From an uncultured beta proteobacterium (GTDB taxonomy: Bacteria; Pseudomonadota; Gammaproteobacteria; Burkholderiales; Burkholderiaceae_C): a stretch of DNA of 64,000 nt. The notes beneath the pieces were generated by a model. That model saw only the letters and a list, made by a program, of their open reading frames with translations. It did not search any database and was not told the DNA's origin. The position numbers were made by a program, and so were the translations under genes. Positions 1-64,000 of the stretch are shown here, piece by piece. The stretch covers positions 173,196 to 237,195 of the forward strand of contig CAWKLQ010000011.1 of assembly GCA_963850525.1 (NCBI GenBank), given 5' to 3'. The stretch's first letter is position 1. The number at the start of each line of letters is the position of its first letter.

Positions 1-145
1 CAGCACCCATGCCCTGCAGCATGCGCCGCATGATGTTGATCGCGGCGTCGTGGCCGTCGAATAGCGACGCGGCGGTGACCAGGCGCACCTTGTGCGTCGG
101 GCGATAGTCGGCCAGGGCCTTGAATTCGGCGGAAAGATCGGTCAC
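1..145 (-). CDS. icmF: B12-dependent fused isobutyryl-CoA mutase (IcmF-type), N-terminal fragment only; gene runs off the window
   Basis: Reverse-strand translation is [48 protein letters not shown]. This is a B12-binding domain with the DxHxxG motif (DGHDAA) at the protein N-terminus, which is the IcmF arrangement. GTG at 145 is preceded by AGGAG. Confidence 0.6.
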
Positions 146-202
146 GCGGGATCTCCTTGGGCAGCGCGGGCGCCGCGGCAGGCCGGACATCGGCTGCGCA
201 AT

Positions 203-218
203 TGACGTATACGTCAAC
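203..218. promoter_or_regulatory. Perfect 16-bp palindrome TTGACGTATACGTCAA, candidate operator in the icmF / hypothetical-gene divergent promoter region
   Basis: Seen directly. It lies 58-73 nt upstream of the icmF GTG. It is an AT-containing perfect dyad in GC-rich DNA. Confidence 0.4.
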
Positions 219-439
219 TTGCAGTGTAGCGCGACACCTGTGCGCGGCGCGCCTGCGCGTGGGCACCCTGCCGGGTTCACCCCGGGCGCCGTGACCCAGC
301 CCGATCGGGCATGCCCGACCCCGAACACCGGGCACGCATTCAGACGGGCTGCCGGGCCCAAAGCCCGCCAATCGCGGCACAATCCCGCCGGATGCGCTAG
401 TGCGAGCTGTCCGACGCCGAGCCGCCCTCACAACAAGAG

Positions 440-1120
440 GTGGAGACCCGATTGCACACCGACCTGATTCCAGCCAAAACCCGCGCCGGCCTGGCCGAGC
501 TGTCGGCGCCGCGGCGCCGCGTGAGCCAGCGCCATCGAACCCTGCTGCACCTCGTCGACGGGCGCCGCAGCGAACCGCAAGTGCGCGACATGGCCACTCA
601 GGCAGGTGTTCCCCTCACCTGTTTCGCCGACCTGCTGACGCTGGGTTTGATTGAACTGCGCGCGCCGGCGGCGCAGCGCGATAGCGCGCCCTTGCGCCCC
701 GCCGCCTTGAGCGTCAGTGGCGCGGCCATCTGGCGCGACGCCTCCGGCGTCGACTCCGAATTGCCCGCTTCGCGCACCTTGCCTCCCGTCAGCGGTTTCC
801 CGGACTCGCTCACCAGCGAGCCGGTCACGCCGTCGTCCTGGTTTCAGACCGATCCCCTGGAGCACCAACCTGCCGACGACGCGCTCGAGCGCGCCCGCGA
901 AATCCTTCTGAAGACGCTGCGCGCCGAAGCGCCTTGGGCCGGCTCGTTGACCTCGCTGCGCCTGCGCCGCGCGCGCTCGCGCGAAGACCTGCGCCCGCTG
1001 ATCGAAGAAGTCGAGGCGCGCGTCTACCAGCGGCGCCGCAGCTTGAGCGCGACGCTGGCGCTGCAGCAGGCGCGCACCTTGCTCACCGGGCCGCGCGGGC
1101 TCACCTGGGTCTCGCGTTGA
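440..1120 (+). CDS. Hypothetical protein
   Basis: 226-aa ORF with very high GC3 throughout. No family recognised. GTG start is uncertain. Confidence 0.6.
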
Positions 1121-1145
1121 GCGCAGCTGCGGCGCCGATGCCATC

Positions 1146-1913
1146 ATGACCTTCCTCGCGCTCGACGTCGGCAACACCCGGCTCAAATGGGGCCTGTACG
1201 ACGCGCCCCGCCCCGGCGCCCACATGCTGGCGCACGGCGCCGTGTTTCTCGAGACCATCGACACCCTGGCCGAAACCGACTGGCGCGCGCTGCCGGCGCC
1301 GGCCAGCCTGCTCGGTTGTGTTGTCGCGGGGGACGGCGTCAAGCGGCGCGTTGAAGAGCAGCTCGAGCTGTGGGAACTCGAGCCGCGCTGGGTCGTTCCA
1401 GCCGCGCACGCGTGCGGCGTCACGAACGGCTACGACCATCCGGTGCGCCTGGGCGTGGACCGCTGGGTCGCGCTCATCGGCGCACGCAGCCACGTGCTGG
1501 CGCGAGGTGCGGCGCGCCCCGCGCTGGTCGTGATGGTCGGCACCGCGGTCACGGTCGACGCGCTTGACGCCGACGGCAAGTTCCTCGGTGGCCTGATCCT
1601 GCCCGGCTTCGGCCTGATGCTGCGCGCCCTGGAAATGGGCACCGCCGGGCTCAAGGCGCCCACCGGCGAGGCCGTCGACTTCCCGACGAACACGAGCGAC
1701 GCATTGATGAGCGGCGGCGCCGACGCCATCGCCGGCGCGGTCGAGCGAATGCACCGCAAGCTGAAGCTGCGCACCGGCCAGGCGCCGCTCGTCCTGATGT
1801 CGGGGGGTGCGGCCGTCAAGCTGGCGCCGATCACCGAACTCGAGCTGGAGACGGTAGAGACGCTGATCTTCGAAGGCCTGCTTTGTCTGGAGGCGGCGCG
1901 TTCGCCGCTCTGA
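1146..1913 (+). CDS. coaX: Type III pantothenate kinase
   Basis: N-terminus [18 protein letters not shown] is the ASKHA phosphate-1 motif of CoaX. Length is 255 aa. Confidence 0.9.
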
Positions 1914-1937
1914 TCGGGCGCCCGGACGGCGCAGCGC

Positions 1938-3275
1938 TCAAAGAATATAGCGCGACAAATCCTCGTTGCGCGCCAGATCGGCGAGCCTGGCGTTCACCGT
2001 CGCGGTGTCGATGGTCACGGTCTGACCCGCCAGGTTCGGCGCCTGAAAACTCACGTCGTCGAGCAAGCGCTCCATCACCGTGGCGAGTCGCCGTGCGCCG
2101 ATGTTCTCGGTGCTCTCATTCACGTCGAACGCAATTTGCGCGAGGCGCCGCACCGCGTCGGGTTGCAGTTCGAGCGTCACGCCTTCGGTGGCGAGCAAGG
2201 CCTGGTATTGCTTGACCAGGCTCGCGTGCGTGTGCATCAGGATCGCCTCGAAATCGTCGACGCCGAGCGAGGCAAGTTCCACCCGGATCGGGAAGCGCCC
2301 CTGCAGCTCGGGAATCAGGTCGCTCGGCTTGCTCATGTGAAACGCGCCCGAGGCGATGAACAGGATGTGGTCGGTTCGCACCATGCCGTGTTTCGTGTTC
2401 ACGCTCGTGCCTTCGACGAGCGGCAACAGATCCCGCTGCACGCCCTGGCGCGAGACCTCAACGCCCTGGCTGTCGCTGCGCGACGTGACCTTGTCAATCT
2501 CGTCGATAAAGACGATGCCGTTTTGTTCGGTGTTGCGCAGCGCCGCCGCCTTGATCTCGTCTTCGTTGACCAGCTTGCCGGCCTCTTCGTCGACGAGCAG
2601 CTTGTGCGCCGCGTCGATGCGCAGTTTGCGCGTTTTGCGCCGGCTGTTGCCCAGATTGGCGAACATGCCTTTGAGCTGCTCGGCCATGTCTTCCATGCCT
2701 GCCGGCCCCATGATTTCGAGAGACGGCTTGGGGTCGGCGACGTCGATTTCGATTTCCTTGTCGGCGAGCAGCCCCTCGCGCAGGCGCTTGCGCATCACCT
2801 GGCGCGCCGTGCTGTCGGTGGGTGCCGCCTGGCCCAGGCCGAAGTCGCCGCCCTGGCGCGGCGGGGGCACGAGGATGTCGAGGATGCGTTCCTCGGCGGC
2901 ATCTTCGGCGCGCGTGCGCTGGCGCTGCATTTGCGATTCGCGTTCCTGCTTGACCGCCATGTCGACGAGGTCGCGAACGATCGAATCGACGTCCTTGCCG
3001 ACGTAACCGACTTCGGTGAACTTGGTCGCCTCGACCTTGATGAACGGCGCGTCGACGAGGCGCGCCAGGCGCCGCGCGATCTCGGTCTTGCCGACTCCCG
3101 TCGGGCCGATCATGAGGATGTTCTTCGGCGTGATTTCACCGCGCATCGCGCCTTCCACCTGCTGGCGCCGCCAGCGATTGCGCAGCGCAATCGCCACGGC
3201 GCGCTTGGCGCCGGCCTGGCCGACGATGTGGCGGTCCAATTCCGAGACGATCTCCTGCGGCGTCATCGAGTTCAT
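1938..3275 (-). CDS. hslU: ATP-dependent protease ATPase subunit HslU
   Basis: [20 protein letters not shown]..., Walker [16 protein letters not shown], and FIDEIDK. The ATG at 3275 overlaps the hslV TGA as ATGA. The longer ORF start at 3317 was rejected. Confidence 0.95.
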
Positions 3276-3808
3276 TCGAGGATCTCGATGCTGTGCTGCT
3301 GGTTCGTGTAGATGCACAAGTCGCCGGCAATCTCCAGCGAGCGCTTCACGATGTCGTGCGCCGTCATGTCGGTGTGCGTGTGCAAGGCGCGTGCCGCCGC
3401 CTGCGCGTAGGCGCCACCCGAGCCGATGGCGATGATGCCCATCTCGGGTTCGAGCACGTCGCCATTGCCGGTGATGATGAGCGACGCATCGCGGTCCGCC
3501 ACGGCGAGCATCGCCTCGAGGCGGCGCAGCACACGATCGGTGCGCCAGTCCTTGGTGAGTTCGATCGCGGCGCGAACCAGGTGCCCCTGGTGCTTTTCGA
3601 GCTTCGCTTCGAAGCGTTCGAACAGGGTGAACGCGTCCGCCGTCGCTCCGGCAAAACCCGCGAGCACCTGGTCGCGAAACAGCTTTCGCACCTTGCGCGC
3701 GCTCGCCTTGACGATCACGTTGCCGAGCGTCACCTGGCCGTCGCCGCCGAGCGCGACACTGCGGCCGCGGCGCACGCTGAGAATGGTCGTGCCGTGAAAG
3801 GTGTCCAT
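3272..3808 (-). CDS. hslV: ATP-dependent protease peptidase subunit HslV
   Basis: [30 protein letters not shown], with a catalytic N-terminal Thr after processing. Length is 178 aa. Confidence 0.95.
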
Positions 3809-3884
3809 GCGCTGCGGGGAAGGTTAGGTTCGAGGCAAGGCGCGGCGAGGGTTTGCGCCGGGCCCGTGCCGGCGCAGGCGGTCC

Positions 3885-5558
3885 TCAGTTGGTCCGCACC
3901 TTGACTTTGGCGTGCTCGTTGATTCCCATCGCGCCGAAGAACAGCGCCACCAGGCGGTGCGCCTCGAGGAAACACACGCTGCGGCTCTCGGTGCGGCGCG
4001 TCAGCACCCAGTTCAGCAGGTCGCCTGCGGCGATGAAATCGACGCGGATCAGCTTCGAGCACGTCACGTTCACGAGCGCGGCGCTCTTGATGTCGTCGTC
4101 GAGTTTCTTCAAGGTCGGCGCAATGTCGCCGACCAACTGGCCCGACAACTCGACCGCAGCGACTTGCACCGACGCCTGGTCTTCGAGGGTCTGCGACTCG
4201 ACGAAACTCGTCGACACCTCGCCGATCACCGACATCGAGGGCTGCGTGGCGAGCAAGTTCGAGCCGCGGATCTGCGCCACGCACAGGGCGCGCTCCCAGG
4301 AGGGCGGCGAGACCTCGTAGGTGACGCAATAGTCGATCGCGACCTCGTCGAACTGGTCGGGGCGGTTCGCGATGCGCAGCGCGTCCAGGCGGACCCGCCA
4401 ATAGGCCGGGTCGGCGTCGCGCACGCCGGTGGGGGTGGCCTCTTGCAAGACGCTGAACAGGCGTTCGCCGTTGAGCCAGTGCATGTCGAGCTTCTGCCCG
4501 ATCCACTTGCGGAACAGTTCGCTCAAGCGCGCGCAGCCTTCGGCGTCGACGCTCTTCAATTCGCTCCACTCGAACACCCAGGGCAGCGGCATCTGCAGCG
4601 TCTGCGACGCCAACTTCGCGACGGCGTCGGCGTCGACCACGGCCGGGCACACCCAACCGATCTGCCCCGCCACCCGGCTGCCGGCGGGTTCATCCGACAC
4701 CGATTCGGCAACCATCTTGGGCATCGAGAACCACTGCGGCGACGACCAGCCGAACTGCTGCGCGTAGTCCATCGCCAGGCTTTCGAACTTGTGCTGCTGG
4801 CCGGTCGCGCGGTACAGGTCGAACAGGACCAGCCAGGTCTCGGCGTTTTGTTCGCGCGCGCCGCCCTGGCCGACGAGGGCGCCGAGCGCGTTTTCGCACT
4901 GTTCGAAATCGGCGTTGGCAAACGCGATGACGGCCTCGTCCAAGTCCGGGTCGTGCGTCACCTCGCTGGCTTCGGCGGCGAAGGGCTTGGCCATCGCCGC
5001 CGTGCCGACGTTGACGTTGAGCGACTGGCCGGCCTGCGCCCTCTCCGGTGCTGCCACCGGTTCCGGCGCAGGTCTCGCGGCGCTGCTGCGCGCCGCGGCT
5101 GCAGGGGCGGGTGCGCGCGCTGCGGCCGGCGCCGCGGCGGGAGCGCGCGCGGGCGTGCTGAAGTAGTCGTTGGAGCGGCGCGGCGAGCCGGAGTAACCGT
5201 CGCCCACCATTTGCTGTTCGATCTGGTCGATCTTCGCCTTGACGCCGCTGTCGGGCTTGGCGCCGTCGGAGGCGCGCACTTCCGAATCGTCGTTGCGCGA
5301 ATTTCCCGCCAGCGCGGCGAGCTGGTCGCCCGTGAGGCCTTCGCGACGCACCTGGCGCAGCATGTCGAGCTCGCGTTTGCGCACGAAGTCGTTGCGCCGT
5401 TTGCGCTCGATCATCGACTTCAATTCAGACTTGGCGGTCTCCGCCTCGCGCGCCAAATCGCTGCGCGAAGCCAGGTCAGTCCACTCCGTGCCCGGATTGG
5501 CGACGAACTTCACCATCTTGCGAAAAAAACTCGGGCCGTCTTTGGGTTGTTCCGCCAT
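3885..5558 (-). CDS. Hypothetical protein with an internal two-module duplication and STAS-like C-terminal segments
   Basis: High GC3. There is a conserved-looking N-terminus (FFRKMVKFVANPGTEW), an Ala/Pro-rich linker, then two similar modules. The start was taken at ATG 5558; a TTG at 5591 is also possible. Confidence 0.65.
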   Translation of the reverse strand: MAEQPKDGPSFFRKMVKFVANPGTEWTDLASRSDLAREAETAKSELKSMIERKRRNDFVRKRELDMLRQVRREGLTGDQLAALAGNSRNDDSEVRASDGAKPDSGVKAKIDQIEQQMVGDGYSGSPRRSNDYFSTPARAPAAAPAAARAPAPAAAARSSAARPAPEPVAAPERAQAGQSLNVNVGTAAMAKPFAAEASEVTHDPDLDEAVIAFANADFEQCENALGALVGQGGAREQNAETWLVLFDLYRATGQQHKFESLAMDYAQQFGWSSPQWFSMPKMVAESVSDEPAGSRVAGQIGWVCPAVVDADAVAKLASQTLQMPLPWVFEWSELKSVDAEGCARLSELFRKWIGQKLDMHWLNGERLFSVLQEATPTGVRDADPAYWRVRLDALRIANRPDQFDEVAIDYCVTYEVSPPSWERALCVAQIRGSNLLATQPSMSVIGEVSTSFVESQTLEDQASVQVAAVELSGQLVGDIAPTLKKLDDDIKSAALVNVTCSKLIRVDFIAAGDLLNWVLTRRTESRSVCFLEAHRLVALFFGAMGINEHAKVKVRTN

Positions 5559-5624
5559 GGCGAGGTCTGGGTTCGACGCTGGGGGAATCAAATGCCGTAC
5601 AGGCAGTGCCGGGGGCCGCGGCGA

Positions 5625-6629
5625 TCAGTCGCCGAACATTTTTTGCTTGAGTTCACGCCGTTGCTGCGCCTCCAGGGACAGTGTAGCGGTCGGTCGTGCA
5701 ATCAAGCGCCCCAATCCTATGGGTTCGCCGGTTTCATCACAGAAACCGTACTCGCCGGCCTCGATTCGCGTGAGCGACTGCGAGATCTTCTTGAGCAGCT
5801 TGCGTTCCCGGTCGCGGGTTCGCAGCTCCAGGGCGTGCTCTTCCTCGATCGTCGCCCGGTCGGCCGGGTCGGGAACGATCGACGTGTCTTCGCGCAAGTG
5901 CTCGGTGGTTGCGCCGGCGTTGCTCAGCAAACTGTCTTTCAGCGCCTGCAGCGTGCGCCGGAAAAACTCGAGCTGCTTGTCGTTCATGTACTCGGCTTCC
6001 GGCATCGCCAGGACTTCGGCTTCCGTCAGGTCGCGCCCGGACTTGGTCTTCCACGCATTCGCCAGCTTCGGGTCGGCCACGTGCACCGGGCGCGGCGTGT
6101 CGAGCTCGACTTGCGCCATCTGGCGCGTGGGGGGCCGCGGCGGCGCAAACCGGTCCGCAAAGCGCGACGTCGGCGGGGGCAAGGGGGCCTGCGCCGGAAC
6201 CGCATTCGCCCGCGCCGCAGCGCGACTCGACAGGCGCTTGGGCGGGGCGGGGGCAACCGGCGCGACGGACGCCACTTTGCCTGGGGATTGGGTCATGGAT
6301 TCGCCTGCTTTATGAGAAATGGGTTTGGGCGCGGCCGCGCTGGACGCTGCCGCCTTGGGTGCAGGCTTGGACTTTGCTGGCGCTGCCGCCGGCTTGGCCG
6401 CCGCGGCTTTCGCTGCGGGTTGGGCTGAGGGCTTTGCGCTCGGTTTTGCGCCGGCTTTTTTTGCCGGCGCAGCGGGTGGGGTCACTTTCTTGGCAACCGC
6501 TGTCGGTTTCTTCGCCGCGGCCGCTTTCTTGACCTTTGTCGGCACGGGCGCCGGCTTCTTGACCGCAGCGCTCGCTCTTTTTGCGGCAGGTTTCTTGCCA
6601 GTCGTCTTTGGGGTCGGTTTATTGCTCAA
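5625..6629 (-). CDS. dksA: DksA/TraR-family RNA polymerase-binding protein with a long Lys/Ala/Pro-rich N-terminal extension and a Cys-poor (non-Cys4) C-terminal finger
   Basis: C-terminal ~130 aa: VPDPADRATIEEEHALELRTRDRERKLLKKI...GEYGFCDETGEPIGLGRLIARPTATLSLEAQQ. The DxxDxA coiled-coil tip is present. Only 1 of the 4 canonical Zn cysteines is retained. TTG at 6629 sits 5 nt after AAGGAGA; the alternative is ATG 6653. Confidence 0.85.
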   Translation of the reverse strand: MSNKPTPKTTGKKPAAKRASAAVKKPAPVPTKVKKAAAAKKPTAVAKKVTPPAAPAKKAGAKPSAKPSAQPAAKAAAAKPAAAPAKSKPAPKAAASSAAAPKPISHKAGESMTQSPGKVASVAPVAPAPPKRLSSRAAARANAVPAQAPLPPPTSRFADRFAPPRPPTRQMAQVELDTPRPVHVADPKLANAWKTKSGRDLTEAEVLAMPEAEYMNDKQLEFFRRTLQALKDSLLSNAGATTEHLREDTSIVPDPADRATIEEEHALELRTRDRERKLLKKISQSLTRIEAGEYGFCDETGEPIGLGRLIARPTATLSLEAQQRRELKQKMFGD

Positions 6630-6785
6630 GTGACTCTCCTTGCAGCGGCGCATGCCCTCTGTGCGAGGGTTTTCGCCGAGGCGGCGCGGCTTTGGCGGCG
6701 GCGGATTGTATCCACGGCGTTGTGCGGCACCGGCGCCCCGCGCGCCCACGGCGCCAAATGCTGCGCGATTCGATCGCTCAGCGGG

Positions 6786-7826
6786 TCAGGCCAGGCACTG
6801 CTCAAGCCCCTGCAAAAAGATCTCGCGCGGCAAATCGAGGCCGATGAAGACCATTTTGCTGTTTTTCTTCTCGCCGGGCATCCATTTCGGCCCGAGGTCG
6901 CTGCCCATCAGCTGGTGCACGCCCTGGAATATGACTTTGCGATCGGTGCCCTTCATGTTCAGCACGCCCTTGTAGCGCAGCATCTTCGGGCCATACACCT
7001 GGACGATGGAGCCCAGGAAGTCTTCCAGTTTCGCCGGGTTGAAGGCCTTGTCGGAGCGGAACACGAAAGACTTCACGTCGTCGTCGTGCGCATGGTGGTG
7101 CGGGTGGTCGCAGTGTTCGCCGTGTTCATGGTCGTGGTCGTGATGCGCGTGGTCGTGTTCGGCAGCGCTCAGGAATTCCGGGTCGATGTCGAGCTTGGCG
7201 TTCAGGTTGAAGCCGTGCAGGTCGAACACCTCGGTCAGCGGCACGTCGCCGAAGTTGACGCGGCGTTGCGCGGCGCGCGGATTCATGTGCCTGACGCGGT
7301 GCGCCAGCGCGTCCATCACTGAGGCGTCCACGAGATCGGCCTTGCTGATGAAAATCTGGTCGGCGAAACCCACCTGGCGCCGCGCTTCCTGGCGCGTGTC
7401 GAGCTGGGCGTCGCCGTGTTTGGCGTCGACCAGCGTCAGGATCGAGTCGAGCAGGTAACTCTCGGCGATTTCGTCGTCCATGAAAAACGTCTGCGCCACC
7501 GGCCCCGGGTCGGCCAGGCCGGTCGTCTCGATGACGACGCGGTCGAAGTGAAGTTCGCCCTTGCGGCGCTTTTCCGCCAGGTCGGACAAGGTGGTGCGCA
7601 AGTCTTCGCGGATCGAGCAGCAGACGCAGCCGTTGTTCAGCTGGATGATCTGCTCCTTGCTGTCTTGCACGAGGATTTCGTTGTCGATGTTCTCGTCGCC
7701 GAATTCGTTTTCGATGACGGCGATTTTCTGGCCGTGCGCCTCGCTGAGGACACGCTTGAGCAAGGTCGTCTTGCCCGAGCCCAGAAAGCCGGTGAGGATG
7801 GTGGCGGGGATGAGGCCAGGGTTCAT
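6786..7826 (-). CDS. COG0523 (CobW/ZigA/YeiR-type) G3E-family metallochaperone GTPase with His-rich insert
   Basis: GFLGSGKTTLL P-loop, CVCC motif, and His-rich stretch HDHAHHDHDHEHGEHCDHPHHHAHDDD. Start taken at MNPGLIP (7826). Confidence 0.9.
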   Translation of the reverse strand: MNPGLIPATILTGFLGSGKTTLLKRVLSEAHGQKIAVIENEFGDENIDNEILVQDSKEQIIQLNNGCVCCSIREDLRTTLSDLAEKRRKGELHFDRVVIETTGLADPGPVAQTFFMDDEIAESYLLDSILTLVDAKHGDAQLDTRQEARRQVGFADQIFISKADLVDASVMDALAHRVRHMNPRAAQRRVNFGDVPLTEVFDLHGFNLNAKLDIDPEFLSAAEHDHAHHDHDHEHGEHCDHPHHHAHDDDVKSFVFRSDKAFNPAKLEDFLGSIVQVYGPKMLRYKGVLNMKGTDRKVIFQGVHQLMGSDLGPKWMPGEKKNSKMVFIGLDLPREIFLQGLEQCLA

Positions 7827-8047
7827 GGGCGAATCCGTTTCGAGGGCTAAGGGGGCGGCGCTGTCGGTTTGCACCGGCGCTCTCGCCAAACGTGCCCGAT
7901 TGTCGGGCAGCTCCAGCGCGAGCCCCATCATTTGGGGGTCGGTGACTGTGGTTCAAGGGCGCCGGTGTGTCAAGGCGTCGCCCAATTTTCGGCGGTTCCG
8001 CGCATCGAGTAAGCTCCACGTCTGCCCACAACACGTCGCAAGGCGCG

Positions 8048-8950
8048 ATGTCAGAGCCCCACCCAGGTCGAACTTCCCGCGAAAAACCTGCATCGACGCA
8101 GGCCGACAGGCGCAGCCTGTTTCAAAAGCTCGTGGAGTTTGTTTCGCCCGGGCCGGACTCGCGCAACGAGTTGATCGAGACCCTCGCCGACGCCGAAAAC
8201 CGCGAACTCATCGCGCCCGAGTCGCGCATGATGCTCGAAGGCGTGATCCGCATGGCGGACCTGACCGCCGGCGACGTGATGGTCGCCGCGCCGCACATGG
8301 ACCAGCTCGACATCGACGCACCCTACGAAGAGTTGCTGCACGAGGTGATCACGACCGGCCACTCGCGTTTTCCGGTGTTCGAAGGCCAGCGCCACAACGT
8401 CATCGGCATCCTGCTCGCCAAAGACCTGCTCAAAGTGCAGCGCTCCCCCGACCTGAGCTTGCGCACGCTGCTGCGCCCGGCGGTGTTCGTTCCCGAGTCG
8501 AAAGGCCTGAACGAGCTGCTGCGCGACTTTCGCGCGAACCGCAATCACCTGGCGATCGTCATCGACGAATTCGGCAACACGGCGGGCCTGATCACGATCG
8601 AAGACGTGCTGGAAGAGATCGTCGGCGAGATCGAAGACGAATTCGACGACAAGGACGGCGAGTCGGGCATCTACACGCTGGCCGACGGCAGCCAGCGCGT
8701 CGCCGGCGACACCGGCATCGACGCAGTGAATCACGCTTTCGGCGTGACGCTGCCGACCGATGAATTCGCGACGATCGGCGGCCTGGTCGCGCAGGAACTC
8801 GGCCACGTGCCGCGGCGCGGCGAGTCGACCCAAGTCGGGCCGCTGCTGTTCCACGTGATGCTGACGCGCGGCGGCGCGGTGCGCTGGTTCAAGGTGACGC
8901 GCGCACCCGAAGCTGCAGCTCAGCCCACGCGCCAAGCCAAGACCGCTTGA
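8048..8950 (+). CDS. corC: CBS-domain Mg/Co efflux-associated protein CorC/HlyC family
   Basis: Paired CBS region plus a CorC_HlyC C-terminal domain (EDVLEEIVGEIEDEFD). Classic position upstream of lnt. Confidence 0.9.
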   Translation: MSEPHPGRTSREKPASTQADRRSLFQKLVEFVSPGPDSRNELIETLADAENRELIAPESRMMLEGVIRMADLTAGDVMVAAPHMDQLDIDAPYEELLHEVITTGHSRFPVFEGQRHNVIGILLAKDLLKVQRSPDLSLRTLLRPAVFVPESKGLNELLRDFRANRNHLAIVIDEFGNTAGLITIEDVLEEIVGEIEDEFDDKDGESGIYTLADGSQRVAGDTGIDAVNHAFGVTLPTDEFATIGGLVAQELGHVPRRGESTQVGPLLFHVMLTRGGAVRWFKVTRAPEAAAQPTRQAKTA

Positions 8951-10506
8951 CGCCGATGAGCGGGCAGCGCGTCCCGGGCGCCCCGCGGGATTCCGTCTCC
9001 TGGCCGCTGGGGCTGGAATGTCTTGGCGTCGCTGTGCTCGGCGCAGCGCACAGCCTGCCGTTCGTCCACACCGCTGCGTGGCCGCTGCAACTGCTGTGCG
9101 TGGCCTTGTTCGCCTGGCGCCTGGCCAACGCAACCCCGGCGCGCGCGGCGCTGCTCGGCTGGGCGTTTGCGACTGCCTGGCTCACCTGCGGCATCTGGTG
9201 GCTCTTCGTCAGCATGCATTTTTACGGCGGTCTGCCCTCGTGGATGGCGGCGCTTGCGGTGCTTCTACTTTGCGCTTTCATGGCGCTGTTCCTCGGCGGG
9301 GCGGCTGCGATGTTCGCGCGTTACCGGCGCGGCCAGGTGGCGCATGACACGCTGCTGTTTGCCGCCGGCTGGGTTCTTGCCGAGCTGACGCGTGGCCTGC
9401 TTTTTACCGGCTTGCCGTGGGTGGCGAGCGGCTACGCGCACGTCGACTCGCCGCTGGCGGCGCTTGCGCCGTGGCTCGGCGTCTACGGAGTGGGCGGCGT
9501 CGCCGCAGCGCTCGCGGCCGCACCGGCCTTGGGCGCAGGCGCCCTGTCGTCGCGCGCGAAGCGGCTCTTTGGCAGCGTCATCGTGCTCGCGGCGCTTGCG
9601 CTCGCGCCGCTGCCGCAATTCACCCAGGCGGCCGGGACGCTCAGCGTCGCGCTGCTGCAAGGCAACGTGCCACAAAACGAGAAGTTCTCGCTCGAACACG
9701 TGCCGTCCGCGCTGGCGTGGACACGCGCGCAACTGCTCGCCGCGCGTGCCGACCTCGTCGTGGGCGCGGAAACCGTGATCCCGCTGCTGCCCCAACAGCT
9801 CGACCCGCTGTGGTGGCAACCCCTGCTCGAGCACTTTCGCGAGCCCGGTCGCGCCGCGCTGGTGGGTCTGCCCTTGGGCGACGAGGCCCAGGGCTACACG
9901 AATTCCGCTGCGGGAATCGCCGCGCACACCGCAGCGCTTCCCGAAGGCTTTTACCGCTACGACAAACACCACCTCGTTCCCTTCGGCGAGGTGATCCCGC
10001 CGCTCTTCAAGTGGTTCGTTCGCCTGATGGACATTCCGCTGGGCGACTTCAAGCGCGGCGCGCTCGTGGCGCCGTCGTTTGTCGTCAAGGGCGAACGCAT
10101 CGCGCCGAACATCTGCTACGAAGACCTGTTCGGCGAAGAACTCGCGGCGCGCTTCACCGACCCGGCCAATGCGCCGACGATCCTCGCGAACCTGAGCAAC
10201 ATCGGCTGGTTCGGGCAGACCATCGCGGTGGCGCAGCACCTGAACATTTCGCGCATGCGCACGCTCGAATTGCAGCGCCCGATGCTGCGTGCGACGAACA
10301 CCGGCGCGACTGCCGTGATCGACCATCGCGGCCAGGTCACGCACCTGCTTGCCCCGCACACGCAGGGCGTGCTGCAGGGCGAGGTGCAAGGGCGCAGCGG
10401 CGTGACGCCGTTCGCGCGCTGGGCGGGCGTTGCAGGCCAGTGGCCACTGGTTGGGCTCGCGCTGCTGGTGTGCCTGACGCTGGCTCGACGGCGCAAGCCC
10501 GTGTAA
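8947..10506 (+). CDS. lnt: Apolipoprotein N-acyltransferase
   Basis: Multi-TM N-terminus plus a CN-hydrolase domain (ICYEDLFGEE). TTG 8947 overlaps the corC stop; ATG 8956 is an alternative. Confidence 0.9.
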   Translation: MTPMSGQRVPGAPRDSVSWPLGLECLGVAVLGAAHSLPFVHTAAWPLQLLCVALFAWRLANATPARAALLGWAFATAWLTCGIWWLFVSMHFYGGLPSWMAALAVLLLCAFMALFLGGAAAMFARYRRGQVAHDTLLFAAGWVLAELTRGLLFTGLPWVASGYAHVDSPLAALAPWLGVYGVGGVAAALAAAPALGAGALSSRAKRLFGSVIVLAALALAPLPQFTQAAGTLSVALLQGNVPQNEKFSLEHVPSALAWTRAQLLAARADLVVGAETVIPLLPQQLDPLWWQPLLEHFREPGRAALVGLPLGDEAQGYTNSAAGIAAHTAALPEGFYRYDKHHLVPFGEVIPPLFKWFVRLMDIPLGDFKRGALVAPSFVVKGERIAPNICYEDLFGEELAARFTDPANAPTILANLSNIGWFGQTIAVAQHLNISRMRTLELQRPMLRATNTGATAVIDHRGQVTHLLAPHTQGVLQGEVQGRSGVTPFARWAGVAGQWPLVGLALLVCLTLARRRKPV

Positions 10507-10556
10507 CGCAGGGTTGGCGCGCTGACCGGGCGCTGCCGGCGTTCTCAGCGCGTCTC

Positions 10557-10584
10557 AAGGAAATGTGGCTTTGCCACTTTCCTT
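10557..10584. terminator. Imperfect hairpin (AAGGAAATGTGGC-TTT-GCCACTTTCCTT) between convergent lnt and the aminoacylase gene
   Basis: Seen in sequence. There is one bulge and no clear U-tract. Confidence 0.3.
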
Positions 10585-10600
10585 GATCCCCGCGGGGGAC

Positions 10601-10618
10601 GGCCGGCTTCGGCCGGCC
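10601..10618. terminator. GC hairpin GGCCGGC-TTCG-GCCGGCC followed by TT, candidate bidirectional terminator
   Basis: 7-bp perfect stem with a UUCG loop in a convergent intergenic region. Confidence 0.4.
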
Positions 10619-10636
10619 TTGGGGCGCTCAGAACCT

Positions 10637-12400
10637 TCAGCGCCCCATCCGCACCAAGCGCCCCGGGCGCAATTCACTCACCGCGCCGCGTTGTTGCACA
10701 CACTCGCCGCGGACCCAGGTGCCCAAGTAGCCGCCGCCTTTTTGCAGGAAGCGCTTGCCGCCGGCAGGCAAGTCGCGCACGAGTTGGGGTACGCCCACGC
10801 TCAGGTGTTCCGGATCGATGAGGTTGAGGTCGGCGCGCTGCCCCGTGGCGAGCCGACCGCGATCAAGCAGGCCCAGGTAGTTCGCGTTGCGCTGCGTCAG
10901 CATGTGCACGACTTCTTCCAGCGCGAAGCGCCCACGGCTTCGGCCGCGCGCCCAATGGGTGAGCATGTAGGTCGAAAAACTCGCGTCGCAAATCGTTCCC
11001 ACGTGCGCGCCGGCGTCGCCCAAGCCGCACAGCGCGCGCGGGTGTTCGAGCATGCTGCGCACCACGTCGAGGTTGCCCTCGTTGTAGTTGAAGATCGGAA
11101 AGTAGATCAGGTTGTTGCCGTCGCCCTGCGTCAAGTGGTCGTAGATGGCTTCGAGCGCGATCACGCCGCGCTGCCTGGCGCGAACGTAAAAGCTCGCGCT
11201 CACCGCAGGCTCGTAGTCCGGCGTTTCGCCCTCGAGCGACGACAGCGCGAACATGCGCGCGCTGATTTGCTCGATCATTCCGAGCAGGATGTCGACGAGC
11301 GGCGGGATCGGCGTGCCGTCGCCCGCCATTCGCAGCGACTTTTCCGCCAGGATGCGCGACTTGCGCGCGGGCTCGCGCAGCGCCGCAGCGCGTTCGGGCA
11401 GCGGCAGCTGCGCCACTTCCTGGTAGCCGGGAAACCCCATGAAGGGGTGAAAGCTCGCGTCCAGCCCCATGATGACGCCGATGCCGCGCGCGGCAGTTTG
11501 AAGGTAGAGCGGCAGCCCGGCGGCGACGCCACGCTCGACACGGTCGCGAATCTGGCGCCATTGCTCGCCGCCCGGGTCGCGCTGCAGCCACGTCATCGAC
11601 AGCGGCCGGTTTGACGCGCGCGCGAGCACTTCGACAAGGTCGAATTCGGCGTCGAAGCGCTGCGGCGCGCGCAGCAGGTCGAAGTCGCTGACGAGCTGGA
11701 CGACGCCGTGCTTCAAACCCTCGAACGCGCGCGCAATGCCCGCAAGTTCGGCTGCGCTCGCTTCGGAAGCCGGGGTTTCTTCGCCACGCGACGTGCGGTG
11801 GTTGTCGCTGCGGCCGGTGGAGAACCCTGCCGCGCCGGCAAGAAGCGCTTCGCGCAGCGTCGCGCGCATGGCAGCGATTTCGTCATCCGTCGCCACCTCT
11901 TGCGCCAGCGCACGTTCGCCCATGACGAGCATGCGCAGCGGGTCGTGCGGTACTTGCAGCAAATAGTCCAGGCTGTGCGGCTGCGCGTCGAGTGCGTCCA
12001 TGTACTGCGGAAAACTCTCCCAGTCGAATCGCACGCCTTCACTCAACGCGACGCCGGGAATGTCTTCCACGCCTTCCATGAGGCGAATCAGGCGATCCTG
12101 CTCGCCGCGGCGCAGCGGCGCGAAGCCGACGCCGCAATTGCCCATCACGAGCGTCGTCACGCCATGGAAGATGCTCGGCGAGAAAGTCTGATCCCAGCTC
12201 GCCTGGCCGTCGTAGTGGGTGTGGATGTCGATGAAGCCGGGTGTGACCCAGGCCCCGTGCGCGTCAATCCGCGCCCGCGCAGCTTCGCTGATTCGGCCGA
12301 CCTCGACGATGCGCCCGTCGCGAATTCCCACGTCGGCAGTGAACGGCGCGGCGCCGCTGCCGTCGATGACGGTGCCGCCTTCAATGAGCGTGTCGAGCAT
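10637..12400 (-). CDS. N-acyl-D-amino-acid deacylase (D-aminoacylase) family amidohydrolase
   Basis: MLDTLIEGGTVIDGSGAAPF...GFIDIHTHYDGQ. GGAGG RBS lies before ATG 12400. Confidence 0.85.
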   Translation of the reverse strand: MLDTLIEGGTVIDGSGAAPFTADVGIRDGRIVEVGRISEAARARIDAHGAWVTPGFIDIHTHYDGQASWDQTFSPSIFHGVTTLVMGNCGVGFAPLRRGEQDRLIRLMEGVEDIPGVALSEGVRFDWESFPQYMDALDAQPHSLDYLLQVPHDPLRMLVMGERALAQEVATDDEIAAMRATLREALLAGAAGFSTGRSDNHRTSRGEETPASEASAAELAGIARAFEGLKHGVVQLVSDFDLLRAPQRFDAEFDLVEVLARASNRPLSMTWLQRDPGGEQWRQIRDRVERGVAAGLPLYLQTAARGIGVIMGLDASFHPFMGFPGYQEVAQLPLPERAAALREPARKSRILAEKSLRMAGDGTPIPPLVDILLGMIEQISARMFALSSLEGETPDYEPAVSASFYVRARQRGVIALEAIYDHLTQGDGNNLIYFPIFNYNEGNLDVVRSMLEHPRALCGLGDAGAHVGTICDASFSTYMLTHWARGRSRGRFALEEVVHMLTQRNANYLGLLDRGRLATGQRADLNLIDPEHLSVGVPQLVRDLPAGGKRFLQKGGGYLGTWVRGECVQQRGAVSELRPGRLVRMGR

Positions 12401-13256
12401 CTCTGGACCTCCACAAAGCGGCAAGCGTCATCCCCGACACGATGTGCCAGATGCCCCACAGGCTCGCGACGATCACCATGCCCAGGTCGGCGTTGAACTG
12501 CACGGCGATGATGCCCAGCGCCAATCCCGAGTTCTGCATTCCGCCTTCGATGATGACGGCGCGCGCATCGCGCTCGTTCACGCGAAAGGCCAGCGCGCAC
12601 AACCAGCCGAGCAGCAAGCCACCCGCGTTATGCAGCACGACGATGAGCAATTGCGGCGCGATCTGCGCGGTCAGCAGATGGCGTTCGCGCACCAGGCCGA
12701 TGGCGATGAAGGCGAGCAGCGCGAACACGCTGAACCGGGCGAGCGGCTTGCGAATCTGCTGCGTCGCACCGGGAAAACGATGAGCGACAAACAGGCCGAG
12801 CGACATCGGCAACGCGAGCAGCGCAAGCAGGCTCCACCAGATGCCCGACGGGTCGATCGACAGCTCGCGCAACCAGCTTGCGGTGGCCGGGTTGCTCGCC
12901 ACCATCCACGTGAAATTGAACGGCGTGAGCACGAGCGCCAAGACACTCGCCACCGCCGAGATGCTCACCGACAGCGCCGTGTTGCCACGCCCGATGTGCG
13001 TGACCACGTTCGAGAGCGACCCGCCCGGGCACGCCGCGACGAGCAGCATCGCCGCCTCGATGTTCGCCGGCAGGTCGAGCGCGAGCGTGGCGAGCCACGT
13101 CGCTCCCGGCAGGAGCACGAATTGCGGGATCAGGCCGCACACGACAGCGCGCGGGGTTTGCGCGACGCGCGTGAAGTCGGCCAAGCGCAATTCGAGCGCG
13201 ACGGAAAACACCATCGTCGCGAGCACCAGGCTCAGGACCAGTTGTTGAGTACTCAT
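12381..13256 (-). CDS. Bile acid:sodium symporter (BASS) family transporter
   Basis: Polytopic protein with ACPGGSLSNV, the signature region of the SBF/BASS family. Confidence 0.8.
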   Translation of the reverse strand: MSTQQLVLSLVLATMVFSVALELRLADFTRVAQTPRAVVCGLIPQFVLLPGATWLATLALDLPANIEAAMLLVAACPGGSLSNVVTHIGRGNTALSVSISAVASVLALVLTPFNFTWMVASNPATASWLRELSIDPSGIWWSLLALLALPMSLGLFVAHRFPGATQQIRKPLARFSVFALLAFIAIGLVRERHLLTAQIAPQLLIVVLHNAGGLLLGWLCALAFRVNERDARAVIIEGGMQNSGLALGIIAVQFNADLGMVIVASLWGIWHIVSGMTLAALWRSRDARHAH

Positions 13257-13338
13257 GCGTCAAGCCTAGCGAGGAAATCGCCCTCTAGAATCAAGGGTTT
13301 ACGCCCAAGCCCGAGTCCTCTCGCGTCTTCTCGACCCC

Positions 13339-14259
13339 ATGCTTTCGTTCCAGCAAATCATTCTCAAACTGCAGGCCTACTGGTCCGAGCAGGGTTGCGC
13401 GCTGCTGCAACCGTATGACATGGAAGTCGGCGCGGGCACCAGCCACACGGCGACGTTCCTGCGTTCGCTCGGCCCCGAGCCGTGGCGCGCCGCCTACGTG
13501 CAACCGAGCCGCCGGCCCAAAGACGGGCGCTACGGCAACAACCCGAACCGCCTGCAGCACTATTACCAGTACCAGGTCGTACTGAAGCCGGCGCCGGCGA
13601 ACATCCTCGAGCTGTACTTGGGCTCGCTCGAGGCGCTCGGCTTCGATTTGCGCGCGAACGACATCCGCTTCGTCGAAGACGATTGGGAAAACCCGACGCT
13701 CGGCTGCTGGGGCCTGGGCTGGGAGGTCTGGCTGAACGGCATGGAGGTCACGCAGTTCACCTACTTCCAGCAAGTCGGCGGAATCGACTGCAAACCGATC
13801 ACCGGCGAGATCACCTACGGGCTGGAGCGCCTGGCGATGTATTTGCAAGGCGTCGACAACGTTTATGACCTGCAATGGACGCCAGGCTTGAGCTACCGCG
13901 ACGTGTACCACCAGAACGAAGTCGAACAAAGCACGTACAACTTCGAGCACAGCGATGTCGAGTTCCTGCTGGCGGCCTTCTCGGCGCACGAGCGCCAGGC
14001 GAAACACCTGATGGGGCTGGACCTCGCCTTGCCCGCCTACGAGCAGTTGCTCAAGGCCGCACACAGCTTCAACCTGCTCGACGCACGCGGCGCGATCAGC
14101 GTCACGGAGCGCGCCGCGTACATCGGGCGCATCCGCAACGTCTCGCGCAGCGTCGCGCAGAGTTATCTCGAAAGCCGCGCGCGCTTGAGCTTCCCGATGG
14201 CGCCGCGCGAGTGGGCGGCAGAGGTCAGCGCCAAGCTCGAAGCGCGCAAGGCAGCCTAA
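13339..14259 (+). CDS. glyQ: Glycine--tRNA ligase alpha subunit
   Basis: [34 protein letters not shown] is highly conserved GlyQ sequence. Confidence 0.97.
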
Positions 14260-14262
14260 GCG

Positions 14263-16410
14263 ATGAGCGCAACAAGAAATCTGCTCGTCGAATTGCTCGT
14301 CGAAGAGCTACCGCCGAAAGCGCTGAAGGCGCTGAGCGAGTCGTTCGCCGAGGGAATCGCTCACAGTCTGCGCACCCAGGGCCTGGCGACCGATCAATCC
14401 GCCGTCACGCCCTACGCCACGCCACGCCGGCTCGCCGTGCACCTCAGCGCCGTGCTGTCGTTTGCGAAGGACGCAGCGCGCTCGCACAAGTTGATGCCGG
14501 TCAGCGTCGGCCTCAGCGCGACCGGCGACGCAACCCCCGCCTTGCTGAAAAAACTCGCCGCCTTGGGCGCCGATGCGAGCGCCGTTCCCGGCTTGCGGCG
14601 CCAACTCGACGGCAAGGCCGAGGCACTGTTCCTCGACGCGCTCGTCAAGGGCGCGACGCTCCAGGAGGGCCTGCAAGTCGCGCTGGACACTGCGCTGGCC
14701 AAACTGCCGATTCCCAAACTCATGCAATACCAGCTCGCCGACGGCTGGACCAGCGTGCAGTTCGTTCGCCCGGCGCATGCCCTCGTGGCGCTGCACGGCG
14801 CTGACGTCGTGCCGGTCACGGCGCTGGGCCTGCAAGCGGGCCGGCACACCGAAGGGCACCGCTTCGAAGCGACCTTGAGCCCGGTGATGCTCAGCGACGC
14901 CGACCACTACGCACGCCAGCTCGAAGAGCAAGGCGCGGTGATCGCAAGCTTCGCTACGCGCCGCAGCGAAATCAGCCGCCAGCTGCACGCGGCAGCGGCG
15001 CGCGAGGGACTGGTGCCGATCGACGACGCTGCGCTGCTCGATGAAGTGACGGCGCTCGTCGAGCGCCCAAACGTCGTCTTGTGCGAATTCGAACGCGAGT
15101 TTCTCCACGTTCCGCAGGAATGCCTGATCCTGACGATGAAGGCGAACCAGAAGTACTTTCCGCTGCTCGACGCGCAAGCGCGCCTGACGAACAAGTTTCT
15201 CGTCGTCAGCAATATCCGCCCGGCGGACCCGAGCCGCGTCATCGGCGGCAACGAGCGCGTCGTGCGGCCGCGCCTGGCCGACGCGAAGTTTTTCTTCGAC
15301 CAGGATCGCAAGCGCACGCTCGAATCGCGGATTGCCGGCCTGGACAAGGTCGTCTATCACAACCAGCTCGGCAGCCTGGGCGACCGGGTGCGACGCGTGC
15401 GCGCGATCGCCGCAGCCATCGGCCGCCAACTCGGTGGCGAGGTTCTCGCCGAAAACGCCGACCGCGCCGCGCAGCTTGCCAAAGCCGATCTCACGACCGA
15501 CATGGTCGGCGAGTTTCCCGAGCTGCAAGGCATCATGGGCGGTTACTACGCGCGCCACGATGGCCTGAGTGAAGACGTCGCGTTCGCCATCGAAGACCAT
15601 TACAAGCCGCGCTTTGCGGGCGACGTCTTGCCGCGCAATACGACCGGCATCGTGGTTGCCTTGGCCGACAAGCTGGAGATTCTGGTCGGGCTGTTCGGCA
15701 TCGGCCAACTGCCCAGCGGCGACAAGGATCCGTTCGCGCTGCGCCGCCATGGCCTGGGCGTCCTGCGCATGTTGACGGAACGCCTGCCCGGGACGACGCT
15801 CGATCGCGCCGTCGACCTCGCGATCGCTTCGCCGATCTGGCCGCCATCGGTGAGAACCTCGATGACTAGCGCACAGGGAGCGCCTGAATCGCTGAGGAGT
15901 CAGCTGTTGCAATTTCTCGGGGACCGACTCGCCGTGACGATGCGCGAGCAGGGCTATTCCGCCCAGGAAGTTGACGCGGTGCTCAGTGACGACAAGTTCT
16001 GGTCGCTTTCCGAGGTAGCCGCCCGCCTGGCCGCGGTGCGTCAATTCAGCGCGCTACCGGAAGCGGCGTCGCTCGCGGCTGCGAACAAGCGCGTCGGCAA
16101 CATCCTGAAGAAGAGTGCCGCAGCCGATTCGAAGGCCGTGGACCCCGCCTTGCTCCTTGAACCCGCCGAGCGCGCCCTGGACGCTGCGCTGCGTGCGGCG
16201 AGCCCCTTGTCGGAAGCGGCATTCGAGCGCCGCGACTACACCGCCTCGCTGTGCGCACTTGCCGCACTGAAGACCCCCGTGGACGCCTTCTTCGACTCGG
16301 TGATGGTCAACGCCGAAGACCCGCAGCTGCGCGCCAACCGCCTGGCCCTGCTCGCACAATTGCACCTGGCGATGAACCGTGTGGCCGATCTCTCCAAGCT
16401 CGCGGCGTGA
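14263..16410 (+). CDS. glyS: Glycine--tRNA ligase beta subunit
   Basis: 715 aa, starting 4 nt after glyQ. LLVELLVEELPPKAL N-terminus. Confidence 0.95.
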   Translation: MSATRNLLVELLVEELPPKALKALSESFAEGIAHSLRTQGLATDQSAVTPYATPRRLAVHLSAVLSFAKDAARSHKLMPVSVGLSATGDATPALLKKLAALGADASAVPGLRRQLDGKAEALFLDALVKGATLQEGLQVALDTALAKLPIPKLMQYQLADGWTSVQFVRPAHALVALHGADVVPVTALGLQAGRHTEGHRFEATLSPVMLSDADHYARQLEEQGAVIASFATRRSEISRQLHAAAAREGLVPIDDAALLDEVTALVERPNVVLCEFEREFLHVPQECLILTMKANQKYFPLLDAQARLTNKFLVVSNIRPADPSRVIGGNERVVRPRLADAKFFFDQDRKRTLESRIAGLDKVVYHNQLGSLGDRVRRVRAIAAAIGRQLGGEVLAENADRAAQLAKADLTTDMVGEFPELQGIMGGYYARHDGLSEDVAFAIEDHYKPRFAGDVLPRNTTGIVVALADKLEILVGLFGIGQLPSGDKDPFALRRHGLGVLRMLTERLPGTTLDRAVDLAIASPIWPPSVRTSMTSAQGAPESLRSQLLQFLGDRLAVTMREQGYSAQEVDAVLSDDKFWSLSEVAARLAAVRQFSALPEAASLAAANKRVGNILKKSAAADSKAVDPALLLEPAERALDAALRAASPLSEAAFERRDYTASLCALAALKTPVDAFFDSVMVNAEDPQLRANRLALLAQLHLAMNRVADLSKLAA

Positions 16411-16427
16411 GAGACTGAGCCGACATC

Positions 16428-17051
16428 ATGAAACTCATCATCCTCGACCGCGACGGCACGATCAATGAAGACCGCGACGACTATGTGAAGTCGGCCGACG
16501 AATGGGTGCCGATTCCGGGTTCGCTCGAAGCGATTGCGCGCCTCAACCACGCCGGCTGGCACACCGTCGTCGCGACGAATCAATCGGGCCTCGGGCGCGG
16601 CTTGTTCGACATGGCCGCACTCAACGCGATGCACGTGAAAATGAACAAACGGCTCGCGCAGCTGGGCGGGCGCATCGACGCCGTGTTCTTCTGTCCGCAC
16701 GCCCCGGCGGACGCGTGCGACTGCCGCAAGCCCGCGCCGGGACTCATCAAATTGATCGGCGAACGCTACGGCGCGCACCTGGAGAACGTTCCCGTCGTCG
16801 GCGACTCGCTGCGCGATTTGCAGGCCGGCCAGCTGCTCGGCTGCCCGTTGCATCTGGTGCTCACCGGCAAGAGCGAGGGCCTGGACGAAGCGCAACTCGC
16901 GAAGATGCGCGACCTCGTTCCCGACATGCACGTGCACGCCGACCTGGCCGCATTTGCCGAGGCGCAGGTGCGCGGCGACCGCCTGCAGCACGGCCCGACC
17001 GATCAGAACGACACGCTCTACGGTCACACGCAGCTCGGGGGAACGCTCTGA
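16428..17051 (+). CDS. gmhB: D-glycero-beta-D-manno-heptose-1,7-bisphosphate 7-phosphatase (HAD family)
   Basis: ILDRDGTIN HAD motif I, Zn-site C...CDCRKP, and the glyQS-gmhB-plsC synteny. Confidence 0.85.
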   Translation: MKLIILDRDGTINEDRDDYVKSADEWVPIPGSLEAIARLNHAGWHTVVATNQSGLGRGLFDMAALNAMHVKMNKRLAQLGGRIDAVFFCPHAPADACDCRKPAPGLIKLIGERYGAHLENVPVVGDSLRDLQAGQLLGCPLHLVLTGKSEGLDEAQLAKMRDLVPDMHVHADLAAFAEAQVRGDRLQHGPTDQNDTLYGHTQLGGTL

Positions 17052-17809
17052 TGGGCGGCCTGTGGTACGGCGCGCGCTCGGTGGTGTTCGTGCTGTTCCT
17101 CGCGCTGTCGGTGGTGCCTTGGGCGCTTGCCGTCGTGATCGTCTCCATCTTCGTTCGCGGGCCTGTGATCTACGCGATGTGCGTGGGCTGGCTGCGCACC
17201 GCGATCTGGGGCGCCAAGGTGATTTGCGGCGTGCACGCGCGGCTGCACGGCATGGCCAACCTGCCCGACGGACCGCTCGTGCTTTTGCCCAAACACCAGT
17301 CGACCTGGGAGACGTTTGCTTTTCCCGGCCTGATGCCGCGGCCGCTCGCCTACGTGTTCAAGCGCGAATTGCTCTACATCCCCTTCTTCGGCTGGGCGAT
17401 GGCGCGAATGGACATGATCCACATCGACCGCAGCAAGCGCGCCGAAGCGTGGAACAAGGTCGCCGAACAAGGCCGGCGCCTGATGGCCAACGGCCACTGG
17501 GTCATCATGTTTCCCGAAGGCACGCGCACGCCGCGCGGCAGCCAGGGCACGTACAAGAGCGGCGGCACGCGCCTGGCGGTGGCCGCGGGCGTTCCCGTGC
17601 TGCCGATCGCCGTGACGTCGGCGCGCTGCTGGCCGCGCAAGACGTTCACGCTGCGCCCGGGCGTCATCGACGTGTCGATCGGCCACCCCATCCCGAGCAG
17701 CGGCCGCGAACCTGACGAGCTGATGCGCGAAGTCGAGCGCTGGATCGAAACCGAAATGCGGCGCCTCGATCCTGAGGCTTACGCAGTCTCAACAACCGCC
17801 GCCGCCTGA
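17051..17809 (+). CDS. plsC: 1-acyl-sn-glycerol-3-phosphate acyltransferase
   Basis: PKHQSTWETF (HX4D-type block) and FPEGTRTPRG. The ATG overlaps the gmhB stop (TGATG). Confidence 0.85.
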   Translation: MGGLWYGARSVVFVLFLALSVVPWALAVVIVSIFVRGPVIYAMCVGWLRTAIWGAKVICGVHARLHGMANLPDGPLVLLPKHQSTWETFAFPGLMPRPLAYVFKRELLYIPFFGWAMARMDMIHIDRSKRAEAWNKVAEQGRRLMANGHWVIMFPEGTRTPRGSQGTYKSGGTRLAVAAGVPVLPIAVTSARCWPRKTFTLRPGVIDVSIGHPIPSSGREPDELMREVERWIETEMRRLDPEAYAVSTTAAA

Positions 17810-17827
17810 CGCCGCGCCAGCCCTGCG

Positions 17828-18769
17828 ATGCGCCCCGCAAGCGACCCCGACGCGCGCCAGTTGTCGCTGTTCGACGCGCCGGCCGACACGCCTGCTCGCC
17901 GCGACGAGCGCGCCCATTCCGGTGACGCGCCTGCAGCGCCCGACGGCCCGGCTGCGCCACTCGAAGCCCCGCCCACGGATGCCCCCGGCCTCAGCCCGGC
18001 GGTCTTTCGCCACCCGCACGCGAGCCGCGAAATCCACCTGCACCAGCACCTCGTCAGCTACGCCTTGAAGCGGGCGCGGCGCAGCAGCATCGGCTTCATC
18101 GTCGGCGCTGAAGGCCTGAGCGTGAACGCGCCGCGCTGGGTCGGCATCGGCGACATTGAAGCGGCGCTGCAGGAAAAGGCCGCGTGGATTCTGCGCAAGC
18201 TGCAAGAGCAGCAGACGCGCGCGCGGCGCCTGCAAGCCGCCAAGGTCGACTGGCGCGAAGGCACGACGATCCCGTTCCTCGGCGAAGACGTGATCATCGT
18301 GCTCGATGCGCGCGGCACCGGCGCGGTGTTGAACAGCGACACGTCGCCGGTCCAGGGCCAGCTCGCGGGCGTGCCGCGCCTGACCCTGCACGTCGGCCTG
18401 CCCGACAGCGCCACGCCCGAGCAGATTCGCGACGCCGTGCAATCCTGGCTGCAGCGCCAGGCGTGGCGCATTTTCGAAGAGCGCTGCCAGCACTTCGCGA
18501 CGCAACTCAAGGTGCGCTACACGCGTCTGGCGTTGTCGTCGGCACAAACGCGTTGGGGCAGCGCCAACGCCGACGGCTCGATCCGCCTGAACTGGCGCCT
18601 CGTGCACTTCGCGCTGCCGACAATCGACTACGTCGTCACGCACGAACTCGCGCACCTGCGCGAAATGAACCACAGCCCGCGCTTCTGGGACGTGGTGCGC
18701 TCCGTGCTGCCCGACTACGAGCGCGCGCGCGGCAACCTCAAGGACGATGTGTTGCCGGTGTTCGAGTGA
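17828..18769 (+). CDS. M48-family metallopeptidase, YgjP/DUF45-like
   Basis: C-terminal HELAHLREMNHSPRFWDVV (HExxH plus the DUF45 signature). Confidence 0.8.
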   Translation: MRPASDPDARQLSLFDAPADTPARRDERAHSGDAPAAPDGPAAPLEAPPTDAPGLSPAVFRHPHASREIHLHQHLVSYALKRARRSSIGFIVGAEGLSVNAPRWVGIGDIEAALQEKAAWILRKLQEQQTRARRLQAAKVDWREGTTIPFLGEDVIIVLDARGTGAVLNSDTSPVQGQLAGVPRLTLHVGLPDSATPEQIRDAVQSWLQRQAWRIFEERCQHFATQLKVRYTRLALSSAQTRWGSANADGSIRLNWRLVHFALPTIDYVVTHELAHLREMNHSPRFWDVVRSVLPDYERARGNLKDDVLPVFE

Positions 18770-19062
18770 TGCCCGCACGTGGGGCGTATCCACATTCCGT
18801 TGAGCCGGAACTGCCAGCCGAGCCCGCCAAGCCGGTCCGTCGAGTCAAGCCTTCGCCCCAAGGCGCTTGACCTCACCGCTGCGCGTCAGCGAAAAGAATG
18901 CGGGTGGCGCGACAGCGCTGGCCTGCCGCAAGATTGCAGCGTGGCAGCGGACCACGATGTCGCCCGTTTCCGCGCCGTCAAGCCACCCTGCGTGAACACG
19001 AATACGTGCAGGCGGGCGCTTCGCATTGCGGCCAGTTCATTCGCCTTGTAGCGAATGCGCTG

Positions 19063-19745
19063 GTAAGCGGACAGCCAACCCATCTTGAACTCACGCGCTG
19101 AAACGCGTACAGCTGTATGAAGGTTTCGGCGCGAGCGTTCAACGACGCCCGACGTTGCGTTGTGACGCGCAGTCCCGCGGGCCGACGTCGGTTCAGTTGC
19201 CGGTGGCAGGCATCCAGCGATGCGGCAACAACTCCCCGATGCGACTGTCCGGCTGCGTGGGCAAGCGCTCAAGCACGTCGCGCAGGTACGCGTAGGGATC
19301 GTGTCCGTTGAGCCGCGCCGAGTGCACCAGGCTCATCACGGCTGCGGCGCGTTGACCCGCGCGCAGTGAGCCGGCGAACAGCCCGTTCGATCGCCCGATG
19401 GCAATCGGCCTGATTTGGTTCTCCACCCAATTGTTGTCCGCCGGCAGTGCGCCGTCATCCAGGTAACGCGTCAACGCGCTCCAGCGCGCCAGGCTGTAGT
19501 CGATCGCCTTGGCGGTTGCGGTGCCGTCGGGGACTCTCTGTCGTTGCGCCGTGAGCCAGGCGTGCAAGGTGTCGGCCACCGGCCTGGCTTTGAGTTGGCG
19601 AATCCGTCGTCGCTCCTCTAGGTCGAGTTCCTTCACCTCGCGCTCGACTTCATACAGCTGGATGAAGAATTTCAGCGCCTGTTCGCCGATTTTGAACCGG
19701 TCCCCGTTCATTGGACGCCACGAAGCACGATGAGCGTTATCCACG
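19063..19745 (-). mobile_element. IS66-family insertion sequence remnant (3' end only)
   Basis: Holds the C-terminal third of an IS66 TnpC-type transposase. A terminal GTAAGCGG at 19063 fits the GTAA start of IS66-family inverted repeats, 127 nt past the transposase stop. The inner boundary is approximate. No tnpA/tnpB and no other end were found. Confidence 0.7.
19193..19744 (-). pseudogene. Truncated IS66-family transposase (C-terminal ~175 aa)
   Basis: LARWSALTRYLDDGALPADNNWVENQIRPIAIGRSNGLFAGS...LNGHDPYAYLRDVLERLP matches the conserved IS66 transposase C-terminus. The DDE catalytic core is missing. Confidence 0.8.
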
Positions 19746-19850
19746 GACGGCCGGTTCGGTCGCCATCCGGCGGCTGCGCGGCGTTCATGGCTTGCGCCGA
19801 GAAATGTGCAGGCTCATGCGGTCTCGATGCCCACAATCTTGATCCGCCGC

Positions 19851-20174
19851 TCAGGCATCGATTTCACGCTGCAGCGCGTCGATGCTGTCGAGCACGCCAC
19901 AGAACTTGTTGCCGAAATTCGAGAGCCGGTACTCAACGCGCGGCGGAATTTCCGGATACGCCTGCTTGTCCAGAATCCCGAAGCGAACCAGCTTGCTCAG
20001 GCGTTCGTTGAGGACCTTCTTCGACACGCCGTCGATCGCGTGTTCCAGCGCGCCCGGGCGGTGCACGCCGCTGCGCACCGCGCCGAGCACCGCCAGCGAC
20101 CACTTGCAGCCGACGATGTCTTCGACCATGCGGGCCACGTCGGCGGCGCGCACGCCGGGGCTCGCCTCACTCAT
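19851..20174 (-). CDS. HxlR-family winged-helix transcriptional regulator
   Basis: IVGCKWSLAVLGAVRSGVHRPGALEHAIDGVSKKVLNERLSKLVRFGILDKQAYPEIPPRVEYRLS. Divergent from the P460-family gene. Confidence 0.85.
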   Translation of the reverse strand: MSEASPGVRAADVARMVEDIVGCKWSLAVLGAVRSGVHRPGALEHAIDGVSKKVLNERLSKLVRFGILDKQAYPEIPPRVEYRLSNFGNKFCGVLDSIDALQREIDA

Positions 20175-20282
20175 CGATCGACACTCAAAAGTACCTGGGG
20201 CACCGTTTTGTACCTGCTGTTCAAGCGCGGCGCGGCGTGCTGGAATGCGCCGCCTCTCATCTTGAATTGTAGGAGTGCCACC

Positions 20283-20762
20283 ATGCACAAACTGACCACA
20301 CTTGCCGCGACCCTCGCATTCGCTGCGTCGGCCCTGGCCGCTGACACCGCCGCCGTGCCTTACCCGACCGGCTACCGCAGCTGGACCCATGTGAAGAGCA
20401 TGGTCATCCAGCCCGGTCACGCGCTGTACGACGCGTTCGGCGGCATCCACCACCTCTACGCGAACAGCAAGGCCGAAGCGGGCTACAAGAGCGGCAAATT
20501 CCCCGACGGCGCCGTCATCGTGTTCGACTTGCTGGAGGCAAAGGCTGCCGACAACACGGTGCAGGAGGGCGCACGCAAGGTGGTCGGCGTGATGACCAAG
20601 AACGCCGCGAAGTACAAGGCCACCGGTGGCTGGGGCTATGAGGGTTTCAAGGGCGACTCGACGACGGAGCGTGCCGTGGGCAATAACGCAGCGACGGCGT
20701 GTTACCAGTGCCACACCGCGCAGAAGGACAAGGACTTCGTGTTCTCCGCCTATCGCAAGTAG
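20283..20762 (+). CDS. Cytochrome P460-family periplasmic haem protein
   Basis: Signal peptide, YPTGYRSWTHV...FGGIHHLYAN...DGAVIVFDLL core, and C-terminal CYQCH haem-binding motif. AGGAG RBS. Confidence 0.7.
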   Translation: MHKLTTLAATLAFAASALAADTAAVPYPTGYRSWTHVKSMVIQPGHALYDAFGGIHHLYANSKAEAGYKSGKFPDGAVIVFDLLEAKAADNTVQEGARKVVGVMTKNAAKYKATGGWGYEGFKGDSTTERAVGNNAATACYQCHTAQKDKDFVFSAYRK

Positions 20763-20874
20763 GTTTTCCCCCAGGCGGGGGCCCGGCCGCAGCCGGGCCG
20801 CCCGACCGTAGACTGCGCTGCCAGGCTTGGCCACCCCACGCCACCGCACCGGAGCAGCGCACTTGAAATTTCAG

Positions 20875-21447
20875 ATGGCGAAGAACTCGCTCTTCGCAGT
20901 ATTGCTGCGTTCGCCGTGGTGGGTGAGCTTGGCCCTCGGCGCCGCGTTGGCGTTGGTCGCGGCGGCGTTCGTGCCGGATCCGTATCGCCCCATCGGTGTG
21001 CTGTCGGCCGTGCCGTTCATCGTGATCGCGGGAATCGCGGCGTGGCGCCAGTCGCGCCTGCCGAGTGCGGCACGGGTGCTGGCGACGCAGCAAGCGGTGA
21101 GCGTGATGGCGTGGGGCGACTTCGCGAAGCTGCTGGAGCAGGCGTTCGCGCGCGACGGCTACAGCGTGCAGCGCGGCACGCGCGACGCCGTGGACTTCGA
21201 GATCGAGCGCCAGGGCCGACGCATGATCGTCTGTGCAAGGCGCTGGAAGTCGGCGCGCACCGGCCTGGAAGTGCTGCGCGCGCTGCAAGCCGCGCGTGAA
21301 GACATCGGCGTTCCCGATGCGCTGTACATCGGCCTGGGCGAACTCACCGACACCGCGCGGCCCTTTGCGGCGCAGCACCGCATTGCGGTCTGGCGGATTG
21401 AAGAGCTGGCGCAGGCGCTGCAAGGCGCGCCGCTGCGCTCAGGCTGA
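20875..21447 (+). CDS. Membrane-anchored restriction-endonuclease-fold (Mrr_cat-like) protein
   Basis: Two N-terminal TM helices, then DFEIERQGRRMIVCARRWK, which resembles the Mrr catalytic-core pattern. Start is uncertain (TTG 20863 possible). Confidence 0.55.
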   Translation: MAKNSLFAVLLRSPWWVSLALGAALALVAAAFVPDPYRPIGVLSAVPFIVIAGIAAWRQSRLPSAARVLATQQAVSVMAWGDFAKLLEQAFARDGYSVQRGTRDAVDFEIERQGRRMIVCARRWKSARTGLEVLRALQAAREDIGVPDALYIGLGELTDTARPFAAQHRIAVWRIEELAQALQGAPLRSG

Positions 21448-22269
21448 CGCGTCGCTCCAGCACCTCAGGATGCGCTCGCGCAGCGCCGCGTCGGGCAGCG
21501 GCCCCGTGCCGGCGCGCGCGTTGTCCGCCATGTGCGCCGCCTTGCCGGTGCCGGGGATCGCGCAAGTCACCACCGGGTGGCCGATGACGTACTTGAGCAG
21601 CAGCTGCGCCCAGCTCGTGCACTCGAGTTCCGCCGCAATCGGCGGCAGCGCAACGTGCTTCACCGAGCGCAACACCGCGCCGCTGCCCAGCGGCAGGTTC
21701 ACGAGCACGGCGACGCCGCGCTCGGCGGCAAGCGGCAGCAGGCGTTGCTCGGCGGCGCGGTCGGCGACGGAGTAGTTGAGCTGGACAAAGTCGAGCGGCT
21801 CGGCGCGCAGCACGGCTTCCAGATCGGCGTAAGCGCTCGAGGTGTAGTGCGTCACGCCGAGGTAGCGGATGTGCCCGGCGGCCTTCCAGTCACGCAGCGT
21901 CGCCAAATGGATTTGCCAGTCGAGCAGGTTGTGCACCTGCATGAGGTCGATACACTGCGTTCGCAGCAGCTTCATCGACTGCTGCATCTGTTTGACACCG
22001 GCCTCGCGCCCACGCGTCCAGACTTTGGTGGCGATGAACGCGCGCGGGCGTGCCGGCGGCGCACTCAGCAGCGCGCCTGTTGTCGCCTCGGCCCGGCCAT
22101 ACATCGGCGAGCTGTCGATCACGGATCCGCCCGCGCCGAACAGTGCGTCGAGTACGCCGGGCAAGTGTGCGTGCTTGGTGTGGCCTGCCGTCACGTCGAA
22201 GCCGACGTAAGTGCCCAGGCCGATCACGGGCAGCGCTTCGCCGCTGCTGGGGATGGGGCGGGTATGCAT
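21439..22269 (-). CDS. Aldo/keto reductase
   Basis: LPVIGLGTY...IDSSPMYGRAE...HIRYLGVTHY are AKR family blocks. Confidence 0.85.
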   Translation of the reverse strand: MHTRPIPSSGEALPVIGLGTYVGFDVTAGHTKHAHLPGVLDALFGAGGSVIDSSPMYGRAEATTGALLSAPPARPRAFIATKVWTRGREAGVKQMQQSMKLLRTQCIDLMQVHNLLDWQIHLATLRDWKAAGHIRYLGVTHYTSSAYADLEAVLRAEPLDFVQLNYSVADRAAEQRLLPLAAERGVAVLVNLPLGSGAVLRSVKHVALPPIAAELECTSWAQLLLKYVIGHPVVTCAIPGTGKAAHMADNARAGTGPLPDAALRERILRCWSDASA

Positions 22270-22283
22270 GCGCGCTCGGTCCT

Positions 22284-22553
22284 TCAGCGATAGAACGCTT
22301 CGACCTTGCCCTTCAACTTGATCATCAGCGGATGGCCTTTGCGGTCCAGCGTCTTGCTCGCCGGCACCTTGACCCAACCCTCGCTGATGCAGTACTCCTC
22401 GACGTCGAAGCGTTCCTTGTCGTTCAGGCGAATCCCGATCTGATGTTCGAACACAGCGGCGACGTGGTGCGGGCTGCGTGGGTCCACGGAAAGTCGGTCC
22501 GGAAGCGGTGGGGGTAGCGGGGGCGGTGGCGGTGGCGGAGTGGTTTGGTTCAC
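22284..22553 (-). CDS. DUF3297-family protein with polyproline N-terminus
   Basis: PDRLSVDPRSP...VEEYCISEGWVKV...MIKLKGKVEAFYR matches DUF3297. The only in-frame start is GTG 22553, which gives an N-terminal TTPPPPPPPLPPPLP. Confidence 0.65.
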   Translation of the reverse strand: MNQTTPPPPPPPLPPPLPDRLSVDPRSPHHVAAVFEHQIGIRLNDKERFDVEEYCISEGWVKVPASKTLDRKGHPLMIKLKGKVEAFYR

Positions 22554-22766
22554 GGCATGGGTTCTGATCGGCTGCGCGCCCGGGGTGGTGATTCTCAGCG
22601 ATTCGGCGCGCCGTGCCCGCAACGGGGCTCGCTCACTCGGCCGTCGGCGCGCGGCATCGACCGTCGTCCGTCGCACCGCAACGTTGTTCATCGCACGGCG
22701 CTCGCGTCGCACAAGACGCGTCGCTAAGGTCACGCTTGTGCCGCGATTCGCGGTGGGAGAACGGGC

Positions 22767-23486
22767 ATGCGCGCCGCAGTGTTGATCGTTTCCGTCATCC
22801 TCAATGTGCAACCCGCCGTGCGGGCCCAGCCCCAAGGGCCGCTGGGGCAGGCCGCGCTCAGCGCCGGGCAACGGCGCGACGCTTTGCTCGACGCCATGGG
22901 CGGCGCTGCCGTGTGGCGCCAGGTGATCGGCGCGCGCATCGCGGCGATGCACTACAGCACGCAGACGCGGCTGCCCTACCGAAACGTGATCTGGAACGAC
23001 TTCCGGCGCTTTCGCCTGCACATCGAAGCGGGAAATCGCGACCTGACCCGGGTGTTCGACTACGACGGCGACGCCGGCTGGCGCGACGACGGCGTCAGCG
23101 TCACGCCCCTGCCGGCGAGTGCCGTGGCATCGGAGCGCGACTGGTGGTCGGCCAACCTGTACCGCACCCTGCAGCGTTTGGCGTTGCCCGACCCGACCCT
23201 CAGCGTGCGCCACCTCGAGCCGGACCGGCTTGCCGTGGTCGAGGAAGGCAAGGGCCTGCTCGCCTGGTTTCGCCTGAACTCGAGCGGCGAACCCCTGCAG
23301 TTCGGCACCGACGCGAACGCCCCAGGCACAACTTTCGGCCCGCTGGCCAGCCACGCCAGCGGCGCGCGCTTCCCGCGATGGGGCACGGACAGCACCGGGG
23401 CCTGGCGCTATGAAGTCCTCGACGCAGAGTTCAGCACGCGCACCTTGGTCATGCCGGCACTGCCGCAGGCTGCGGGGGCCCGCTGA
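22767..23486 (+). CDS. Exported hypothetical protein
   Basis: Signal-peptide-like N-terminus (MRAAVLIVSVILNVQPAVRA), high GC3, GGGAGA RBS. No family recognised. Confidence 0.6.
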   Translation: MRAAVLIVSVILNVQPAVRAQPQGPLGQAALSAGQRRDALLDAMGGAAVWRQVIGARIAAMHYSTQTRLPYRNVIWNDFRRFRLHIEAGNRDLTRVFDYDGDAGWRDDGVSVTPLPASAVASERDWWSANLYRTLQRLALPDPTLSVRHLEPDRLAVVEEGKGLLAWFRLNSSGEPLQFGTDANAPGTTFGPLASHASGARFPRWGTDSTGAWRYEVLDAEFSTRTLVMPALPQAAGAR

Positions 23487-23522
23487 ATGGCGCAGCGCCC
23501 CCGCGAGTGTCCCGCTGTGATC

Positions 23523-23891
23523 TCAGCCCCCTGCCCGCTTGACCACCCAGCCCTGCGCCTTGAGCAAGACCGTCACGGATTCGACGTGATCGCCCTGCAC
23601 TTCGAGCAAGCCGTCCTTCAGCGTGCCACCCGCCCCGCACGCGGCGCGCAGCCGCTTGCCCAGATCGGCCAGGCCCGTCGCGTCGAGCGGCACGCCGCGG
23701 ATCACGGTCACGGCCTTGCCGCCGCGGCCTTTCGTCTCGCGGCTGACACGCACGACGCCATCGCCCTTGCCGATGTTGCCGGGCTTGGCCTTGCAGACGC
23801 ACGCGTCCAGGGGCTGGCGGCACGTGGGGCACATGCGGCCGCCTTCGGTGGAATACACCAGGCCGCCGGGCCCGGGTTTTCGCATGGCCAT
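23523..23891 (-). CDS. yciH: Translation initiation factor SUI1/eIF1-like protein
   Basis: CPTCRQP...C.C zinc-knuckle-like N-terminus plus the SUI1 domain (VRVSRETKGRGGKAVTVIRG...GGTLKDG..EVQGDH). AAGGAGG RBS. Confidence 0.85.
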   Translation of the reverse strand: MAMRKPGPGGLVYSTEGGRMCPTCRQPLDACVCKAKPGNIGKGDGVVRVSRETKGRGGKAVTVIRGVPLDATGLADLGKRLRAACGAGGTLKDGLLEVQGDHVESVTVLLKAQGWVVKRAGG

Positions 23892-23939
23892 AACGACCTC
23901 CTTTCCCTACGCGCTCGTGCAGTTTCCTCGCTCCGATCC

Positions 23940-24989
23940 TCAGCGCGTTCGTCGCATCGCGTCAAGCAGCGCGGTCGCAAACGCCGCTGGATTCTCGATG
24001 TGCGGGATGTGGCCCACGTCGCTCAAGGTCGTGAGCAGCGCGCCGGGCATCCAGCGCTGCAATGCACGACCCTGGGCGAGCGGGGTAATGGTATCGGCCT
24101 CGCCCCAGATCAAGTCGATCGGCAAGCCGCCCGCCGCCCAGCGTTTCAGCCTTTCGGGTTCGTGGCTGAGCGCGGTTTCGCAAGAGGCCTGGGCGAAGCT
24201 CGCGGCCCAGTCGCCCAGAACTGCGCTGAATCCGGCGCGCTGGAACGGCAGCTGGTAGGCTGGCACGAGCTGCTCGGTCACGACCTCTTTGCGATGCACG
24301 AACTGGCGCAGCATCAGCGCCGTCAACCCCGGCCAAGTGGCAGTGGCGCTGACGAGCGCGGTTCGCATCGGCCGCTGCTGCAACAGCCCGCCCTCCCCAG
24401 CGTTGTCGCATGACGGCGGCTCGCCGTTCGGCCCCAGGCCCAGCGCGGGATCGACAAGCACGAGGTGGCGCAGTGGCGCCCCGCCGAGCACTGCGGCTTC
24501 CAGTGCCGGCCCGGCGCCGAAAGAGTGCCCGACCAAGGTCACCGGTACGCCGAGTTGCTCGATGAGTCTGAGCAGGCGCCTGGCCTGTGCAGCACGGGTG
24601 TAATCGACAGCGGTATCGGCACGCTGGGTCTTGCTCAAACCGAAGGGCGGCAAGTCCACCGCGACGACACGCCAGCCGCCCTCGGCCAGCGCGGCAGGCA
24701 AGGCGAACCAGGTGCCACTCCAGGCGCCCGTGCCATGCGTGAGCAGCACGGTCGGGGCGCCGGCCCGGCCCCATTCCTGGACGTACAGGTCGGCGTCACC
24801 AACCGCAATCCACCGGCCCTTGCCGGCAGCGAGCTGCTCCGCGGATCGGGTCTCGCGTTCGTTGCGTGCGTGTTGCGTGAAAGCCATCCAGGCGGCGACC
24901 GCGAGCGCCACGGCGCCGGCGGTGATCAACAGCGCCGCGACAATCCGCAAGGCGATTCGCTTGACCATTCCAAGGGTGGCGCGTGCCAT
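23940..24989 (-). CDS. Alpha/beta hydrolase with N-terminal membrane anchor
   Basis: TM segment, HGTGAWSGTW oxyanion region, and nucleophile elbow GHSFG. Starts 4 nt after the upstream gene's stop. Confidence 0.8.
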   Translation of the reverse strand: MARATLGMVKRIALRIVAALLITAGAVALAVAAWMAFTQHARNERETRSAEQLAAGKGRWIAVGDADLYVQEWGRAGAPTVLLTHGTGAWSGTWFALPAALAEGGWRVVAVDLPPFGLSKTQRADTAVDYTRAAQARRLLRLIEQLGVPVTLVGHSFGAGPALEAAVLGGAPLRHLVLVDPALGLGPNGEPPSCDNAGEGGLLQQRPMRTALVSATATWPGLTALMLRQFVHRKEVVTEQLVPAYQLPFQRAGFSAVLGDWAASFAQASCETALSHEPERLKRWAAGGLPIDLIWGEADTITPLAQGRALQRWMPGALLTTLSDVGHIPHIENPAAFATALLDAMRRTR

Positions 24990-24992
24990 CCC

Positions 24993-26051
24993 TCAGAAGT
25001 CGTAGACGTGTTCGATGCTCAACTGCCCTTTGGACTGCTGCGCGCGCCTCAGTTCAGCACCCAGGCTCTTGATGGGCGTCGCGAAGACGACGCGCCTGCG
25101 CCCCGGCTGGGTGAGGATGGGCTGCTCGAACAGCACGCGACCCGCCGGCGAGGGCGCAGTGCCAGAGGCCAGCGCGCTCACCAGCACGTCGCCGTTGTTG
25201 CCGGCAATTTCCAGAAAGTCGATGCCCTGCGCCGCGAGCCAGGCGCTGTAGTTGGTGAAGGCTTCGTAGCGTGGCAGCGTGGCAAGCACCGGCGCTCCGG
25301 CGGCGCCGGCCTGCAGGATGCGGAACTCGGCGTGCTTGCCCGGGTCGGCCACAGGGGCGCGCGAGAGCACGACCGCAGTCACCGGCTTGGGCGCGTCGTA
25401 AATCGATTGCGTGCCGAGCTTGATGAGGCGCGCGTAGCCCTCTTTCACGAGCAATTCGGTGCTGAGGGCGAAGCGCCGCTCCCAGCGGCGCACCAGGTTC
25501 GGGCCTTCCAACGGAGCGGTTTGCCACAGCTCGGTGAAGCGGCTCCAGAAGTCGAACAGGTACCACGGGTCGATGCGAATGAAATCGACATACGCGCGCG
25601 CGTACCGCGCCGCGAACTGCTCTTCCGGCACCGCGGTGGCGGTTCGCGTCGCCTCGGCCAGACGGCCGAGGGTGTGCTCGTACACGCCCTTCAGCGCGTA
25701 CTCCACGCTGGTGCTCACGCCGATCACCATCACCATGACGTGGTAGCCGGCATTGAACGGGTACTTGTCGATCTCCCGGTTCACTGCTGCGTAGGATTGC
25801 CAGAATTGCCCGATGTGGGCGAACAGTGGAAAGGCGCTGATTCGCGAGTTCGACGCCAAGTAGTCGGCGTATTCCGCGGGGCTGTGGACCAGGTACCACT
25901 CGGGGAAAGTCAGGTAGGTCTGGTCGGGCGTGCGCACATGCTCGGCGGGGGTTCGCAGCGCGGCAGCGCCGCTGCTCTGGGCCCACGCGCTCGAAGCGCT
26001 GCTTGCGATGGCAAGCGCAGCGACAAGGAAGGCAAGCGCGCGTCGCATCAT
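24993..26051 (-). CDS. Exported protein of unknown function
   Basis: MMRRALAFLVAALAIASSASSAWA signal peptide. The ATG overlaps the upstream TGA (ATGA). The 725-aa ORF extension was rejected. Confidence 0.7.
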   Translation of the reverse strand: MMRRALAFLVAALAIASSASSAWAQSSGAAALRTPAEHVRTPDQTYLTFPEWYLVHSPAEYADYLASNSRISAFPLFAHIGQFWQSYAAVNREIDKYPFNAGYHVMVMVIGVSTSVEYALKGVYEHTLGRLAEATRTATAVPEEQFAARYARAYVDFIRIDPWYLFDFWSRFTELWQTAPLEGPNLVRRWERRFALSTELLVKEGYARLIKLGTQSIYDAPKPVTAVVLSRAPVADPGKHAEFRILQAGAAGAPVLATLPRYEAFTNYSAWLAAQGIDFLEIAGNNGDVLVSALASGTAPSPAGRVLFEQPILTQPGRRRVVFATPIKSLGAELRRAQQSKGQLSIEHVYDF

Positions 26052-28321
26052 TGCCCCGCTGGCGCGGTCGACGCGACGAGCGGCGTGGCCGCGTCGCGCC
26101 GCACGAAACAGAACAGCGTGTTGTCCGTCGGGTCGTTTTGCTGGAGCACGCGCTCGCCGCTGTCGTCGAAGCCCGCCGCACCCAGCCGCTCGACCCAGGT
26201 TTGCGCCGACTCGAAGTAGCGCCGCTCCACCAGATTCGTCTCCCAGGTCTCGCCCAAGCCGGCGTTGAACACGGTGTGGGCGAGCGACACGAGGGCACGC
26301 AAGTCGTCGGTTCGCACGTCGTGGTCGCGCACGATAAACGCGCCACCGGGGCGCAGCACGCGGTGCACCGAGCGCAAAAAGGGCTCGAGTTGCTGCAGGG
26401 TCATGTGGTGCAGGCCGATATAACAGGTGACGAGGTCCAGGCTCGCGTCGGCCACGTCCGCAGGGGCCAGCGGCAGGTAGTCGCCCAGCGCGACGAAGCG
26501 CCCCAGGCGGCCCAGCTGGCCACGCTCCATCACGTCCACCGGCGAAAAGGTCTGCGGTTTTTCGTCGATGAAGTAGGTCGGCCCGCGCAGCTCGAGCGCT
26601 GCAGCGAGGCCGCGGTAGTAGCGCCCCTTCGAGCCGATTTCGGCGTAGCCGTCGAAGCGGGTGCGGCCCCCCAGCACACGCAAGGTCTGCTGTGTCATCT
26701 CGCCCTTCTGCTTGAAGAGCGACGGCAACGCATACGTCAGGTCCGCCAAGGCCGGCTTGATGTTCTTGAGCTCGCGCTGGATGTGGCGATACAGGCTCTC
26801 CTCGTCGCGATGCAGTGTGCAGGCCTGGCTGATGAGGTGATGAAACCGGTCTTCCGGCACGGTGCGGAACACGCTTTGCAGGAAGCGGTAGAACGCGTCG
26901 GACAGGCGCACGTTCTCGAACACCTGGTGGAATTCGGTGGCCGCAGCCTGGCGTACCGGTGCTGCGGCGCGGTCGAGCCAGGCACGGTAGTACTTGTTCC
27001 ACAACACGTTCGTGAAGCGGAAGTTCGGGTCGACGCGCGCCTTCAGTGTAAAGAATTCTTCGGCCTTCGGGTAGGCGCGGTGGAACTGCTCGGTCGTACC
27101 GTGCGGCTGGTACGGCAGGTAGTAGGTGCCGCCGACGCTGAGCACCGCATCGATGAGCTCGCGCGTCCACACCCCGACTCGGCTCTTCGCGTTCTCGCGC
27201 GTACGCTGCTTGTGGTACAGCACGAAGGCGAAAGTTTCGGTGGGCGCCCAGTTCAGCAGCGTGTTCGGGTCGGGCATCGCGTGGCGGATCGAAATGTTCA
27301 GCGCATTGACGACGTGGCGCCGCAACACCTCGGCCATCTTCGGCACGAAGTCCAGCAGCCGTTCGACAGGAACAAAATATTCCTGCAGCACATAGGTGCG
27401 TTGCTCGCGCGACGGCGGCTCGAGCTCGGCGACGTCATAGCCCGCCTCAAAATTGCGCCAGTGCACGCATTTGCGCAAATACAGCAGCGGGTCGATGAGG
27501 CCTTCGCGGCGCTCCTTGCCGAGCGGCGTTTCCGAGATCGACCAGATGAAGTACTGGTGCAGCGGGTAGGCCTTGCGCTGCGGCTGCAGGTGCTCAACCG
27601 TGGTCGCGGGCTCTTCGGTCTCTTCCCACGTGACGGCGCGCACCGTGCCGTAGTGCGGCGCGTACAGGTCGGCGTTGTGGAACACGGCTTTCGGGTGGCC
27701 ACGCACCGTGTCCTTGAAGTAAGACCAGTAGTCGGCGAGTGGCATGACGCGGTGAATTCGCTTGACGCGTTTGTTTTCGGCCAGGTCCAGCTCGACTTCG
27801 ACCACGACACCGAACGCGCCGTAGCCGCCGATCGCGGCGCAGAAGAGCTCCGGCCGTTCGCTGCGGCTGGCCAAGACGAGTTCGCCGTCGTGCAGCACGA
27901 GCTTGATGCGGCGCACCGACAGCACGAGCGGCCCCAGGCCCACGTAGCGGCCGTGGCAATTCACGCTGAGCGCTCCGCCGACCGTGAAGTTGGCGTAGGT
28001 CTGCATGATCTTCACCGCCAGGCCGTGCGGATCGACGAAGCGTTGGATGTCGCACCAGCGCACGCCGGCCTGCACGACGATGGTCTTGTCGCCCGGCGAG
28101 AACGAGACGATGCGGTTCATCGAGCGCATGTCGAAATGCAGGCTGCCCGGGCTTGCCGTCTGGCCGCCCATGCTGAAGCGGCCGCCGCCTATCGACACCG
28201 CGCCGCTGGTGCGGCGCAGCGCCTCCTGAACGTCCTCGATGCTGCTCGGCGCAACGATCGCCATCACACGCACCGGGTTCAACTGGGTCACGTCGTTGAC
28301 GACGTGGTGGTCGGTGTTCAT
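26048..28321 (-). CDS. Fusion protein: N-terminal FAD-binding (PCMH/FAD_binding_4) oxidoreductase plus C-terminal class I SAM-methyltransferase-like domain
   Basis: The N-terminal ~450 aa has the FAD_binding_4 pattern (SIGGGRFSMGGQ, GGYGAFGVV). The C-terminal ~200 aa has LDLVTCYIGLHH and VLRPGGAFIVRDHD methyltransferase blocks. Single uninterrupted 757-aa frame. Confidence 0.75.
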   Translation of the reverse strand: MNTDHHVVNDVTQLNPVRVMAIVAPSSIEDVQEALRRTSGAVSIGGGRFSMGGQTASPGSLHFDMRSMNRIVSFSPGDKTIVVQAGVRWCDIQRFVDPHGLAVKIMQTYANFTVGGALSVNCHGRYVGLGPLVLSVRRIKLVLHDGELVLASRSERPELFCAAIGGYGAFGVVVEVELDLAENKRVKRIHRVMPLADYWSYFKDTVRGHPKAVFHNADLYAPHYGTVRAVTWEETEEPATTVEHLQPQRKAYPLHQYFIWSISETPLGKERREGLIDPLLYLRKCVHWRNFEAGYDVAELEPPSREQRTYVLQEYFVPVERLLDFVPKMAEVLRRHVVNALNISIRHAMPDPNTLLNWAPTETFAFVLYHKQRTRENAKSRVGVWTRELIDAVLSVGGTYYLPYQPHGTTEQFHRAYPKAEEFFTLKARVDPNFRFTNVLWNKYYRAWLDRAAAPVRQAAATEFHQVFENVRLSDAFYRFLQSVFRTVPEDRFHHLISQACTLHRDEESLYRHIQRELKNIKPALADLTYALPSLFKQKGEMTQQTLRVLGGRTRFDGYAEIGSKGRYYRGLAAALELRGPTYFIDEKPQTFSPVDVMERGQLGRLGRFVALGDYLPLAPADVADASLDLVTCYIGLHHMTLQQLEPFLRSVHRVLRPGGAFIVRDHDVRTDDLRALVSLAHTVFNAGLGETWETNLVERRYFESAQTWVERLGAAGFDDSGERVLQQNDPTDNTLFCFVRRDAATPLVASTAPAGQ

Positions 28322-28695
28322 AGATAGGGTTCCTTGCGCCGTGTCGCGCCGACGACGGCGTAGTCACGGCGCCGCGCCGGCCCGTCACTCGCGGGCGCGC
28401 GACTTGCACCGCGCAAGCCGCACTCGATCATGAGCACCAGCGCCCCAAGCACCGGGATCCAGACTGCGGCGAGCCACCAGGCGGATCGCCCCCGGTCGTG
28501 CAGGCGCCGACCCCAGATCGACACGAGCAGCAGCGTTGTCAATGCGGCAGGCGCCAGGTCATAGGGCGCGCCGGGCCATTCGCCGGCGGCGATGGTGAGC
28601 CACAGCGCGAGCGGCACGAGCGTGAGGTGGCGCAACCAGAAGCCGAGCCGCCCGATCCGTCCGGAGGTGGTGAATTCGCCGAGGAGTTTGAGCAA
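28318..28695 (-). CDS. DUF805-family inner-membrane protein
   Basis: GRIGRLGFW and RRLHDRGRSAWW signatures. The stop overlaps the next ATG (ATGA). TTG start is uncertain. Confidence 0.7.
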   Translation of the reverse strand: MLKLLGEFTTSGRIGRLGFWLRHLTLVPLALWLTIAAGEWPGAPYDLAPAALTTLLLVSIWGRRLHDRGRSAWWLAAVWIPVLGALVLMIECGLRGASRAPASDGPARRRDYAVVGATRRKEPYL

Positions 28696-28830
28696 ATGAG
28701 CGCGCCGTCGAGGCGTTTCCTGAGTCGGCGGGATTCTCCCAGAACTCTGCTGCGACGCCGCACAACGACTCTTTGCGGACGGTGAGGGTCGAGGCTGCGC
28801 GTGCCATCTTGCCGCAATGCGGCCGGGCGA

Positions 28831-31386
28831 TCACACCAGCGGCGCCAGCAGCCCCGCCAAGTCTTCCGCATCGAACTTCGGCGCCGCCGCAGCGTCGACG
28901 CCGAGCACACCTTCGGTGAGCGCCGTCTTGCGCTCCTGCAACGCGAGCATGCGTTCTTCGATGCTGCCGGCCACCACCAGCTTGTAGACAAACACCGGCT
29001 GGTCCTGACCGATGCGGTGCGCGCGCGCCGTCGCCTGCGCCTCGACCGCCGGATTCCACCACGGGTCGAGGTGGATCACGGTGTCTGCGGCGGTGAGGTT
29101 CAGGCCCACGCCACCGGCTTTCAGGCTGAGCAACATGATCGGAACGGTCTTCGCCTGGAATTGCTTGACGACGTCGCCGCGGTCCCGCACCGGGGTCTCG
29201 CCGGTGAGCACGAGGAAGGGCAGCTCGAGCGCCGTGAGTTCGTCTTGCACGAGCGTGAGCATTTCGGTGAACTGTGAAAACACGAGAACACGCCGGCCTT
29301 CGTCGATGAGCTCGGGCAGGGTGTCGCGCAGCCACTCCATCTTCGCGTGCTCCATCGTCGCGGGAGTCTTGGTGCCTTTCACGAGACGCGGGTCGCAGCA
29401 CACCTGGCGCAATTTCAGCAGCGCGTCGAGGATGCTGATCTGCGCGCCGGCAAAACTCTGGCGTGTGAGCGCGCGCCGCACCTGCTCGTCGGCGGCGACG
29501 CGAACGCTCTCGTAGAGCGCGCGCTGCTGGCCGACGAGCTGGACGCGGCGCACGACTTCCGTCTTCGGCGGCAGCTCCGCTGCAACGTCCTGTTTGCGCC
29601 GCCTCAATATGAAAGGCCGCACGCGCTGCGCGAGCAGTTGCGCGCGCAGGGTTTCGCCGCCCGTCTCGATGGGCTTGCGCCAGATGCGCGTGAAGCTGCG
29701 CAAGTCGCCCAGGAAACCGGGCATGAGGAAGTCGAAATGCGCCCACAGCTCGCCGAGGTGGTTTTCCAGCGGCGTTCCCGTCACGCACAGGCGGTGCCGC
29801 GATCGCAGCTGGCGCAGCGCCGTCGCGGCGCGGCTCGCGGCGTTCTTCACCATCTGCGCTTCGTCCAGGATCAGCAGGTGCCAGGGCTGCGCCTGCAGCG
29901 CCTCCACGTCGCGCCAGAGCAGCGGGTAGGTCGTGAAGACGATGTCGTGGTCGCTGATCTTCGCGAACTCGCGCGAGCGGTCCGCCCCTTGCAGCGTGAG
30001 CACGCGCAGGCTCGGCGCGCAGCGCGCGGCCTCGGCCTGCCAGTTCGCGATGAGCGACGTCGGCAACACGATCAGCGCGGGCTGGTCGAGGCGCCCGGCG
30101 TGTTTTTCGATGAGCAGGTGCGCCAGCACTTGCGCCGTCTTGCCCAGACCCATGTCGTCGGCAAGGATGCCGGCGAGGTGCTGCTCGCGCAGGTATTGCA
30201 GCCATCCGACGCCGTGCAGTTGATACGGGCGCAGCACCAGGCCCAGGCCGACCTCGGCCATGCGTTGCGGCGACAGCGGCGCGGGTCCGCCCGCTGCACT
30301 CAGGCGCTGCGCGAGCGCGGCCAGGCCCGCGTCGCCTTGCAGTTGCCACGCGCCCTGCACCCCCGCGCGCTTCGTGCGACTGGAGTGCGCATCGAGCAGC
30401 GCCAGGCGCATCGCCTCGATGCGCTGCGCTTCCCAGTCGGCCAGGCGCAGCGGGCCGTCTTTGCGCTTCGGATCGGTGAGCAAGTCCAGCATCGCGGCGA
30501 CGATGGCCTTCAGCGGCGCCGCCGGCGCCTCGATGCGCCGCCCGCCGGGGGCGCGCAGCACGATGATCGCGTCGTCGTCGATTTGCGCGACTTCGCGCGC
30601 GTTCAGCCAGCGTGCGTCGCGCTTCAGCAAATCGGCGAGCAGCGGCGCGAGGTCGAGCGTCTCGCCGTCGACATCGACGCCCAGGCTCAGCATGAACGAG
30701 CCTTCGCGATGCGGCTGGCGCAGCGCGGTCAGTGCCTGCGCGCGCGGGCCGAGCGGCTCGACCAGTTCGCGCCCCTCTTCGGCGCCGCTGTCGGGGTTGA
30801 CGACGATGCGCCAGCGGTCGACCGCGACGCTCTGGTGCGCAAACCCCGGCTGCACGACGATGGACCAGGCCATCGCCTGCAGCTTGGGCACGTGTTCGGC
30901 CCAGAAGTCGCCGAAGTGTGTTTCCTCGGGCAACGACCACAGGTCTTCATGGCCGTGCGCCGCTTCCTTGCTGCGCCACTGCAGCGCCTGCATCGGCAAG
31001 GGGCGCAGGCCGCTCGCCCACAGCGCGTCGCTCGCGTCAGCCTCGGCCGAGAGATTGCGCTGCATCAGGACGCGTTCGTTCCACGCGCCGCGCAGCAGCA
31101 CGGTCGGTTTGGGCCGGGTGTTGAGGATTCGCGTCGGCGCGGGCGTTTCCCAGTGCAGGCCCTTGTCCGTCGCGTAGGTCCAGGTGATCTTCGCGACGGT
31201 GAGCTGCGTGCTGCGCGGGCCAAAGCCGTCACGCGCGCGCAGGCCCAGCAGACCATCGCCACGCGTCAGCGTTTGCAGGTTCAAGCGGGGGCGGAACTGG
31301 CCGGGCGCTGGGAGGTCGTTGTCGGCGTTGCTGGGGAGGGGTTCGGACACTGTCGAAGGCGGCTGCACTTGCACGCAGTGGACCAC
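28831..31386 (-). CDS. SNF2-family DEAD/DEAH-box helicase (RapA-like) with ~370-aa N-terminal accessory domain
   Basis: LRPYQLHGVGWL, DDMGLGKT, LILDEAQMVKN and QATARAHRIGQ motifs. GTG start is uncertain. Confidence 0.85.
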   Translation of the reverse strand: MVHCVQVQPPSTVSEPLPSNADNDLPAPGQFRPRLNLQTLTRGDGLLGLRARDGFGPRSTQLTVAKITWTYATDKGLHWETPAPTRILNTRPKPTVLLRGAWNERVLMQRNLSAEADASDALWASGLRPLPMQALQWRSKEAAHGHEDLWSLPEETHFGDFWAEHVPKLQAMAWSIVVQPGFAHQSVAVDRWRIVVNPDSGAEEGRELVEPLGPRAQALTALRQPHREGSFMLSLGVDVDGETLDLAPLLADLLKRDARWLNAREVAQIDDDAIIVLRAPGGRRIEAPAAPLKAIVAAMLDLLTDPKRKDGPLRLADWEAQRIEAMRLALLDAHSSRTKRAGVQGAWQLQGDAGLAALAQRLSAAGGPAPLSPQRMAEVGLGLVLRPYQLHGVGWLQYLREQHLAGILADDMGLGKTAQVLAHLLIEKHAGRLDQPALIVLPTSLIANWQAEAARCAPSLRVLTLQGADRSREFAKISDHDIVFTTYPLLWRDVEALQAQPWHLLILDEAQMVKNAASRAATALRQLRSRHRLCVTGTPLENHLGELWAHFDFLMPGFLGDLRSFTRIWRKPIETGGETLRAQLLAQRVRPFILRRRKQDVAAELPPKTEVVRRVQLVGQQRALYESVRVAADEQVRRALTRQSFAGAQISILDALLKLRQVCCDPRLVKGTKTPATMEHAKMEWLRDTLPELIDEGRRVLVFSQFTEMLTLVQDELTALELPFLVLTGETPVRDRGDVVKQFQAKTVPIMLLSLKAGGVGLNLTAADTVIHLDPWWNPAVEAQATARAHRIGQDQPVFVYKLVVAGSIEERMLALQERKTALTEGVLGVDAAAAPKFDAEDLAGLLAPLV

Positions 31387-31429
31387 AACCCGACCGCAGG
31401 CGGCCCAGCGTGGCCCCGCGCGCGGCGGA

Positions 31430-32221
31430 TCAAGCCCGGGCCGGGACGCGCGCCATTTGCGCCGGGCCCAGGTGCATGCCGCTGTCGAGCAGCAGCAACT
31501 CGCCGGTGACGGTGCGCGCGCCCTCGAGCAGCCAGAGCACGGCCTCGGCCACGTCCTCCGGTGTGCAGGGGCGCGCGAGCGGAGCCATGGTCTCGTAAGC
31601 CGACTTGATGCGCTGGTAAGCCTCCTGACCCACGCCGTCGACGAACCAGCGTGTCGTGATCAGGCCCGGGCACACGGCGTTGACGCGCACCTGCGGCGCA
31701 AGCGCGCGCGCGAAGTAAAGCGTCATCGAATTCACTGCGCCCTTGGATGCGATGTAGGCCACCGACGAACCCATGCCCAAAGCCCCGGCGATCGACGAGA
31801 CGTTGACGATCGCGCCGCCGGCGGCCTTCAACGGCTCGGCGCAGGCGCGGATCATCTGGAAGGTGCCGAGCGAGTTGACGCCGACGATGCGCTGGAACGT
31901 CGCCGCGTCGATCGCGTCCCAGTTGCCCGAGCCGGAGAAATTCGTGATGCCGGCGTTGTTCACGAGCGCATCGAGGCGCCCCCAGCGCTTCAGGGCGGCG
32001 TCCACCATGGCTCGGCAGTCGGCGTCTTCGGCGACGTCGCCGCGCATCAGCCAGGCATCTGCCCCGGCGGCCTGGCACGCCGCCAGCGACGCGTTTGCTT
32101 CGGCCTCGCTGCGGCTGTAGTTGATGAGCACGTCGTAGCCGCGTCCGGCGAGCGCGAGCGCGGTGGCGGCGCCGACGCCGGTGGCCGAGCCGGTGACGAT
32201 CGCAACTTTGGGTTGACTCAT
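31430..32221 (-). CDS. SDR-family oxidoreductase
   Basis: VAIVTGSATGVGAA, NNAG and YIASKGA (YxxxK). Confidence 0.85.
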   Translation of the reverse strand: MSQPKVAIVTGSATGVGAATALALAGRGYDVLINYSRSEAEANASLAACQAAGADAWLMRGDVAEDADCRAMVDAALKRWGRLDALVNNAGITNFSGSGNWDAIDAATFQRIVGVNSLGTFQMIRACAEPLKAAGGAIVNVSSIAGALGMGSSVAYIASKGAVNSMTLYFARALAPQVRVNAVCPGLITTRWFVDGVGQEAYQRIKSAYETMAPLARPCTPEDVAEAVLWLLEGARTVTGELLLLDSGMHLGPAQMARVPARA

Positions 32222-32282
32222 GGATTTGGCTTTCGAGGACGCGCATCCCGCCAGCGGCACCGTGGCGTCCCGGCGCGATCGC

Positions 32283-32576
32283 TCAAGGGCTGGTGCGTTG
32301 GTAGCGGTGCACCACTTTGCTCTGGACCCAGCCTGCGGTCAAGGCCTCCATCTCGAGGAAGTGGCGCGTAAATAGGTGCGCATCGAAAGCCGCCGTGTCG
32401 TCATACAACTCGTAGAGGAAGAACAACTGCGGGTCAGCGGGATCGCGGCAGACATCGAACTGGCGGCAACCCGGCTCGGTTTCGCGCGAGGCAGTTGCGT
32501 TGGCGATGATCGCGCACTCGAAAGCCTCGATGTGCGCCGGCAGGATGCGGAACTCGACAACGATCGTCAACATCAT
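32283..32576 (-). CDS. Antibiotic-biosynthesis-monooxygenase (ABM) fold protein
   Basis: ~97 aa with an MLTIVVEFRI...FLYELYDD..AFDAHL pattern. Start is among ATGs 32573/32576/32588. Confidence 0.7.
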   Translation of the reverse strand: MMLTIVVEFRILPAHIEAFECAIIANATASRETEPGCRQFDVCRDPADPQLFFLYELYDDTAAFDAHLFTRHFLEMEALTAGWVQSKVVHRYQRTSP

Positions 32577-32601
32577 GTTTCCTTTCATCAAACCGGGGGC
32601 G

Positions 32602-33894
32602 TCAGCGCATCGAGGCGAGCAGCTTGGGCAGCCAGCTGGTCAGGATCGGCACATAGGTGATCAGCAGCACCACGGAGAACGTGGCCGCGATCATGACCCA
32701 AAGGTGCCGGGTGATTTCGCCGATGCTGGCCTGAGCCAGCTTGGCGGCGACAAACAGGGTCCCCCCCACCGGGGGCGTGTACAGCGCAATCGCCAGGTTG
32801 GCCGTCATGATCACGCCCACATGAACCAGGTCCATCTTGAAGGCCATGGCAAGCGGCAGAAACAGGGGCGCGGCCATCAACAAGGCAGGCAGCGGCTCAA
32901 TGAAGATGCCCAGCAGGATCAGCGCCACGTTGAGCATGATCAGGAAGACCCACTTGACATGCGCCACGGACCCGACCCAGTCTGCCAACTGCTGCGCGAC
33001 ACCTTCCGCGGTGATCAGCCAGGCGAGTGCGCCGGTGGCACCGATCACCAACATGACGGTGGCACTGGTCATGAAGGCCTTGAGCAGCAGTCGCGGCACA
33101 TCGCTGCATCGCATGTCGCGGTAGAGGAACATCGACACCAGCAAGCCGTAGACGACGGCGACCGCTGCGGCTTCCGTCGGTGTGAAAAAGCCGGACCAGA
33201 TGCCCCCCACGATGAACACCGGCATCAACAAGGCAGGTCCGGCGCTCATGCCGGCCCGCGCGATTTCGCGCAGCGAGGCCGGTGGGCCGCCCGGGTCGAC
33301 CCCGGTCTTCTTGCCATGCCACATGCACACGGCGATCAGCGCCAACGCTGACAGCAGGGCCGGAACCAGGCCCGCCATCGACAGCGTGCGCATGGAAACG
33401 CCCGATACGAATGCATAAACAAGAAACGGGATCGACAAGGGCATCAACAGCGCCAGCGTTCCCGCCACGGCGACGAGGGCCGCAGCAAAGCCTCGGCTGT
33501 AGCCGCGTGCGAGCATGGCGGGAATGACCAGGGAACCGATCGCCGCCGTATCGGCGATTGCCGAGCCGGACACCCCTCCGAACAGCAGGCACGAGATCAC
33601 GGTGACCACCCCCAGGCCCCCTGGCAGCCAGCCGAACAGGACGTTGGCGAACGCGACGATTCGCTTGCCGACCCCGCCTTGGGCCAGCAACTCGCCGGTG
33701 AAGACGAAGAGCGGCACGGCGATCAGGATGAACGGCTCGACGCCGCCGATGAAGGAGAGGAAAACACTCTCCAACGGGTACTGCATGCCATAAAGGACGA
33801 CGATGCCGGCGGTCGTGGCCAGCAGCGAGATCATCAGCGGGATGCCGGCCAGTGCCAATGCGAAGAACGAACCGAAGATCACCAGGGACAGCAT
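32602..33894 (-). CDS. TRAP transporter large permease (DctM family)
   Basis: 430-aa polytopic protein with a typical DctM N-terminus (MLSLVIFGSFFALALAGIPL). Confidence 0.9.
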   Translation of the reverse strand: MLSLVIFGSFFALALAGIPLMISLLATTAGIVVLYGMQYPLESVFLSFIGGVEPFILIAVPLFVFTGELLAQGGVGKRIVAFANVLFGWLPGGLGVVTVISCLLFGGVSGSAIADTAAIGSLVIPAMLARGYSRGFAAALVAVAGTLALLMPLSIPFLVYAFVSGVSMRTLSMAGLVPALLSALALIAVCMWHGKKTGVDPGGPPASLREIARAGMSAGPALLMPVFIVGGIWSGFFTPTEAAAVAVVYGLLVSMFLYRDMRCSDVPRLLLKAFMTSATVMLVIGATGALAWLITAEGVAQQLADWVGSVAHVKWVFLIMLNVALILLGIFIEPLPALLMAAPLFLPLAMAFKMDLVHVGVIMTANLAIALYTPPVGGTLFVAAKLAQASIGEITRHLWVMIAATFSVVLLITYVPILTSWLPKLLASMR

Positions 33895-33909
33895 GTCGGT
33901 GCCCGCGCT

Positions 33910-34449
33910 TCACTCGGCCGGATAGCGCTGTTCGCGGGGTACGCCGCGCAGGATCAGGACCAGGTCCCAGCCGACGAACGTCGCCATCAGCGCCATGCCG
34001 AGCGGCAGAGGCATGTACTGCCAGGCCATCGGCCACTCGAGCGTGGTGAGCAGCGTGCTCCAGCTGCCGCGCACGATGCCGATGCCGTAGTACAGGACCA
34101 CAGCCAACACCACCAGGGTGAAGGTCTGTACTGCGGCGTCGGCCCATCGCCGTGCCGACACGCTCAGCTTGTCCAGGAACTCGCTGATCGACATGTGGGC
34201 GCCGCGCTGCGCCGCTGCTGCACCGCCGAGGAAGGTGACCCACACCATCAGCAACTCGCCGAGTTCGATGAGCCAGGCCAAGTCCTTGCCGATCGCGTGC
34301 AACACCACGTTGATGAAGATCAGCGTGGCCAGGGCGCCACCAATGCAGATCACCAACCCGTCCACCGCCCTGCCCAGCCAACGCAACCAGGGTGGCAGAG
34401 GTGCCGGTGGCGGCGGGTTGCCGTCGTGAGCGCGTTCCGCTGCGTGCAC
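33910..34449 (-). CDS. TRAP transporter small permease (DctQ family)
   Basis: Four-TM small protein between the DctP and DctM genes. GTG start is uncertain. Confidence 0.75.
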   Translation of the reverse strand: MHAAERAHDGNPPPPAPLPPWLRWLGRAVDGLVICIGGALATLIFINVVLHAIGKDLAWLIELGELLMVWVTFLGGAAAAQRGAHMSISEFLDKLSVSARRWADAAVQTFTLVVLAVVLYYGIGIVRGSWSTLLTTLEWPMAWQYMPLPLGMALMATFVGWDLVLILRGVPREQRYPAE

Positions 34450-34469
34450 GGGAAACGCCCTGCGCCGGT

Positions 34470-35480
34470 CTATTTCACTGCCTTGCGCACGGCGGCGGTT
34501 TCCGTCAGAACCAGATCCACATCGGCGCCGTATTTCTCGCGTGCCTTGGCGTAGACCGGCTCGACCGCCTTGCGGAACGCCTCGATGTCGGGCTTGCGGT
34601 TGACCTTGGCACCTTTGGCCGTCATTTCATCGAGCAGCTTGTCGTCGTTGTCACGAATCGCCGTGCGCTGGAACGGTGCCACTTCCTGCGCTGCGCGGGT
34701 GATGCCTTGCTGATCGGCGGGAGACAGACGCTGCCAGGTCTTCTCGGAAATCGCCAGCGGAATCGGGCTGTAGACGTGGTTCGTCAGCGTCACGTGGGGC
34801 GCGACTTCATAGAACTTGTTCGACGCGATGGTGTCGATCGGGTTCTCCTGGCCTGCCACAGCGCCCTGCTGGATGGCGAGGTAGACCTCGGGCAAAGGCA
34901 TGATCTGAATACCGAACCCCATCGCCTCGAGCTGCCAGCGCATCATCTCGTTGGGAAAGGTGCGCAGCTTCTTGCCTTTGGCGTCCTCCGGGCCGTTCAG
35001 CGCGTCGCGCGTCGTCATGTTGCGAAAGCCCGCCTCCCAGGTCGCGAGGATGCGAAAGCCCTTGGCGGGCGCCTTGTCGAACTGGGCCTTGAGCCACTTC
35101 GACTCGTCGTAGAACTTCCAGCCCTGGGCATAGGAGTTGAGGATGAAAGGCATCATCATCACGTTGAGCGACGGAATCTGCGCCGCGTAAGTGCCTGTCG
35201 ACGTCACCGTGAAGTCAATGCCGCCCAGCGCCAGCTGCTCGACGTTCTTCGGGTCGTTGCCGAGCTGGCTGCAGCAAAACACTTGCACCTTGTAGCGGCC
35301 CTGGGTGTAGTCCTCCACCTTCTTCGCAAACACCTGGGCGGCGGCTTGGCGCGCGCCCTGTTGCTGGTCGGTGTGGCTGAACTTGAGGAGGGTCTGGGCC
35401 TGCGCGGGCGCTGCCAGGGCGCACGTCAGGGCAGCGGCTGCGGCCACGCGCGTCAGGCGAATCAGGTTGTTGGTCAGCAT
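34470..35480 (-). CDS. TRAP transporter substrate-binding protein (DctP family)
   Basis: Signal peptide then LKFSHTDQQ...GRYKVQVF..SQLGND. AAGGAGA RBS before ATG 35480. Confidence 0.9.
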   Translation of the reverse strand: MLTNNLIRLTRVAAAAALTCALAAPAQAQTLLKFSHTDQQQGARQAAAQVFAKKVEDYTQGRYKVQVFCCSQLGNDPKNVEQLALGGIDFTVTSTGTYAAQIPSLNVMMMPFILNSYAQGWKFYDESKWLKAQFDKAPAKGFRILATWEAGFRNMTTRDALNGPEDAKGKKLRTFPNEMMRWQLEAMGFGIQIMPLPEVYLAIQQGAVAGQENPIDTIASNKFYEVAPHVTLTNHVYSPIPLAISEKTWQRLSPADQQGITRAAQEVAPFQRTAIRDNDDKLLDEMTAKGAKVNRKPDIEAFRKAVEPVYAKAREKYGADVDLVLTETAAVRKAVK

Positions 35481-35490
35481 GTCGTCTCCT

Positions 35491-36585
35491 TCAGGGTTGG
35501 CGGTTGGGAACAGTGACTGAGCCGGCCGGCGACGCCAGCGGCTGCACGGGGTCGAAGTCGGCCAGCTCGACACGGCGATGGGTGGCCGCCGAGTGATACA
35601 CAGCGGCCTGCACACGCAGATTGGTCAGGTACTCGCGGGCCGTGTTTTCGAGTGGCGCGGCCGATCGGAAATGCGCGACGACATGGCGCTGCAACCACTC
35701 GCATGCACCTCCGCCGAAGGTATCGTCCGGGCCACGATCGTAGACATGTTCGACCTCGGCGCAGTGCTGCGGCTTCCACCACAGGCGCGCTTCGCCGTCC
35801 AGGCGCAGCACACCGGCGCTGCCTTCGATCCAGGCCTCGCCCAGGGTGCGGCGCGGGTTGCTTGCGACATGGTCATTGAGACGGTTGCCATCGAACAGGC
35901 CGGTGCTGCCGCGCTCGAACTCGAACACGATGATGCCGGCGTCTTCGCCCGCAATCACCGGATTCATTCGCCGCAGCGCGGCGTACACCGTCTTCACTTC
36001 CCCGGCCAGGTAGCGGAAGGTGTCGATCCAGTGGATCGCCGTTTCCTTGACCATGAACTGCCGCATCTGCTGGAAATAGGGCTGGCGATCGAGGTAGGCG
36101 CGCGGGCCCTGGCCGTCGCCGGGGCGCAGGCGAAACGCCACGCTGTGCAAGGCACCGAGCGCTCCAGCGTCGAGCAGGCGCTTCGCCTCGCGGTTCCAGG
36201 GTTGCCAGCGAATGTTCTCGTGAATCACCAGCGGCACGCCAGCGGCTTCGGCCAGCTCCGTGATCGCCAGCGCATCGGCGTAGTCGCGGCCGAAGGGCTT
36301 TTGGCAAATTGCCGGGATGCCGGCCGCAACACACTGCGCGACGAAGCTGCGATGCGTTTCAGGCGACGTGATGATGTCGACCAGCTGCGGCCGCGTCGCG
36401 GCCAGGGCCTCGTCGAGTGAGCCGAACACCGCACCGATGTGGAAGCGCTCGGCCAGCACCCGCGCCTTGGCGAGATCGCGGTTGACGATGCCCACGCATT
36501 CAACCTCATCCATGCGCTGCCAGCCCAGGTACTGGAACTGGCTGAAATAACCGGCACCGACACCGAGCACGCGCAGCTTGGCCAC
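35491..36585 (-). CDS. Gfo/Idh/MocA-family NAD(P)-dependent oxidoreductase
   Basis: LRVLGVGAGYFSQ Rossmann N-terminus and the ICQKPF block. GTG start at 36585, 11 nt after the upstream stop. Confidence 0.8.
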   Translation of the reverse strand: MAKLRVLGVGAGYFSQFQYLGWQRMDEVECVGIVNRDLAKARVLAERFHIGAVFGSLDEALAATRPQLVDIITSPETHRSFVAQCVAAGIPAICQKPFGRDYADALAITELAEAAGVPLVIHENIRWQPWNREAKRLLDAGALGALHSVAFRLRPGDGQGPRAYLDRQPYFQQMRQFMVKETAIHWIDTFRYLAGEVKTVYAALRRMNPVIAGEDAGIIVFEFERGSTGLFDGNRLNDHVASNPRRTLGEAWIEGSAGVLRLDGEARLWWKPQHCAEVEHVYDRGPDDTFGGGACEWLQRHVVAHFRSAAPLENTAREYLTNLRVQAAVYHSAATHRRVELADFDPVQPLASPAGSVTVPNRQP

Positions 36586-36596
36586 GGCCCTGGGCC

Positions 36597-37682
36597 TCAG
36601 AGGTTGGACGCCACTGCAGCGGCGATCGCGGCCGTGCCGTCGCGGCCACCGAACTCGAAGGGCAGGATGCGGCCCGATGCGAAGACGGCGTCCACGGCCT
36701 GTTCGATACGCCGCGCGGCAGCCGCGAGCGCCGGGTTGGCATGCCGATCGGCCAACCAATCGAGCATCAGCGCGGCGGACAGGATGGTCGCAGTCGGATT
36801 CGCCTTGCCCTGCCCTGCGATGTCGGGCGCCGAGCCGTGGCAAGGCTGGAACAGGCCGTGGCGGTCGCCGATGTCGGCCGAAGGCGCCATGCCCATGCCG
36901 CCGACCAGTGCCGCGGTCTGATCCGACAGGATGTCGCCGAACATGTTTTCGGTGACCAGCACGTCGAACTCCCAGGGCTTGCGGATCAGGTCGAGCGCCG
37001 TGGCGTCGATGTAGTTGTGGCGCGCCTCGATGTCGGGGAAAGCGGCGGCACGTTCGTCGAAAATCTTTCGGAAGAAGGCCATCGAAACGAAGACGTTGGC
37101 TTTGTCGACGCAGGTCACGCGCCCGGCACGGCCGCGCTGCTTGCGCTGCCTGGCCAGCTTGAAGGCGAAGTCGTGCACGCGTTCGCTGCCGCGGCGGGTG
37201 ATGACCATCGTGTCGCGGGCTTCACGGTCGCCTTCGATGACGCCCCTGCCGCGCGAGGCGAACAGGCCTTCGGTGGATTCACGCACCACCACCAGATCGA
37301 TGTCCTTGGCGCGCGGGTCGCCCAGCGGCAGGCGCACGCCGGGGATCGCACGCGCCGGGCGCACGCCGGCATACAACTCGAGCTCGACGCGCAGATCGAG
37401 CTGGGGCGCGATCTCGGTGCCGTCGGGGTAGCGAATCTCAGGCCAGCCCATCGCGCCGAACAGGATTGCATCGGCCTTCCGTGCGGCCGCCAGCGTGGCC
37501 GCCGGCAAGGCCTCGCCGCTGGCGCGAAAGTGCTGAGCCCCGGCGGGATGGTCGTGAAAATGGAAAGCGAACGAGGCCCCTCGAGCGACGCGCTCGAGCA
37601 AGGGCAGCGTGGCCGCGATGACTTCGACACCGATGCCGTCGCCAGGCAGAACGCAAACGTCGAAGCTCGACTTTTGGGGCAT
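36597..37682 (-). CDS. Isocitrate/isopropylmalate dehydrogenase-family enzyme (tartrate/D-malate dehydrogenase-like)
   Basis: VLPGDGIGVEV, VVRESTEGLF, NMFGDILSD and HGSAPDIAGQGKANP. Confidence 0.85.
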   Translation of the reverse strand: MPQKSSFDVCVLPGDGIGVEVIAATLPLLERVARGASFAFHFHDHPAGAQHFRASGEALPAATLAAARKADAILFGAMGWPEIRYPDGTEIAPQLDLRVELELYAGVRPARAIPGVRLPLGDPRAKDIDLVVVRESTEGLFASRGRGVIEGDREARDTMVITRRGSERVHDFAFKLARQRKQRGRAGRVTCVDKANVFVSMAFFRKIFDERAAAFPDIEARHNYIDATALDLIRKPWEFDVLVTENMFGDILSDQTAALVGGMGMAPSADIGDRHGLFQPCHGSAPDIAGQGKANPTATILSAALMLDWLADRHANPALAAAARRIEQAVDAVFASGRILPFEFGGRDGTAAIAAAVASNL

Positions 37683-37695
37683 CCGGATTTCCGAT

Positions 37696-38376
37696 TCAAA
37701 GATGTTGCAAGCGGTAGTGTTCGAAGATGGCGATCAGCTCGCCCGTCGCTCGCGCGCGGTGCGCACGCGTAACCCGGACGGCGCCTTCGGCGTCGCCCGC
37801 GCGCAAGCGCTCGACCATCAGCATGTGTTCCTTGGTCGAGTTCACCGGCTTGGGCCGCAGGCGCAGCGTGAACATGCGCGCGCGGTGCGCCCGATCCCAA
37901 TAGTTCAACACCGTCGCGTGCAGCTGGCGGTTGCCGGCGAGTTCGAGGAACTGGGCGTGGAAACGCTCGTCGGCGGCGGCCCAGGCATCCAGGTCGTTGA
38001 CCTTCAGCGCCTTGTCCATCGCCTTGGTGGCGTCGATCAGCGGCTTCAGCTCGGCCTCGCTCGGCTTGCGCCGTGCCAGCAGTTCAGCGGCCATGCACTC
38101 GAGCGCGGTGAGGATCTCGTAGATCTCGCGCATGTCGTTCGGCGACACCGGCAGCACGCGCAGGCCGTGGCGCGGAATGACCTCGACCAGACCCTCGTTG
38201 CGCAGCCGCATGATGGCCTCACGCACCGGCGTGCGGCTCATGCCGAGCGCAAGGGCCACTTCCTGCTCGAGCGCACGGTGACCGGGCGGCCAGACGTTGT
38301 CGAGAATGCGCTGGCGAATCTGGGCGTACGCGGCGTCGACGAGCGATGCACTCTGACCGAGGGCTTGCGTCGTCAT
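37696..38376 (-). CDS. GntR-family (FCD-domain) transcriptional regulator
   Basis: LEQEVALALGMSRTPVREAIMRLRNEGLVE wHTH plus an FCD-type C-terminus. The ATG overlaps the upstream stop. Confidence 0.85.
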   Translation of the reverse strand: MTTQALGQSASLVDAAYAQIRQRILDNVWPPGHRALEQEVALALGMSRTPVREAIMRLRNEGLVEVIPRHGLRVLPVSPNDMREIYEILTALECMAAELLARRKPSEAELKPLIDATKAMDKALKVNDLDAWAAADERFHAQFLELAGNRQLHATVLNYWDRAHRARMFTLRLRPKPVNSTKEHMLMVERLRAGDAEGAVRVTRAHRARATGELIAIFEHYRLQHL

Positions 38377-39341
38377 GTCGTGAACTCCCAGTGCGTCGGC
38401 GGCACACCCGCCACCGGCATGCGCAGTGACTCCAGGCGATCGCCGAGCAGGCAACCGAGCACGCCGGTGCGCAGGTCGGGACCGGCGAAGGCGAGGCTCG
38501 AGATGTTGCGCAGGCGCTGGCTGCGGATGCCGTCGAGGTGCGGTCGGTCCATCGCGTCGGCCTCGTACGCGGCCTCGACCCAGGCCAGATGCGCCGGGTC
38601 GGCGTCTTCGAGCCAGAGGGTTTGGCGACCGTCGGGCGCGACGCGGATCAGGCGGTTGCTGACGATGCTGGTGACCCAGGCGTTGCCGCCGACGTCGAAC
38701 GCCACACCGTCGGGGAAGGTCCCGGGACCAAATTCGCAAACCACTTCTTTCGCGCCGAGGTCTCCATTCGCCTGCAGCGCAAAGCGCGACAAGCGGCGCG
38801 CGAAAGTTTCATTGACGTAGAGCCAACGGCCACTCGGATGCCTTGCCACTTCGTTGGTATAGCCCAGTCCGTCGGCCACGACACGCGCGCCACGGGCAGT
38901 GACGCGCACGATGAAGCCATCATTGCAGTTGCGCCGGTAGCCGAGCGCACGGGGCTGCAAGCGCGTGCTGACGGTGACCCAGGCACCACCATCGGCGTCG
39001 AGCAGCACGAAGTTCGTCGGCGGCAAATCGACGCCGTCGGCCGCACGCAACCAGGGCGTGACGCGACCATCGCGGTCGAGACGGAAAACACCCCCCTCGG
39101 TCGCGCCGAGGTGGGTGACGAGGAACGAGCCGTCCTGCTGCAGCGCGATGCCGTTGGGTTTCAGCGCGAGGCCATCGGGGCCTGGCCCGGCATAGAGCGC
39201 CTGGCGACCGTCGGGCCGCAAGTGCGCGACGCCGCCGCGCCAGTCGGCGCTGAAGAGGTCGCCTGCCTGCGTCGCCAGCACGCACTCCGGCCGCACCAGA
39301 CCGGTGCCGAGCCCGGTGTCGGCGAGCTCGGACTTTTGCAT
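38373..39341 (-). CDS. SMP-30/gluconolactonase/LRE-family protein
   Basis: Beta-propeller-type repeats (PNGIALQQDG, PDGVAFDVGGNAWV). The start is set at ATG 39341 because GC3 collapses upstream of it. The ORF track extends to 39386. Confidence 0.75.
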   Translation of the reverse strand: MQKSELADTGLGTGLVRPECVLATQAGDLFSADWRGGVAHLRPDGRQALYAGPGPDGLALKPNGIALQQDGSFLVTHLGATEGGVFRLDRDGRVTPWLRAADGVDLPPTNFVLLDADGGAWVTVSTRLQPRALGYRRNCNDGFIVRVTARGARVVADGLGYTNEVARHPSGRWLYVNETFARRLSRFALQANGDLGAKEVVCEFGPGTFPDGVAFDVGGNAWVTSIVSNRLIRVAPDGRQTLWLEDADPAHLAWVEAAYEADAMDRPHLDGIRSQRLRNISSLAFAGPDLRTGVLGCLLGDRLESLRMPVAGVPPTHWEFTT

Positions 39342-39356
39342 CAGATGCGTTGTTGC

Positions 39357-39370
39357 ATTCATCAATGAAT
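39357..39370. promoter_or_regulatory. AT-rich dyad ATTCAT-CA-ATGAAT, candidate operator upstream of the lactonase-GntR operon
   Basis: Perfect 6+6 inverted repeat in the only AT-rich patch of the divergent region, 16 nt upstream of the preferred lactonase start. Confidence 0.35.
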
Positions 39371-39503
39371 ACGTTAACGCACGCATTCGACCTTCTCAAC
39401 GCGGGTTTTCCCGCGCCCGGGGACTCAGCAGCCATGCGGACGAGGCGCGCGGCAGATGGGGGCGCTCGCCGCCGCCGCCACCGGCCATGCGAACATTCCC
39501 GCC

Positions 39504-40409
39504 ATGCACGCCAAGCCCGCCGCTGGCCCGCCAGACCACGCCCCCCTGCGCCGGCGCTGCAACGCGCTGAGGGTCACGCTGGCCGCAGCGCTGTGGGCCC
39601 AACTCATGGGCTGCGCGGTGGTCGACTACGAACAGCGGCGCTGGATCTTCATGCCCGGCAACCGCAGCTGGGCGCCGGGGCTGGCGGCGGCGCAGGGCAT
39701 GGACGACGTGTGGATCGCCTACGTGTCAGCGCACCCGGAACACCTGGGCGAACCGGTGCGCCTGCACGGCCTGTGGCTGCCGCAACCCGACCCCGCAGCA
39801 CCGGTGCTGCTGTTCCTGCATGGCGTGCACTGGGACGTGCGCGCCAGCGCGCCGCGCATGCGCCAGCTGCACGCGCTGGGCTTTTCGGTGCTGGGAATCG
39901 ACTACCGCGGCTTTGGCCGCAGCAGCGAGGCGATGCCCTCCGAAACGCTCGTCGCCGAAGACGCACGCGCGGCGTGGGACTGGCTGGCGCGCACCCACCC
40001 GCAGTCGCGCCGCTATGTCTTCGGGCACTCGCTGGGCAGCGCAATTGCCGTGCAGCTCGCGCACGATGTGGCCGATGAAGCCGGCTTGATCGTCGAGGGC
40101 GCATTCACCTCGGTCGCCGATGTCTTCCGCAGCACGAGCTGGGGTTGGCTGCCGATCACCGGGCTGATCACGCAGCGCTTCGACGCCGGCGCGCGCATCG
40201 CCCAGGTCGGCTCACCGGTGCTGGTGGTGCATGCCAGCGAAGACACGATGATCGCGCCCCAGCTCGGGCGCGCGCTCTACGAGCTCGCGCTGCCGCCGAA
40301 ACGCTTTGTGCTCGTGCCGGGCGCCGTGCACGAAAACGCCGGTGCGGTCGGCGCGCAGCAATACTTTGAGGCGCTGCGCGATCTGTTCGGCCTGGGCAGC
40401 GCGCCGTAG
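39504..40409 (+). CDS. Alpha/beta hydrolase (serine aminopeptidase S33-like), probable lipoprotein
   Basis: Lipobox-like LMGC, LFLHGVHWD, and nucleophile elbow GHSLGSA. Alternative start at 39456. Confidence 0.75.
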   Translation: MHAKPAAGPPDHAPLRRRCNALRVTLAAALWAQLMGCAVVDYEQRRWIFMPGNRSWAPGLAAAQGMDDVWIAYVSAHPEHLGEPVRLHGLWLPQPDPAAPVLLFLHGVHWDVRASAPRMRQLHALGFSVLGIDYRGFGRSSEAMPSETLVAEDARAAWDWLARTHPQSRRYVFGHSLGSAIAVQLAHDVADEAGLIVEGAFTSVADVFRSTSWGWLPITGLITQRFDAGARIAQVGSPVLVVHASEDTMIAPQLGRALYELALPPKRFVLVPGAVHENAGAVGAQQYFEALRDLFGLGSAP

Positions 40410-40446
40410 CCGCGCCTTTGAACCGCTGGACCCCGGCCGGCGTGCA

Positions 40447-42156
40447 TCACCCGGTCGGCCACTCCACCGCACCGGAATGCGTCACCGCCCCCAGGTGCGC
40501 CGGCCCGACGAGCTTGGCGTATTTCTCCAGCACGCCCGCCAGCCGCTCGGTGGTGCGCGGCTTCCATGCGGCGCGGCGCTGCGCGATTTCTGAATCGCTC
40601 GCGAGCCAATCGAGCGTGCGCTTTTCGCCGTCGATGCGGATGCGGTCGCCGCTGCGCAGCAGTGCGATCGCGCCGCCGAGCGCCGCCTCCGGACCGATGT
40701 AACCCACCATCAAGCCGCGCGTCGCGCCGGAAAAACGCCCGTCGGTGAGCAGCGCGACTTTTTCGCCCATGCCTTGGCCGTAGACGAGCGCGGTGACGCC
40801 GAGCATCTCGCGCATTCCGGGGCCGCCCACCGGCCCTTCGTTGCGGATCACGAGCACTTCGCCGGCAGCGTAGGCGCGCGCCGTAACAGCGGCAAAGGCG
40901 TCTTCCTCGCACTCGAAGACCCGCGCCGGGCCTTCGAAGATCGAGCTCTTCAGGCCTGCGACCTTGATCAACGCCCCGTCGGGCGCGAGGTTGCCCTTGA
41001 GCACGACGACGCCGCCCGTGGCGAGCAGCGCCTGCTTGGAGCTTCGCACCACGTCGCCGTCGGGAGCGCCAACTCCGGCGAGCTCTTGCGCGAGCGTTCG
41101 GCCCGACAGCGCGAGCGCGTCGCCGTGCAGGTAACCACCGTCGAGCAGTGCTTTCAGCACGACCTGCACGCCGCCCACGCGGTGCAGGTCGATCGCGAGG
41201 TATTTGCCACCGGGTTGCAGGTTCGCGATCAAGGGGGTGCGCGCAAACACGTCGGCGACGTCGTCGAGCGTGAAGCGAATTCCCGCTTCGTGGGCGATCG
41301 CCGGCAGGTGCAGGCCGGCGTTCGTCGAGCCGCCGGTGGCGGCCACCGCCGCGGTCGCGTTTTCGAGCGACTTGCGCGTCACCAGATCGCGCGGCAGCGG
41401 GCCGCCTTGCAGCACGAGTTCGGCCGCGCGCCGGCCCGCCTGCCGCGCGAGCGCGAGGCGCTGCGAATACGCCGCGGGCAGCATCGCCGAGCCGGGGATC
41501 GCGAGGCCCAGCGTCTCGGCGACCATCGCCATCGTGTTCGCCGTGAACTGGCCCGGGCACGAGCCGAGCGTGGGCGCACACGCGTGGCCGAGTTCTTCGA
41601 GTTCGGCTTCGCTCATCGTGCCGTTCAAGACCGCGCCGACGCCTTCGTACGCGGTGAGGATGGTCACGTCCTGATCCCGCCAGCGCCCCGGCAACATCGC
41701 GCCGCCGTACACGAAGACGCTCGGGCAGTTGAGGCGCACCATCGCCATCATCACGCCGGGCAGCGTCTTGTCGCAGCCGGCAAAACCCACTAACGCGTCG
41801 TAGCAGTGGGCGCGCATCACGGCTTCGATCGAATCGGCGATCAGCTCGCGCGACACCAGGCTCATGCGCATGCCGCGGTGGTTCATCGACACGCCGTCGG
41901 ACACCGAAATCGTCGTGAAAGGCACGGCGATGCCCTGCCCAGCGGCGACGCCCAGGCGCGCCGCGTCGGCCTGGGGACCAAGCGACATCGAACACGGCGT
42001 GTTCTCGCCGTGCTGGCTGACGATGCCGACCATCGGCTTGCCGAAGTCCTCGTCACTCATGCCGACGGCGCGCAGAAAGGCGCGGTGCGGCGTGCGGTCC
42101 AGGCCTTGCTGGATGAAGCTCGAGCGCAGTGGCTTGTTCTTCTTGGCGTCGGTCAT
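40447..42156 (-). CDS. IlvD/Edd-family dehydratase (sugar-acid dehydratase-like)
   Basis: [17 protein letters not shown]..., [12 protein letters not shown], and CDKTLPG. GGAGAG RBS. Confidence 0.85.
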
Positions 42157-42250
42157 GCACTCTCCGGGGCAGGGTTCGGGCAAGGGCCCGAGCCGCAGTG
42201 TGCACGAAACGCCGCCGCGCGCGGCGGTGCCCCGCGCCTGTACCCTACCG

Positions 42251-42829
42251 CTAGGGCGCGGCCAGAACGGCGCGAACCCGGCTCAGGAACTGCGGATCGA
42301 CGAGGCCGCCCGTCTTGCTGCTTCGCGCCGCGACGCGGCCGTTCGCATCGAGCAGCACGAGCACGCCGGTGTGATTGAACTCGCCGTCGGCGAGGGACCG
42401 GTAGCGCACGCCCAGCAGCGCGGCAAGCGCGCGAACGTCGGTGGGGCGCGGCTGCGCGAGCGTCCAGCGCGTCAGGTCCAGGCCGCGCTTGTCGGCAGTG
42501 GCCTGCAGGGCGTCGGGGTCGTCGTGCTGCGGGTCCAGGCTGATCAAGAGCACGCCCAGGTGCTGGCGCTCTGCCGGTGCGAGCTTTCGGTCCAGGTCGA
42601 GCACGGTGTCGATGATCGTCGGGCAGATGAATTTGCACGAGGTGTAGAACATCACGACGAGCTGGGCGCTGCCGCGTTTGGACGCGAGCGTGAAGCGGCG
42701 CCCGGATTGATCGGTGAGGGGCGCGTCGAGTTGATAAATCGAGTCGCTCGGCAGCGCACTGGGCGCAGCTTGCACGGCGAGCGCGGCCGTCATGAGAAGC
42801 AGGGAAGCGAGGTGGTGCAGCATGTCCAT
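42251..42829 (-). CDS. SCO1/SenC-family copper chaperone / thiol-disulfide oxidoreductase
   Basis: Signal peptide, CKFICP (CxxxCP) and a downstream His (FNHTG). Alternative ATG at 42823. Confidence 0.85.
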
Positions 42830-42836
42830 CCCTGGT

Positions 42837-43595
42837 TCAGCGCGCACAACGGAACCCGAGGTTCGCCGTCGCATCGACGCCGTTCAGCGACGACAACATC
42901 GCAACGCGCATCAGCACCGCGTAGTTGTTGCGGTCGTTCACCGACAGGGCACCGGCGCCGCAAAACTCGAGCTTGTCAGGTGAACCTTGATCACGGTTGT
43001 CGGCCGAGACGAGCAGGGCCGAGAAGTCTTCGGTCCATTCCCACACCAGGCCGTGCAGGTCGCGCACGCCGTAGGCGTTGGGCTTTTGCAGACCCACTGC
43101 GTCGAGTGCGTACTTCGACGGTTTCGCGTACCAGGCGAGGATGCGCTCGCGCCACGCCGGGTCACTGCGTGCGTCGCTGCGTCGCTCGTCGGCCGCGGCT
43201 GCGTATTCCCATTCCGTCCACGTCGGCAGGCGCACGCCTTGCGCCTTGCAATACGCGTTCGCCGCAAACCAGCTGACCCAGACGACGGGCTGGCGTGCCT
43301 TCGCCATCGCCCCCAGCCGGTCCGCCGCCGCCCAGTGCGACAGGTAGCGCGACTCGGCGAAGACGCCGGCGATCCGATCCCGCCGCCACTGCGGATGCTT
43401 CTTGACAAAGGCAAGGAAGTCGGCGTTCGTCACCGGCACGCCCATCAATTGATACGGCGCGACGCGCACGGCGCCGGCGCTGTCTTCGTAGTTCAGGACC
43501 GAAGTGAACTCGCCGCCGGGCAGGCTCGCGTACGGGCCGGCGTGCGCCGCCGCGCTCGCCAGCGCGAGCCCCAGGAGAATGGCGATGCGGCGCAT
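42837..43595 (-). CDS. nirV: Formylglycine-generating-enzyme (SUMF1) fold protein, NirV-like
   Basis: Signal peptide plus FGE-sulfatase blocks (PVVWVSWFAANAYCKAQG.RLPTWTEWEYAA, GLVWEWTEDF). Sits immediately downstream of nirK, as described for nirV. Confidence 0.75.
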   Translation of the reverse strand: MRRIAILLGLALASAAAHAGPYASLPGGEFTSVLNYEDSAGAVRVAPYQLMGVPVTNADFLAFVKKHPQWRRDRIAGVFAESRYLSHWAAADRLGAMAKARQPVVWVSWFAANAYCKAQGVRLPTWTEWEYAAAADERRSDARSDPAWRERILAWYAKPSKYALDAVGLQKPNAYGVRDLHGLVWEWTEDFSALLVSADNRDQGSPDKLEFCGAGALSVNDRNNYAVLMRVAMLSSLNGVDATANLGFRCAR

Positions 43596-43609
43596 GTTGC
43601 CCCGCTTGT

Positions 43610-45130
43610 TCAGTGCTTTGCCGCGACCGGCGCGGGTTGCGCCTTGCGCTGCTGCGCAACCTGGTCTTTCGTCACCTTGCCGCCCGGATTGCCCCAGCTG
43701 CCCAACACATAAGTCAAGATGTTCGCAATTTCGTCGTCGTTGAGCTGGTTCATCGGCGGCATCACCGAGTTGTAGTCCTGGCCGTTCACTTTGACCGGGC
43801 CGCTTAAGCCTCGCAGCACGACGTCGATGATGCGCTTCGGGTCGCCTGCCAGGTAGTCCGACTTGGCCAGCGGCGGGAAGACCCCCGCCAAACCCGCGCC
43901 GTTGGGTTGATGACAGGTCGAGCAGGTTCCGGCAAAGAGCGCCTGACCCGCCTTCATCTGCTCGGCGATCGTCAGTTCGCCGCTCTTGGCAGACTTCGCC
44001 GCCGCAGTCACCGCAGCCAGGTTCGGCTGGGCGCGGTCGCCGAGGTAGACCTCGTCGACTTCCTTGCCCGAGTAGATCGCCTTGTTCTCCGGGCCGTCGA
44101 CCTTGAGGATGGCCAGCGCGCCCTTGTTGAAGGCGCGGAAGATCGAGTGGTCGACGAGCACATAGCTGCCCGGCACTTCGACCTGGAAGTCCATCATCGC
44201 CGCGCCGCCGGCCGGGATCAGCGTCGTCTGCACGTTCTCCTGAAAGCGTGTGCCGCCCTCGAACCAGACCTTGTCGAAGATTTCGCCGATGACGTGAAAG
44301 CTCGACACCAGGTTCGGCCCGCCGTTGCCGACGTACAGGCGCACCGTCTCGCCGGTTTTGGCGGTGATCGCCTTGTCGCCGGTGAGCGAGCCTTCGGCGC
44401 CGTTGAAGAGCACGTAAGTCGCGTTTTCGTCGATGGCTTTTTGCATGTCGAACGGCTGCTGCCCTTTTTCGCGGTATTTGCCGGTCGTGTAGAAGTCGCC
44501 CTGCATCACGTAGTACTCGCGGTCGACTTTGGGCAGGCCGCCCGGCGGCTCGACGAGGATCAGCCCGTACATGCCGTTCGCCACATGCATGCCTACCGGC
44601 GCGGTCGCGCAGTGGTAGACGTAGAGGCCCGCGTTGAGCGCCTTGAACGTGAACTGGGATCGATGCCCGGGTGCGGTGAAGCTCGACGCCGCTCCGCCTC
44701 CGGGGCCGGTGACGCCGTGCAAGTCGATGTTGTGCGGCATTTTCGAATCGGGTGCGTTCTTCAAGTGGAACTCGACCGTGTCGCCCTGGCGCACGCGGAT
44801 GAAGCTGCCGGGCACCGTGCCGCCGAAAGTCCAGAACGTGTAGCTCACGCCTTCGGAGATCGCCATCTCTTTCTCGATGACTTCGAGCTCGACGATCACC
44901 TTGGCGGGCGCGGTGCGAAGCGTCGGCGGCGGCACGTTCGGCGGGCTCGTCACTACCGCTTTCACGGGCTCGCCCTGAGGCGGACCGAAGTCGCCCTTGC
45001 GCGAGCCGCCGGTGTCGCCCGCTGCAGTTGTCGCTGCGGCGCCGAGGTTTGCTGACGGCGGCGCGGTCTCACGGCTGTTGCAGCCCGCGACCAAGAGCGC
45101 GGCGCACAGCAGCAAGGGGAAGCTTTGCAT
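43610..45130 (-). CDS. nirK: Copper-containing nitrite reductase with lipoprotein signal and fused C-terminal cytochrome c domain
   Basis: Lipobox LVAGC. Cu ligands HNIDLHG and [19 protein letters not shown]-terminal CSTCH haem c motif with downstream PPM. AGGAGA RBS before ATG 45130. Confidence 0.92.
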
Positions 45131-45206
45131 GGAATTCTCCTGGGCGCGGCCCATGGCCGATGGGTTGGGGATGGTCACAGCTTGCGCCATGCCGCACCGT
45201 GACCCC

Positions 45207-45220
45207 TTGATCCACGTCAA
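45207..45220. promoter_or_regulatory. FNR/DNR/NNR-type box TTGATCCACGTCAA upstream of nirK
   Basis: Matches TTGAT-N4-GTCAA. It is centred ~84 nt upstream of the nirK ATG, in the 125-bp intergenic region. Confidence 0.65.
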
Positions 45221-45255
45221 AGCGCGGCGCGCGCCGCGGCTCGCCCCCTCGCCGG

Positions 45256-46212
45256 TCAGTGGCCTGCGATGCAGGCGTCGAGCAAGGCGTCGATGTCGGC
45301 TTCGACGCGCAGGCCTAGCGCCCGGGCACGATCGAACGAGCAATCCAGCGGCCAGCGGCCGAATTGCGCATCGAGCGCCGGCTGCGGGGCGTACGAGACG
45401 CGTGCCGGCGCTGCGCGGTCGATGCGGCCGAGCGCCGCGACGATGTCGGCGACGCGCACCGCGAGCGCAGGCGCGGTGAACGCGCGCTGCGCGCCGAGTT
45501 CGCTCGCATCCGCATCGGCGAGCCGGGTCAGGTTGTGCAGCGTGCTCGCGAGCGACGTGAGCCAGAGCGTCGCGTCGGGCCCGACGGGGCAGACGTACGC
45601 GCGCCCGGCGAGCGGCTCACGGATCAAATCGCTGTTGAACGCCGACAGCGCGCCGTTCGCGAGCGGCGGGCGCGGCACCACGCCCGACAGGCGCAAGGCC
45701 CGGCCGTCGATGAAGCCGCGACGCGTGTAGTCGTCGATCAACAACTCGATCGCGCGTTTGTGCGTGCCGTAGCTGAGCGTGGGCAGCGGCTGCGTCAGGT
45801 CGTCGATGCGCTGCGGCAGCGGCGTGCCGAACACGGCGATCGAACTTGCGTAGATGAAACGGGGAGGCGGCCCGCCGCGTTCGGCTTGCAGCCGGCAACG
45901 TTCGAGCAGCGCGAGGGTCGCGTCGAGGTTGATCCGTTTGCCCAGAGCGAAGTCCGCTTCGGCGCGACCACTCACGATGCCTGCGAGGTGGAACAGCCGG
46001 TGCACCGGGCGCTCGAACAACTTCTCGATGAGCAGCGGCTCGGCGATGTCGCCGACGATGCATGCGCCCTCGCCGTCCGGGCAGGCGAGGTCGGTCGCGA
46101 CCCACTCATGCATGTCGCGCGAGTTCAACGCCCTGCTGCGCAGATCCCAGCGCAAGCGCTGACCAATGAAACCGGCGGCCCCCGTGATGACGACGCGCCG
46201 CATTGCACTCAT
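45256..46212 (-). CDS. NAD-dependent epimerase/dehydratase-family protein
   Basis: [14 protein letters not shown] Rossmann motif and YGTHK (YxxxK). Confidence 0.8.
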
Positions 46213-46276
46213 GGCGCGCAGTGTGCACGAAGCGGCGCCTGGGGCGTCGCGTCGCGGCTGCGGCATGATGCGCACC

Positions 46277-47263
46277 ATGATTCCTTTGTCCATTCTCGAT
46301 CTCGCCCCCATCGTCGAAGGCAGCGATGCCGTTCAAGCGCTGAAAAATAGCCTCGACCTCGCGCAACACGCCGAAACCTGGGGCTACCGCCGCTACTGGG
46401 TCGCCGAACACCACAACATGGACGGCGTCGCGAGTTCGGCGACCGCCGTGCTCGTGGGCCACATCGCCGGCGGCACGAAAACGATTCGCGTCGGCTCGGG
46501 CGGCGTGATGTTGCCCAATCACGCACCGCTGGTGATTGCCGAACAGTTCGGCACGCTCGCGACGCTGTATCCGGAGCGCATCGACCTGGGTCTGGGCCGC
46601 GCCCCCGGCACCGACCGCATGACGATGCACGCGCTGCGGCGCACCCTCACAAGCAACGACGAAGAAGACTTTCCGCGCGACGTGCTCGAGTTGCAGGCCT
46701 ACCTCGGCGAAGGCAGCGCCGACCAACCCGTGCGCGCGATTCCCGGAATCGGCACGCACGTGCCGATCTGGCTGCTCGGCTCGAGCCTGTACAGCGCGCA
46801 GCTTGCCGCCTACCTGGGGCTGCCGTTTGCGTTTGCTTCGCACTTCGCACCCGATTTGCTGCTGCAGGCGCTGGACGTTTACCGCAGGACGTACAAGCCA
46901 TCGACACGCTGGCCAAAAGCCCACGCGATGGTCGGCGTGAACGTCGTCTGCGCCGACACCGATGAAGCCGCCGCGTGGGCTTTCACGTCAATTCAGCAGC
47001 GGTTTCTCGGCATGCAGCGCGGCCGGCGCGGGCCGCTGCCCCGGCCGATCGACCCGGCGCAAATGGAGGCCCTATGGTCGCCGCAGGAGAAAGCCGGCGT
47101 GCAGCGCATGTTGCTCGCCGCCGCAGTCGGTTCGCCCGACAGCGTGCGCCGGCAGCTCGGGGAAATCGTCGAACAGACAGCTGCGGACGAACTGATCGTT
47201 GCCGGTGCGATCCACGACCACGCAGCACGACTTCGGTCATATCAGTTGCTGGCAGGACTTTGA
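46277..47263 (+). CDS. LLM-class (luciferase-like) flavin-dependent oxidoreductase
   Basis: [15 protein letters not shown]...[18 protein letters not shown]. ATGs at 46265/46268 are alternatives. Confidence 0.85.
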
Positions 47264-47331
47264 GATCAGCGAAGCCTTCAGTCGTGCCGTTCGGGCACAG
47301 CTGATGTTCTAAATAGTCCTGGAAAGGTAGT

Positions 47332-47347
47332 TGGCATGCGGATTGCA
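47332..47347 (+). promoter_or_regulatory. Sigma-54 (-24/-12) promoter TGGCAT-GCGGA-TTGCA
   Basis: The GG and GC dinucleotides have the canonical 12-nt register. It lies ~78 nt upstream of the ABC substrate-binding-protein start. Confidence 0.6.
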
Positions 47348-47424
47348 CTTGCCCACCCGCCGCCATACGATATTTGCGGCGATCCCTCGCCACCCCGACA
47401 TTGACTAAACACAGGAGACCCATC

Positions 47425-48435
47425 TTGACCATGATTTCCACCCGCGCGATGACACGCCGAAACTGCGTCGTCGCGGCCGCTCTTGCGGCCACTCTCGGCG
47501 CCATCAGTCTGCCCAGCGCAGCGCAGGCGCTGAAGGAAGTGAACTTCGTCGAAGCCGTCCACAACCTGGGCTACATCAACCTCTACGTGGGCCAGCACGC
47601 GAAGATTTTCGAGAAGCACGGCATCAAGCTCAACGTCAAGGCCGCAGGCGGCGACACGCAGGCGTTTGCTGCGGTGCTCGGCAAGTCGGCGCAGTTTGCG
47701 ATTGGCGACGCCACGATGGTGCAGATGTCGCGTGAACAGGGCGGCCCCGGCATCGTCGTCGGCACCGTCGTGCAGCGCGCGCACTATTTCGGGGTGTCGA
47801 AGAACAAGGAGCCGATCAAGGACCCGAAGGGCTTCAAGGGCTGGACCGTCGTGACCTCGCCCGAGCCGAACACCAACTTCTCGGTGACGAAGAAGATCCT
47901 CGAAGACAACGGCCTCAAGCCCAAGGTCGACACGAAGATTTTGGAAGTCAACCCGGGAACCGAAATCGCGGCGATGCTCGCGGGCCAGGCCGACATGGCC
48001 GTCGCGTACCAGCCCGGCGTGGCCAACGCGATGTCGCAAGGCGCGAAAGTCGTATTCGACTTCGCGAGCTACATGGGCCCGTTCTGCAACACCGGCATCA
48101 TGGTCCTGCCCGATTACGCGAAAGCCAACCCGGACATCGTGCAAGCGCTCGTCAGTGCGTTCGAAGAAGCGTCGCGCCTGACTTACGCCAAGCCCGCCTT
48201 CGCGAAGGAAGTCGCCCGCAAGGAGTTTCCGGACCTGCCCGCTGCGGTGGTCGACAAGGCGATCGACATGCAGCTCGAGTTCAAGATCCCCTCGCAATCT
48301 GTGAAGACCGATCCGAAGCAGTGGGAAAACCTGATCAAGATGCAGATCTATCTGAAGAACGTGAAGGGCACGATCCCGTTCAAGGACATCATCGACAACA
48401 GCTACGCGGAAAAAGCGATCAAGGCGATCAAGTAA
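47425..48435 (+). CDS. ABC transporter substrate-binding protein (NMT1/THI5-like, NitT/TauT family)
   Basis: Signal peptide ...LPSAAQA, then an NMT1-like fold sequence. TTG 47425 is 5 nt after AGGAGA; ATG 47431 is an alternative. Confidence 0.8.
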   Translation: MTMISTRAMTRRNCVVAAALAATLGAISLPSAAQALKEVNFVEAVHNLGYINLYVGQHAKIFEKHGIKLNVKAAGGDTQAFAAVLGKSAQFAIGDATMVQMSREQGGPGIVVGTVVQRAHYFGVSKNKEPIKDPKGFKGWTVVTSPEPNTNFSVTKKILEDNGLKPKVDTKILEVNPGTEIAAMLAGQADMAVAYQPGVANAMSQGAKVVFDFASYMGPFCNTGIMVLPDYAKANPDIVQALVSAFEEASRLTYAKPAFAKEVARKEFPDLPAAVVDKAIDMQLEFKIPSQSVKTDPKQWENLIKMQIYLKNVKGTIPFKDIIDNSYAEKAIKAIK

Positions 48436-48453
48436 AGCCCCTCGATTGAACGA

Positions 48454-49281
48454 ATGCAGCCGGTGATCGAGTCCCCGGCGGCAAGCTCGCAGCTCGGCCC
48501 GAACCCGGGCGCTCTGCTGGTTGCTGAAGGGATTGCCAAGACCTACTTCGTCGGTGGCCGCGCCAATGCGGTCATCGGCGACGTGTCGTTGCAGTTGAAG
48601 CGCGGCGAGATCGTCAGCGTCGTCGGCCCTTCGGGGTGCGGCAAAACGACGCTGCTCAATCTGTTGTGCGGCGTTCTGCCGCTGTCTGCCGGGCGCGTCG
48701 CGTGGCGCGGCCAGCCGCTCACCGGCATGCCCGACCGCGTGGGCTACATGTTGCAAAAAGACCTGCTGCTGCCGTGGCGCACCGCACTGGGCAACGTAAC
48801 GCTGGGCCTGGAAATCAAGAACGTGGCGCGTGAAGAACGCGAGGCGCGTGCCCACGCCTTGCTCGACACGGTCGGACTCAAGTCGTTTCACGATTACTAC
48901 CCGTCCAAACTCTCAGGCGGGATGCGCCAGCGCGTCGCGCTCGCGCGCACCCTCGTCACCGACCCCGAGGTGCTGCTGCTCGACGAGCCTTTTGCCGCGC
49001 TCGACTTCCAGACCAAGCTGCTGTTAGAGAGCGACATGGTGCGCCTCGTGCGCAGCGAAGGCCGATCCCTGCTGATGATCACGCACGACGTCGAAGAAGC
49101 GGTGTCACTGTCGGACCGCGTGCTCGTGCTCTCGCACCGGCCGTCGCGGGTGCGCGCGGTGCACGACATCGTGTTGGAGGCCGACCGCGACGACATGATG
49201 GCGGTGCGCCAGTCGCCGCGCTTCTTCGAACTCGTGCGCATGATCTGGAGCCAGCTCGAAGTGCGAGGCAGCGATGGCTGA
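48454..49281 (+). CDS. ABC transporter ATP-binding protein (NitT/TauT family)
   Basis: Walker A GPSGCGKTT, signature LSGGMRQR, and Walker B LLLDEP. Confidence 0.92.
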   Translation: MQPVIESPAASSQLGPNPGALLVAEGIAKTYFVGGRANAVIGDVSLQLKRGEIVSVVGPSGCGKTTLLNLLCGVLPLSAGRVAWRGQPLTGMPDRVGYMLQKDLLLPWRTALGNVTLGLEIKNVAREEREARAHALLDTVGLKSFHDYYPSKLSGGMRQRVALARTLVTDPEVLLLDEPFAALDFQTKLLLESDMVRLVRSEGRSLLMITHDVEEAVSLSDRVLVLSHRPSRVRAVHDIVLEADRDDMMAVRQSPRFFELVRMIWSQLEVRGSDG

Positions 49282-50089
49282 CGCGCCCGCCGACACGGCA
49301 GCGCCGGAGTCGGCGCCGCGCAAGTTCGACCGCAGCGTGCTTCTTGTTCCGGCGTGCCAGATCGTCCTGCTCGTCGTGCTCATCACGCTGTGGGAACTCG
49401 CCACCGGCAGCGAAAAGCTGAATGCCTTCCTGTTCGGCTCGCCGAGCGCGGTGTGGGAACACCTCGTCAAGATGGCGCTCGACGGCAGCCTGCTGCGCGA
49501 TTCGTTCGTCACCGGCGGCGAGACCCTGCTCGGCTTCGGCCTGGGCAACCTGATCGGCACGCTGCTCGGCCTGGCGCTGTGGTATTCGCGATTCGTCTCG
49601 CGCGTCGTGCAACCGTTCATCGTCGCGATCGGCTCGATCCCCATCGTCGCCCTGGCGCCGCTGGCGATCATCTGGTTCGGCACCGGCCTGGCGTCGAAAG
49701 TCGCGATGTCCACGCTGTCGGTCGTCGTCGTCGCGCTCGTCATCGCCTACAAGGGCGCGCTGAGCGTCGACGAAGACCAGATCAACCTGATGCGCACGCT
49801 GGGCGCGAGCAAGCCGCAGATCTTTCGCAAGCTCGTCGTTCCGGCGTCGCTGGGCGACATCTTTGCCGGGCTCAAGCTCACGATCGGTTTTGCGCTGATC
49901 GGCGCGATCGTCGGCGAGTTCATGTCGTCGTCGGAGGGTCTCGGCCACGCGATCTTCAAGGCCGGTAGCCTGTACATCATCTCCAAGGTCTTCGCCGCGC
50001 TCGTCGCGACGATTGCCCTGGCCTTGTTGCTCACCTACATCGTGGGCAAAGTGGAGCGCCTGCTCATGCCGTGGCGCACTTTCGATTGA
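49274..50089 (+). CDS. ABC transporter permease (BPD_transp_1)
   Basis: Six-TM permease with an EAA-like loop. Overlaps the ATPase gene by 8 nt. Confidence 0.88.
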   Translation: MADAPADTAAPESAPRKFDRSVLLVPACQIVLLVVLITLWELATGSEKLNAFLFGSPSAVWEHLVKMALDGSLLRDSFVTGGETLLGFGLGNLIGTLLGLALWYSRFVSRVVQPFIVAIGSIPIVALAPLAIIWFGTGLASKVAMSTLSVVVVALVIAYKGALSVDEDQINLMRTLGASKPQIFRKLVVPASLGDIFAGLKLTIGFALIGAIVGEFMSSSEGLGHAIFKAGSLYIISKVFAALVATIALALLLTYIVGKVERLLMPWRTFD

Positions 50090-50111
50090 CCCTTCATCCG
50101 AGGACCGGGCC

Positions 50112-51047
50112 ATGAGCACAGCCGTTCAAGTGATCCGCAAGCAGTCTCTCAAATACGCGCTAGCGGCAACCGATTCCTTCATCGCTGAGGTGAGCGACGG
50201 CGAGACCTTCGAAGTCGAGACCGAGCTCAACATCGGCGGCCACTTGATCACGCACGAGCACGAAAAGCTCGAGCTGAAAGACGTGACGATTCCCTTCGTG
50301 AACCCCGCCACCGGGCCGGTGCGGCTGAAGGGTGCACGCCCCGGGCAGATGGTCGTGATCGATGTCATCGAAGTCGGCGTGCACGGCTTGGGTTTCACTG
50401 CGCTGTGGCCGGGCATCGGCATCTTTCCGGATTGGGTGCGGCGCAAGGAGTTCGGCATTCAGAACCGCAACGTGCGCGTCGAGGATGGCATCGTGCATTG
50501 GAGCGACACGCTCAAGCTCGAGGCCAAGCCCATGGTCGGCGTGATCGGCGTCGCGCCGGTGGCCGGCGGCATGCTGACGATAGACAACGGCGTGCACGGC
50601 GGCAACATGGACGTGCAGGAGGTCACCAACGGCAATCGGGTCATGTTCCCGGTGTTCCACGAGGGCGCCTACCTCTACTTCGGCGACGTGCACGCGCTGC
50701 AGGGCGACGCCGAATGCAACGGCATGGGCGCGATCGAAATCCGCGGCCACCTGAAACTGCGCGTCAGCCTCGCGCCCGCGCCGAAACGCCTGAACTGGCC
50801 GCGAATCGAAACGCCGACGCACATCTGCACGATAGGTTGCGCGCGCCCGCTGGACGACGCGCTGCGCATCTCGTTCGAGGAGATGGTCTACTGGATGGAA
50901 GAGAGTTACGGCATTCCCGGCCCCGAGGCCTACATGTTGCTCGGGCAGATTGCCGAAGCGCGCTGCACGCAGATGGTGAACCCGAAGTACACCTACATCT
51001 GCAAGGTCGCGAAGAAGTACTTGCCGGGCGGCGGCGTCAAGCGCTGA
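50112..51047 (+). CDS. Acetamidase/formamidase-family amidohydrolase
   Basis: NPATGPV.., GGNMD, and GDVHALQGDAE.NG are FmdA/AmdA family blocks. Confidence 0.85.
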   Translation: MSTAVQVIRKQSLKYALAATDSFIAEVSDGETFEVETELNIGGHLITHEHEKLELKDVTIPFVNPATGPVRLKGARPGQMVVIDVIEVGVHGLGFTALWPGIGIFPDWVRRKEFGIQNRNVRVEDGIVHWSDTLKLEAKPMVGVIGVAPVAGGMLTIDNGVHGGNMDVQEVTNGNRVMFPVFHEGAYLYFGDVHALQGDAECNGMGAIEIRGHLKLRVSLAPAPKRLNWPRIETPTHICTIGCARPLDDALRISFEEMVYWMEESYGIPGPEAYMLLGQIAEARCTQMVNPKYTYICKVAKKYLPGGGVKR

Positions 51048-51151
51048 ACGGCGCGGGCCTCGCGCGGAGGTGCGCTGGTTGGCCGCGACGCCTCGCGCAG
51101 CAGGCGATCGAGCAACCGCGCCCGCTCTTCAGCGCGATCGGCGCGTCGAAT

Positions 51152-51631
51152 TCAGCGGGGTGCAGCGCCCCGTGTCTTGTGCACCACGCCCCACATCGAC
51201 TCCCAATCCGCACCGCCCATGTCGGTCACCGCTCCGTCTGCACCGAAGAACTTGTTGGGCATCTGGAAGAACCCGAGAAACAACCCGCCCTTGGGCGACC
51301 ACGCGCTGTGGCGGCTGCCCGCCGGGCGCCAGATGAACTGGCCGGCCTTGCATTCGATGCCTTCGTCGGGACCTGCTTTGTCGACGAGGTGGCCTTCGAT
51401 GACCCAGGTCTGCTCGATGAGCACATGCTCGTGGTCGGGCAAGACGGAACCCGGCGCCATGCGAATCAACGAGCTGACCAGGCCGCTCGCGCGGTCGAAC
51501 AACAGGTTCTTCACCTCGATGCCGGGAAAACGCGTCGCCTGCCAGGGCAGCGAATCGGTATCGACGAGTCGGGACGCAAGCGGCGCGAGCCTGGCGTGGG
51601 CGGGCACGTTGGGGGTGATGGCGGTGGTCAT
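51152..51631 (-). CDS. Cupin-domain protein (ChrR-like cupin)
   Basis: GSVLPDHEHVLIEQTWVIEG...RPAGSRHSAW cupin motifs. GGAGA RBS before ATG 51631. Confidence 0.75.
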   Translation of the reverse strand: MTTAITPNVPAHARLAPLASRLVDTDSLPWQATRFPGIEVKNLLFDRASGLVSSLIRMAPGSVLPDHEHVLIEQTWVIEGHLVDKAGPDEGIECKAGQFIWRPAGSRHSAWSPKGGLFLGFFQMPNKFFGADGAVTDMGGADWESMWGVVHKTRGAAPR

Positions 51632-51720
51632 GGCCGGTCTCCGAGGTGAGCTTCGATTCGTGTGAAAGCGCCAGATTGTCAGTCGAAGCCCACCACGGCG
51701 TGCGCTTGCAAGAAGGCGTG

Positions 51721-51927
51721 TTACTCGCGGCCCGCGGCCGACGCGGCGGCGGCAACCGCGTCGAGCGATTCGCCGAGCCGCCTTTCGGCCTCGCGCTGCT
51801 GCGCTTGGGCTTGCTGCGCCTGCTTGGCCTGCAATGCGCCAACCGTGGCGGCGGTTCCGGCGACTTCTGCACCGCATGCGCCGAGCAGCAGGGCGATCGC
51901 GAGAATGGAGCAAGTGGGCATCGCCAT
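51721..51927 (-). CDS. Small lipoprotein (68 aa) with Gln/Ala-rich helical segment
   Basis: MAMPTCSILAIALLLGACG has the lipobox LLGAC. AGGAGA RBS. Good GC3. Confidence 0.55.
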   Translation of the reverse strand: MAMPTCSILAIALLLGACGAEVAGTAATVGALQAKQAQQAQAQQREAERRLGESLDAVAAAASAAGRE

Positions 51928-51954
51928 GAAAGTCTCCTGCAGCAACGTGTTGCG

Positions 51955-53349
51955 TCATCCTAGGCGAGCGTGCCTTCCAGCGACAGCGGAGAAGACGGCA
52001 TTTTTGCCGCTTGATGTCGAGCGTGGCCCCGGTCCCGCGCGGCGACGCGCTGCCGCCAAGGGCGATGGCGCGCTGCCGTGCGCCAACCACAGCAGCAGCA
52101 CCAGGGCAAGCACCGGCAAGTTTTTCACGAGCGGACCGCAATGGTCGATCATGAGTTCGGGCATGTGCAGCGCTGCGGTCAGGGTGTAGCCCAGCACCGC
52201 ACCGGTTTGCGCGGCATACGCCCAGGGCGACGGGCGCAGCCACAACGTCAGGCCGAGTGCCAGATTGAGCGTGCACGAAGCGATGAGTGCGACCTCGCCG
52301 GCAACACCCTCGAGGCCGCAGCGCGCCAGCAGATGCAAGACGCCGGAGTCGCGCTGAAACAGCGCGCTGACGAGCGCCGTATAGACCCACATGAAGCCGA
52401 GCGCTGCGCGCAACACCGCCGCCACCGGCGCCGGCAAATCAACTCGCAGGTCGAGCAGCGGCGTCGGGGGTGTCGTGCCCAAGCCGCGTGCCATGCTCGT
52501 CGGCTCGCGCCCGAGCAGCGCCGCGGCGCAATTCGGCGCGGGCACGCTGCCGCGTTCCAGCAGGCGCAGCGTGTCGCGACAGAACACCTCTTGCGGCAGC
52601 GCTTCGGCAAGCCTCGCGCCCAGCATCATCAACGCCATCGGCACGCGCAGCCACAGCGCAGCGCCCAGGCCCAATGCGCCGCGGTAGTGCGCGAGCATGT
52701 CGCGGTAGCTGAGTGCGTCGGCGCCGCCGATCTCGTAGACGGCACGCAGCGTGTCCGGGCGCTCGAGCAGGCGTGCCACCGCTTCGGCGACTTCGTAGAC
52801 GTGCACCGGCTGCACTTGCTGCGCGCCGCCTCCAGGCAAGCCGATCACGGGCAAGCTGGCGAGCGTGGCGAACAGTTCGGCGCTCTGGCTCGCCGGGCCG
52901 TAGATGAGTGACGGGCGCAACACGGCCCAGTCGATTCCGAGCGTCGCGAGCGCGTCGTCGGCGAGCAGTTTGCTGTGCAAATAAGGCGTGGCCAGGCTTT
53001 GCGCGTCGGCGCCGACGCCGAGCGCTGAGACCTGCACGACGCGGCTCACACCGGCGAGCGCCGCCCCGCGGAACATCTCGATCGGCCCGGCGCTGTGCAC
53101 GCGCTCGAAGCTTTGCTTGGGCGACGCCATCAGGATGCCGACGCAGTTGACGACCGCCTCGACACGGCGCTGCGTCAGCGCCGCCGCCCACGCCTGCGGC
53201 GTGCGTGGCTGCATGAAGTCGACATGCAGCGTCAAACCCGCATCAACCTGAGCGCGACCGCCGTCGATGACGCGGTGCCCTCGCGCGCGCAAAGCGCTTG
53301 CCACGGCACGGCCCACACACCCGCTGGATCCACAGACGAGGACATTCAT
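51955..53349 (-). CDS. NAD(P)-binding SDR/NmrA-like domain fused to a DoxX-like multi-TM domain
   Basis: VLVCGSSGCVGRAV Rossmann N-terminus. The C-terminal ~130 aa is strongly hydrophobic. AAGGAGA RBS. The ATG overlaps the DCC gene stop. Confidence 0.75.
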   Translation of the reverse strand: MNVLVCGSSGCVGRAVASALRARGHRVIDGGRAQVDAGLTLHVDFMQPRTPQAWAAALTQRRVEAVVNCVGILMASPKQSFERVHSAGPIEMFRGAALAGVSRVVQVSALGVGADAQSLATPYLHSKLLADDALATLGIDWAVLRPSLIYGPASQSAELFATLASLPVIGLPGGGAQQVQPVHVYEVAEAVARLLERPDTLRAVYEIGGADALSYRDMLAHYRGALGLGAALWLRVPMALMMLGARLAEALPQEVFCRDTLRLLERGSVPAPNCAAALLGREPTSMARGLGTTPPTPLLDLRVDLPAPVAAVLRAALGFMWVYTALVSALFQRDSGVLHLLARCGLEGVAGEVALIASCTLNLALGLTLWLRPSPWAYAAQTGAVLGYTLTAALHMPELMIDHCGPLVKNLPVLALVLLLWLAHGSAPSPLAAARRRAGPGPRSTSSGKNAVFSAVAGRHARLG

Positions 53350-53828
53350 GAAGGTTCTCCTTGCTTGTCGCCAGCCCGCGCCGGCGCGGTGCACGCACCG
53401 CCATGGCATGCCGCCATGCGCTGCGTCTGCCTGCGCGCGCGGTGCGTGCGCACGGCGTTGATCAGGGGGGCGGTGAAGCCCGAGATCGTGCGGCGGTGCC
53501 GCGCGAATTGGCGGTACGCCAAGTCGAACAGTGCTCGCAACGGTGCAAACCCCGTCGGCGCGAGCACCCAGCCCAGTCCAACCGCTGCGTACGCGAGGCG
53601 CAACACCGGCATCCCCTGCAGCAGCGTGCCGTCGGCGCAGCGCGCGTGGATTTGCGCGTCGAGTGCGGCCCAGCTCGTACCGTAAGGCGCGGCGTCGAAG
53701 CCCGGCGCCATGATGTCGACAAAGACCAGCTGCCCCGCCGCATTGCGCGAGCGCAAGTGGTCCATCTCGAGCGCGCAGACCGGGCAAGTGGCGTCGTAGA
53801 GGAGCGTCAAGGGGTAGATCGAGCTCAT
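53346..53828 (-). CDS. Thiol-disulfide oxidoreductase DCC-family (DUF393) protein
   Basis: LLYDATCPVCALEMDHL carries the DxxCxxC signature. Confidence 0.8.
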   Translation of the reverse strand: MSSIYPLTLLYDATCPVCALEMDHLRSRNAAGQLVFVDIMAPGFDAAPYGTSWAALDAQIHARCADGTLLQGMPVLRLAYAAVGLGWVLAPTGFAPLRALFDLAYRQFARHRRTISGFTAPLINAVRTHRARRQTQRMAACHGGACTAPARAGDKQGEPS

Positions 53829-53881
53829 GTTATTTGTCCAGTAATTTCTGTTTGGAGAGAAACATTGAAGCAAAAAAATGT

Positions 53882-54478
53882 CTACGGCCGCGGCGCGGCG
53901 GAGGTCTTGGCAGCACCGCGCATGCCGAGATCAGCCGGCGCAACGCCGCCAGTTGGCGCCCGGCCGAGCAGTTTCTTGATCTTCGCGCCCAGTTTGAGCA
54001 CCTGGGTCAGCGTCTCGGTGTCGAGCTTGAGCATCTGGTCGCTCCACGCCGTGAGGGTTTCGAGCAGTTCCAGCGTCTCCTGCATGCGCAGCTTCGCTTC
54101 GGCCGGATCCCTGCTGATCGCCGGGTCGGCGAGCACGTCGCGCAGCACGGCGATCGTCGGCGCGATCTCACGGTGTTGGCGCTCACTGACGATGGTTCGC
54201 AGCAATTCCCACACTTGTTTGGAAGTTTCAAAGTGGTCGCGCCGGTCGCCGCCGAGGTGCACCAGCCTGACGAGGCGCCAGCTCTGCAGCTCACGAATGC
54301 TGTTGCTGACGTTGGAGCGCGCAACGTTCAGCGTGTCGGCAATCTCCTCGGCGTGCATGGGTCGGCCCGTGATGTAAAGCAGCGCGTGGATTTGCGCGAC
54401 GGTGCGGTTCACACCCCAGCGCGCGCCCATTTCGCCCCAGTGCAAGACAAACCTCGAGAGGGTCGGCGAGAGTTCCAT
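53882..54478 (-). CDS. GbsR/MarR-family transcriptional regulator
   Basis: HWGEMGARWGVNRTVAQIHALLYITGRPMHAEEIADTLNVARSNVSNSIRELQSW. Confidence 0.8.
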   Translation of the reverse strand: MELSPTLSRFVLHWGEMGARWGVNRTVAQIHALLYITGRPMHAEEIADTLNVARSNVSNSIRELQSWRLVRLVHLGGDRRDHFETSKQVWELLRTIVSERQHREIAPTIAVLRDVLADPAISRDPAEAKLRMQETLELLETLTAWSDQMLKLDTETLTQVLKLGAKIKKLLGRAPTGGVAPADLGMRGAAKTSAAPRP

Positions 54479-54624
54479 GGACGCGACTCTGCGCCTGGGC
54501 TACATTTCTGTCAATACTGAAGCGACTATCGTGGCGATATGGCGCAGCGAGCGGCGCTACGAGCCTGCGTCGCGCCACATCGGCGAGTCGCGCCAGAGAA
54601 TGCGCCACACAAGGAGCCCGGACG

Positions 54625-55041
54625 ATGCTTGCGACATTGCTCATTTGCCTGGGCGCCGGGATCATCCTGGCGCTCGGGATGATTCACTTGTACTACACCT
54701 TCGTCGGCACCAAGTTCTTGCCGCGCTATCCCGCCCTGCAAGACGCAATGCAAAAGGGGCACCTGCAAATCACGCGCCAGACGACGATCTGGCGCGCCTG
54801 GGTCGGCTTCAACGCGAGTCACGGCCTGGGCGCAGTTTTGTTCGGGCTGGTCTACCTCCACCTCGCCGTCTGGCGCGCGCCCTTGCTGCTCGGCTCGCCC
54901 TTCCTGTGCGGCCTGGGCGTGGTGACGCTGCTGGCCTACCTGTGGCTCGGCTGGCGCTACTGGTTCAGCGTGCCGTTTCGCGGCATCGCGCTCGCGACGC
55001 TGCTGTTCACCAGCGGCGTCGCGGTGAGCCACTTCGGCTGA
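54625..55041 (+). CDS. Integral membrane protein of unknown function
   Basis: 138 aa with four hydrophobic segments. AAGGAG RBS. Divergent from the GbsR regulator gene. Confidence 0.65.
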   Translation: MLATLLICLGAGIILALGMIHLYYTFVGTKFLPRYPALQDAMQKGHLQITRQTTIWRAWVGFNASHGLGAVLFGLVYLHLAVWRAPLLLGSPFLCGLGVVTLLAYLWLGWRYWFSVPFRGIALATLLFTSGVAVSHFG

Positions 55042-55070
55042 ATCCGGGCTGCGCATTCAAAGGAGCCCCT

Positions 55071-55706
55071 GTGACGATCCAGCTTTTTGCATTCGACACA
55101 CCGAACGGCCGCAAGATCAGCGTCGCGCTCGAAGAAATGGCCCTGCCCTATGAGGTGCGGGTGATCGACATCACGCAGGGCGAGCAGAACGACCCGGAGT
55201 TCGTCGCGATCAGCCCGAACCGCAAGATCCCGGCGCTCGTCGACACCGACGGCCCGGGCGGCCGGCCGATCAGCGTCTTCGAATCGGGTGCGATCCTGAT
55301 CTACCTCGGCCAGAAGACCTGCAAATTCTGGCCCTCGGGCCTGGCCGCTCAAGTGCCGGTGCTCGAATGGCTGATGTTCCAGATGGGCGGCTTCGGCCCG
55401 ATTCCGGGCCAGGTGCACCACTTCATCGCGCTCGACAACGAGGCGGACCGCGCCTACGGCTTGCAACGCTACATGGCCGAGACGCGGCGGCTCTATGGCG
55501 TGATGAACCAGCGCCTGGCGACACGTCAGTTCTTCGCCGGCGAGGCGTTGTCGATCGCCGACTTCGCAATCCTCGGCTGGGCCTGGCGCCACCCGCGGCA
55601 CAAGGTGGACCTGGCCGAGTTCCCAAACGTGAAGCGCTGGTACGAGACTTTGATGGCGCGCCCGGCGGTGGCGCGCGGCTTTGCGGTGGCGTTGCGGCGC
55701 CCCTAA
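55071..55706 (+). CDS. Glutathione S-transferase (YfcG/YghU-like)
   Basis: TPNGRKISVALEE...ISPNRKIPALVD...ESGAILIYL. GTG start 5 nt after AAGGAG. Confidence 0.85.
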   Translation: MTIQLFAFDTPNGRKISVALEEMALPYEVRVIDITQGEQNDPEFVAISPNRKIPALVDTDGPGGRPISVFESGAILIYLGQKTCKFWPSGLAAQVPVLEWLMFQMGGFGPIPGQVHHFIALDNEADRAYGLQRYMAETRRLYGVMNQRLATRQFFAGEALSIADFAILGWAWRHPRHKVDLAEFPNVKRWYETLMARPAVARGFAVALRRP

Positions 55707-56458
55707 ATCGTCACACTCCCCACACTCGCCCCGCCGCACACACAAAGCACCTGGCCGGTGACGAAGCTGTTGCGGGGCTCGACGAAAAAATCCACCGCGC
55801 GCGCCACGTCTTCGGGCGTGCCCAGGCGCTTCACGGGGATCGCCTCGGCGAGTTTGCGCTCGCGCTCGCTCTCCGCGGGAACGACTTGATGGAACATCTC
55901 GGTGCCGCGGATCGGCCCGGGCGCGACGACGTTGACGGTAATTCCATCGGGCGCCAGCTCCAACGCCCAGGTGCGCGCCATGCCGATCATTCCGGCTTTC
56001 GTCGCCGAATAGACACTGCGCGTCGCCAGCCCCAGCGCGCCGCGCGACGAGAGCAGCACGATGCGGCCGAAGCGCTGGGCGCGCATCGCGGGCAGCACGG
56101 CTTGCACGAGCGCAATCGCGCTGCCCAGGTGCAGTTCGGTCAATGCGTCCAGATCGCCGAGCTTCACATCCGCCAGCAGCGCCGGGCGGATGACGCCGGC
56201 GTTGTGCACGAGTGTCGTGATCGCGAAGCGCTGTGCCGCCTCGGCGGCAGCCTGCGCCGTTGCCTGGCGGTCGCCCAGGTCGACGCGGACATGGTGCAGC
56301 TTCGGGTGATCGATCTCGGTCTTGCGGCGTGCCATCGCCACGACCTCGTGGCCCAAGCTCAACAGGTGCTCGCAAATGACCTTGCCGATGCCGGTGCTCG
56401 TGCCGGTGACGAGCGCGACACCGCCGCTCGCGGTTGTCAACTCAGGGAGCGCACTCAT
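55703..56458 (-). CDS. SDR-family oxidoreductase
   Basis: ALVTGTSTGIGK, HNAG and YSATKAG. GAGGAG RBS. Confidence 0.85.
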   Translation of the reverse strand: MSALPELTTASGGVALVTGTSTGIGKVICEHLLSLGHEVVAMARRKTEIDHPKLHHVRVDLGDRQATAQAAAEAAQRFAITTLVHNAGVIRPALLADVKLGDLDALTELHLGSAIALVQAVLPAMRAQRFGRIVLLSSRGALGLATRSVYSATKAGMIGMARTWALELAPDGITVNVVAPGPIRGTEMFHQVVPAESERERKLAEAIPVKRLGTPEDVARAVDFFVEPRNSFVTGQVLCVCGGASVGSVTI

Positions 56459-56471
56459 GCTGTCGAACTCC

Positions 56472-57182
56472 TCATGTCAGACGCCCGGCGCGGCGCCGCA
56501 AGGCAAGAATCTTCTGCCACAACACGGCCGGAGGCATGCGAATCTGCAGCGCCAGCATGCAGCGCTCGAGCCGACGCGGGCGCGCCTTCAAATGGTCGAC
56601 CGCTTTGGCCAGATCGGCGAGCACGGCGGCGCCATAGGCCAACTCGGCTTTCGCGACGGCCGCGCGCAATGCGTGCAACGGTGGCGCCATCATTGCGAGG
56701 TCGATCAGGTCGCGGCTGAACGCGCCATCGTCGGCCCAGCGGTCGGAATTGGCGAGCAGCTTGCTCGTGGCCATGTCCAGAGGCGTCAATGTGGCGACGC
56801 CGCCAACCAGGTCGCCGGGGCCGGGTGGCGCGAGTTCGATGCGGGCCTCGCGCACGATCTCGAACTTGATGTCATGACCGTCCACCTGCAAGGTCGTGCG
56901 AATACCGTACTGGTCGGCACGCACTTCGCGCGCCGACGTCCACGCGACATCTTCGCGCACGATCGCGCCCATGCCTCGCGGCCCCGTCAGGCGCTGACGC
57001 AGATCGCGGTAACCCGCGGCGTTGGACACAAGGAAATCGATGTCCACCGATTCTCGGTATTCGCCATAACGCAAGGCGATGGCCGTGCCACCGCCGAACA
57101 GGCAGCCGCAGGCGCAGACCATCTGCGCGTCGAGCGCGGCGAGCACGGCAGCGATGCGCCGGTGATGCGGCCGTTCAAACAT
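56472..57182 (-). CDS. Nucleotidyltransferase AbiEii/AbiGii (DUF1814) family toxin
   Basis: LFGGGTAIALRYGEYRESVDIDFLV is the hallmark N-terminal NTase block. Overlaps the upstream HTH gene by 8 nt. Confidence 0.75.
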   Translation of the reverse strand: MFERPHHRRIAAVLAALDAQMVCACGCLFGGGTAIALRYGEYRESVDIDFLVSNAAGYRDLRQRLTGPRGMGAIVREDVAWTSAREVRADQYGIRTTLQVDGHDIKFEIVREARIELAPPGPGDLVGGVATLTPLDMATSKLLANSDRWADDGAFSRDLIDLAMMAPPLHALRAAVAKAELAYGAAVLADLAKAVDHLKARPRRLERCMLALQIRMPPAVLWQKILALRRRAGRLT

Positions 57183-57684
57183 CGGTCCTTGGGCTGCGGG
57201 CAGGCATGCGCCGCAGCGCCTCCAGCAGGCGCTTCTCGTGCGGCTCCAACGCTTGCGCATCGACGTGCCGCCAGTTGCGCTCGTACAGCCCCAGAGCCTC
57301 GGTGCGGGTCAACGAGTCGACGCCGCGTGCCGACCAGGCGAGCTGCCTGAGCTGCGGGTAGTCGGCCAGTTGAATCTGTTCAGGAAGTTCGGCAATCCGA
57401 TCGTCGGACTCCCCGAGTGGAGCGGCGGCATCCGGTGGGGTGCGAACTCCAAACTCCAGCCCCAATGCGGCCATTGCGCTCAGATAGGCGCCCATGGTCA
57501 CCGAAGGCTCGCCACGCTCGATCCGGTGCAAGGTCACGCGCGACATCCCAGCAGCTTGCGCTGCCGCCGTCGCATTCACGCGCAGGGACTTGCGCTGGGC
57601 GCGAATTCGCAGGCCAAGACGCAGAAGGCTGGCGCCTGCGGCGTGCGTGGTGGATGGGGCTTTGGCTGGCACGATGGTTCTCAT
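57175..57684 (-). CDS. XRE-family HTH protein with C-terminal extension, probable cognate antitoxin
   Basis: LGLRIRAQRKSLRVNATAAAQAAGMSRVTLHRIERGEPS HTH_XRE region, plus a ~90-aa C-terminal domain. Confidence 0.75.
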   Translation of the reverse strand: MRTIVPAKAPSTTHAAGASLLRLGLRIRAQRKSLRVNATAAAQAAGMSRVTLHRIERGEPSVTMGAYLSAMAALGLEFGVRTPPDAAAPLGESDDRIAELPEQIQLADYPQLRQLAWSARGVDSLTRTEALGLYERNWRHVDAQALEPHEKRLLEALRRMPARSPRTDV

Positions 57685-57719
57685 TATGGTCGTTCACGCG
57701 GGATATGTACATAATGAGA
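57679..57719. promoter_or_regulatory. 10-bp inverted repeat TCTCATTATG / CATAATGAGA (21-nt spacer), candidate autoregulatory operator spanning the XRE start codon
   Basis: Seen directly. It is an AT-rich patch in GC-rich DNA. One arm contains the ATG of the XRE gene. Confidence 0.5.
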
Positions 57720-57789
57720 CTCACATTCCCAGCATGCCAGGCCGAGCGGCACCCGAATCCGCCTTACTTCGCCATGGCCCCAAGCGCCC

Positions 57790-58575
57790 TCAGCCCGCCA
57801 CCAAGGCCAGCACGCGCAACGGGCTGCCGCTGCCCTGCTGAATCTTCAGCGGCGGGCAAATCAGCAGGCTGCCCGTCGCCGGCAGCAAGTCGAGGTTGGT
57901 CAAGCACTGCAAGCCGTAGCGCCCCGCGCCGTGCATGTAGTAGTGGCAGGGGTAAGGCGGGCGCAGGTGGTAGCCCTGACCGGCGTCGGTACCGATCGCC
58001 TCCGAGCCGAAACCGAGCACACCACGCTGTTCGACGAGGAACTGCACGGCTTCGCTGCTCGGCCCGGGCGTGTGTTGGCCCGTCTCATCGAAGTTCTGGT
58101 ACGCCTCGGGATCCTGGCGCTTGCTCCAGTCGGTGCGCATCAGCAACCAGTGGCCTGCCGGGATGCGCCCGTGCGCGGCTTCGAAGGCTTCGATGTCGGC
58201 CACCGTCAGCAGGTAGTCGGGGTCTCGCAGCGCCTGTTCATGGCAGTCGATCACGCACGCCGGAGCGACGAAGTGCTGCGCCGGAATCGTGTCCACTGCA
58301 TTGTTCGGCAAGTTCCGACCGGAAATCCAGTGGATGGGCGCGTCGAAGTGCGTCCCCGTGTGCTCGCCGCAGGAAAAATTGTTCCAGTACCAGCCCGGGC
58401 CACGCTCGTCGTAGCGCGACACTTCTTCGATGCGAAACGGCCAGCATTGGCCCATCTCGGGCGGCAGCGCGATTTGCGGGAACTCGGGCGTGAGCGTCTG
58501 CGTCAGGTCGATGACACGAATCCCGCCGGAACCGAGCGCGCCGGCGAGTGCCGCGAGGAGTTGGGTGGGGTTCAT
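57790..58575 (-). CDS. Cyclase-family protein (kynurenine-formamidase-like fold)
   Basis: FSCGEHTGTHFDAPIHW carries the metal-binding signature of the putative cyclase family. Confidence 0.8.
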   Translation of the reverse strand: MNPTQLLAALAGALGSGGIRVIDLTQTLTPEFPQIALPPEMGQCWPFRIEEVSRYDERGPGWYWNNFSCGEHTGTHFDAPIHWISGRNLPNNAVDTIPAQHFVAPACVIDCHEQALRDPDYLLTVADIEAFEAAHGRIPAGHWLLMRTDWSKRQDPEAYQNFDETGQHTPGPSSEAVQFLVEQRGVLGFGSEAIGTDAGQGYHLRPPYPCHYYMHGAGRYGLQCLTNLDLLPATGSLLICPPLKIQQGSGSPLRVLALVAG

Positions 58576-58595
58576 GGACTGACCGCCGGCAGTAG

Positions 58596-58615
58596 ACCCC
58601 GGCTTTCGCCGGGGT
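58596..58615 (-). terminator. 8-bp GC hairpin (ACCCCGGC-GAAA-GCCGGGGT on the minus strand) between the DUF35-SDR and cyclase genes
   Basis: Seen directly. No U-tract, so it may be an attenuator or RNA-stability element rather than a terminator. Confidence 0.3.
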
Positions 58616-58656
58616 GACGGCCCTCAGCCTGAGATATGACGAGTTGAATCATGCGC

Positions 58657-59937
58657 TCATCCTCCTGCCGCCAACTCGCGCTCGAGCACCTTCGGGTTCT
58701 CGCGCCAGCGCTCCAGCCACTCTTGCGCCACGTCGCCGGGGTACACGTCTTCTACGCCGTCGCGCAGCGCCTTGATCACCGCACTCGCGAGCGCCTCTGG
58801 CGTGAGCTTGGGTGGCGGCATGTTCTGGTTCCACTCGTCGTCGACCGGCCCCGGAAACACGTTGATCACGCGGATCCCCGCAGTGCGCATCTCGGCGCGC
58901 TGGCATTGCGCGAGCGAGTGCGCCGCCGCCTTGCTCGCGCTGTACGTGCCGTGCGGCGGGAAGTTCGCGAGCGCGTAGATCGACAGCAGGTTCACCCACG
59001 CGGTGGCGTGCGTCGCGCCGTCGGCGGCGCGGCCCATGAGCGCGGGGCCGAATTCCTGCGCCAAGCGCAGCGCGCCGAAGTAATTGACGTCCATCTCGGC
59101 GCGCGCCGCATCGGTGCCGCGCCTTGCGGAAATTCCGAAGGTGCGGTGCACTTCGGCGTTGTTGATGACGATGTCGACCTTGCCGCCGATCTCGCCCGCG
59201 AGCTCGCTGACCGAGCGCGCATTCGTCAGGTCCAGCGGCACGAGGCTCACCTGCGGCAAGACGGTGATGTCGTCGAGGCCGCTGCCGTGGCGCTTCCATG
59301 GTTCGGCGTGGCCGGCCCAGACGATGTCGGCGCCGGCCTGAATGAGCGCCCGCACGAGCGCCTGGCCCACGCCCGTCATCGCGTCGGTGACGAGGATCTT
59401 GCGCAGCTTCGGGTCGCTCGTCATTTCGCGCAGCATCTTGTCATCATTCATGTGCGGGGTCTCCGTAGCGGGAAATGCGATGACGACGGCGCGGCCGGCG
59501 CGGTCCAGGCGCGCGCCGACTTTCACGCGCACGCCGGGCTTGCCTACAACGTCGTGCGCGCTTGAGGCCTGCACGTCGCCGTGCAGATGGACCATCAGCG
59601 TCGGCCCGGCGTCCAGGCGCACGAGGCCCAGGCGCCACGGCAGGCGTTCGCGAAAGAACAAGTCGTTGCTGTGATGCAGCGTCGTCACCGCGAGCAACTC
59701 GCCGGCGCCGCTTTGCGCGCGCCACTTCAGGCGCGGCGAGACGCACGCGCTGCACGCTTCGCGCGGCGGGTACTGAACCGTGGCGCAGTCTTCGCACACT
59801 TGCAGCTCGAAGCGCCCCTCGGCAGCAGCCGCGGTGAGGCCCAGCGCAATCCGGCTGCGGCCCCACGGCGGCAAGTTCATCTGCGGCGTGCGCCGCACCG
59901 GGTTCTTGCGCTTGGGGCGCATCAGCGGCATGGTCAT
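58657..59937 (-). CDS. Fusion protein: N-terminal DUF35 (Zn-ribbon + OB-fold) domain plus C-terminal SDR dehydrogenase domain
   Basis: CEDC...CSAC zinc ribbon and an OB segment (residues ~40-160), then ILVTDAMTGVGQAL, NNAE and YSASKAA (YxxxK). One uninterrupted 426-aa frame. GGAGA RBS. Confidence 0.75.
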   Translation of the reverse strand: MTMPLMRPKRKNPVRRTPQMNLPPWGRSRIALGLTAAAAEGRFELQVCEDCATVQYPPREACSACVSPRLKWRAQSGAGELLAVTTLHHSNDLFFRERLPWRLGLVRLDAGPTLMVHLHGDVQASSAHDVVGKPGVRVKVGARLDRAGRAVVIAFPATETPHMNDDKMLREMTSDPKLRKILVTDAMTGVGQALVRALIQAGADIVWAGHAEPWKRHGSGLDDITVLPQVSLVPLDLTNARSVSELAGEIGGKVDIVINNAEVHRTFGISARRGTDAARAEMDVNYFGALRLAQEFGPALMGRAADGATHATAWVNLLSIYALANFPPHGTYSASKAAAHSLAQCQRAEMRTAGIRVINVFPGPVDDEWNQNMPPPKLTPEALASAVIKALRDGVEDVYPGDVAQEWLERWRENPKVLERELAAGG

Positions 59938-59965
59938 GACGCTGTCTCCGAATCCGTCGGCAGCG

Positions 59966-61162
59966 TCATGATGGTCGCCCCAGAATCACCGCACCCGTGC
60001 ACAGGCAACGGTCGTAAGTGACCATGCCAAAGCCGCTCACCAGGCCGAGCTGCGCGTCTTTCACGGCGTGCCCCGGCGCGGCGTCGGTGAGCTGACGGAT
60101 CGCTTCCGTCATGCCGATGAAGCCCCCCGCCGCACCCGCCTGGCCGCACGAGAGTTGCCCGCCCGACGTGTTGTTCGGAAAGTCGCCGTCGAAGGTCAAA
60201 CGGTGCGCGCGAACGAACGCCGGGCCCTCGCCCTTGGCGCAGAAACCGAGGTCTTCGAACTGCATCATGACGATCACAGGATAGTCGTCGTAGGTCTGGA
60301 CGAAATTCATGTCGGCGGGCTTGGCATCGGCCATCGCGTAAAGCTCCGGCAAGTCAAGCTGCCAGCCGCCGCGCACCATGATCGGGTCTTGCGCAAAGGC
60401 GTTGTGGCGCTCGATCGCGCCGCGCAGCGTCGCGTAGCGAAGCCCCAGATCGCGCGCGCGCTCTTCGCTCATCACGAGAAAGGCCTCGGCGCCGGCGCAT
60501 GGCATGACGCAGTCGAAGAGGTGGATGGGCTCGGCGATCGGCCGCGCGCCCAGGTACTCGTCCATTCCGAGCGGCTTCTTGAAGACGCGTGAGCCCGACG
60601 GGCTTGCCAATCCCGGCAAACCCGCGAGCGCATTCGCGCGCTGATCGACGCAGATCCGGCCGAAGTCCTCGCGCGTCGCGCCGTACTGGCGCATGTAGTT
60701 CGCCGTGATGAACGCAAAGATCGCGTTCGGCCCGCCCGAGCCGTACGGATACGTCGCGTCGCGCGCAAAGCCGCTGAACGACCCCAACATCAGGCGAAAC
60801 GAATCGACGTGGTTCGTGTCCGCGGCCACACACGCGACCACACTCGCGTCACCCGCCTGCACCGCACGCGCCGCACGCCGCAGCGCCATCACACCGGAGG
60901 CGCCGCCATTGGGCAGGTGGTCGAGCCAGCGAGGGCTCAAGCCCAGATGCTGCGTCACACCGACTGCGGTGTCAGGGTTCAGCGAAAAGCTGCTCACCGT
61001 GAGGCCATCGATGTCGCTCTTGGCGATGCCGCTTTGCTTGACAAGCGCCTGGACCGCTTGGCCAAGGAACCACATCGCACCGCGCGTCGAATAGCGCACG
61101 TAGGGCACCGTCACCGGCACGGCGACGGCCACCTCCTCGTAGCCTTTGCGCACCGACGTCAT
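59966..61162 (-). CDS. Thiolase-like protein (SCP-x/lipid-transfer Ltp-type, non-canonical thiolase)
   Basis: 398 aa with thiolase-fold blocks (GASGVMALRRAARAVQAG, CVMPCAGAEAF, NTSGGQLSCGQAGAAGG). GGAG RBS before ATG 61162. The upstream 203-codon open extension was rejected. Confidence 0.8.
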   Translation of the reverse strand: MTSVRKGYEEVAVAVPVTVPYVRYSTRGAMWFLGQAVQALVKQSGIAKSDIDGLTVSSFSLNPDTAVGVTQHLGLSPRWLDHLPNGGASGVMALRRAARAVQAGDASVVACVAADTNHVDSFRLMLGSFSGFARDATYPYGSGGPNAIFAFITANYMRQYGATREDFGRICVDQRANALAGLPGLASPSGSRVFKKPLGMDEYLGARPIAEPIHLFDCVMPCAGAEAFLVMSEERARDLGLRYATLRGAIERHNAFAQDPIMVRGGWQLDLPELYAMADAKPADMNFVQTYDDYPVIVMMQFEDLGFCAKGEGPAFVRAHRLTFDGDFPNNTSGGQLSCGQAGAAGGFIGMTEAIRQLTDAAPGHAVKDAQLGLVSGFGMVTYDRCLCTGAVILGRPS

Positions 61163-61195
61163 GTCGGTTGCTCCATTGCACTTCTCGCGCTTGGC

Positions 61196-61712
61196 GATGC
61201 ATCGGCGCCCAGGGGCGGCGGCTTGCGGCCCTTTGCTGCCGTTCGTCGCGAGCTTCCTGCGACGGTTGCGACGCCAGGGCGGCGGCGGTGCCCCCGTGCT
61301 CCGGCCCACGCTCGCGGGGCACCGTCCAGAAGTGCAAAGCAAAGCCGCGTCAACACGGGACTTACGCTGCATCGGTTGGCAGACACCGCGAATGGGTCCT
61401 GCGCCCGGGGGCACCACCACCGCCCTGCTGCACACACCGGTGGCATGCAGAGCCTTCGCATGCCACCCGAGTGCCGGGGTAGGTGGCTTGGGGTACGGGC
61501 GCAGGCCCCCATTCGCGGTGTGATCAACCTGCACCCGAGAACACCTCGTTGATGGCGCAACGCCAGCGGGCCCAATACGGTGCCCCGCGAGCGTGGGGCC
61601 GGAGAACGTACCCCAGGCCACCTGCCCTTTCTCGACCTCTGCACGCAGGTCGCGCCGAACGGCAGCAACGGGCCGAATGCCGACCTCCCCTCGTGACCCG
61701 GTGCCAGACGTT
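61196..61712. repeat. Long imperfect palindrome (inverted duplication, ~2 x 255 bp) centred on a perfect 8-bp stem / 9-nt loop hairpin at 61441-61465
   Basis: Arms align collinearly by eye. Near-identical blocks: 61222-61250 vs 61651-61679 (25/29); 61299-61325 vs 61577-61604 (27 matches, one 1-nt indel); 61383-61407 vs 61496-61521 (24 matches, 1 mismatch, 1 indel). Outer boundaries are approximate. Confidence 0.8.
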
Positions 61713-61806
61713 TCATGCCGGAAGCCGGCCAGCCTTGAGTCGAATCCGCGCTGAGGCGAATCGCGAGCCAAGGAGGCAGCGAACCCATGAGCTGAAGGGC
61801 CTCACG

Positions 61807-63444
61807 TCAGAGCTGCCGCTTTTTCATCGCGCGAGTATCGATGCAGTGCGCCTGCCCCGGCAGCGCGAGCGCCATTGCCTTCAACTCGCCCCGCTGGACT
61901 TTCTGCGACGGCGTGAGCGGCAGTGCGTCGACGAAGGCGACAAACCCGGGCGCCTTGTAGTAGGCAAGGCGCTCCAGCGCGTGCGCAACGATGCGGTGTG
62001 CGAGCTGCTCGCGTTCCCCCGACGCAACGGGCTCGTGCGTCACGATGCACGCCAGCACCTCGTCGCCACGCAACTCGTCGGGTGTGGCCGCCACCGCGCA
62101 GGCCTTCACTTCGGGCAACTGGCTCAGGACGCTTTCCACTTCTACAGCGGAGATGTTTTCGCCGCTGCGGCGGATCACGTTCTTGCGCCGGTCGATGAAG
62201 TGCAGCAGACCTTCGGAATCGCGATTGACGATGTCGCCGGTGTGGAACCAGCCGCCCTGCCAGGCTTCATCGGTCGCCTGAGCATCTTTCAGGTAACCCG
62301 CGAAGAAGCCGTAACGTGGGTCGGCGCCGACGCGCTTGACGAGCAACTCGCCGGGCTGGCCCACGCCGGCCTCATTGCCATCGTCACCGACGACGCGCAC
62401 CAAAACGTCCTCACTCTCGCGGCCAAAACAACTCGTTCCCACGGATCGCGGCTCGGCGTTGGCCATGATCACCGCACCCGCGCCGGTTTCCGTCATCGCC
62501 CAACCCTCGAGCAGCGGGAAGCCGAAACGCGCTTCGAAGGGTGCGTGCAAGGCCTTGTCGACGCCGGCGCCGAAGCCGAAACGAACCGCGTGGCGCGCAT
62601 CGTCGATGCTCGCCGGAGCCTTCATCAACATCGACGGCATCACGCCGAGGTAGTGCACGATCGTCGCGCGCGATTCGCGAACCGTGTTCCACCAGCTGCC
62701 GGGGTGGAAGCGATCCAGCACCATCAGGCAACTGCCGCTCTGCACACAAGCCAATGTCGAAAACGCCATCGCGTTCATGTGCGCCACGGGCAGCGGCGTG
62801 ACCATGCGCTCCTGACCGGGCCGCAAGTCGCAAAGCCCGCCCACGCTCAGGTACCAGCGCCCCGCGTGCAGGAAGTAGCGGTTCTGCAAGATGCAGCCCT
62901 TGGGTCGGCCCGTCGTTCCCGAGGTGTAGAGCAGCGCGCATTCACTCAGCTCGTTGGGAGGCGCGTGGCCATCGGGCGCGGCGCTCGGCGCAGGTGGAGG
63001 AACCTCGCCGTCCGCGATCACCGCGAGGCGCCTGCCGACGGCCGCAGCGGCAGCTCGCAAGCCGGCATGGCGCTGCGGCACCGCGACCGCGAGCGCGATC
63101 TCGGAGTGGCCCACCAGGTACTCCAGCTCGGCTGAGCGCAGGTCGGCGCTGATCGGAACGACGGACACGCCCAGCCCGTTCAGAGCGAACCAGTGCAGAA
63201 AGAACGCCGGCCGGTTGTCGAGCAACAAGCCGACGCGGTGCCCGCCGCCATAACCCGCACGTGCATAGGCTTCACGCAAGGCGAGGATGCTGCGCTGCGC
63301 CTGCGCGTAGCTCAAGGCACCCGCGGCAATTCCATAAGCCACGGCAGTCTCGGGCAGGACCTCAAAAAACGGCGGATCCGCCCAGCGCGCTGCGGCTTCT
63401 TCGAATGCGCCAGCGACCGTGGCGGAAGAAGAAGGCATGCCCAC
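61807..63444 (-). CDS. AMP-dependent synthetase/ligase (acyl/aryl-CoA ligase)
   Basis: LLYTSGTTGRPKG (AMP-binding motif I), WFHTGD, and the C-terminal KVQR-type lysine region. GTG 63444 or ATG 63438. Confidence 0.9.
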   Translation of the reverse strand: MGMPSSSATVAGAFEEAAARWADPPFFEVLPETAVAYGIAAGALSYAQAQRSILALREAYARAGYGGGHRVGLLLDNRPAFFLHWFALNGLGVSVVPISADLRSAELEYLVGHSEIALAVAVPQRHAGLRAAAAAVGRRLAVIADGEVPPPAPSAAPDGHAPPNELSECALLYTSGTTGRPKGCILQNRYFLHAGRWYLSVGGLCDLRPGQERMVTPLPVAHMNAMAFSTLACVQSGSCLMVLDRFHPGSWWNTVRESRATIVHYLGVMPSMLMKAPASIDDARHAVRFGFGAGVDKALHAPFEARFGFPLLEGWAMTETGAGAVIMANAEPRSVGTSCFGRESEDVLVRVVGDDGNEAGVGQPGELLVKRVGADPRYGFFAGYLKDAQATDEAWQGGWFHTGDIVNRDSEGLLHFIDRRKNVIRRSGENISAVEVESVLSQLPEVKACAVAATPDELRGDEVLACIVTHEPVASGEREQLAHRIVAHALERLAYYKAPGFVAFVDALPLTPSQKVQRGELKAMALALPGQAHCIDTRAMKKRQL

Positions 63445-63449
63445 GTGCC

Positions 63450-63923
63450 CTACATGAACAACTGCATGCTGCCGAACGCAGCGTCGCAGTTCACGAGGTC
63501 GACGCGCTTCTGCTTGATGCGCAATGCCCCGTCCTGACTCACCAGCGTGTGCGTCGCCCAGCCGGCGTAAAGCGTCTGTTCGTCCAGGCGCGTTTCGACA
63601 TAGTGGAACGCGGTGCGCGTGGTGTAGACGCCCGCCGCATCGTCGCGCGCCTCGACGCTCGGCTGCTGCAGCAAGTGGTGGCAGCGGCTGCGCGGCTGCT
63701 GCGAGAACGTTCTCGCGCCGTGCAGGCGCTCGACGCGGATTTTCAGCAGCAGCTTGTCTTCATACATCAACGAGGCGTGCAGTTTGGCGTCGGTCTGGCC
63801 GTGCGCGAGCGGCATCCAGTACACGCCGTCTTCAGCGAACAGGTTCAGCCAGTCGTCGAAACGCAGTTCGTCGAGCAGGCGCGCTTCGGCGACGACGAAG
63901 TCAATGAGTTGCTGGTTTGTCAT
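63450..63923 (-). CDS. Aromatic-ring-hydroxylating dioxygenase beta subunit (SnoaL-like fold)
   Basis: EARLLDELRFDDWLNLFAEDGVYWMP...LMYEDKLLLKIRVERL matches the Ring_hydroxyl_B pattern. ATG 63923 has an AAGGG RBS; the ORF track start at 63950 is also possible. Confidence 0.75.
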   Translation of the reverse strand: MTNQQLIDFVVAEARLLDELRFDDWLNLFAEDGVYWMPLAHGQTDAKLHASLMYEDKLLLKIRVERLHGARTFSQQPRSRCHHLLQQPSVEARDDAAGVYTTRTAFHYVETRLDEQTLYAGWATHTLVSQDGALRIKQKRVDLVNCDAAFGSMQLFM

Positions 63924-64000
63924 GCTTGCGACCCTTTTTACCTCTGTCATCCGGGCGCAAGCCGGGATGCTTCGCCAGCCGCAGCGCTGGGTGCATGCAG

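Follow-up and report, generated by a model that had tools for sequence, protein, structure and literature searches.

A 644-bp spacer in a catabolic operon of an uncultured Burkholderiales bacterium is probably a copy of a dispersed mosaic palindromic repeat

Introduction

Invertons are well known from the polysaccharide promoters of B. fragilis that are flipped by Mpi, from fimS and from the Hin/hix system. The element described here resembles them in that segments with a conserved inverted repeat of ~20-27 bp are found at multiple loci, and in both orientations upstream of genes. It differs from them in that we found neither a sigma-70-like promoter nor a linked or recognisable invertase, the interior is palindromic, and the two orientations are distributed between species.

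The second group of comparable sequences comprises the REP dimers, REPINs and BIMEs, which have been reviewed in detail (PMC3333891, PMC2817692, PMC3733652). The units of a REP heterodimer fold either separately or together as one large stem-loop (PMC3733652). As in these repeats, the present element is extragenic, has a high copy number, contains two related but non-identical palindromic units in inverted arrangement, and is built up from modules as a mosaic, in which the linkers vary and some variants carry deletions. In contrast, its units are ~150 nt long compared to the 20-40 nt of the REP units, the whole element spans 0.45-0.65 kb, and it contains an extra bounding inverted repeat (block A) as well as a leader module with a Shine-Dalgarno sequence. 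We recognised no GTAG or CGTC tag in the element by eye.

The third comparison is with miniature elements. In Correia elements, the hairpin in the mRNA has been described as an RNase III substrate or as a barrier to 3'-exonucleases (PMC2649163). The spacer shares with MITEs a non-coding sequence (644 nt) with no transposase ORF inside, terminal or subterminal inverted repeats in the form of block A and the long complementary arms, and dozens of intergenic copies per family with presence or absence at orthologous sites. Co-transcription with the flanking genes, which is likely here, is a further likeness to MITEs and to CREE, the latter supplying regulatory signals and RNase III substrates. The element is, however, larger than most bacterial MITEs, no cognate IS was found among the neighbours of its copies, and its core is unusually conserved across genera and repeatedly flipped relative to asymmetric outer modules.

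From these comparisons, we conclude that the spacer is probably a copy of a dispersed, non-coding family of mosaic palindromic repeats that is both MITE-like and REP-dimer/BIME-like. Only the recurrent inversion of the core and the portable leader set the family apart from ordinary MITE/BIME-like repeats. The main value of the analysis is a correction, since what appeared to be a unique structured RNA or switch in a catabolic operon is in all likelihood a repeat insertion.

Results and discussion

A palindromic spacer between a ligase and a thiolase gene

The spacer lies within an operon at positions 57790-63950 of the window, i.e. the whole 64-kb stretch of DNA that was analysed. Together with the upstream genes present in the related loci L001-L006, the gene order is Rieske dioxygenase alpha and beta subunits, CoA ligase, SCP-x-type thiolase, a ChsH2-like OB-fold protein fused to an SDR, a cyclase and an SDR. 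This operon appears to resemble the ipfABDEF-type clusters for the CoA-dependent degradation of arylacetic acids (ibuprofen). In L003 (2590-3749), the gene of the Rieske alpha subunit is split into two overlapping calls of 243 aa and 155 aa, which may reflect a frameshift or a pseudogene.

The ORFs of the AMP-dependent ligase and the thiolase-like protein are both on the minus strand and are separated by 644 bp (61163-61806). The ORF positions confirm the gap that the preliminary description had placed between the ligase stop at 61807 and the thiolase start at 61162. Rough gene calling left further gaps elsewhere in the window, which probably contain genes. The region contains the following features.

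59966-61162, minus strand: thiolase-like gene (Pfam Thiolase_C_1)
61163-61806, minus strand: whole spacer, probably a complete copy of the mosaic repeat, the outer modules of which follow the direction of the operon, ligase to thiolase
61163-61225, minus strand: gene-proximal 'D' leader module, assigned from the nhmmer D-flank model and from its position at gene starts across the family
61212-61271 / 61630-61689: arms of the block A region, 60 nt, 75% (repeat finder)
61226-61245, plus strand: block A, the left one of the two inverted repeats around the core (CGGCCCnTTGCTGnCGTTCG)
61275-61427: left hairpin unit (X...X'), inverted repeat I2, holding block B (61305-61325) and block C (61383-61396)
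61305-61325 / 61577-61597: arms of block B, 21 nt, 100% complementary (repeat finder)
61383-61396 / 61508-61521: arms of block C, 14 nt, 100% complementary (repeat finder)
61433-61473: central hairpin, -21.8 kcal/mol when folded alone
61433-61448 / 61458-61473: arms of the central hairpin, inverted repeat I10
61477-61627: right hairpin unit (Y...Y'), inverted repeat I3, holding C' (61508-61521) and B' (61577-61597)
61656-61675, minus strand: block A', right copy of the bounding inverted repeat
61676-61806, minus strand: ligase-proximal outer module (U-like), including CGTTTCATGC at 61698-61707
61802-61810, minus strand: 9-mer CTGACGTGA over the ligase stop codon, a direct repeat (7/9) of CCGACATGA at 61159-61167 over the thiolase start
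61807-63444, minus strand: AMP-dependent ligase gene

The element therefore consists of an outer module, a 20-27-nt inverted repeat (block A), the left unit, the central hairpin, the right unit, block A' and a second outer module, in this order. The imperfect palindrome reported earlier at 61196-61712 was recovered by the repeat finder, and both shuffling and folding place it well above chance. Local alignment of one arm with the other gave a score of 92 with 94 matches over 109 positions, compared to 21 +/- 3 (maximum 34) in 200 shuffles, and the z-score of RNA folding against shuffles was -6.9 (minus strand) and -8.1 (plus strand). Within the central hairpin, there is a perfect 8-bp stem (61441-61448 with 61458-61465). 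The preliminary description overlooked that each arm of the palindrome is a hairpin itself, in which 61275-61307 pairs with 61395-61427 on the left and 61477-61509 pairs with 61595-61627 on the right (33 nt and 82% each in the repeat finder). When folded alone, the left unit reaches -87.5 kcal/mol and the right unit -99.4 kcal/mol.

The element has no coding capacity. The ORFs that cross the spacer, earlier regarded as nonsense, indeed show no periodicity of GC over the codon positions and no Pfam match. In the 209-aa ORF of the spacer, the GC content at codon positions 1, 2 and 3 is 0.66, 0.71 and 0.69, compared to ~0.66, 0.49 and 0.84 in the flanking genes, and a Pfam search of the spacer-internal ORFs returned no match. 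We also considered a coding reading in which the ATG at the U end is in frame with a 'GPLLPF' version of block A, as is the case in ~12 copies; it was ruled out by the lack of GC3 periodicity, the different frames in the two arms and the lack of a Pfam match. The repeat stays open over long reading frames, which leads to calls that are spurious by composition (L004:5435-6004; 59966-61771 and 61159-61788 in the window). Two such cases are the 189-aa protein within the repeat in the public annotation of L004 and an ORF in the window with a TTG start, which would lengthen the thiolase N-terminally to 601 aa.

Homologous copies are dispersed among related genomes

An 18-mer from block B was used to scan a single genome of each species, and blastn was then run with the arms of the window copy. 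The scan gave more than 101 stretches among the matches listed, and blastn identified at least 75 homologues of the element, which are 350-470 nt long and have identities of 73-94%. Matches of the 18-mer in Actinomycetota and other phyla were dismissed as chance, with no element present there. The hosts are about ten Burkholderiales MAGs, relatives of Rubrivivax, Rhizobacter and Ideonella, and the best-sampled genomes hold at least 14-22 copies.

Burkholderiales MAG VAR_45_metabat_315: at least about 22 copies
MAG 2017_B01_C_4: at least about 16 copies
MAG MFD04651.bin.1.131: at least about 14 copies
Rhizobacter SOY_4_C_metabat_101: at least 8 copies
Burkholderiaceae SF1_2_8: at least 3 copies
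Ideonella and Rubrivivax MAGs: copies also present

As far as sampled, the family appears to be confined to an uncultured Burkholderiales clade near Rubrivivax, Rhizobacter and Ideonella. The window contains only one copy, and our search of its 64 kb agrees with the earlier statement that blocks B and C have no second copy there. Among the matches listed, the one closest to the window copy is L060 (93-94%), which is at a different locus and adjoins an unrelated Rossmann-fold gene. All copies are intergenic and lie in either orientation between tandem, convergent or divergent genes. The genes next to them have ordinary functions in transport, CoA metabolism and housekeeping, and transposases or recombinases are not enriched among them. 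The orientation is clear in every copy, and the two arms represent two distinct conserved types. Many copies are located at contig ends; the element breaks the short-read assemblies of these MAGs.

In an alignment of 33 copies, column conservation in the stems of the core (61275-61627) exceeds 90%, while the loops vary. Block A is conserved across the copies, is found on both sides of the core at a variable distance, and is extended by ~7 nt. The flanks outside block A are also conserved between loci and sort into types, and in the subfamily of the window the outermost modules are asymmetric (U versus D). The first ~30 nt of the U-like module past the ligase stop align directly with L003 and L004, and ends of the U type are present in other copies as well. 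Variants that are deleted for the interior of one hairpin unit persist in L056 and L096. This degree of core conservation across several genera exceeds that usual for selfish MITEs, and it could result from a host function, gene conversion or recent spread. Selection acting on the blocks, as inferred earlier, is plausible.

The preliminary description had linked dispersed copies to a MITE, and the presence of dozens of homologous copies in related genomes points to this outcome. Its wording of a decayed palindromic MITE was essentially right as far as the palindromic MITE is concerned, while the term decayed does not fit a family with a core conserved at more than 90%. At the gathering score, no Rfam family matched the window, and at E <= 10 the spacer gave only two chance-level matches, leaving no credible Rfam family. 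There was also no match of the spacer in PLSDB plasmids by blastn, no block B in the viral contigs scanned, no locus-specific 22-mer in the JGI metagenomes scanned, and no record in the exact-protein look-up of the window thiolase. The family seems to be undescribed in Rfam, the plasmid and viral collections and the literature searched.

Chimeric reads can yield inverted duplications, and in principle the palindrome could be an assembly artefact or a product of chance. We regard this as practically negligible, because the arms have diverged to an identity of about 75-86%, both arm types are found again in about 75 copies that were assembled independently, and the shuffle controls exclude a chance palindrome.

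The junction is empty in orthologous operons

We collected thiolase homologues with their encoding contigs and compared the ligase/thiolase junctions. In the orthologous operons of L001, L002, L006 and L007, the ligase stop overlaps the thiolase start by 1 nt (TGATG) and there is no spacer, so that the flanking genes are kept in relatives from which the spacer is absent. The junction of L003 is 122 nt long and resembles the outer ends of the element together with one block A-like sequence. In L004 (GCA_965190825.1), L005 and L019, the junction contains ~570 nt homologous to the window spacer. As far as sequence comparison can tell, this shows that the spacer was inserted at a junction where the stop and start codons of relatives overlap by 1 nt. 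An all-versus-all search with the flanks gave five more pairs of orthologous filled and empty sites (L025/L015, L023/L033, L033/L023, L096/L036 and L091/L055).

The 9-nt direct repeat at the borders of the window copy (CTGACGTGA/CCGACATGA) matches the native stop/start junction CTGACATG of L112 and may be a target-site duplication of the CTGACATGA stop/start junction. The direct repeats at the flanks vary, with 9 nt in the window (7/9), 6 nt in L023 (GGCTCA/GGCTCA) and 7 nt in L025 (AATGAAG/AATGAAAG). A target-site duplication of fixed length was set aside because of these differences in length (9, 6 and 7 nt).

At the same ligase/thiolase junction, L112 (551-632) has an unrelated palindromic insert of 69 nt within an 11-bp direct repeat, GAGCTGACATG, which duplicates the stop and start codons. 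Small palindromic elements seem to have landed at this junction more than once. In addition, L023 contains a 488-nt repeat (4037-4524) and the orthologous L033 an unrelated 64-nt palindromic insert (~560-850), and both are flanked by GG(C/T)TCA.

The core has two nearly isoenergetic predicted folds

The segment 61228-61682 is predicted to fold either into a rod-like hairpin of -274.3 kcal/mol or into a four-way junction of -267.6 kcal/mol, which consists of an outer stem and three hairpins. In single-stranded DNA or in the polycistronic mRNA, the element could form this ~230-bp rod or the nearly isoenergetic four-way junction. In an alignment of 36 copies (A2), the rod keeps its pairing in 80.1% of the cells and the cloverleaf in 77.3%, compared to ~35-42% in controls with slid partners. 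The Y:Y' helix is 95.7% paired, with changes on both sides at 6 pairs. Compensatory changes are found between the arms (A2 columns 222-227 / 375-380 and 267 / 334) and within the arm in Y:Y' (columns 334 / 474, 339 / 469 and 345 / 463), and as these counts come from copies related by descent they do not represent independent events. Covariation was consequently discarded as an arbiter between the rod and the cloverleaf, both of which are about equally supported by these non-independent copies. The internal loops of the rod are complementary within an arm and not between the arms (GGTGCCCCCG/CGGGGGCACC on the left and TGGGGTACG/CGTACCCCA on the right), and in the modelled fold this pattern is the strongest indication that the two hairpin units are important in their own right.

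The preliminary description had proposed, among other readings, a locus-specific structured RNA or 5' leader. This does not agree with the dozens of copies, the absence of the spacer from orthologous operons and the occurrence in either orientation. A more general version, in which a cis-acting structured RNA (a riboswitch-like leader or an element for processing or stability) is selected for its fold and has been recruited upstream of many genes, is in our view very unlikely. It would account for the strongly conserved stems with variable loops, the compensatory changes that keep the pairing, the very stable fold and an outer leader co-oriented with the downstream genes. However, no Rfam family was found even at E <= 10, and the core is present in both orientations relative to the downstream gene so that the transcribed strand differs between copies. 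The element is also dispensable in orthologous operons and is found between convergent genes, and the covariation, coming from related copies, supports two alternative folds equally.

Another earlier proposal, two convergent small-RNA genes that have the central hairpin as a common bidirectional terminator, is hardly credible. Two related hairpin units of ~150 nt are indeed placed on opposite strands around a GC-rich hairpin, but we found no sigma-70-like promoter sites inside the core and no T-run after the central hairpin. The only terminator-like site is located elsewhere, and such sites are no more frequent than in shuffles; a promoter or terminator reading of the spacer was rejected on these counts. 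Moreover, there is no Rfam match, the variants without the interior of one unit persist (L056 and L096), and copies are found in both orientations and between tandem, convergent or divergent genes alike.

If the spacer is a mobile repeat copy, as we prefer, its long hairpin in the mRNA could still serve, by analogy with Correia elements, as an RNase III target or a 3'-exonuclease barrier and uncouple the expression of the ligase and the thiolase.

The core is inverted relative to the outer modules

Comparison of the window with L004 gave 82% over 458 nt in inverted orientation and 67% in direct orientation. The ends of the two copies align directly, over the first ~30 nt that follow the ligase stop and the ~45 nt that lead up to the thiolase ATG. 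The core bounded by block A is oppositely oriented in the window and in L004/L019. We then oriented the copies by their outer U-to-D modules and compared the A-A' segments, which gave 0.83 flipped and 0.70 direct for the window and L004, 0.86 flipped and 0.72 direct for the second copy of L016 and L077, and again 0.86 flipped and 0.72 direct for L061 and L081. The flipped stretch is the whole segment from block A to block A', including the linkers outside block B. The idea of an invertible segment put forward in the preliminary description thus stands in that relatives have the core inverted with respect to its flanks, and fails in that the breakpoints lie at block A and not at block B.

When the cores were clustered, the two states were intermixed, and in each of three subfamilies the nearest neighbour of one state was the other state, indicating that inversion between the bounding repeats happened several times. 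As aligned here, either orientation of the core is found with respect to the outer modules. The inversions may have arisen through recombination between the inverted repeats. L008 and L069 are a candidate for a second orthologous flip, with 77% inverted versus 71.5% direct and a truncated L069. The closest relatives, L109, L110 and L111, break off inside the repeat; L109 extends only into block A, and L110 and L111 give ~0.77-0.78 with either arm.

We considered whether the copies form a genome-wide family of programmed invertons, in which a trans-acting site-specific recombinase flips the core between the block A repeats and the orientation sets downstream expression. We judge this unlikely. 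The invertible part is nearly palindromic, so that a flip changes little sequence, and it has no sigma-70-like promoter. The 25 most frequent Pfam families of the 55 window ORFs, and likewise those of the 84 ORFs neighbouring the copies, include no recombinase. Both orientations were observed between species only and never within one population, and some copies lie between convergent genes. The features in its favour are the conservation of block A as a 20-27-nt inverted repeat across copies, the leader module facing real gene starts, and the fact that the core takes both orientations relative to the leader in a single genome, in each subfamily and at the thiolase locus of orthologous operons; ordinary homologous recombination between the 250-nt inverted arms, however, would give the same pattern. 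A wider formulation is that the cores are multi-locus cassettes flipped by a dedicated trans-acting recombinase, or that the rod or four-way junction is a functional module, with the orientation tuning the processing or translation of the gene behind the attached Shine-Dalgarno leader. This too is improbable in our estimate, and if true it would mean that a genome-wide regulatory inversion system is hidden in the operon junctions of uncultured Burkholderiales.

Mobilisation

As a mosaic repeat of the kind favoured here, the element would spread as a non-autonomous mobile sequence that is mobilised in trans by some enzyme. We found no transposase or autonomous IS sharing the element ends among the neighbours of the copies or in the 64-kb window. 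A truncated IS66-family transposase (19196-19744, minus strand), 42 kb away from the spacer, is the only mobile-DNA gene there. It keeps the C-terminal third of DDE_Tnp_IS66 and the IS66_C domain, with an IR-like GGTAAGCG near 19062. IS66 was rejected as the parent element because its end has no similarity to the element ends.

A portable leader in front of unrelated genes

The D module contains a Shine-Dalgarno sequence, GGAG (ctcc on the plus strand, 61171-61174), located 8 nt ahead of the thiolase ATG (61160-61162), and the nhmmer D-flank model matches the window at 61204-61157 with E = 2.6e-7. In this flank, the GCGCGAAGCGCG mini-hairpin is followed by GGAG, ~7 nt and ATG, and the module stops exactly at the ATG. 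This ATG opens a long ORF with coding-like composition in ~19 of 22 distinct cases, and the encoded proteins are unrelated to each other. L051 is an exception, in which the neighbouring gene is convergent and the ATG opens no such ORF; this D end without a gene start implies that the ATG-proximal sequence is part of the repeat. The portable leader puts GGAG and the ATG-proximal sequence before unrelated genes, which would allow the element to sit in tightly coupled operons. In the operon of the window, the insert would separate ligase and thiolase genes that are otherwise translationally coupled, and it may be tolerated by restoring a ribosome-binding site for the thiolase gene after the overlap with the ligase gene was lost.

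Leaders of the D type are also found without the core, in L006 and L007 ahead of the next gene and in L034. In L006 (7180-7281) and L007 (2937-2996), the D-like leader (TTTCACGCGTCG...GGAGCCACTGACATG) precedes the OB-fold/SDR gene with no palindromic core, which indicates that the leader module is an independent short repeat as well. In L034 (5180-5345), four tandem units of ~28 nt (ACCGTGCGAAGCGCGGTGGACTCGCAC) with a GCGAAGC mini-hairpin lie directly upstream of GGAG and the gene ATG, and these units adjoin a copy of the repeat. In the related operon of L001 (7203-7430), the thiolase and OB-fold/SDR genes are separated by a 227-nt spacer with two copies of a different hairpin repeat (...aaagtggcaaagccacattt...), which represents a further repeat family.
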